The position numbers and the translations under genes are program-made. The notes under the pieces were generated by a model, which made no database searches, was not told the DNA's origin, and was given only the letters and a program-made list of their open reading frames with translations. A stretch of DNA of 29,049 bases from Candidatus Aenigmatarchaeota archaeon (GTDB lineage Archaea > Aenigmatarchaeota > Aenigmatarchaeia > QMZP01 > QMZT01), in NCBI GenBank assembly GCA_043808015.1, contig JAZDFI010000016.1, forward strand, positions 1 through 29,049, in the 5' to 3' direction. Shown in pieces: positions 1 through 29,049 of this stretch; position 1 is the stretch's first letter; the number at the start of each line of letters is the position of its first letter.

Positions 1-36
1 GATAAACTTTTTATGATGCCGCACGATTTCTTATTC

Positions 37-1587
37 ATGGCTTTCATCGAGCATGCGATGATAAAGAAGGACACGCTTGAATCGCGATTGTACCAGGAAG
101 CGATACTCGGCCGGGCGGTCGCTAGCGACCTGCTATGCGTATTGCCGACAGGGTTAGGCAAGACTCCGATAGCGATAGTGCTGGCGGTCTTCCGTCTACA
201 GAAGTTTCCCGGTTCGAAAATTCTGGTCATGGCTCCGACAAGGCCGCTGACCGAGCAGCACCTGCATTCTTTCAGGCGCGTGATAAACCTGCCCGACGAG
301 GCGTTCGTGCTGGTCACGGGCAAGACGAAGCCCGAAAGCAGGCAGGAGGTTTACAAAAGCGCGAGCATAATTTTCGCGACGCCGCAGACGATAGAGAACG
401 ACGTCCAGGAAGGCAGGATTAATCTCGCCGATTTTTCGCTGGTCGTCTTCGATGAAGCGCACCATTCAATAGGCGACTACGCCTACCCGTTCATAGCGAA
501 AGCGTACGCTGGTCAGGCGAAGAACAAAAGGATACTCGGACTGACGGCGTCGCCTGGCGGGACGAAGGCTAAGATAAAGGAAATAATGGACAACCTCGGC
601 ATACGCGAGGTCGAGATTCGCACCGAGAGCGACGATGATGTCGAATCGTGGGTCCAGGAAAAAAAGGTCGAATGGGTCTATGTCGATCTGCCTGACGATT
701 TTTTGGGATTGCGCGATTCGCTCAAGCGCGCGTACATGGAAAGGCTCGAAAAACTGCACAAGGTCGGCTTCAGGAAGCCGGTCGGCATCATAAGCAAGCG
801 AGATCTGCTGGCGTTGCAGCAGAAGCTCATGCAGAGCCCTACGCGCGACTACACGAAGTTCTGGGGCGTCTCGCTGGTAGCGCAGGCCATAAAAATCGAG
901 CATGCGCTCGGGCTTCTCGAGACCCAGGGCATAACGTCGCTCTGGAATTACTTCCGCAAGCTCTCGTCGGACAAGGCCAGGTCGTCGAAAAGCGTACTGC
1001 GCGACAAGAAAGTCGAGAAAGCGATGGAGCTCGCCCAGGCGCTCGAGGCCGATGGAAGGAAGCACCCCAAAATCGGCAAACTCAGCGAGCTCGTCAGCAG
1101 CCAGCTGCGTGCAAAGCCCGATTCCAAAATCATCATATTCGCCAATTACAGGGAAATGGTCAGGGAGATCGTGAAGGCGCTCTCGTCCGTCGAAGGCGCC
1201 GTGCCGGGCGAGTTCATGGGACAAAAGGATGGAATGTCCCAGCTCGAGCAGAAGCAGCGCATAGAGGAGTTCAAGGAAGGCACGTACAACGTGCTGGTCA
1301 CGACTTCGATCGGCGAAGAGGGTATCGATATACCCGAGATGGAGCTGGCGATATTCTACGAGCCCGTTCCCAGCGAAATCCGCTCGATACAGCGACGCGG
1401 GCGCGTCGGCCGCACGAAGGTCGGGCGAATAGTCATACTCATCGCCAGGCGCACGCGCGACGAGGCTTATTACTGGACCGCACAGAAGAAAGAGGGCGTG
1501 ATGAAGCGCACGCTGCATGAGATGAAAGAGGAATCGTCTGGCTCGAAAAAGCCCAGGCGCGGCCAGCGGAATATAATGGATTTCTAG
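37..1587 (+). CDS. Hef/FANCM (Mph1)-type SF2 DNA helicase, helicase domain only (no ERCC4 nuclease domain), with C-terminal PIP-box-like motif
   Basis: Motifs LPTGLGKT, APTRPL, DEAHH, GLTASPG, GEEGIDIP, QRRGRVGR. N-terminus MAFIEHAMIKKDTLESRLYQ is typical of archaeal Hef. Start placed at ATG 37 because TTTTTATG at 8-15 lies about 29 nt upstream; the track start is 13. Confidence 0.9.
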   Translation: MAFIEHAMIKKDTLESRLYQEAILGRAVASDLLCVLPTGLGKTPIAIVLAVFRLQKFPGSKILVMAPTRPLTEQHLHSFRRVINLPDEAFVLVTGKTKPESRQEVYKSASIIFATPQTIENDVQEGRINLADFSLVVFDEAHHSIGDYAYPFIAKAYAGQAKNKRILGLTASPGGTKAKIKEIMDNLGIREVEIRTESDDDVESWVQEKKVEWVYVDLPDDFLGLRDSLKRAYMERLEKLHKVGFRKPVGIISKRDLLALQQKLMQSPTRDYTKFWGVSLVAQAIKIEHALGLLETQGITSLWNYFRKLSSDKARSSKSVLRDKKVEKAMELAQALEADGRKHPKIGKLSELVSSQLRAKPDSKIIIFANYREMVREIVKALSSVEGAVPGEFMGQKDGMSQLEQKQRIEEFKEGTYNVLVTTSIGEEGIDIPEMELAIFYEPVPSEIRSIQRRGRVGRTKVGRIVILIARRTRDEAYYWTAQKKEGVMKRTLHEMKEESSGSKKPRRGQRNIMDF

Positions 1588-1638
1588 CTGTTTCTAGCAC
1601 AAACATCCGTTAAAAAACTTGCCGCAACCGTATTTTCG

Positions 1639-2541
1639 ATGAAGAGAAGGAATTTCATAGGGAACGCATTGAAGCTGGCGGGTGGAGCTGCTTTGGGTGT
1701 ATCATTGTTAAATCACAGCGCTTCTGCGAGAAAAGTAAGTCTGGGCATAGAAACGGAAGAAGGATTGGCGGAAAGCAGCAGGAGTTTCGGAGAAAAAGTG
1801 CTTTTTGTCGAGAAAAACTATACCGATTACCCCTTTAGTTATGAGGGTGCCCTGGACAAATTGTATGATATAAGGAAAGCTTTTCATAGAAAATTCAATC
1901 CAAAAGACGAGTCAGCCAACCTTTTTACAATTTACGAAATATTGCAGGGAAAGCCGTTCAGTTTTTCGTTCAACCCGAAAGGGAAAACCGTGGATCTTCT
2001 GGCGCAAGGTTTCAATGAGGGCATTCTCGATTGCGACACCGCAGGTTTTATTTATCTTGACCTGGCGGACATGGAGGGAATGCCATTATCCGCGGCTAAG
2101 TCAGTCAGCAAAAACGGAACGCATTTTTACCTGATATGGCCTGACAGTCCCGTGAATGAATTCCTGTTCCATCCAAACATGGGAGTTTTCGGAGAAATCT
2201 CAGGGAATTACAATTCTCCCACAAAAGAGGAGAAAGCCCTTGGCATATACAACAGAAAACTGAGCAGGAAAGAAACGCTCGGTGGGGTTTATTTTAATGC
2301 CGGCATACGCTGCTGTGAGAAAGAGGCTCCGCCCGAAAAGCAGGCCATGCTTTTCGGGAAAGCGGTTAAGCTCGATGACAGGAACTTGCCTGCTTACTAT
2401 TTCCTTTCACATGCCCTTTGCGATATGGGCAGGTACGGCGAAGCGATTGAAATGGCAGAGAAAGCCGCAACTAGCGGAAGGGAGGCGTATGTCAGCTGGC
2501 TCGGCTACCTTAAAGAATACAAGTCGCAGCCATCGAAGTGA
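1639..2541 (+). CDS. Putative Tat-exported protein with transglutaminase-like core and C-terminal TPR
   Basis: N-terminal KRRNFI, hydrophobic stretch and ASA cleavage-like site; central LDCD..Y..LA...HFYLIW pattern; TPR-like AYYFLSHALCDMGRYGEAIEMAEKA. TTAAAAAA at 1610-1617 upstream. Confidence 0.6.
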   Translation: MKRRNFIGNALKLAGGAALGVSLLNHSASARKVSLGIETEEGLAESSRSFGEKVLFVEKNYTDYPFSYEGALDKLYDIRKAFHRKFNPKDESANLFTIYEILQGKPFSFSFNPKGKTVDLLAQGFNEGILDCDTAGFIYLDLADMEGMPLSAAKSVSKNGTHFYLIWPDSPVNEFLFHPNMGVFGEISGNYNSPTKEEKALGIYNRKLSRKETLGGVYFNAGIRCCEKEAPPEKQAMLFGKAVKLDDRNLPAYYFLSHALCDMGRYGEAIEMAEKAATSGREAYVSWLGYLKEYKSQPSK

Positions 2542-2574
2542 ATATTATTAATCCGGCGCGCGCAATATCTAATT

Positions 2575-3951
2575 ATGTATTCCCACGCAATACAGAAAAT
2601 TCTGGAACATGGCAAAATAAGCGTCGGCGACAGGATTCTCGTGGAAAAGGGTAACAAGAGCTACGAGGGCCTGCTCATGCCCAAGCCGTCGCATGGCGAC
2701 GAGAAGACCATTCTGGTAAAGCTGGACAGCGGCTACAACATAGGCGTCGACATGACGGACGCGAAGGTCACCAAGTCTCATGTCAAGGAGCCGAAAGACG
2801 TCGCCGACGAGGCGAAATACGAGTTCGGCAGGACGAACAAAGAGCTGCTACAGATCGCTTTCGATGCGAACAAGCCGCACGTCGCTCTCATTTCTACTGG
2901 AGGAACGATTGCTTCCCGTGTCGACTATAAGACTGGCGGCGTATACGCTGTCGAGAACCCGAAGGAGCTCTTGCACAACATCCCGGAACTTTCCCATATC
3001 GTTAATCTTGAGATGTTCTCGCCCATGAAAAAGATGAGCGAAGACCTCGATCCGGAAGACTGGCAGCACATTGCAAAGGAAGTTGCGAAGGAGCTGAACG
3101 CGGGCAAGAAAGGCGTGATAATAACGCACGGCACGGACACGCTTCACTACACTGCGGCCGCGCTCTCGTTCTTCCTGCAGAATCTGCACAAGCCCGTCGT
3201 GCTCGTCGGGGCTCAAAGGTCGAGTGACCGCGGCTCCAGCGACGCGGGAATGAATCTCATATGCGCAGCTCACGCGGCGGTCTCGAATATCGCTGAAGTC
3301 GGGACTTGCATGCACGGCAGCACGAGCGACGACTACTGTCATTTCATCCGCGGCACGAAGGTGCGCAAGATGCACACGACCAGGCGAGACGCCTTCAGGT
3401 CTATAAACGAGCTTCCGCTCGCTAAAATCTACCACAGCGGCAGGATTGAGATGCTGAACAACAATTACAGAAAGAGGGACGATAAACAGCGCGTCGAAGT
3501 AGACGCGAAAATCGAACCCGAGGTAGCGCTGCTGAAAGTCTATCCCGGTGCTGACCCGAAGGTTATCGATTTTCACGTCAAGAACGGCGTCAAGGGCTTC
3601 GTTATCGAAGGGACGGGCATGGGCCACGTGCCGACAGACGTCGCGAAAAAGCCGTGGACGCTCGCCATAGGGAAGCATGCCGAGACGATACCATTCGTCG
3701 TGACGTCACAGGCGATATTCGGCAGAGTCAATCCGTATGTTTACACGAACCTGCGCAAGCTGTTCGCCGAAGCGAAAGCGATTCCCGGCGAGGACATGAC
3801 CAGCGAGACGGCTTACGTCAAGCTCATGTGGGTCCTGGGAAAGACGAAGAGCATGGAGAAAGTCAGGGAAATGATGCTCACGAATTATGCGGGCGAAATC
3901 ACACCGCGCACGCAAGCGGATGCTTTTTCTGCAGAGGGGTTGAATGAGTGA
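2575..3951 (+). CDS. gatD: Glutamyl-tRNA(Gln) amidotransferase subunit D
   Basis: N-terminal KLDSGYNIG domain, asparaginase motifs TGGTIASRVDY, HGTDT, GAQRSSDR; overlaps gatE. Confidence 0.97.
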   Translation: MYSHAIQKILEHGKISVGDRILVEKGNKSYEGLLMPKPSHGDEKTILVKLDSGYNIGVDMTDAKVTKSHVKEPKDVADEAKYEFGRTNKELLQIAFDANKPHVALISTGGTIASRVDYKTGGVYAVENPKELLHNIPELSHIVNLEMFSPMKKMSEDLDPEDWQHIAKEVAKELNAGKKGVIITHGTDTLHYTAAALSFFLQNLHKPVVLVGAQRSSDRGSSDAGMNLICAAHAAVSNIAEVGTCMHGSTSDDYCHFIRGTKVRKMHTTRRDAFRSINELPLAKIYHSGRIEMLNNNYRKRDDKQRVEVDAKIEPEVALLKVYPGADPKVIDFHVKNGVKGFVIEGTGMGHVPTDVAKKPWTLAIGKHAETIPFVVTSQAIFGRVNPYVYTNLRKLFAEAKAIPGEDMTSETAYVKLMWVLGKTKSMEKVREMMLTNYAGEITPRTQADAFSAEGLNE

Positions 3952-5836
3952 AATCGATTTTTCCAAGCTCGGGCTGAAATGCGGCATCGAGATTCACCAG
4001 CAGCTCGACACACAGCACAAGCTTTTCTGTATGTGCAGGTCGCGCTTCTCCGAGGCGAAGCCGTTGCTTGAAATAGCGCGCAAGCTGCGCGTCGTCGCCG
4101 GCGAAACGGGCGAAATCGACGTCGCCGCGCTGGGCGAAGTCGCGAAAGGAACGGAGTTCGTTTACCGGGTTTATCCGGAAGAGTCATGCTTGATTGAGCT
4201 TGACGATGAGCCTCCTGGCAACATGAATTCCGAAGCGCTCGACATCGTCCTGACGGTTGCCGAGATGCTGAAATGCGAGGTGCCTGAGGAAATACACGTG
4301 ATGCGCAAGACCGTGCTAGACGGCTCGAACACTTCCGGTTTCCAGCGCACGTCGATAGCAGGGCTTCGCGGGAAAATGGCGACCAGCTTCGGCGATGTCG
4401 GCATAGAGAACGTGTGCCTTGAAGAGGAAAGCTGCCAGATAATGGGGCGCGACGGAAACCGCGTTTTCTACGGCCTAGACAGGCTGGGGATACCGCTGGT
4501 CGAGATTGGCACGTCACCCGATATCCACACGCCGGAACAGGCGCGCGAGGTCTCCGAGAAGCTTGGCATGATAGTCCGCTCGACTGAAAAGGTGAAGCGC
4601 GGCCTCGGCACGATACGCCAGGACGTGAACGTTTCGATAGCGAATGGCGCGCGTGTCGAAATAAAAGGCGCGCAGGAGCTGCGCATGATTCCCAAGTTCG
4701 TCGAGAACGAGGCGCTCAGGCAGGCGAGCCTTATTGAAATAAAGAAGGAGCTTCACAAAGCCGGCTTCAAACAGGTCAGGCCGAAAGTCGTTCACGTTTC
4801 TCATATTTTCAAGGATTCAGAATCCAAGATTACGAAAGACAAGACGACTTATGCGATTCTCATCCCGGACTTTGCCGGTTACATGAAACGCGCGCTCACA
4901 CCATCGCGCACGCTGGGCAACGAAATAGCCAATTACGTGCGGGCAAAATCGGAAATGAAAGGCATAATCCACAGCGACGAGGAACTGGAGAAATATAAGC
5001 TGACGAAGGATTTCGAGAAGCTGAGACATGAAATGAAAGCCGGCCCCGGAGACACCCTGATAATAGCGGTCGGCGAAGAAAAGGCAGTCGAGAAGACGAT
5101 GGATATCGTCTCAGAACGCATAAACCAGCTAGTTATTGGCGTGCCGAAGGAAGTGAGGAAGGCGCTCGACACGGGCGAGACGGAGTTCATGCGGCCGCTG
5201 CCAGGCGCCGCTCGTCTGTACCCGGAAACCGACGTGCCGCCCATAAGGATAACGCACGTCAGGCTCGCTGAGATAAGGAAGAACCTGCCAGAGCTGCTCT
5301 CCGAAAAAGAGGAGCGCCATGCGAAGGAGATAGTCCACAAGTTCCACATAAGCGGGGAGATAACGAAACAGGTGGTGAAGGCCGGCAAGAAGCACATCTT
5401 CGACGCGCTGGTCGTGACGGGCGCTGACCCGAAGGTAATTGCCAACACACTGGTTTCCACGATGCCTTATCTCAAGAGGGAAAACGTTTATATTGAAAAG
5501 ATAACAGAGGCGCATCTGGCCGGGCTTTTCGATGAGCTGGCCAAAGGGAAGCTGGCGAAAGAAGCGATTCCAGAAGTGCTGAAGGCGCTCGCTAAAGAGC
5601 CATCGCTATCGGTGGAACAAGCGCTTCGCAAGACGAAGATAGTCGATTTGACCATCGACGACCTGAAACTAATCATAATCAAGACGCTCGACAAAAACAG
5701 CGAGCTGGTCGGTGACGAGCGCGGAGAAAATATTCTTCTCGGCCTGGTCATGCAGCAGGTCCGGGGCAAGATAGACACGACCATCGTGATGAGCGAACTG
5801 AGAATAGCGATAAGCAAGCGCAAAGAAAGAAAATGA
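3944..5836 (+). CDS. gatE: Glutamyl-tRNA(Gln) amidotransferase subunit E
   Basis: GLKCGIEIHQQL, DGSNTSGFQRT, LDRLGIPLVEI, GLGTIRQDVNVSI, RPLPGAARLYPETD; 8-nt overlap with gatD. Confidence 0.97.
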   Translation: MSEIDFSKLGLKCGIEIHQQLDTQHKLFCMCRSRFSEAKPLLEIARKLRVVAGETGEIDVAALGEVAKGTEFVYRVYPEESCLIELDDEPPGNMNSEALDIVLTVAEMLKCEVPEEIHVMRKTVLDGSNTSGFQRTSIAGLRGKMATSFGDVGIENVCLEEESCQIMGRDGNRVFYGLDRLGIPLVEIGTSPDIHTPEQAREVSEKLGMIVRSTEKVKRGLGTIRQDVNVSIANGARVEIKGAQELRMIPKFVENEALRQASLIEIKKELHKAGFKQVRPKVVHVSHIFKDSESKITKDKTTYAILIPDFAGYMKRALTPSRTLGNEIANYVRAKSEMKGIIHSDEELEKYKLTKDFEKLRHEMKAGPGDTLIIAVGEEKAVEKTMDIVSERINQLVIGVPKEVRKALDTGETEFMRPLPGAARLYPETDVPPIRITHVRLAEIRKNLPELLSEKEERHAKEIVHKFHISGEITKQVVKAGKKHIFDALVVTGADPKVIANTLVSTMPYLKRENVYIEKITEAHLAGLFDELAKGKLAKEAIPEVLKALAKEPSLSVEQALRKTKIVDLTIDDLKLIIIKTLDKNSELVGDERGENILLGLVMQQVRGKIDTTIVMSELRIAISKRKERK

Positions 5837-5863
5837 TTTTTGAATTTCCATTTTTGATTACAA

Positions 5864-7168
<1,305 letters not shown>

Positions 7169-7220
7169 TTAGTTTGTAAACAGGTTTAATAACCTTGAAA
7201 GAGCCGTTTAGGCTGAATCG

Positions 7221-8033
7221 TTAGAGATAGCACTTCATCTTCTGGCCCGTGACGCCGGCAAAAAGTTCGATGTACGGCTTCACGGGACTCGAATTTATCT
7301 TTTTAAGAAGGACCTCTTCCACCTGGAAGAAACCCACCGGCGAATCCATCTCTATCGTTATGCGTATCGCGCGCTTGTCGCCCCTGTCTATCGTGACTTT
7401 CTCTATCGATGACGACGAATACTTGTGGATGTCTCCCATCTTACCTTCCTTCGACTCGCCCATTTTCATGGGGATGCGCGCGCGGCCCTTCTCCATGTCG
7501 CAGCCGTCCGCTATGAGAATGACGCCCGCCTCGAGCGATTCGATCTTTTGCCCGCCCATGTGGCCCAGAATCCCCTCGATCACCATCGAACGGACGGCGA
7601 TGCGCTTCTCGACGTCGTCCTTGTATATCTGCGAAAGAATCTTGTCAATGACGGGAAGGGCGAACATCGCCGAGACGTTCTCATGCTTCTCGCGGCCGAC
7701 GCACATGCCTATGTCGTGCAGGAACGAAGCGAGCATGACGGCGATTTTGCTGTCCTCGAACGAGCCGGCGCCTTCTTTCTCGCTGTTAAGCTGAATGCCC
7801 GCTTTGTTGAGCAGGTCGAGCATGGTCAGCGCGTTTATGACGACCTTTCTCATGTGGACCGGGCCGTGGTCGTTGTATCCAAGCCGCTTTATCGAGACGG
7901 TGTTCGCGTAGTCCTGCATGCAGTCTATTTCGCCGTCTTTGAGCATGAGCTGTGCCGTCTTGAGCGGTCGTCCGCTGCCGGCGAGCATTTTCAGAATCTT
8001 CTCGTCCAGCGACGTTTCTTTTGGTGATGTCAT
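7221..8033 (-). CDS. HD-domain metal-dependent phosphohydrolase
   Basis: RLGYNDHGPVH ... LHDIG ... H ... H ... ADGCDMEKGRAR pattern of an HD superfamily subfamily. Confidence 0.85.
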   Translation of the reverse strand: MTSPKETSLDEKILKMLAGSGRPLKTAQLMLKDGEIDCMQDYANTVSIKRLGYNDHGPVHMRKVVINALTMLDLLNKAGIQLNSEKEGAGSFEDSKIAVMLASFLHDIGMCVGREKHENVSAMFALPVIDKILSQIYKDDVEKRIAVRSMVIEGILGHMGGQKIESLEAGVILIADGCDMEKGRARIPMKMGESKEGKMGDIHKYSSSSIEKVTIDRGDKRAIRITIEMDSPVGFFQVEEVLLKKINSSPVKPYIELFAGVTGQKMKCYL

Positions 8034-8066
8034 GCTAATAATTCCTTTCGTGCAATAAAAATAAAA

Positions 8067-9515
8067 TCAGACTTCAGGCCCGCTCCAGTAGTTAGGCGCC
8101 TCGTCCGTGATTATGACGTCGTGCGGGTGCGACTCCTTGATGCCCTCTTTGGTTATCCGTATGAACCTCGCTTTCCTGCGCATCTCGTCTATGTTCGCGC
8201 AGCCGCAGTATCCCATCGACGAGCGAAGCCCTCCGACCATCTGGAAGACGATTTCAGAAACCGTCCCTCGATAGGGAACCATTCCCTCGACCCCCTCAGG
8301 CACGAACTTGCTGGCGTCGGCCTGAGCGTAGCGGTCTTTCGAGCCGAGCTTCATCGCATTGATGGAGCCCATGCCCCTGTATTTCTTGTATTTCCTGCCG
8401 CCGCGGTAGACGACTTCTCCAGGCGCTTCCTCGGTGCCGGCGAAAAGCGAGCCTATCATGATGACTCTCGCGCCGGCTGCAATCGCTTTCGCAATATCGC
8501 CCGAGTTCTTTATGCCCCCGTCGGCGATTACTGCGACCTTGTATTTTTCGGCTGCTTTCGCGCATTCCTGCACCGCGGTTATCTGCGGGACGCCTATGCC
8601 AGCGATTATCCTTGTCGTGCATATCGAACCGGGTCCCATGCCGACCTTTATCGCGTTTGCGCCCGCGGATATCAGGTCAAGCGTCCCTTCCCTTGTGGCG
8701 ACGTTGCCCGCTATAATGTCAATATCATATGCCTTCTTCAGCTGCTTCACCGTCTTTATGACGTTCTCCGTGTGGCCGTGCGCCGTATCGACGGCTATCA
8801 CGTCGACGCCCGCCTTTATCAGCGCTTCCGCGCGCTTCATGTCAAAAGGTCCTATCGCGCCGCCGACAATCAGCCTGCCTTCGCGGTCTTTCGCAGAGTG
8901 CGGAAACTCCTCGCGTTTCTTGAGATCGGAAATCGTTATGAGACCTTTCAGCCGGCCGGCGGCATCGACGACGGGAAGCTTCTCTATCTTGTGCTGGTTC
9001 ATTATCCTGATGGCGTGATTAGTATCCGGCTTCTGTATCGTTATCGGCTTCTTCGTCATTGCGTCGCGCACCTTCTCGCTCGGGTCGTTCTTGAACCACA
9101 TGTCCCTGCTCGTGAGGATGCCGACCACCCTGTTTCTCTCCACCACGACGAAGCTGCCGATGCCCGTCTTGTTGATAATTTCCCTGACCTTGCCCAGCGT
9201 GTCGTCGGGCCTGAGCGTGATGGGGTTGCGTATGACGCCGGACTCGAACTTCTTCACATGTTCGACTTCGTCCGCCTGCTTCTCCACCGGCATGTTCTTG
9301 TGTATTATGCCCATGCCGCCTTCTTTCGCCAGCATTATGGCCATTTGCGATTCCGTCACGGTGTCCATCGCGGCGCTCATGATGGGTATGTTCAGGCTTA
9401 TGCGCTTCGTGAGCCTCGTGCGGGTGTCGACGTCCTTCGGCAGAACCGTCGATCGCCTGGGCACTAGAAGAACGTCGTCGAATGTGAGCGCCACTTTCTT
9501 TTTCAGCCTGTCCAT
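8067..9515 (-). CDS. guaB: IMP dehydrogenase with CBS pair
   Basis: LTFDDVLL, SAAMDTVT, DTAHGH, GPGSICTTR (catalytic Cys), ADGG, YRGMGS, EGVEG, ESHPHD. Confidence 0.98.
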   Translation of the reverse strand: MDRLKKKVALTFDDVLLVPRRSTVLPKDVDTRTRLTKRISLNIPIMSAAMDTVTESQMAIMLAKEGGMGIIHKNMPVEKQADEVEHVKKFESGVIRNPITLRPDDTLGKVREIINKTGIGSFVVVERNRVVGILTSRDMWFKNDPSEKVRDAMTKKPITIQKPDTNHAIRIMNQHKIEKLPVVDAAGRLKGLITISDLKKREEFPHSAKDREGRLIVGGAIGPFDMKRAEALIKAGVDVIAVDTAHGHTENVIKTVKQLKKAYDIDIIAGNVATREGTLDLISAGANAIKVGMGPGSICTTRIIAGIGVPQITAVQECAKAAEKYKVAVIADGGIKNSGDIAKAIAAGARVIMIGSLFAGTEEAPGEVVYRGGRKYKKYRGMGSINAMKLGSKDRYAQADASKFVPEGVEGMVPYRGTVSEIVFQMVGGLRSSMGYCGCANIDEMRRKARFIRITKEGIKESHPHDVIITDEAPNYWSGPEV

Positions 9516-9527
9516 GAGTTTACCCCG

Positions 9528-9544
9528 AGCATAAAATTTATGCT
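9528..9544. promoter_or_regulatory. 17-bp inverted repeat just upstream of the guaB start (operator or 5' UTR hairpin)
   Basis: AGCATAAA-A-TTTATGCT, perfect 8-bp arms, 12 nt upstream of the guaB ATG and adjacent to a GGGGT SD-like motif on the minus strand. Confidence 0.4.
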
Positions 9545-9653
9545 GTGTTCCTATGTCTAGTTTTTCTTGAGAAGATTATCGGGCCGGGCAATTTAAAGTT
9601 TTCGATGCGTCATATGCGGCGGGCTTTTTATCGGCCGGCGGCAAAATTAATAC

Positions 9654-11084
9654 ATGGACCTGTTTTTCGTGATACTGGCGTTTGTCATCGCGATTTTCTT
9701 CATAGCCAGGCCGGTTTCCTTCCGCGCGCCCCGCAGCCTGCCGTTCATCGGCGGACGCGAAATAACGCTCGACTACGCCTTCGGCAGCGTGTTCGGCGTG
9801 CTCATAATACTTATCGCTGGCGTGCTGACGCCGGGCCAGGCTTTCGCTTCGTTAGTCGGCCGCCCCGGCTTCAGCCCGTTCACGATAATCATCCTATTCA
9901 TGGCGGTCGTGTACATCGCGATATCGCTCGACAGCACCGGCTTCTTCGAATACCTGGCGCTCAGGATAGTGCTGCGCTCGGGAGGCGACGGGCGAAAGCT
10001 GTTCTTTTACTTCTACTTCCTCAGCGGCTTCGTCACGCTGTTCACGACGAACGACATTGTCATCCTCACGCTCACGCCCATAATATTCTATTTCGGCAAG
10101 CACGCGAAGATACGTGTGCTTCCTTATCTTGTAGCGGAGTTCTTCGCCGCGAACATATGGAGCATGTTCCTTTACGTGGGCAATCCCACGAACATAATCG
10201 CTGCTTCGGCGACAGGCATCGGCCTCATCGAGTACTCGGCCTGGATGATACTGCCCACAGTCGCTGCCGGCCTGACCTGCCTGCTGCTGCTTTATTTAGT
10301 TTTCAAAAAGAACGTGAACATGCGTTTCGTCATTCCGAAGGACATAGACCCGAAGCACTTCCTGAAGGACAGGAGATGCGCCTACGTGACTTTCGCGACT
10401 TTCTGCGCCACGCTGGCAACCCTCTTCGTCTCGCCGTTCCTGGGGCTGGAGATGTGGGCCGTCGCCTTGTTCTTCGCGCTGGTGCTGTTCACTTACGATG
10501 CTGCCATAGCCTTCGATGAATATTCAAAGGAACATCTGCAGTATTTCCACGTGTTCAAGCACTACGTCCACCGCCAAGCGACGAAGATATACGAGTTCCG
10601 CCTGCACTTCATAGCGGACCACATACCGTGGAAAATCATTCCCTTCCTTTTCTGTTCGTTCATCATGGTCGAGGCGCTTGTCTTTGCAGGCGTAACTGAT
10701 GCGGCTGCGGTACTCATAACCGCGCTTTCTTTCAATATATTCGCAGCAACCATCTCCATGGGCTTCCTTTCGGCGTTCGCCGCGAACCTCGTCAACAACC
10801 AGCCCATGACCGTGCTCTTCACCAAGATAACCGAGAGTTCGCAGTTCGCCCTGCCTGCCAGCACGAAGCTCGCTTCCATATTCTCCCTCATAATCGGCAG
10901 CAACCTAGGCGCGAACATCACGCTCATCGGCGCCCTGGCCGGCATAATGTGGATTAAGATACTGAGGAACAAGGACCAGCACATCAACTACCGCAGCTTC
11001 GCGAAGCTCGGCCTGATTATCACGCCGCTGGTCCTGCTCGTCGCCTGCGTGACGCTGGCTATAGAGTTCTTCTTTTTCGGATAA
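9654..11084 (+). CDS. ArsB/NhaD (IT superfamily) membrane transporter
   Basis: Many hydrophobic helices; motifs LDSTGFF, TNDIVILTLTP, GNPTNII, VNNQP, GSNLGANITLIGALAGIMW. The 9545..10519 ORF is an off-frame shadow. Confidence 0.85.
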   Translation: MDLFFVILAFVIAIFFIARPVSFRAPRSLPFIGGREITLDYAFGSVFGVLIILIAGVLTPGQAFASLVGRPGFSPFTIIILFMAVVYIAISLDSTGFFEYLALRIVLRSGGDGRKLFFYFYFLSGFVTLFTTNDIVILTLTPIIFYFGKHAKIRVLPYLVAEFFAANIWSMFLYVGNPTNIIAASATGIGLIEYSAWMILPTVAAGLTCLLLLYLVFKKNVNMRFVIPKDIDPKHFLKDRRCAYVTFATFCATLATLFVSPFLGLEMWAVALFFALVLFTYDAAIAFDEYSKEHLQYFHVFKHYVHRQATKIYEFRLHFIADHIPWKIIPFLFCSFIMVEALVFAGVTDAAAVLITALSFNIFAATISMGFLSAFAANLVNNQPMTVLFTKITESSQFALPASTKLASIFSLIIGSNLGANITLIGALAGIMWIKILRNKDQHINYRSFAKLGLIITPLVLLVACVTLAIEFFFFG

Positions 11085-11106
11085 GCCCTTTTAAGAAAAG
11101 CGCTTG
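11082..11106. repeat. 25-nt imperfect palindrome, first of three tandem hairpins (11082-11141) between convergent genes
   Basis: TAAGCCCTTTT-AAG-AAAAGCGCTTG, followed by TGCG/CGCA (11105-11119) and ACCTTCT/AAAAGGT (11123-11141). Confidence 0.5.
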
Positions 11107-11143
11107 CGGAAAAGACGCATGGACCTTCTGCTGAAAAAGGTTT

Positions 11144-11166
11144 AAAATAAAAGAAAAAAGAAAGGG
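11144..11166 (-). terminator. Oligo-T terminator candidate for the 108-aa membrane protein gene
   Basis: Minus strand reads CCCTTTCTTTTTTCTTTTATTTT about 30 nt after the stop, as expected for archaeal T-tract termination. Confidence 0.5.
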
Positions 11167-11194
11167 CTTGCTTCTCTAGTTTTCCCTTGTGCAT

Positions 11195-11521
11195 TTACTT
11201 GGATTTGGTTATTGTGTAGACTTCCTTGAGTGCCACTATCAGTGCTGCGCCTGCCACGAATGAGACGAATGCCGCGAGTATGTCCGGCACCAGCGGGACG
11301 GTGGCCATCACGGAATGAAGGCCCTGTCCTACAAGCATAAGCGCAACTGTCCCCAAAAGGAACTTCTGGACCTCTTCGCCCGTCACGTTAAGGAACCCTA
11401 CAATGATTCCAAGCACGACGAGAGCCGGGAGTCCGTAAACTCCTAGGTTGACAAATCCTGCTATCACTGATATCACTAATCCAGCGATAAATGCATATCT
11501 ACCGATTGTTTCCTTGTTCAT
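11195..11521 (-). CDS. Small hypothetical membrane protein (about 4 TM)
   Basis: 108 aa, four hydrophobic segments, LGIIVGFLNVT.EE..FL pattern; TTTATATG promoter-like motif upstream on the minus strand. Confidence 0.8.
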   Translation of the reverse strand: MNKETIGRYAFIAGLVISVIAGFVNLGVYGLPALVVLGIIVGFLNVTGEEVQKFLLGTVALMLVGQGLHSVMATVPLVPDILAAFVSFVAGAALIVALKEVYTITKSK

Positions 11522-11604
11522 AGAAATCCTGTTATATAATTGCCCGGGCCCATATAAATATTTCCCCTGCCGTGTTACGTCAATATATTAATTAATATAG
11601 AAAA

Positions 11605-12450
11605 TCAGGCAAACAGGGGTAAAAGCGCCTGGGCGTTCTGGATGGCGAAGACGACAATCCCCAGGAGGATGAGTTCGCCTTCCGATATCACGTCCGTTAT
11701 CCCCTTCACACCAACTCGGTTTATGATGAACATGTAAAGGAACGACCAGATGATTATCAGGTTCGCCGTGATGGGCATGCTGCTGATGTCAAAATTCCAT
11801 GCGAGCATGAAGAACACTATCATGAAGATGTTGAGCGCGTGGCATATGGTCTTGACCTTGTTTATGCCGAAAGTGTTCGCTATCGTTCTCACGCGGCTGA
11901 CCTTGTCACCCTCCACGTCCTGGGCGTCGAAAGCGACCGTATCGATGAGAACGCGTATGAAGAAGAACATGAACACCGACAGGCTCAGCGGCTCGAAATA
12001 CGTCACAGGATGCGTGTAGGAAAGCGCGAGAAAAGCGACCATGGCCCATCCGAAGGCGACGATTAGGTTCTTCAGGATCAGCAGCTTCTTCAGGCGGATG
12101 ACGCTGTAAGAGAAGACGAGAATGAACGGCGCGAGCGCTATCATGAAACTAGCGATGCTGTTGGTTAACGCCAGATACAGGGAGAACGCGTAAAGCGCGG
12201 CTGATAAGTAAAATACGGGCTTGCCGCTGTTCTTGATGAACTTGACCCTCGAAGGATAATTTATCTTGTCCTCTTCCATGTCAGTGTACCTGTTAAGACT
12301 GTAGAGAAAGAAGGTCACGCAGAACGCGATGACCATAGGCTGCCAGTATATGGGCATTCCAAGGAGAACCATGCAGAGATACGCGACCGCGCTCGCGCTC
12401 ACGCCAAGATATATGTTGCTGTGGATGAGAAAATTCAGAAGCTTGTTCAT
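11605..12450 (-). CDS. UbiA-family prenyltransferase
   Basis: Asp-rich motifs LNRYTDMEEDKINYPSR and FDAQDVEGD, YS..RLKK...KN, multiple TM helices. ATG 12450 preferred; alternative TTG at 12462. Confidence 0.85.
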   Translation of the reverse strand: MNKLLNFLIHSNIYLGVSASAVAYLCMVLLGMPIYWQPMVIAFCVTFFLYSLNRYTDMEEDKINYPSRVKFIKNSGKPVFYLSAALYAFSLYLALTNSIASFMIALAPFILVFSYSVIRLKKLLILKNLIVAFGWAMVAFLALSYTHPVTYFEPLSLSVFMFFFIRVLIDTVAFDAQDVEGDKVSRVRTIANTFGINKVKTICHALNIFMIVFFMLAWNFDISSMPITANLIIIWSFLYMFIINRVGVKGITDVISEGELILLGIVVFAIQNAQALLPLFA

Positions 12451-12553
12451 ACTAATATACAAATAGCCTCTTCTGGTATAAAAACTGAGGCCAGTCCGCC
12501 AGTAGCCGCGTTTATCGTCAGGACCAGGTCAGGCAGGCCGGGAAGTTTTAACC

Positions 12554-12563
12554 TTTATAAATA
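12554..12563 (+). promoter_or_regulatory. TATA box for the DEAD-box helicase transcript
   Basis: TTTATAAATA, a consensus archaeal TATA about 170 nt upstream of the ATG, implying a long leader. Confidence 0.55.
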
Positions 12564-12589
12564 TGCACTATATTAATTAACAAAGCACA

Positions 12590-12722
12590 ATGCGAAAAAC
12601 GGCGTTGGGATCATCCGCCTCTTGGCGATGAATACTGATTCTGTTTTCGTCTTTGATAACTGTAAACCCGAGTAAACAACGTTTACTAAAAAAAGTTTAC
12701 ATGCTTAAAAGGAGTGATATAA
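12590..12722 (+). promoter_or_regulatory. Structured 5' leader of the DEAD-box helicase (two long hairpins, possible 13-aa uORF, strong SD)
   Basis: Hairpin 12592-12650 (GCGAAAA/TTTTCGT outer; TCAT-CGCC/GGCG-ATGA inner). Hairpin 12661-12701 (TGTAAAC/GTTTACA outer; AGTAAAC/GTTTACT inner). SD GGAGTGA at 12711-12717. Confidence 0.55.
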
Positions 12723-14015
12723 ATGTCATTTGAAAAATTAGGAATAGAACCGAGAATACTTGATATTCTCAAGAAGGCGGGCTTCGAGAAGCCGACGCCC
12801 ATACAGAAGGCGTGCATACCCCTCATAAAAGAGGGGAAAGACGTCATAGCGCAATCGGAGACAGGCTCCGGAAAAACGCTGGCGTTTGCGATACCCATCA
12901 TAGAAAAGGTGGAGCATGGCAAGGGCGTGCAAGCGCTTGTCGTAACGCCGACAAGGGAGCTGGCGAACCAGATAATGAAGGAGTTCGTCAAGCTGACCGA
13001 CTACAGGATGGCCGAGGTCGCGAGCGTCTACGGCGGAGTGCCCATAGAGTCGCAGATACAGGCGCTTAAAACAGCGAGCATCGTCGTAGGAACGCCAGGC
13101 AGGATACTGGATCATCTCGAGCGCAGGACGATAAACCTGACGCACGTGCATTACCTAGTCTTAGACGAAGCGGACCGCATGCTTGACATGGGTTTCATCG
13201 ACGACGTCGAGCGCATAATCCGCCACACGTCGCGACAGCGACAAACGATGCTTTTCAGCGCAACCATGCCCGGTCCGGTCTTCCGCATAAGCCAGCGCTA
13301 CATGGAGAAACCGGTCAGCATCGAGACCGAACGTCACGTAAAGCCGGAGCTTCTCCACCAGGTCTACTACGATGTGCAGGAGAACGAGAAGTTCTCGTTA
13401 TTCGTGCATCTTTTGCAGCACGAGAAGCCGAAGCTCGCTCTCGTGTTCTGCGGGCGACGTCACACCGCGGATGCGGTAGCGAAGAACCTGGAGATACAGG
13501 GCATCGACGCCAAAGTGATACACGGCGGCCTCGAGCAGAACAAGCGCGAGCGCATAATAGGCGCGACGCACGCAGGCGAGGTGCACGTGCTCGTGGCGAC
13601 GGACGTCGCATCCAGAGGGCTGGACATAAAGGGCATAACGCACGTGTTCAACTACGACGTTCCTGAGAAACGAGACGACTACATACACAGGGTCGGCAGG
13701 ACCGCGCGCGCAGGCAAATCAGGCCTCGCGATAACGATACTGTCCGATGGCGACTACGACAACTTCCGTCGCATTCTCCGCGAAAACCCGGAGATGAACA
13801 TCGTTGCTGGCGAAAGACCAGAGTTCAGAAGGATCCCGTTCAACCCGCACGCGGGCCGCGAGCGCAGGGAAGGCCACCAGGGCCAGCGCTACGGTCAACG
13901 CGGCAGTGGATACGGTCGCGGCGGCCAGGAAGGCGGTCATCGCGGCGGAAGCCGTGGCGGCTACCGCAGCCCGTCAGGTCACAGCAGAAGCGAAAGCCGC
14001 GGCAGAAGATATTGA
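12723..14015 (+). CDS. DEAD-box RNA helicase with RGG-rich C-terminal tail
   Basis: Q motif PTPIQ, ETGSGKT, PTRELA, TPGR, DEAD, SAT, HRVGRTAR; Gly/Arg-rich tail. Confidence 0.96.
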   Translation: MSFEKLGIEPRILDILKKAGFEKPTPIQKACIPLIKEGKDVIAQSETGSGKTLAFAIPIIEKVEHGKGVQALVVTPTRELANQIMKEFVKLTDYRMAEVASVYGGVPIESQIQALKTASIVVGTPGRILDHLERRTINLTHVHYLVLDEADRMLDMGFIDDVERIIRHTSRQRQTMLFSATMPGPVFRISQRYMEKPVSIETERHVKPELLHQVYYDVQENEKFSLFVHLLQHEKPKLALVFCGRRHTADAVAKNLEIQGIDAKVIHGGLEQNKRERIIGATHAGEVHVLVATDVASRGLDIKGITHVFNYDVPEKRDDYIHRVGRTARAGKSGLAITILSDGDYDNFRRILRENPEMNIVAGERPEFRRIPFNPHAGRERREGHQGQRYGQRGSGYGRGGQEGGHRGGSRGGYRSPSGHSRSESRGRRY

Positions 14016-14026
14016 TTACATCTCGA

Positions 14027-14050
14027 AAGCGCCATTGTTTTCCGGCGCTT
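14027..14050. terminator. Hairpin between convergent helicase and NAD kinase genes
   Basis: AAGCGCC-N10-GGCGCTT, followed on the plus strand by TTTCTTTTT. Confidence 0.35.
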
Positions 14051-14802
14051 CACGCTTTCTTTTTAGAGAAAAATACGATTTTGGCAGGCCTGTCGCTCTT
14101 CCTCACGAAGACGACGTCATTCTCCTTTATGCGGGTGATCTGGTCTTCCTGGCCGTCGAAGCAGACTTCGCACTCGTCATTAAGGCATGTTATCATGGCA
14201 TGGCCCCTGTCCAGGACGATGTTCTTCTTCAGTCTCCCGGCGTACGGAGCGATTGCAGCCACTCCAAAATGGCCATTCATGCTAAGCGGCTTGGCGCCGG
14301 CTGATTTGGCGTAAGCGTTGGAGCCGCTCGGCGTGTAAACCAGTATGCCCGAGTTCCTTTCGAACGACTTCCTGCCGCCTGTTTCCAGGCTGGAGTTCAG
14401 CATCCGCCTGACGAATATGGGTGAAACGAGAACCTCGTTGAGCGCTTTGAAAGGCAGCAGCTTCCTGTTCAGCATCGCCTCTATCCTGGTGTATTCCCTT
14501 ACGAAATAGTCCTTGCCCTCTTTCCCGTTCAGCAGCCTTTTCAGCTTGGCCTCGAAGTCCTTGGCATTCGCTGTCGTGTAGTACCCCACGGATTTCCCGG
14601 GATTTATGCCGAGTATCGGGCATTCCAGGGACGACTGGAACATGAGGACAGTGCCGTCGCCTCCGACCGTTATCGCGAAATCGCAGTCTTCCGGCTCGTG
14701 AAACGCGTATGGCACGCCCGCTTCGCGCAGCATGGAGCACACCCTAAGGACGATTTGCTCGCCGTAATCCCTCTTCCACGCGATGAAAATCTTGGAGAAC
14801 AT
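14050..14802 (-). CDS. NAD(+)/NADH kinase family protein
   Basis: GGDGT, LGIN, LNE and TPSGSNAY..SAG motifs. ATG 14802 preferred over the track start at 14829. Confidence 0.88.
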   Translation of the reverse strand: MFSKIFIAWKRDYGEQIVLRVCSMLREAGVPYAFHEPEDCDFAITVGGDGTVLMFQSSLECPILGINPGKSVGYYTTANAKDFEAKLKRLLNGKEGKDYFVREYTRIEAMLNRKLLPFKALNEVLVSPIFVRRMLNSSLETGGRKSFERNSGILVYTPSGSNAYAKSAGAKPLSMNGHFGVAAIAPYAGRLKKNIVLDRGHAMITCLNDECEVCFDGQEDQITRIKENDVVFVRKSDRPAKIVFFSKKKA

Positions 14803-14852
14803 ACGTTTCAGACAACCTAATCTTAGCAAACGGTGTATTTATCGCTTTCGTC

Positions 14853-15965
14853 TTATTCCGGCTTGCTGGGAAGCAGCCCCGATTTCTTAAGTATAGCCCA
14901 TGTAGCAATCGTGCCTAAGACGGCAGAAATGACCAGCATGGTAAGATACCACGTTATGTCGCCGCTCGTGAAGCCGAACATTTCATTGCCGGCGATCGTG
15001 GCTATAGTGTTGGGCACGAGCAGCGCCGTGCTTATTATGGCCAGGTAGGCCGCGAGCATGGCCAGGCGGTTGTTGAGAACCTGCAGCTGGTTGTTGTATA
15101 TCGATTGCAAGACTTCGAGGCCGCTGGCCAGCACTTCGCTTAAGTGTTCCGCCAGGCCGATTTGTGAGTGGACTTCGCCGAGCAGGCCGCTGATCCTGCC
15201 CAGTACCCTGTCGTCGTCCGTGAGCAGGTCCGCGTCGCCGTAGCGAATCGAATTGAGCGCATCGACGGTCGACCACAACCCGCCGAGATAGACGATGAGA
15301 GCATGCTTCATCTGGTAGATTTTCGGCCCGAGCACTTGTCTCGGCGTCTTGGGGTCGGAAAGGTCCTGGCTCATCTTATCGCCCTGTTCTTCTATCTCTC
15401 TCAGGTGGTCGAAGTTGCGGGCGTTGTTCTCGTCTATTATCCTTGCCAGAAGAAGGGTTATCTTGTCGTTCTGTTCCGTCTTTTTCGGGAACTTGCGGAG
15501 GAGCGTCTCTGCGTACCGCCTTACGCGGAAGAAGCGCTTCGTCTCCCTCGTGTGTATCGTGACTATGGCGTTTTTCTTGATGAGGATGAGCAGAGGGTCG
15601 AGATTCACTTCGAAGCCCGAGACGCGCATCGCAGGCAGAAGGATGCCGACTTCGTTCAGGAAGTCTTCGTATCCGCTGCCTGTGCATTTTAGCATGTTTT
15701 TCGCGAGCAGCTCGCTGAAACCCAGCGACTGGGCGATCTTCAGGCTCTCGTTTTCGAAGTCGTCGACCACGTAGTCTATCCAGGCGACTTCCGCCTTGGA
15801 AATCATCTGGAAGAAATCCGCGACGTTGTTGGATTCGCTCTTTTTGGTGACGCCGTCATCGTAAAGCGCCGCACAGAAGCCGCGGTAGTCGAATTTTTCC
15901 TTGCCGTTAGCGCCGTTGCTTGGGCTGACGCCGATTTCAATTTTTTCCGTATTTTCGGCGCCCAT
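14853..15965 (-). CDS. CorA-family divalent cation transporter (non-canonical signature)
   Basis: WID in the N-domain, IVTIH strand, long coiled stalk, two C-terminal TM helices; no GMN motif. Confidence 0.8.
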   Translation of the reverse strand: MGAENTEKIEIGVSPSNGANGKEKFDYRGFCAALYDDGVTKKSESNNVADFFQMISKAEVAWIDYVVDDFENESLKIAQSLGFSELLAKNMLKCTGSGYEDFLNEVGILLPAMRVSGFEVNLDPLLILIKKNAIVTIHTRETKRFFRVRRYAETLLRKFPKKTEQNDKITLLLARIIDENNARNFDHLREIEEQGDKMSQDLSDPKTPRQVLGPKIYQMKHALIVYLGGLWSTVDALNSIRYGDADLLTDDDRVLGRISGLLGEVHSQIGLAEHLSEVLASGLEVLQSIYNNQLQVLNNRLAMLAAYLAIISTALLVPNTIATIAGNEMFGFTSGDITWYLTMLVISAVLGTIATWAILKKSGLLPSKPE

Positions 15966-16025
15966 ATTATAGTATCATTTTTGGGAATATAAATCCTTCT
16001 GAAAAAATGCATGAAAGAAATCGTT

Positions 16026-16622
16026 TCAGACGAAAATTCTGTCTATGATTTTTTTCACGTCGGCAAAAACGTCCTCTTTCGTCCGGTTGCCATCCACCGT
16101 GAAAAAACGTTCTTCGCCCGACATTCGTTTGTACGCTTCCCTGACTTTCGCGAGCAGCTCGACCTTCTCCAGCCTGTCGTCCGGCCGAGCGCGCCGTCTC
16201 TTCAGCGAGATTTCCGGGTCGATGTCGATGAATATCACTACATCAGGTCGTCTCGCCTTCTCGTGCAGCTCGCGTATCCATTTCTCTTCGACGTTGAAAA
16301 TCGCGGATTCGTAAGCGATGGTCGAGTAGAAGTAGCGGTCCGAAATCACGGTCATTCCTTTCGCCAGCGACGGCAGAATCGTCGTCTTCAGGTGCTCGTA
16401 TCGGTCGGCCGTGTAAAGCAGCGTTATCGCCTCGCCGCTCTTTATTTCGAACTTGCCGGCGAGCCAGTCCTTTATAGCGCGGCCCGCGACGTTGTCAGCG
16501 GTTGGCTCTTCGGTGTACATCACCCGCTCCCCGCGTCTGCGCAGGTATTCGAAGAGCATGCGCGACTGCGTGTGCTTGCCCGACTTGTCAATCCCCTCGA
16601 ATACGATGAACTTCCCCTGCAT
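16026..16622 (-). CDS. tmk: Thymidylate kinase
   Basis: FIVFEGIDKSGKHTQ, EEPT, LLYTADR, ISDRYFYSTIAY, PD. ATG 16622 preferred over 16631. Confidence 0.93.
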   Translation of the reverse strand: MQGKFIVFEGIDKSGKHTQSRMLFEYLRRRGERVMYTEEPTADNVAGRAIKDWLAGKFEIKSGEAITLLYTADRYEHLKTTILPSLAKGMTVISDRYFYSTIAYESAIFNVEEKWIRELHEKARRPDVVIFIDIDPEISLKRRRARPDDRLEKVELLAKVREAYKRMSGEERFFTVDGNRTKEDVFADVKKIIDRIFV

Positions 16623-16659
16623 AAAGAACAATATTATTTTCAGGTTTTAATTAATAAAA

Positions 16660-17196
16660 TCAGTAAGGCACGTTCTTGAGCTTCAGCATATAGGCTATCC
16701 TGTTCGCCAGCAGGTGGAAGACCGGCGTCATTACTACCAGAATTACGACCCATTCCCATTTCAGCGGATATACTAGCGCCAGAATAATCAGCATTCCTGC
16801 AATGAAGTCGAGCTGGTCAAGTATCGGAGCTGGCTTGCCTCGCGCGATGTTCAGGCGCCTCTTTATGAAAGAGCCGCCTATGTCGCCTAGCAGCGCGCCC
16901 AATCCTATGAGCGCGCCAATGAGCGGACTCATGGGAACCAGTGAAAGCGCGACTGGAGAAAGCTCCCACGGCAGGAATGGGTAAGCGAGCATCTGTATCG
17001 TTCCGACGAGCGCTCCGATGAAAACGCCAAACAATAATCCTTCCCACGTCTTGCCCGGGCCGAATATCTGCTTGCTTCTCCACATTCGCCCGCCGTCTAT
17101 CGCCCGCTTGCCGCGAGCGAGCATGCACAGGCCGTTCGCCCCGTAAGCCGGCCAGAGAATCCAGACAACCTCGACGAACGTGTAAATGTCAATCAT
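16660..17196 (-). CDS. carS: CDP-archaeol synthase
   Basis: PAYGAN, IDGG, GPGKTWEG, GALLGDIGGSFIKRR, LDQLDF, LKNVPY. Confidence 0.92.
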   Translation of the reverse strand: MIDIYTFVEVVWILWPAYGANGLCMLARGKRAIDGGRMWRSKQIFGPGKTWEGLLFGVFIGALVGTIQMLAYPFLPWELSPVALSLVPMSPLIGALIGLGALLGDIGGSFIKRRLNIARGKPAPILDQLDFIAGMLIILALVYPLKWEWVVILVVMTPVFHLLANRIAYMLKLKNVPY

Positions 17197-17244
17197 AAGA
17201 AAATATTTTGTCGTTCTGGTTAAAATAGGATTGTGCGAAGCGAA

Positions 17245-17610
17245 CTATTCTTTTTTGAAAAGCAGCCATTCCTTTTCGCCGGCTTTTTTGAATTTCAGTA
17301 GCACGTATTCCCCGCGCATTCTCTTGCCGTTCATTTTGAAAACGGTTTTTTCAGGCTTACGGTCTATGATTTCATACGTCCCGCTGTCCCAGATTTTTAC
17401 TGTGCCCTTGCCATATCCTTCCCTGATTTCGCCCTCGAATTTGCCATACGCCAGTGCATGGTCCTCGACCTGTATCGCTAGTCTCTTGACGCCAGCTTCG
17501 AGCGGCGGCTCCTTCGGGACTGCCCATGACTTGAGCACGCCGTCCATCTCCAGGCGCAGGTCCCAGTGCAGATGCGAAGCGTCATGCTCGTGGACTACGA
17601 AAACGGGCAT
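17245..17610 (-). CDS. Stand-alone LigD 3'-phosphoesterase domain protein
   Basis: FVVHEHDASHLHWDLRLEMDGVLKSWAVPK, KRLAIQVEDH, FEG.I..GYG.G.V.IWD.G. Confidence 0.93.
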   Translation of the reverse strand: MPVFVVHEHDASHLHWDLRLEMDGVLKSWAVPKEPPLEAGVKRLAIQVEDHALAYGKFEGEIREGYGKGTVKIWDSGTYEIIDRKPEKTVFKMNGKRMRGEYVLLKFKKAGEKEWLLFKKE

Positions 17611-17618
17611 GATTTAAG

Positions 17619-17628
17619 TTATATATAC
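17619..17628 (+). promoter_or_regulatory. TATA box of the tRNA gene
   Basis: TTATATATAC starting about 35 nt upstream of the mature tRNA 5' end. Confidence 0.5.
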
Positions 17629-17653
17629 TGAATAATAAGATAATGTTTGACAT

Positions 17654-17769
17654 GGGCTCGTAGCTCAGTGGTACAAGCTTCTTTACGAAAGAAGCTTGAG
17701 CAAGAAATTGCACTAAAGAGCGCTTGGTTCGCATCCAAGAGGCCTCGGGTTCAAATCCCGACGAGTCCA
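17654..17769 (+). tRNA. tRNA-Ala(CGC) with a 44-nt intron at position 20/21 (exons 17654-17672 and 17717-17769)
   Basis: Acceptor GGGCTCG/CGAGTCC with the G3:U70 Ala determinant and A73; anticodon arm CTTGG-TTCGCAT-CCAAG; T arm TCGGG-TTCAAAT-CCCGA. Splicing restores the D arm GCTC-AGTGGTA-GAGC. CCA is not encoded. Confidence 0.96.
17673..17716 (+). other. Bulge-helix-bulge tRNA intron in the D-loop
   Basis: GCTC-AGTG-GT^A-CAA ... TTG-CACT-AA^A-GAGC: 4-bp helix AGTG/CACT flanked by two 3-nt bulges. Confidence 0.9.
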
Positions 17770-17791
17770 CTAATATCTCAGTTGTGATTCT

Positions 17792-18505
17792 ATGACGAAA
17801 ATTCTCTACGTGACGGACGTCCATGGGACCGTCAAGGTATACGAGCGCGTGTTCGAGCTGGCTAAAGCGAGCGACGTCGAAGCTATCATAATCGGCGGCG
17901 ACATCACGTCCGGCGTCAACCCGAGCGGCCAGGCGTTCTTTCTCAAATTCTACCTGGTGCCCCGCCTCATCGAGTTCAAAAAGACCGTGAAAAAGCCCGT
18001 CTTCATCATGATGGGCAACGACGACTTCGAGGCTAATTTCAAATTATTGAAAAAGGCCGGGAAGTTGAGGGCTGCGATGCTGCTTCACAGGAAATCCTAC
18101 AGGCATAAAGGATGGACCATCGCAGGCTACCCTTACATAAATCCCACACCGTTCCTGCTGAAGGATTGGGAGAAGACTGAAGAGGAAATATACGCAGAAC
18201 TGAAGGCGATGTCGGCCAGGCTAGACATGGAGAAGATGATATTCGCCTTCCACGCGCCGCCGTTCGGCACGAAACTCGACGTCCTCCACAACGGCGAACA
18301 TAAAGGGAGCGAAGCCATACGCAGGTTCATCGAAGATTCGCAACCGGCGCTAGCGTTGCACGGTCACATCCACGAATCGCCCGCAGTCTCGAAAGCCATG
18401 AAGCAGAAGATAGGGCGCACGCTCTGTGTCAATCCAGGCAACGCCAAAATAATTTCAATCGACCTCCCGTCGCTAGCTCTAAAAGTCATCAAGGACGAGG
18501 CATGA
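17792..18505 (+). CDS. Calcineurin-like metallophosphoesterase (Icc-related)
   Basis: TDVHG, GGD, MGNDD, HAPP, HGHIHE, NPG. Confidence 0.9.
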   Translation: MTKILYVTDVHGTVKVYERVFELAKASDVEAIIIGGDITSGVNPSGQAFFLKFYLVPRLIEFKKTVKKPVFIMMGNDDFEANFKLLKKAGKLRAAMLLHRKSYRHKGWTIAGYPYINPTPFLLKDWEKTEEEIYAELKAMSARLDMEKMIFAFHAPPFGTKLDVLHNGEHKGSEAIRRFIEDSQPALALHGHIHESPAVSKAMKQKIGRTLCVNPGNAKIISIDLPSLALKVIKDEA

Positions 18506-18545
18506 TTTTTTAAGCCGTCGCGCAAAGAAATAAAGGATTGTTTTC

Positions 18546-18671
18546 ATGAGCCGGGAAAAAGCGCTGGTCGAGAAGAGGATGTGCAACAAGTGCGGCATAG
18601 TTTTCAAGCCCGCCAGCGCATGCCCGCGTTGCGGAAAAAGCGATAATCTCAGCGTTTATTTCGAGTTCTGA
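18546..18671 (+). CDS. 41-aa CPxCG-type zinc-finger microprotein (absent from the ORF track)
   Basis: MSREKALVEKRMCNKCGIVFKPASACPRCGKSDNLSVYFEF: CxxCG and CPxCG knuckles; fills the intergenic gap on the same strand as its neighbours. Confidence 0.8.
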   Translation: MSREKALVEKRMCNKCGIVFKPASACPRCGKSDNLSVYFEF

Positions 18672-18691
18672 AACTCCAAGGATTAAGTGTT

Positions 18692-19195
18692 ATGGCAGAA
18701 GAGGACAAATACAAGAAAAGAATGATTTCATGCTTCCGCTTCCCTGAAGAGGGATTGTCGCTGAGCGAGTGGGGCAAGATACGCAATCCCTTTCGTGTTC
18801 TCCGCAACTTCATAATAATAACCGCGTGCAAGTACATGCCCGACATCAGGCTCAAGAACAGGCTTTACAGGAGGACGGGCATCAAAATCGGAAAGAACGT
18901 GCGCATATACGGCACGAACTTCGACATATTCTTCCCCGAGATGATAGAGATAGGTGACAATTGCACCATAGGCTCTTTCACGACTATCGTGACGCACGAG
19001 TTCCACCACAACCAGTACAAGAAGGGCCGCGTTAAGATAGGGAACAATGTCCTCGTCGGCTCGCTCACCATGATTCTCGCTGGCGTCGAGATAGGCGATA
19101 ACGCAAAGGTCGCTGCTTATTCGCTGGTCAACAGGAGCGTTCCCCCCGGCGCGATGGTCGGCGGCGTCCCAATAAAGGACATAGGTAAGAAATGA
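18692..19195 (+). CDS. Hexapeptide-repeat (left-handed beta-helix) acyltransferase
   Basis: IKIGKNV, IEIGDNCTIG, VKIGNNVLVG, VEIGDNAKVA, GGVP. Confidence 0.9.
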   Translation: MAEEDKYKKRMISCFRFPEEGLSLSEWGKIRNPFRVLRNFIIITACKYMPDIRLKNRLYRRTGIKIGKNVRIYGTNFDIFFPEMIEIGDNCTIGSFTTIVTHEFHHNQYKKGRVKIGNNVLVGSLTMILAGVEIGDNAKVAAYSLVNRSVPPGAMVGGVPIKDIGKK

Positions 19196-19800
19196 TGCTT
19201 AAGCTTTCACGTTTTTCAGAGCTGGTATTCAGCGACAGGCGCGTGCTAGCGTTCCTGATTTTCGCCAACGTCCTCGGCTTTTTCGTCGGGTTGTATTTTT
19301 ACTGGCCGCAGCTCATGGACTCGTCGCCTGCGCTATGGATAATAATAATCGACTCGCCTCTTTCAGTGCTCATGATCGCGATAGTATGTGCGCTTTTCTT
19401 TTTCCGGAGAAAAGTACCAGAAATTTTGAAATGCCTTACCGGGGCGTATCTCATCGAATACGGCCTCTGGACAGTCGCTGCTATAGCGCTTTACTGGAAT
19501 AATTACGTGACTTCGCCGGACCCGCTCGACCCGGTCATAGGCATAATCAACGTCTTCCTGCACCTCGGCATGGTCGTCGAAGGCGTAGCGCTCGTTCCTC
19601 AGCTGCGCCCGAAAATAAAACACGCGCTTCTGGTGCTGGCGGTACTGCTGGTGAACAATTTTTTCGATTATTTCCTCGGCACTTTGACCAGGGTGCCGGA
19701 CACATACAAAAACATTCTGGCCGTAGAAAGCTTTACCGTGACGCTGGCGCTAGCCGCGGTTATTTTCATTTTGACGCGCGGCCGGAACAGGAAACCCTGA
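19192..19800 (+). CDS. Membrane protein, DUF1405-like
   Basis: N..G...G.Y.Y..QL, DSP, YGLW, HLGM..E, DY pattern; ATGA overlap with the acyltransferase. Confidence 0.75.
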   Translation: MMLKLSRFSELVFSDRRVLAFLIFANVLGFFVGLYFYWPQLMDSSPALWIIIIDSPLSVLMIAIVCALFFFRRKVPEILKCLTGAYLIEYGLWTVAAIALYWNNYVTSPDPLDPVIGIINVFLHLGMVVEGVALVPQLRPKIKHALLVLAVLLVNNFFDYFLGTLTRVPDTYKNILAVESFTVTLALAAVIFILTRGRNRKP

Positions 19801-20809
19801 AATGCTCGCCGTTTTCTTTGGTTACGAATTTAGAGCCGAGGAACTTTTCGCAAAGCCATATGTTCGTCTTCACGTGCTCGGTAAGCTCCGGCACGAGTAT
19901 TTCTGATTTGCCGCAGGCGAGCGCCATGAAGGGAATGAGCTGGTCCGCGAGCTGGAAGCCAACGGTAGAGCCGTAATCAATTTCTTCTTTCAGTTTGAAT
20001 GCCGCTTCTTCCCCGGCGACTTCGGCGGGCTTCTTCTCCTCGCCGACGTGGTCTCCTGATAGAATGCATCCGGTCGTTGTCCTGGCCCAGACGACGAAAG
20101 CCGAGCCAGTCGAAGCGGCGCTGACATAAGACGGCTTTATCTCGACGCCTTTCTCTTTCCTTATTATCCTGCGGTATCCCGCTATTTGCCGTTCGGCTAC
20201 GTTCCTGGATTTCAGGTCATTCGAAGCGATGGAAAGGCCTGTTATGGTTTCCACGTCACCGGCGTCCTTCATGACTATGGGTGCGATTTTCTTAGCGGGG
20301 CTTATCTCGAACACGACATCGGCGCCGCCTTTCGGGAAGAAGCCGTGCTTGTTTATGGTGAATTTCGCTTCGATGCCCATCTTCGCGAGCGTCGGCAGCA
20401 AAACGTTTTCCATGTAGTAGACCGGCGGTGCCCAGAGGCTCGCAGTCGAGCCGCCCTTTATCCTGAGAATCGTTTTTCCGGAAGCGCAAATGGCGGGAAT
20501 CATGACGGCATAAGTAAGCAGGCCTATTGAGCCGGCGGTTTCAATCGCTACGTCGATAGTTCCGCTCTTTATTTTTTTCGGCGTGAACTCTATTTCCTTT
20601 GAGCCGACTTCATCACCCTTCAGTTTCGCACCGCTCAGCTTCGCTATCGCCCTCAACGTTTCGAGATGCTGGTGGCGGAGGCCGGGGTTGGGGCGCTTCG
20701 CGCGTATGTCGGTTATTTTTATCGGCTTTCCGGTAAGCGCAGAAAACGCGGTCGCGAGCCGGACTATCGTTCCCGACCCGCTGCCGTATTCGCCCGGAAT
20801 TACAATCAT
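19766..20809 (-). CDS. rtcA: RNA 3'-terminal phosphate cyclase
   Basis: IRAKRPNPGLRHQHL, TAGSIGL, GFFPKGG, LADQL and catalytic His in LTEHVKTN. Confidence 0.92.
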   Translation of the reverse strand: MIVIPGEYGSGSGTIVRLATAFSALTGKPIKITDIRAKRPNPGLRHQHLETLRAIAKLSGAKLKGDEVGSKEIEFTPKKIKSGTIDVAIETAGSIGLLTYAVMIPAICASGKTILRIKGGSTASLWAPPVYYMENVLLPTLAKMGIEAKFTINKHGFFPKGGADVVFEISPAKKIAPIVMKDAGDVETITGLSIASNDLKSRNVAERQIAGYRRIIRKEKGVEIKPSYVSAASTGSAFVVWARTTTGCILSGDHVGEEKKPAEVAGEEAAFKLKEEIDYGSTVGFQLADQLIPFMALACGKSEILVPELTEHVKTNIWLCEKFLGSKFVTKENGEHFRVSCSGRASK

Positions 20810-20863
20810 GCTTAATACTTTGTGGCTTGGAATAAAAGAAGCTTTTGCGTTTTTGTGTGAAAT

Positions 20864-22114
20864 CTAGTCTATCCTGAGCGTGTCGCCGTTCTTCGGAGCG
20901 ACCGCGTTGAAGCCCATGCCGTTCAGCTCTTTCGCGAACTCCTCGGTCTTTTCTCCGTGCACGAGGACGATTTTCTTCGGCCTCACCTTTTTGTAGAACT
21001 CGATAAGATGGTCGTGGTCCGTGTGAGCCGAGAAGTCAAGGAACTCTATGCGCATCCTCGGCTTCACGTCGATTTCGCCGCTCACGAACCTGCCGGTTTC
21101 CATGAGATTCCTTCCGCCTGTGCCGGGCACCTGGTATCCGGTCATGACGAGCGAGCAGTCCTCCCTGCCGTGCAGTCTCGAAAGATAGCTCAGTATAGGT
21201 CCTCCGTTAAGCATGCCGGCCGTCGTGATTATGGCGCAAGGCTTCTCTATTATCCTGTCGCGCTCGCTGGCGCGCGTCACCTTGTGGGCGCGCGAGAACG
21301 CGTTGCTCAGCTTCTTGTAATCCTTTACGCTTTTCGCGTGGCGCAGTATCGCTTCAGTCGCGCGCACGCCCATGCCGTCCAGGTATATCGGGACGCCGAG
21401 ATCGGCGATGTTGAGCAGTATCTCCTGGGTCCTGCCGACAGCGAACGCCGGTATCAGGCACACGCCGCCGCCGTATATGGTCCTCTGCACAGTCTTCCTC
21501 AGACCGTTCTCTATGACGGTCCTGTCAGGATGGTTCGTGTACGAGTAAGTTGATTCCGAGATGAGGACGTCTATGTCGTGAAAGTCGGTGTCCGCGCCGT
21601 TCATGAGCTGCGTGCCGCCGAACTTTATGTCGCCCGTGAAGAGGACGCGCTTTCCCCGGCTCTCGAGAAGAGTCGTCATGCTCCCCGGAATGTGGCCGGC
21701 GTTGTGGAAGCTGACATTCGATAGGGTAAAGTCCTGCGTCTCGCCGCTCTTGAGAAACGATGCATTCCGTTCGAGGTGCTTTATGTCTTCCATGAAAAAG
21801 TCGAGGTCGTTGCATTCGCTCTTCTGTATCTTCAGCGAGTCGCGGAGCAGTATCGAGAGCAAATCGAGAGTGGTCGGGTCGCAGTATAGCATGCCCTCGT
21901 ATCCCTCCCTGTAGACCTGAGGAAGGAGGCCTGAGTGGTCGAGATGCGCGTGCGAGACGAAAACGCCGTCGAAGTTTATCTCCGGCTTTATGGGCTTGCC
22001 CAAGTTCTCCACGTTTATGCCGTATTCCCACAGGAATTTTTCGGCTCCCGTATCGACGAGCATGCCCATCCTGCCTACTTCCCTGCAACCACCGAGGAAA
22101 CGTATATCAATCAT
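20864..22114 (-). CDS. Beta-CASP metallo-beta-lactamase ribonuclease (aCPSF2-like, no KH domains)
   Basis: FLGGCREVGR, SHAHLDH, AGHIPG, TGD, ESTY, AVGRTQE, FSAHTD, VHGE. ATG 22114 preferred over 22123. Confidence 0.92.
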   Translation of the reverse strand: MIDIRFLGGCREVGRMGMLVDTGAEKFLWEYGINVENLGKPIKPEINFDGVFVSHAHLDHSGLLPQVYREGYEGMLYCDPTTLDLLSILLRDSLKIQKSECNDLDFFMEDIKHLERNASFLKSGETQDFTLSNVSFHNAGHIPGSMTTLLESRGKRVLFTGDIKFGGTQLMNGADTDFHDIDVLISESTYSYTNHPDRTVIENGLRKTVQRTIYGGGVCLIPAFAVGRTQEILLNIADLGVPIYLDGMGVRATEAILRHAKSVKDYKKLSNAFSRAHKVTRASERDRIIEKPCAIITTAGMLNGGPILSYLSRLHGREDCSLVMTGYQVPGTGGRNLMETGRFVSGEIDVKPRMRIEFLDFSAHTDHDHLIEFYKKVRPKKIVLVHGEKTEEFAKELNGMGFNAVAPKNGDTLRID

Positions 22115-22183
22115 GCAAAACACATCATTCGAAGCGCAATAGATAATAATTGGCTGAATTTAGTTAAATGTGCGCGCGTCTAT

Positions 22184-22723
22184 TTAAGCTGCCCGTCCTT
22201 TTCGTTTCTTCGCGATTCTGGTCGTCAGCTGGTAAGCAGCGTCGAAGCATACGATACCAGCGAAGATTATCCACTGGCCTGTCAGGAGCGAGACGGCGAA
22301 AGCCGCGGGCTCGATGAGCATGAGCCTCGACTTGAGCAGCTTCGCTGGTACGCCTTTGATTTTTCCCCTGTCCGCAAGGCTGTTGCCTATCTCATCGCCG
22401 ATGCCGGCGAGCAGGAATACCGCTACTTGCAAAACGTCCGCGCCGCGGAAGCCCATCGCGACCAGGCCTGCGGCCAGCGCGGCAATCCCTAGCGTATGAG
22501 GAAGCCGGTCTATCTTGCGCGTGATAATGACGGCAAGCGTCAGGGCAACCCCCAGCGGAGCTAGCGCCGGCTCGCTTGTCATCACGTATGCGATGGCCAG
22601 GCCGTACAACGCTCCCGTAACGTAAGCGATGCGCTTGTCTGCCTTTATGTCCTTGTCTACTATCAGGTCGGTGAACTTCGTCAGAAATCCCGCAGCGAAC
22701 GCCGCGAGCAGAATAGTCAGCAT
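22184..22723 (-). CDS. Hypothetical membrane protein
   Basis: 179 aa, mostly hydrophobic, with K..D..VD, KID...H and DE motifs; 18 nt downstream of dhs on the same strand. Confidence 0.75.
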   Translation of the reverse strand: MLTILLAAFAAGFLTKFTDLIVDKDIKADKRIAYVTGALYGLAIAYVMTSEPALAPLGVALTLAVIITRKIDRLPHTLGIAALAAGLVAMGFRGADVLQVAVFLLAGIGDEIGNSLADRGKIKGVPAKLLKSRLMLIEPAAFAVSLLTGQWIIFAGIVCFDAAYQLTTRIAKKRKGRAA

Positions 22724-22741
22724 ACAAACAACCAGGTCCGA

Positions 22742-23653
22742 TCAAATCAACTCGTGAATCAGCAGCGGGAAAATTATCGTCGCGTCACCATCGATGGTTA
22801 CATGATTCTTGATTTTTTTCCCGCTCTTTATCTTACCCCACGATATCGCTTCGTTGGTTCTCGCTCCGGAAAGCGAGCCGTCCCAGGGAGACGACGTCGT
22901 GACATAAACAGCGTAGTCGAGTCCGCCGCGCACCAGGTTCGCTCCGAGCGCATGGTGCTTCGAAATTCCGCCTCCGAGTATTATGCCGCCCGTCTTCTCC
23001 GCGTTGAGCGTTATACCAGCGAGATCTTTCATGTCGCCGGTCACGTCTATCGCGAAATCGGGATGGTCCTGCTTGAAGAAGAACGTCTGGAGCCCGATCG
23101 CTGAGTCCGTGATGCCCGGCGAGAAGACCGGGATGTTGTTTTTGGCCGCCCAGTAAAGGAACGAGTTCCTGTCGTTAGTCATGGTTCCCAGGCGCCGTGC
23201 TATCTCGCTCGGGCTCGTCGATTTCCCGTGCTTGTACATTTTCGCGAACATGGGCTGGAGCTTCTTCTCGAGAAACACGTATCGCTCAGTCGGGACTATG
23301 ATATTGCCTATCCTGTTCATCCCCTTTTTATGCAGCTGCGCGTCGTCCATGTTGAAGTCGCCGAGCAGGTACGGTCGATACGAGCGGATGAAATCGTGCT
23401 CTATCGCGCCTCCTGTGGTGATTATGACATCGACTAACCGCTTCTCGCATAGCCGCGCGAACAGACTGCGAAGCCCGCTGGCGGCCATGTTGGCCGTGAA
23501 TGTCAGGAATATCGTCGCTTTTTCCTTGCGCATGAGCCTGATTATTTCGACTCCCTCTGCAAGGTGCGTGGCCTGGAAGCCGGCGGAGCGCATCTGCTTC
23601 ACGAGCCTGCCGATATCCGCGGCTTCTAGATTATAGTCCTTTACGCTGTTCAT
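22742..23653 (-). CDS. dhs: Deoxyhypusine synthase
   Basis: GFQAT, TANM..SGLR, EHD, NRIGN, TDSAIG, GGGISKHH, DGSLSGA, EAISWGK (active-site Lys), DAT. ATG 23653 preferred over 23662. Confidence 0.95.
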   Translation of the reverse strand: MNSVKDYNLEAADIGRLVKQMRSAGFQATHLAEGVEIIRLMRKEKATIFLTFTANMAASGLRSLFARLCEKRLVDVIITTGGAIEHDFIRSYRPYLLGDFNMDDAQLHKKGMNRIGNIIVPTERYVFLEKKLQPMFAKMYKHGKSTSPSEIARRLGTMTNDRNSFLYWAAKNNIPVFSPGITDSAIGLQTFFFKQDHPDFAIDVTGDMKDLAGITLNAEKTGGIILGGGISKHHALGANLVRGGLDYAVYVTTSSPWDGSLSGARTNEAISWGKIKSGKKIKNHVTIDGDATIIFPLLIHELI

Positions 23654-23686
23654 ACAACACAATTGGCCATGCGGTTTATAAAATCT

Positions 23687-24031
23687 TCATCCCGGGGCGA
23701 CTTTCCAGAATTTCCACGTCGGCTTGCCGAAGAACGACAGCATTAGTATCATGACGAAGAAGAACATCACGACAAGGAATATCGCAGCCATGACGTAAGT
23801 CGTCACGATAGCCGCGGCTTCGCCCACCGAGAATATGAATATCAGCGACGCGGCAAGAACCGATACCACGACGAATATCACTTTCTCATATTTCTTGGGC
23901 TCGCGCTTCCGAGCCTTCTTTATCCAGTTGAACAGCAGGAAATAAAGCAGAGTGAAAACCAGCAGAGCGGTCAGCAGCGCGAAAAACCCGGCCTTGTACA
24001 AAAAGTCGATAGCGCTCTCCCACGGACCCAT
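23687..24031 (-). CDS. Hypothetical membrane protein (3 TM)
   Basis: 114 aa, three hydrophobic helices with a basic loop; TTTATTAA promoter-like motif about 30 nt upstream. Confidence 0.7.
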   Translation of the reverse strand: MGPWESAIDFLYKAGFFALLTALLVFTLLYFLLFNWIKKARKREPKKYEKVIFVVVSVLAASLIFIFSVGEAAAIVTTYVMAAIFLVVMFFFVMILMLSFFGKPTWKFWKVAPG

Positions 24032-24124
24032 GATAAATTATTGCACTGGCGATTTTAATAAACCGGTTTTGCCACGGTTTTTCCTGCGCGGCGCGCTTAA
24101 ATAGCTGCGATGCATGGTTGTTTC

Positions 24125-24205
24125 ATGAGCAAAAACTCGCTGTCCAGAAAAAGAGCATTCCCGGTCAGCGACAGCAGCGACGACTTCTATTCGTATTTTA
24201 TTTAG
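24125..24205 (+). CDS. Candidate 26-aa small ORF / leader peptide upstream of tyrS
   Basis: MSKNSLSRKRAFPVSDSSDDFYSYFI; CTTAAATA at 24096-24103 is 29 nt before the ATG. Confidence 0.45.
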   Translation: MSKNSLSRKRAFPVSDSSDDFYSYFI

Positions 24206-24298
24206 GCCTGGTTATTTTGGCCGGCACAACACTTTTATACAATTTCAAATCGGGTCCAAAAATATTAACTAAGCAAACAAAGTATTAAGTGACTGCAT

Positions 24299-25381
24299 AT
24301 GGATGTCGAAAAGCGCTTCGAGTTGGTTTCGCAGGTAGGCGAGGGCGGAGAAATCGTCACTTCAGAAGAGCTGAAGGCGCTGCTCGCTGAAAAGAAACGT
24401 CCGATAGCTTACGACGGCTTCGAGCCGAGCGGGCACGTCCACATAGCGCAGGGCCTGCTCCGTGCGATTAATATTAACAAAATGACAGCCGCCGGCTGCA
24501 AGTTCAAGATGTTTGTCGCCGACTGGCATGGCTGGGCTAACAACAAGATGGGCGGCAATCTCGATAGCATACAATCTGTAGGCAAATACCTCATCGAAGT
24601 GTGGAGAGCCTGCGGCATGGATCTCGAGAACGTCGAGTTCGTATGGTCATCAGAACTGGTGAAAGACGACGACTACTGGAAGAAGGTCATGCAGGTCGCT
24701 CGCAACACGACCGTCGCTCGCATCGTGCGTTGCGGCCAGATAATGGGCCGTAAGGATGCGGATGTGCAGCAGGCGTCGCAGATTCTCTACCCGTGCATGC
24801 AGGCCGCGGACATTTTTCACCTTAAGGCGGACATATGCCAGCTTGGTCTTGACCAGCGCAAGGTCAATGTTCTAGCGCGCGAGATCGGCCCGAAGCTCGG
24901 CTACTGGAAGCCGGTCATAGTCTCTCACCATATGATGATGGGGCTGCTCGCGCCGTCGACCGGCGAAAACGAAAAGATGGAAAGGATAATAGACATGAAG
25001 ATGTCGAAATCGAAACCCGACTCCGCGATATTCATGACAGATTCGCCTGACGAAGTCAAGCGCAAGATTTCCAAGGCTTACTGCCCGGAGAAGCAGGTCG
25101 CGGAAAACCCTGTACTCGAATACTGCAAGTTCATAATCTTCGAGAAGTTCAAGACATTCGATATCAAGCGGCCTGATAAGTTCGGAGGCGACGTGTCTTT
25201 CGAAAGCTACGTAGAACTTGAAAAAGCGTACGCGGAAGGCAAAATCCATCCCATGGATTTGAAAGCGGGAGTGACGTCTCGCCTGAACGAGCTGCTCGAG
25301 CCGGTCAGACAGCACTTCGAGAATAACGCGAAGGCGAAAGAACTGCTAGGGATGGTCAACAAGCTCGAAGTGACGCGCTAG
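24299..25381 (+). CDS. tyrS: Tyrosine--tRNA ligase (archaeal/eukaryote-like)
   Basis: YDGFEPSG.VHIAQG (HIGH variant), ADWH, YPCMQAAD, GLDQRKVN, KMSKS, HPMDLK. Confidence 0.96.
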   Translation: MDVEKRFELVSQVGEGGEIVTSEELKALLAEKKRPIAYDGFEPSGHVHIAQGLLRAININKMTAAGCKFKMFVADWHGWANNKMGGNLDSIQSVGKYLIEVWRACGMDLENVEFVWSSELVKDDDYWKKVMQVARNTTVARIVRCGQIMGRKDADVQQASQILYPCMQAADIFHLKADICQLGLDQRKVNVLAREIGPKLGYWKPVIVSHHMMMGLLAPSTGENEKMERIIDMKMSKSKPDSAIFMTDSPDEVKRKISKAYCPEKQVAENPVLEYCKFIIFEKFKTFDIKRPDKFGGDVSFESYVELEKAYAEGKIHPMDLKAGVTSRLNELLEPVRQHFENNAKAKELLGMVNKLEVTR

Positions 25382-25397
25382 TTCAGAACAATAATTT

Positions 25398-26801
25398 CTA
25401 GAAGTAAACGCTTTCCTTGCTGTCCCACTTCGCAAAACTTTTCTTTATGATGTATAACGCCAGCACCATCAAAACAGGGCTGGCGAGCAGATAAAGGGGA
25501 TTGATTATGGAGAGGATTATCATGGGCAGCAGCACCGGCGAGGCGGCCAGCAAAAACATGACGAATATCTTTGCATTGTAAAGGAGGATGTTTGGAAAGA
25601 GCCCCGTCAGGTATATTTTGATGGACAGCGTGAAAGAGGAAATCGAGATGAATGCTGCCACGGCGAATATTAAATCCTGGAACTGGTTAAGCCACGCCGC
25701 CGTTAAAAACAGGATTGAAAGCGGGACGATGTTGATGATTGCATAGCCTTTTATCTTGCTTTTGATCAGGGTCGAAACTTTAACCGGCAGGAAAACGTAC
25801 GATGTGAAGATATCGAATTCCGTGAGCCATTCGTATATCGACGACGCGAGCACGCCCATGAGAATCGAGAACACCAGCAGGAAATCGGCGATGGGCACGA
25901 ACTTCAGGAACACGAATAGTAACACCCAGATGAATGCCACGGGAAATATGAAGGCGAACAGTATTTTTCCAAGGCCGCCCTCGCTTCTCTGCATGTCGAT
26001 GAAGTCCTTGGATATGAAGTGCGGGTTCCCCAAAAAATCAAGTTTTTTCGAAAGACCTGCCAGCGAGTTTATGTAAAGTCGTTTCTTCTCCGGATAGTCC
26101 ATTTTCGGGAAGGCCAGCGACGCGGAAGAAGGGACGACTATCAGAAACAATGCAAACGCGAGGTCTTCCCATGAATGCGTGACGAAAAATGAGAATGAGG
26201 GCAGCGAGCCCAGCAGGTCAACGCCGAAATAGAAGCCCAGAAAGATTAACGGAACCCCGGTTACGACCAGAAGACTGGATAGAATCCGGCTGGAGTGCGC
26301 ATAAAGCGTGGAGAGCAGGAACATGCCTGAGAGGCCGATGAGAAACGACAGCGAAAGGGTCGAGAAAACAAGCAGGTAATCGAGGCTGAAGACCATGAAA
26401 GGCAGCGCGAAAGCGAGGCCGGCCATGAACGGCAATATCCAGAATGAGAAATAGTAGATGACATCCTTTACGAAGAAGTTCATGAATATCGTCCTTTCGG
26501 ATACGGGCAGGCTTCTTGACGAATACGCTATCAGGCTGGCCTGGCCGAAGCGCCTGTTAATGATTTCCCTTCCATACAAGCCGAAAGCTCCGACGCTCAG
26601 ACCGAAGACGACAAAAGTATAATGAGCCAGCAGGGCGATTTTGTCAGCCGCCAGTATGGTCGTGAAAAGCGGCAGGAATAGCGAGCCTGCGAACGAGAAG
26701 ATGGCAATCATTACGGGGAAGAGAGCGAACATCATGCTCCCGAACATAGTCGAATGCGAGCGCCACTCCTCCTTCATCATGCTCTTCAGCAGTTCGAACA
26801 T
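25398..26801 (-). CDS. ABC exporter permease (polytopic membrane protein)
   Basis: 467 aa, about 12 TM in two repeats (KEEWR/KDF..R; SLPVS/FLPVK); ATG directly follows the ATPase stop. Confidence 0.8.
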   Translation of the reverse strand: MFELLKSMMKEEWRSHSTMFGSMMFALFPVMIAIFSFAGSLFLPLFTTILAADKIALLAHYTFVVFGLSVGAFGLYGREIINRRFGQASLIAYSSRSLPVSERTIFMNFFVKDVIYYFSFWILPFMAGLAFALPFMVFSLDYLLVFSTLSLSFLIGLSGMFLLSTLYAHSSRILSSLLVVTGVPLIFLGFYFGVDLLGSLPSFSFFVTHSWEDLAFALFLIVVPSSASLAFPKMDYPEKKRLYINSLAGLSKKLDFLGNPHFISKDFIDMQRSEGGLGKILFAFIFPVAFIWVLLFVFLKFVPIADFLLVFSILMGVLASSIYEWLTEFDIFTSYVFLPVKVSTLIKSKIKGYAIINIVPLSILFLTAAWLNQFQDLIFAVAAFISISSFTLSIKIYLTGLFPNILLYNAKIFVMFLLAASPVLLPMIILSIINPLYLLASPVLMVLALYIIKKSFAKWDSKESVYF

Positions 26802-27518
26802 TCAAGCCTCTTTCACCATTTTCAAAAACAATCCTTCAAGATGCTGTTTTTTTCTTTTAAGGTCCTTTATCCGGCCTTCGTAAATGATCCTGCCCTTGTC
26901 TATTATGGCTATTCTGGTGCATATCTCCTCGGCTATCTCAAGCACGTGCGTGGAGAAGAATATCGTCCCGCCCTTTTTCACGAAATCCTGGAGAAAGTCC
27001 TTTACCTTCCTCTGTATCACCGGGTCAAGGTTTATGAGCGGCTCGTCGATGAAGGCGAGCTTCGGCTCGTGGATGAAAGCCTGGGCGAACATGAGCTTCT
27101 GTCGCGTTCCCCTGGACAGGTCTTTGCACAGGGCGTCTTTCTGGTCCACGAATTCCAGGAATTTCAGCCAGTTTTCGCATCTTTTTTCCGCGTTTTCGAT
27201 TTTCCTTATTTTGCACACGAAATTCAGATACTCTTCCGCAGTCAGGAAGCTGGGCGGCGTCTCCTGCTCCGGGATTATGCCTACAAGCTCCTTTACCCGT
27301 ATGGGGTTTTTCAGGACGTCCACATTCATTACTCTTGCATCGCCATCGAGCGGCTTCAGCTGGCCGGTAAGCAATTTTATAGTTGTCGTTTTGCCTGAGC
27401 CATTCGGTCCCAGCAGGCCGAACAGCTCGCCCTTTTTGATCGAGAGCGACAAACCATCGACGGCTTTCAGCGTGCCAAATTTCTTCGTCAAATTCGACGC
27501 TTCAATAGCATATTCCAT
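26802..27518 (-). CDS. ABC transporter ATP-binding protein (multidrug/ABC-2 type)
   Basis: GPNGSGKTT, signature LSRGTRQK, Walker B FIDEP, STH; SD-like GGTGAT upstream. Confidence 0.95.
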   Translation of the reverse strand: MEYAIEASNLTKKFGTLKAVDGLSLSIKKGELFGLLGPNGSGKTTTIKLLTGQLKPLDGDARVMNVDVLKNPIRVKELVGIIPEQETPPSFLTAEEYLNFVCKIRKIENAEKRCENWLKFLEFVDQKDALCKDLSRGTRQKLMFAQAFIHEPKLAFIDEPLINLDPVIQRKVKDFLQDFVKKGGTIFFSTHVLEIAEEICTRIAIIDKGRIIYEGRIKDLKRKKQHLEGLFLKMVKEA

Positions 27519-27530
27519 AACATCACCAGA

Positions 27531-28244
27531 CTAATCGAGGTTCCACGGCACGAAGACCGCGGCTTCTTTCGCGCCCATTTCCCACGTGAGCGGCTTCACC
27601 TTTTCAGGGTCCTGCCTCTTGGGATAGACCCAGTATGCCGATACCAGTATGTCCCAGCCGACCCTTTTTTGCGTCCTCAAGTAGCAGCGCAGCTTCTTCA
27701 TGTAGTCGCAGATATACCACTCGCGCCCGCTGGGCTTGGCGTATTCCTTTCTTTTTATAGAGAGAAGGATTTCAAGCCATTCGTTGGCGACGCGCTTGTG
27801 GCCTATCTTCATCATGGCATCTATATCCTCTTTTATAGAAATAAAATCGCCCTTCGATAGCCTGACCTTGAAGTAAGGAAATGGATGAGAATGATAACCG
27901 CCTATGATTTCCGCGTCGAACGAGTCGATGGTGCGCACCACCCGCTTGAATGCGGCGACGTTGCCGTGGACGACTTCCGATGGTTTCCGCTCTTCTGTCT
28001 GGAACGGATACACTTCCTTTATCGTGACCACTTTCTTCCGCTCGTCCTTTATCGCCTTGATGGTGTTCGCGCCTAGTATGACGCCGTTGGTTTCGCGGTT
28101 GTAGACCTCTATCGCCGAAGTGATGAGGGTCTTGAAAGCGCGGCTCTCGATGAACACATCCCTGAACTCCGGCTGCTTGTCCGGTTTTACAAGTTCGACA
28201 TGTTTCGTCCGCTTCGGCCGTTTTTTCCCGGCGGGTTTTTTCAT
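27531..28244 (-). CDS. JAB/MPN+ (JAMM)-domain metalloprotease-like protein
   Basis: RETNGVILG (catalytic Glu pattern) and IIGGYHSHP-x8-SKGD; Lys/Arg-rich N-terminus; ATATTTAA about 30 nt upstream. Confidence 0.7.
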   Translation of the reverse strand: MKKPAGKKRPKRTKHVELVKPDKQPEFRDVFIESRAFKTLITSAIEVYNRETNGVILGANTIKAIKDERKKVVTIKEVYPFQTEERKPSEVVHGNVAAFKRVVRTIDSFDAEIIGGYHSHPFPYFKVRLSKGDFISIKEDIDAMMKIGHKRVANEWLEILLSIKRKEYAKPSGREWYICDYMKKLRCYLRTQKRVGWDILVSAYWVYPKRQDPEKVKPLTWEMGAKEAAVFVPWNLD

Positions 28245-28315
28245 GCTTAATAATTCGGGGTTCCCGTTAAATATGTTGAGTCGCGGGCCTACTCCAGAAA
28301 ATGCTGCACACCGCG

Positions 28316-28323
28316 TTTATAAA
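28316..28323 (+). promoter_or_regulatory. TATA box for the leader-ORF/wHTH transcript
   Basis: TTTATAAA, 30 nt before ATG 28346. Confidence 0.6.
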
Positions 28324-28345
28324 ACATGGCCCGCAATAAAATATT

Positions 28346-28450
28346 ATGCAAACATCGACCATACTCGGAAATGAATTTTCGATTCTTTCAGCCCAGGGTA
28401 TGGCCGATTTCAGGTATTCGCATTTGATGAAGTTTTGGCTTAAGTGCTAA
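28346..28450 (+). CDS. Candidate 34-aa leader peptide
   Basis: MQTSTILGNEFSILSAQGMADFRYSHLMKFWLKC; ATG at leaderless spacing from the TATA box; stop lies within a 14-bp hairpin. Confidence 0.45.
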   Translation: MQTSTILGNEFSILSAQGMADFRYSHLMKFWLKC

Positions 28451-28510
28451 AATTTCATCCCATTTCTAAATCGAATTCCTTCAAAACGAGGGTGTTTGGG
28501 ATGATTTTTA
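28354..28510 (+). promoter_or_regulatory. Structured 5' leader with alternative helices able to sequester the SD and start codon
   Basis: Hairpin 28354-28408; helix 28426-28439/28446-28459; alternative pairing 28455-28462 (TCATCCCA) with 28497-28504 (TGGGATGA); SD hairpin CCTTC/GAGGG at 28478-28492. Confidence 0.55.
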
Positions 28511-28833
28511 ATTACACTTCCGGGCTGAAAGAGGACTGTGGCGACATAAGCGTGAACGAGGTTCTCGACGCCGTTGTCAAACTGTCGAGCAAAATGCTTA
28601 ACCAGAGGAAAATCGAGATTCTGAAGGCGCTGGACGAGCAGCACGGCTCCAGAACGATTACGTCGGCAGTAGATGAAATATCGCAGCAGCTGTGCTGCCC
28701 CAAGTCGACTGTATGGATGAACATCAACTCGCTCAAGGAAGTGGGTCTTATAACGAACGGCTACGGGAAACCGGCGAAAGTCACGGCCGTAGGCATGATT
28801 GTGCTCAATACGATATCTAAGGAGAAAGCATGA
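28501..28833 (+). CDS. Winged helix-turn-helix protein, probable transcription regulator
   Basis: RKIEILKAL...TITSAVDEISQQLCCPKSTVWMNINSLKEVGLI...KVTAVG fits a wHTH; SD GAGGGTG 6 nt before ATG 28501 (track start 28444 is a GTG inside the leader). Confidence 0.8.
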   Translation: MIFNYTSGLKEDCGDISVNEVLDAVVKLSSKMLNQRKIEILKALDEQHGSRTITSAVDEISQQLCCPKSTVWMNINSLKEVGLITNGYGKPAKVTAVGMIVLNTISKEKA

Positions 28834-28863
28834 GACGCAAAAAACACACGGGTTTCGGGAAGT

Positions 28864-29049
28864 ATGGCGCAAAAAAACATTCGGGAGAAGGGGCTTCTGT
28901 TGAAGGCCCTGGAAGACGGGGTAATGAAAGCGATAGAGCTGTCTGCAGCCGGGGTGGTTGTAGGGCTCGAGCCGAAAGTCATAATGCTTTCATCGGCCGC
29001 GGTATTCGCAGGCTCGCTGACATACAAGCTGCTGTCGGCGAAGATGAAG
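28864..29049 (+). CDS. Hypothetical protein, partial (runs off the window end), possibly membrane-associated
   Basis: MAQKNIREKGLLLKALEDGVMKAIELSAAGVVVGLEPKVIMLSSAAVFAGSLTYKLLSAKMK...; a second frame from ATG 28830 is also open to the edge. Confidence 0.5.
   Translation, partial: MAQKNIREKGLLLKALEDGVMKAIELSAAGVVVGLEPKVIMLSSAAVFAGSLTYKLLSAKMK

Follow-up and report, generated by a model that had tools for sequence, protein, structure and literature searches.

Leader-peptide attenuation is a textbook mechanism of bacteria, and the leaders of ermC and cat respond to an antibiotic together with the nascent peptide, with the stalled ribosome opening the start of the following gene. The trp, phe and his leader-peptide attenuators of bacteria act on transcription, and a general description of them is given in PMC1183508. 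In mycobacteria, leaderless small ORFs (sORFs) with a polycysteine stretch have been described as Cys-responsive translational attenuators (Canestrari et al., 10.1101/834739), and for rpmI-rplT a translational coupling by RNA unfolding with a spacing of +52 nt has been reported (PMC12548453). A dependence on Trp codons is described for Chlamydia trachomatis, where a WWW motif is needed for the synthesis of YtgR, which controls the tryptophan salvage genes trpBA (PMC7755916). Tar (TK0271) from Thermococcus kodakarensis, an activator of aromatic amino-acid genes, binds the 6-N8-6 palindrome TGGACA-N8-TGTCCA upstream of BRE/TATA, and the way in which a shortage of Trp, Tyr or Phe is sensed by it was left open (PMC6737238). 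For Archaea, ribosome profiling has revealed uORFs, which are noted in the sections that concern them with no regulatory mechanism assigned (PMC11456600, PMC10117724), and a search of the full-text literature for archaeal leader-peptide attenuation, with subscription journals outside its scope, returned bacterial and eukaryotic cases only.

Here we describe, for an uncultured small symbiotic archaeon of Candidatus Aenigmatarchaeota (DPANN), a locus that lies at the end of the window, i.e. the whole stretch of 29,049 nucleotides that was analysed. A small ORF precedes the gene of a winged helix-turn-helix (wHTH) regulator, and the RNA around the stop of the small ORF (segment B) can pair either with the 3' end of this leader ORF (segment A) or with the start of the regulator gene (segment C). 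Unless stated otherwise all features are on the + strand, and leader codons are counted back from the end of the ORF, so that the fourth from last is -4. We think that the locus is probably a ribosome-mediated translational attenuator that reads the Trp supply, a Trp-tRNA-sensing leader peptide gating the translation of the regulator.

The polycysteine sORFs have in common with this locus, as we read it, a leaderless short ORF as first cistron with codons for the amino acid of its own operon, and a translational control in which the ribosome position decides whether a start codon is sequestered (10.1101/834739). They are, however, bacterial and contain a run of Cys codons, whereas the leaders described here are archaeal and have a single Trp codon, placed at -4 or -1. 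In the polycysteine systems, as portrayed in the sections used, stalling blocks the sequestering structure and shortage switches expression ON, whereas for the window's type the prediction is that stalling lets the helix form, and the gated gene is a transcription regulator here, unlike in those attenuators. With the trpL type the locus shares a leader peptide with cognate regulatory codons and mutually exclusive hairpins chosen by the ribosome position, but it would mask a start codon instead of using an intrinsic terminator, it has three segments and not four, and it combines one Trp codon with an archaeal promoter and a predicted leaderless start. As in ermC and cat, a stalled leader ribosome would re-pair the downstream segments and thereby hide or expose the next start, but a hungry Trp codon is the most likely cue here, and stalling would close the start in the window's type.

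The rpmI-rplT pair resembles the locus, as we read it, in that the downstream start is closed by long-range pairing with sequence some 50 nt away, where the upstream cistron ends, and is opened by a ribosome that translates or terminates, but its upstream cistron is a real protein gene that, in the portion of the account considered, senses no amino acid, and the window adds the A:B helix and a regulatory codon (PMC12548453). YtgR likewise belongs to a host-dependent organism and its synthesis is tied to Trp decoding; its Trp codons, however, are located in the regulator's own precursor and affect transcription termination, and neither a leader ORF nor a start-codon helix belongs to the system as the excerpted report presents it (PMC7755916). 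Tar is the counterpart of the regulator itself, as both are small wHTH proteins with a 6-N8-6 site, a candidate one in the window, directly upstream of BRE/TATA and a link to aromatic amino-acid genes. They differ in the sequence of the box (ACTCCA-N8-TGCACA in the window, TGGACA-N8-TGTCCA for Tar), in the neighbouring genes (TrpRS and a TrpB-like gene here, an aro operon for Tar) and in the leader ORF, which is present here and for which the part of the Tar study consulted reports no equivalent (PMC6737238).

The leader ORF and its promoter

We compared 25 loci from Candidatus Aenigmatarchaeota, comprising 21 distinct close upstream regions and four distant loci. L028, L031, L033 and L036 were left out because their upstream regions are identical to others, as was L011, for which 52 nt of upstream sequence were available, and L049 was ignored as spurious, being a 14-residue match in Edwardsiella. 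The TATA box TTTATAAAA (28316-28324) is conserved in all 21 close loci, and in each of them the leader ATG follows 30-34 nt past its first T (30-31 nt in 18 loci, 33-34 nt in three), which is in line with the usual archaeal distance between TATA box and transcript start. In the four distant loci the ATG is located approximately 8-14 nt farther from the TATA box. The transcript is predicted to start at ATG 28346, or off by a base or two, and the leader would then be leaderless. Among the sequencing runs listed for 28200-29049 there are DNA runs with a small share and no RNA run.

The leader ORF MQTSTILGNEFSILSAQGMADFRYSHLMKFWLKC (28346-28450) consists of 34 codons and the stop codon TAA (28448-28450). 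It is open in 21 of 21 close loci with 27-37 codons, its stop lying 40-72 nt before the wHTH ATG, and it is also found in the four distant loci with 26-30 codons; the conservation of a leader ORF upstream of wHTH homologues, which the first-pass annotation of this DNA had proposed as a check, is borne out. The leader frame survives indels and contains not a single stop, compared to 47 and 32 stops in the other two frames.

The only Trp codon in the leader of the window is TGG 28436-28438, the fourth from last. All 25 leaders have a Trp within their last five codons, 12 of them at -4, 11 at -1 and two at both positions, and among the remaining 587 leader residues there is no Trp at all. In the last six codons Trp makes up 18%, compared to 0.93% in the long ORFs of genome G000, and the combined share of F, W and Y is 46.7% compared to 9.1%. 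Between the window and locus L003 the leader shows five nonsynonymous and no synonymous changed codons out of 35, compared to 18 synonymous and eight nonsynonymous changes in the first 100 codons of the wHTH gene, a pattern that suits a leader peptide better than a functional protein. The best-conserved part of the peptide are its last five residues, F-[WL]-M-[KY]-x, whose codons show some synonymous changes (TTG/CTG, TAT/TAC, TTT/TTC), and the rest varies freely. Shared traits of the peptides are a Gly near position 8, an S-L in the middle and the aromatic end. The F, M and Y conserved beside the Trp hint at a role of the peptide end beyond that of a hungry codon.

The regulator and its gene neighbourhood

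The regulator gene (28501-28833) encodes a wHTH protein of 110 aa that is distantly related to the Tar/TK0271 family. It matches the NCBIfam model NF053753 (Tar/TK0271) with an E value of 1.6e-8 and 34.6 bits over model positions 4-84 of 89, which is far below the curated cutoff of 130 bits, so that it is not a member by NCBI's rule. The Pfam matches to HTH_22, TrmB and HTH_5 are weak, and among solved structures no relative was found at E <=0.01. Orthologues are 47-91% identical and the relatives in the databases have a length of 110-138 aa. The first-pass annotation had named GTG 28444 as a possible true start of the gene, but all 11 aligned orthologues begin at the position of ATG 28501 (M-I/M-F/L-x-Y), which upholds the ATG and led us to reject the GTG. 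Its suggestion that a CC motif might add metal or redox sensing was rejected: the CC is present in six of 11 orthologues and the second Cys alone is conserved (10 of 11).

Upstream of the TATA box, and ending 4-5 nt before it, is the weakly palindromic conserved box ACTCCA-N8-TGCACA(C) (28291-28311). It is found in 20 of the 21 close loci, being degenerate in L013, and occurs once per 12-kb locus in nine relatives. We regard it as a candidate binding site of the wHTH protein or of another regulator. A search for a regulon in genome G000, using the 21-nt box with <=5 mismatches as well as a looser pattern of box and TATA, yielded one convincing extra copy (C14:31435) and no regulon to speak of.

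The regulator gene is followed by a conserved gene for a small hydrophobic protein (28864-29049; 64 aa, cut by the contig end), homologues of which are present in L039 and L035. The end of the contig, C16, overlaps the reverse-complemented contig C10 by 141 nt, and on C10 the small hydrophobic protein is followed by two ORFs of 66 aa each and then by a TrpRS of 374 aa. An inspection of the genes past the edge of the window, which had been recommended earlier, thus shows that the operon runs on via C10 to a Trp-tRNA ligase.

In all 13 genomes that were fetched at length TrpRS is encoded downstream on the same strand (NF008925, up to 516 bits), and in five of these 13 a TrpB-like enzyme (NF009057, ~680 bits) is located between the wHTH regulator and TrpRS. 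Two loci of another family also combine a Trp-containing uORF with a wHTH gene and TrpRS. In L005, L011/L053 and L035/L036 no TrpRS was found in the downstream sequence covered, which spans 1.2-1.5 kb, and tblastn did not find the TrpB-like gene in G000, a genome that is 90.7% complete. The linkage with TrpRS could be inherited gene order. The placement of the Trp codon, which is at -4 or -1 in every one of the 25 leaders, the TrpRS and TrpB-like genes downstream and the Tar-like regulator together make tryptophan the likely signal.

Alternative helices and the modelled ribosome switch

Each of the sequence elements that the first-pass annotation had described was found at its coordinates. Hairpin 1 is located inside the leader ORF, with ATCGACCATAC (28354-28364) pairing with GTATGGCCGAT (28398-28408). 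Segment A, GATGAAGTTTTGGC (28426-28439), contains the last leader codons L-M-K-F-W-L and resembles segment C. Segment B, GCTAAAATTTCATC (28446-28459, extended to 28462), holds the leader stop and the next 12 nt and pairs with either A or C. Segment C, TGGGATGA.TTTTA (28497-28510, with TGGGATGA at 28497-28504), contains the wHTH start codon ATG 28501-28503. Enclosed by B:C is a small intergenic hairpin, CCTTC-N5-GAGGG (28478-28482 with 28488-28492), which is formed in the A-masked fold and whose 3' arm overlaps the SD-like sequence GAGGGTG (28488-28494).

The fold of the 175-nt leader has an energy of -49.7 kcal/mol compared to -35.35 +/- 4.19 kcal/mol for 200 shuffled sequences, none of which is as stable (z -3.42), and this minimum-energy fold contains hairpin 1 and a 14-bp A:B stem. 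The B/C duplex of the window reaches -14.6 kcal/mol compared to -7.7 +/- 2.2 kcal/mol for 1000 shuffled B windows (p 0.006), and among all 23-nt windows in the 200 nt upstream B is the best partner of C with no other equalling it. A:B and B:C are mutually exclusive because both use B, as had been claimed: the free RNA favours A:B, and masking of A results in B:C with a probability of 1.00. The proposed CCTTC/GAGGG hairpin over the SD sequence is indeed present in the window, but a role as SD sequestor is not supported by the relatives, which have a hairpin of other sequence that does not always cover the SD.

Searches against Rfam 15 gave no match at the gathering score for the whole window and none at E <=1 for 28250-28600, so the alternative idea of a ligand as trigger, acting on a ligand-binding RNA, finds no backing there. 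The likely tryptophan signal had been missed by the first-pass annotation. An intrinsic terminator, which the classical trpL type has among its alternative hairpins, was found behind neither A:B nor B:C in 28200-29049, where no T run follows B; the terminator-like sites in this interval are at 28218-28234 (+), 28683-28698 (-) and 28758-28773 (-).

Among the relatives, the B:C pairing is upheld in three clades by three different sequences, the third clade pairing CGAACCTAT with ATGGGTTCG. In the alignment 84.1% of its cells are paired compared to 29-52% with the partner slid, and RNAalifold on all 21 leaders predicts B:C as the only helix. Locus by locus, 22 of the 25 duplexes are better than 95% of their shuffled B windows (median z -2.9), the wHTH start codon is inside the B-paired span in 24 of 25, and the first paired base of B lies between -2 and +6 nt from the leader stop (median +4, 25 loci); B:C is weak or absent in L010, L027 and L034. 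A check for covariation, also proposed earlier, turned out positive: two adjacent pairs change from U-A to C-G (in 8 and 7 sequences), one further U-A to C-G change is seen in L013, and G-U changes are seen in L030, L005 and L038. This covariation comes down to a few independent events, and the sequences concerned are related to one another.

The A:B hairpin is a feature of the window's clade, in which Trp is the fourth codon from the end, and most of the Trp(-1) loci lack it or have it in a weak form. We counted it in a 5-sequence subclade only, because the A segments of the subclades fall in different MAFFT columns of the 21 leaders. Of the 70 cells there, 69 are paired, and the changes comprise one compensatory pair (C-G to A-U) and three that preserve a wobble, but statistically this is indistinguishable from shuffles, 209 of 500 of which reach the score. 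Judged from these alignments B:C is the universal element and A:B is clade-specific. Hairpin 1 is paired in 64.5% of the cells of the 21 leaders compared to 29-42% when slid, shows two-sided changes at 11 of its 15 pairs and a score that 0 of 500 shuffles reach, and is not universal either.

In silico, the start codon of the window is paired to B with a probability of 0.19 in the free RNA, 1.00 with UGG in the A site of the ribosome and 0.10 with the stop codon in the A site. The same flip was calculated for eight of the 12 loci with Trp at -4 only (free <=0.51, stalled >=0.89). In the Trp(-1) loci B:C is the modelled default fold, which is opened by a ribosome at the stop. If the 3' edge of the ribosome is set at +15 nt from the P-site codon, B:C in these loci is opened by a ribosome that waits at UGG, leaving the start paired in two of 13, and the sign of the response is then the opposite of the window's type. 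With the edge at +11 or +12 nt and the ribosome at UGG, the start remains paired in 11 of the 13 loci, and with the ribosome moved to the stop it is still paired in four (+11) or three (+12) of the 13. The direction of regulation is accordingly model-dependent, the Trp(-1) sign hanging on the assumed ribosome edge. Of the earlier proposal that the ribosome position switches the translation of the regulator, the conserved leader ORF, B:C and, in the window's clade, the competing A:B are supported by comparison of the loci; A:B as a part of the switch does not extend beyond individual clades.

A proposed tryptophan-reading attenuator and its alternatives

The attenuator that we propose would work as follows. 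A ribosome translates the leader until it arrives at the sole UGG near its end, and the RNA following the stop (B) then has a choice between the leader's own 3' end and C. If the ribosome moves past UGG and terminates, A:B would snap shut and the regulator gene would have a free start codon. A ribosome that has to wait at UGG for charged tRNA-Trp would cover A, not B, with the result that B:C could form and bury the start codon, and no regulator would be made. The Tar-like regulator probably binds the ACTCCA-N8-TGCACA box upstream of its own TATA box and, when bound, would set the transcription of the operon, which comprises small proteins, the TrpB-like indole-salvage enzyme in some relatives and the Trp-tRNA ligase. 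As expected for an attenuator, all 25 loci have a short upstream ORF that is flanked by one promoter and the wHTH gene, cognate codons are present in it, and exclusive structures are predicted in silico.

Several of these observations would also suit a plain translational coupling by RNA unfolding, in which the terminating leader ribosome opens B:C and so sets the regulator level, no amino acid is sensed and the Trp codon is incidental. B starts at a median of 4 nt past the stop, the start codon is within the helix in 24 of 25 loci, the Trp(-1) loci default to a B:C that a ribosome at the stop opens, and the RNA-unfolding model has its precedent in the rpmI-rplT pair with +52 nt spacing (PMC12548453). 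Nevertheless we consider it unlikely, as it leaves unexplained both the Trp at -4 or -1 in all 25 leaders and nowhere else and the presence of a Tar-like regulator with TrpRS and TrpB-like neighbours, and coupling would be needless in the window's clade, where the free RNA with its A:B helix already has an open start. As to the mode of such a coupling, termination-reinitiation is unlikely at a spacing of 40-72 nt; it reportedly requires overlaps or very short distances (PMC10666635). More doubtful than coupling is a nascent-peptide arrest of the TnaC/SpeFL type, where the C-terminal F-[WL]-M-[KY]-x, perhaps together with free tryptophan, slows release so that the ribosome stays on B and the wHTH start remains open. 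Short leader peptides can arrest ribosomes at stop codons in bacteria, in our model the start codon is freed by a ribosome that is held at the stop, and conservation is highest in the last five residues, with some synonymous changes in their codons, but two distances between Trp and stop (-4 and -1) are hard to fit to one tunnel geometry, the remainder of the peptide changes freely, and no arrest is needed for an open start in the window's clade.

A working micropeptide, acting as partner of the regulator or of the small membrane protein, with RNA helices that only tune expression or stability, could account for an ORF that is kept family-wide together with its Gly near position 8, its S-L and its aromatic end. 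We find this very improbable, since close relatives differ by nonsynonymous changes only and have frozen synonymous sites, which is the reverse of purifying selection; moreover, the length varies from 26 to 37 residues, and a Pfam search with the leader peptide gave no family match. The frozen synonymous sites, the strong fold (z -3.42) and the covariation of hairpin 1 would agree with an untranslated structured 5' leader, i.e. a riboswitch or an RNA that binds a protein or a tRNA, of which the open frame is a by-product. This reading is given slightly less weight again, as the frame persists across indels and has 0 stops compared to 47 and 32, the distance between ATG and TATA box is fixed, the TGG is in frame every time, the stop always stands just before B, B:C alone is conserved family-wide and Rfam offers no match even at E <=1. 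Hardly any credit is left for the inverted repeats being spaced operator half-sites that act on DNA, or chance: the regulator is a DNA-binding protein and the repeats are near its promoter, but the stop-start spacing between B and C varies between 40 and 72 nt, the sense strand keeps G-U pairs, the positions of the pairing partners follow the stop and start codons, and the shuffled and slid controls fail.

For the tryptophan-reading attenuator, the chances are about even that it is the first amino-acid-sensing ribosome-mediated leader-peptide attenuator in Archaea, built from a leaderless ORF with one precisely placed Trp codon and gating a Tar-like regulator and, by way of it, the TrpRS/indole-salvage operon of host-dependent DPANN archaea. 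The two architectures, -4 with the A:B lock and -1 without it, would then be two evolved solutions for the same switch. If confirmed, it would extend ribosome-mediated amino-acid sensing to the Archaea and offer a route by which a Tar-like regulator could read the aromatic amino-acid supply without a known effector. It would also show how genome-reduced symbionts that are unable to make tryptophan control its charging and salvage. The leader ORFs themselves form an unannotated sORF family, predicted to be translated, which can be flagged for genome annotation.

The leader frame and its tryptophan codon

The window makes up the whole of contig C16 in a genome of 934,049 bp (39 contigs, 90.7% complete), and a check of the sequence located every element of the first-pass annotation at its coordinates. 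Orthologues of the 110-aa wHTH regulator are encoded in 15 of the 22 other genomes of the family and on 14 metagenome contigs, and matches with an E value of 1e-6 or less occur in 28 of 91 genomes of the order. Removal of four identical and one truncated upstream region left 21 distinct close loci, to which L014–L017, family members of greater distance, were added, giving 25 loci in total. The placement of the wHTH start codon (ATG 28501) within segment C (28497–28510) is borne out by 11/11 aligned orthologues, which share this N-terminus (M-I/M-F/L-x-Y-x-S-G-L), and an SD-like GGTG/GAGG lies immediately 5' of it. GTG 28444 as an alternative start was ruled out by the orthologue alignment and by protein lengths, database relatives being 110–138 aa long.

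Upstream, a TATA box (28316–28324) is followed by a leader ORF of 34 codons on the + strand (ATG 28346 to TAA 28448–28450), and such a leader is kept in front of the wHTH homologues in 21/21 close and all four distant loci. In each close locus the leader ATG lies 30–34 nt past the first T of the TATA box, roughly the distance at which an archaeal transcript is expected to start; the ORF has 27–37 codons and its stop precedes the wHTH ATG by 40–72 nt. The distant leaders have 26–30 codons and an ATG about 8–14 nt farther from the TATA box. Over the 21 close leader stretches no stop falls in the leader frame, compared with 47 and 32 in the other frames, and by this comparative evidence the leader is a real reading frame.

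The leader has a codon of regulatory appearance: all 25 leaders carry Trp within the last five codons, at the fourth-from-last position (–4) in 12 loci, at the last (–1) in 11 and at both in two, and none was found among their remaining 587 residues. Trp accounts for 18% of the last six leader codons against 0.93% in long ORFs of the window's genome, and Phe, Trp and Tyr together for 46.7% against 9.1%. Compared with its closest relative, the window has 0 synonymous and 5 nonsynonymous changed codons in the leader, as against 18 synonymous and 8 nonsynonymous in the first 100 wHTH codons, and other close pairs show a similar pattern. As leader changes are nonsynonymous with none synonymous, the RNA sequence is constrained and the peptide mostly unconstrained, a pattern that fits a leader peptide and not a working small protein. 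The conserved Phe, Met and Tyr beside the Trp suggest that the peptide end may also act in the ribosome.

Pairings that could mask the regulator start

Segment B (28446–28459, extended to 28462) contains the leader stop and can pair with segment C across a CCTTC/GAGGG hairpin (28478–28492). In the alignment of 21 leaders 84.1% of the B:C cells are paired, compared with 29–52% when the 3' partner is slid, and unguided RNAalifold predicts the core of this helix and nothing else. Covariation was found as well: two neighbouring pairs change from U-A to C-G between clades, in eight and seven sequences respectively, L013 shows the same change adjoining its divergent second codon, and L030, L005 and L038 retain pairing through G-U. 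This support rests on few independent events in related genomes. In the distant clade CGAACCTAT directly 3' of the TGA pairs with ATGGGTTCG, which comprises the wHTH start codon and the following two codons; this pairing is a third sequence solution. When the 23 nt from the leader stop onward were tested against 22 nt around the wHTH start, the duplex was better than 95% of shuffled B windows in 22/25 loci (median z –2.9), and in the same 22 no alternative upstream window matches the pairing of B with C; the duplex is weak in L010, L027 and L034. The first paired base of B lies –2 to +6 nt past the leader stop (median +4), and the start codon falls within the paired span in 24/25 loci. B:C is, on these comparisons, the universal RNA element of the family.

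For the 175-nt leader the predicted folding energy is –49.7 kcal/mol (z –3.42, matched by 0/200 shuffles), and its minimum-energy structure includes hairpin 1 (28354–28364 with 28398–28408) and a 14-bp stem between segment A (28426–28439) and B. Hairpin 1 has 64.5% of cells paired against 29–42% when slid and two-sided changes at 11/15 pairs, a score reached by 0/500 shuffles; the pairing and the two-sided changes together support it within part of the family. In the window's subclade of five sequences 69/70 A:B cells are paired, with one compensatory C-G to A-U change and three wobble-keeping ones, and with five sequences this signal is indistinguishable from shuffles (209/500 reach the score). 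Other subclades with Trp at –4 (L007, L030, L032 and L013) have an A:B stem of their own at a shifted location. Such a stem is missing from most Trp(–1) loci, which fold into B:C by default. By this comparison A:B is clade-specific.

Tryptophan genes, the regulator and its box

At its end C16 shares 141 identical bases with reverse-complemented contig C10, and the two join there, at window position 29049. Followed beyond this edge, the operon continues past the wHTH gene with a 64-aa protein, two 66-aa ORFs and a 374-aa Trp-tRNA ligase (TrpRS; NF008925, 454 bits, cutoff 451). In 13/13 genomes examined over 5–12 kb a TrpRS gene follows in the same orientation; in G008 it is 3.3 kb off with opposite-strand genes intervening, and in G005 it is truncated by the contig end. 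A TrpB-like PLP enzyme (NF009057, about 675–684 bits) lies between wHTH and TrpRS in G003, G004, G002, G005 and G013. At loci covered for about 1.5 kb downstream, a TrpRS or TrpB-like gene was found in L025, L026, L029, L030, L032 and L038, and neither within that distance in L005, L011/L053 and L035/L036.

The TrpRS of L081 (genome G018) is split into two overlapping ORFs (4281–5045 and 5032–5373; model positions 2–225 and 251–361), the result of either a frameshift or a misassembly. A Tyr-tRNA ligase (24299–25381, +; NF006330, 389 bits) lies 3 kb 5' of the leader in the same orientation, with three opposite-strand genes between, placing a second aromatic aminoacyl-tRNA ligase close by. Directly after wHTH follows a conserved small hydrophobic protein of 64–79 aa (window 28864–29049, +; L039 1864–2058; L035 1870–2109) with no family match in Pfam or NCBIfam. 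The divergent neighbour (27531–28244, –) encodes 237 aa with weak JAB/desampylase-like matches; an ORF of 208–237 aa occupies the corresponding opposite-strand place in most relatives, and it may share an intergenic control region with the leader/wHTH side.

The regulator appears distantly linked to Tar (TK0271) of Thermococcus kodakarensis, matching the NCBIfam TK0271 model at E 1.6e-8 and 34.6 bits, far under the cutoff of 130. A conserved ACTCCA-N8-TGCACA box, present as a single copy in the 12-kb locus of each of nine relatives, ends 4–5 nt 5' of the TATA box. As a candidate binding site it is placed like the site of the activator Tar, which binds TGGACA-N8-TGTCCA upstream of BRE/TATA (PMC6737238). 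A second copy (ACTCCGGGAAAAGCTGCAC-N5-TTATATAAAA) lies on contig C14 of the window's genome (about 31435–31800, +) directly behind an EF-1-alpha-like gene, followed about 30 nt past a TATA by an 11-codon ORF without Trp (MGRNISIQYTA) and about 90 nt beyond by a CxxC-containing protein of 63 aa; the regulator may have a second target here. A conserved GCC-N-CCAAT-like element (GCCCGCAAT, window 28330–28338) is also present in most of the 21 loci between TATA box and leader ATG, a region where archaeal repressors often bind.

A putative tryptophan-dependent switch

On these comparisons the mechanism is most likely a leader peptide that senses Trp-tRNA and, by way of B:C, controls whether the regulator is translated. 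In the window's type a ribosome awaiting Trp-tRNA at UGG would let B:C form and close the wHTH start, and a ribosome completing the leader would leave it open, with A:B in the window's clade acting as a competing open-state lock. We modelled the ribosome thermodynamically, with kinetics ignored, by masking the bases between 12 nt upstream and 15 nt downstream of the first base in the P site. The predicted probability that the window's start codon pairs with B is 0.19 in free RNA (AUG unpaired fraction 0.44), 1.00 with UGG in the A site, where segment A is masked (0.00), and 0.10 with the stop in the A site (0.52); the same flip is predicted in 8/12 loci with Trp at –4 only. When Trp stands at –1 (13 loci), the result varies with the assumed 3' edge: the start codon is paired in 11/13 waiting at UGG and 4/13 at the stop with an edge of +11, in 11/13 and 3/13 with +12, and in 2/13 and 1/13 with +15. 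The ribosomal helicase site is at about +11. With the start mostly paired at UGG for edges of +11 and +12, a common rule may hold for both types, closing the start during the wait for Trp-tRNA and opening it on leader completion, and it is not secure where Trp is at –1.

The direction in which TrpRS and the TrpB-like gene respond to shortage would depend on whether the regulator acts at its box as an activator or a repressor; in the latter role it would provide simple homeostasis, like YtgR in Chlamydia (PMC7755916). In its logic the proposed switch matches the leader-peptide attenuators of bacteria. The closest system is the mycobacterial leaderless poly-Cys sORF, also translational (10.1101/834739), and the long-range start masking of rpmI-rplT at about 50 nt is similar to B:C (PMC12548453). 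A terminator scan found no intrinsic terminator behind the leader hairpins, and no Rfam family matched the window or the leader region. Full-text searches of literature outside subscription journals found no archaeal leader-peptide attenuator, and two archaeal Ribo-seq papers present uORFs as no more than candidates (PMC11456600, PMC10117724). The support for the attenuator proposed here is comparative.

Three distant wHTH homologues from another family of the same order (L065, L066 and L069 in genomes G060, G083 and G090) are preceded by a promoter CCTGTACA-N-TATA and a short uORF of another kind, which is SD-led and conserves a Trp (MPYLWKPPLRI, MVMPSNWTEKK and MPLNWMPTT). L065 and L069 have TrpRS downstream in the same orientation, and in L066 the TGG of the uORF is located within an inverted repeat, CTGGACA-N24-TGTCCAG.
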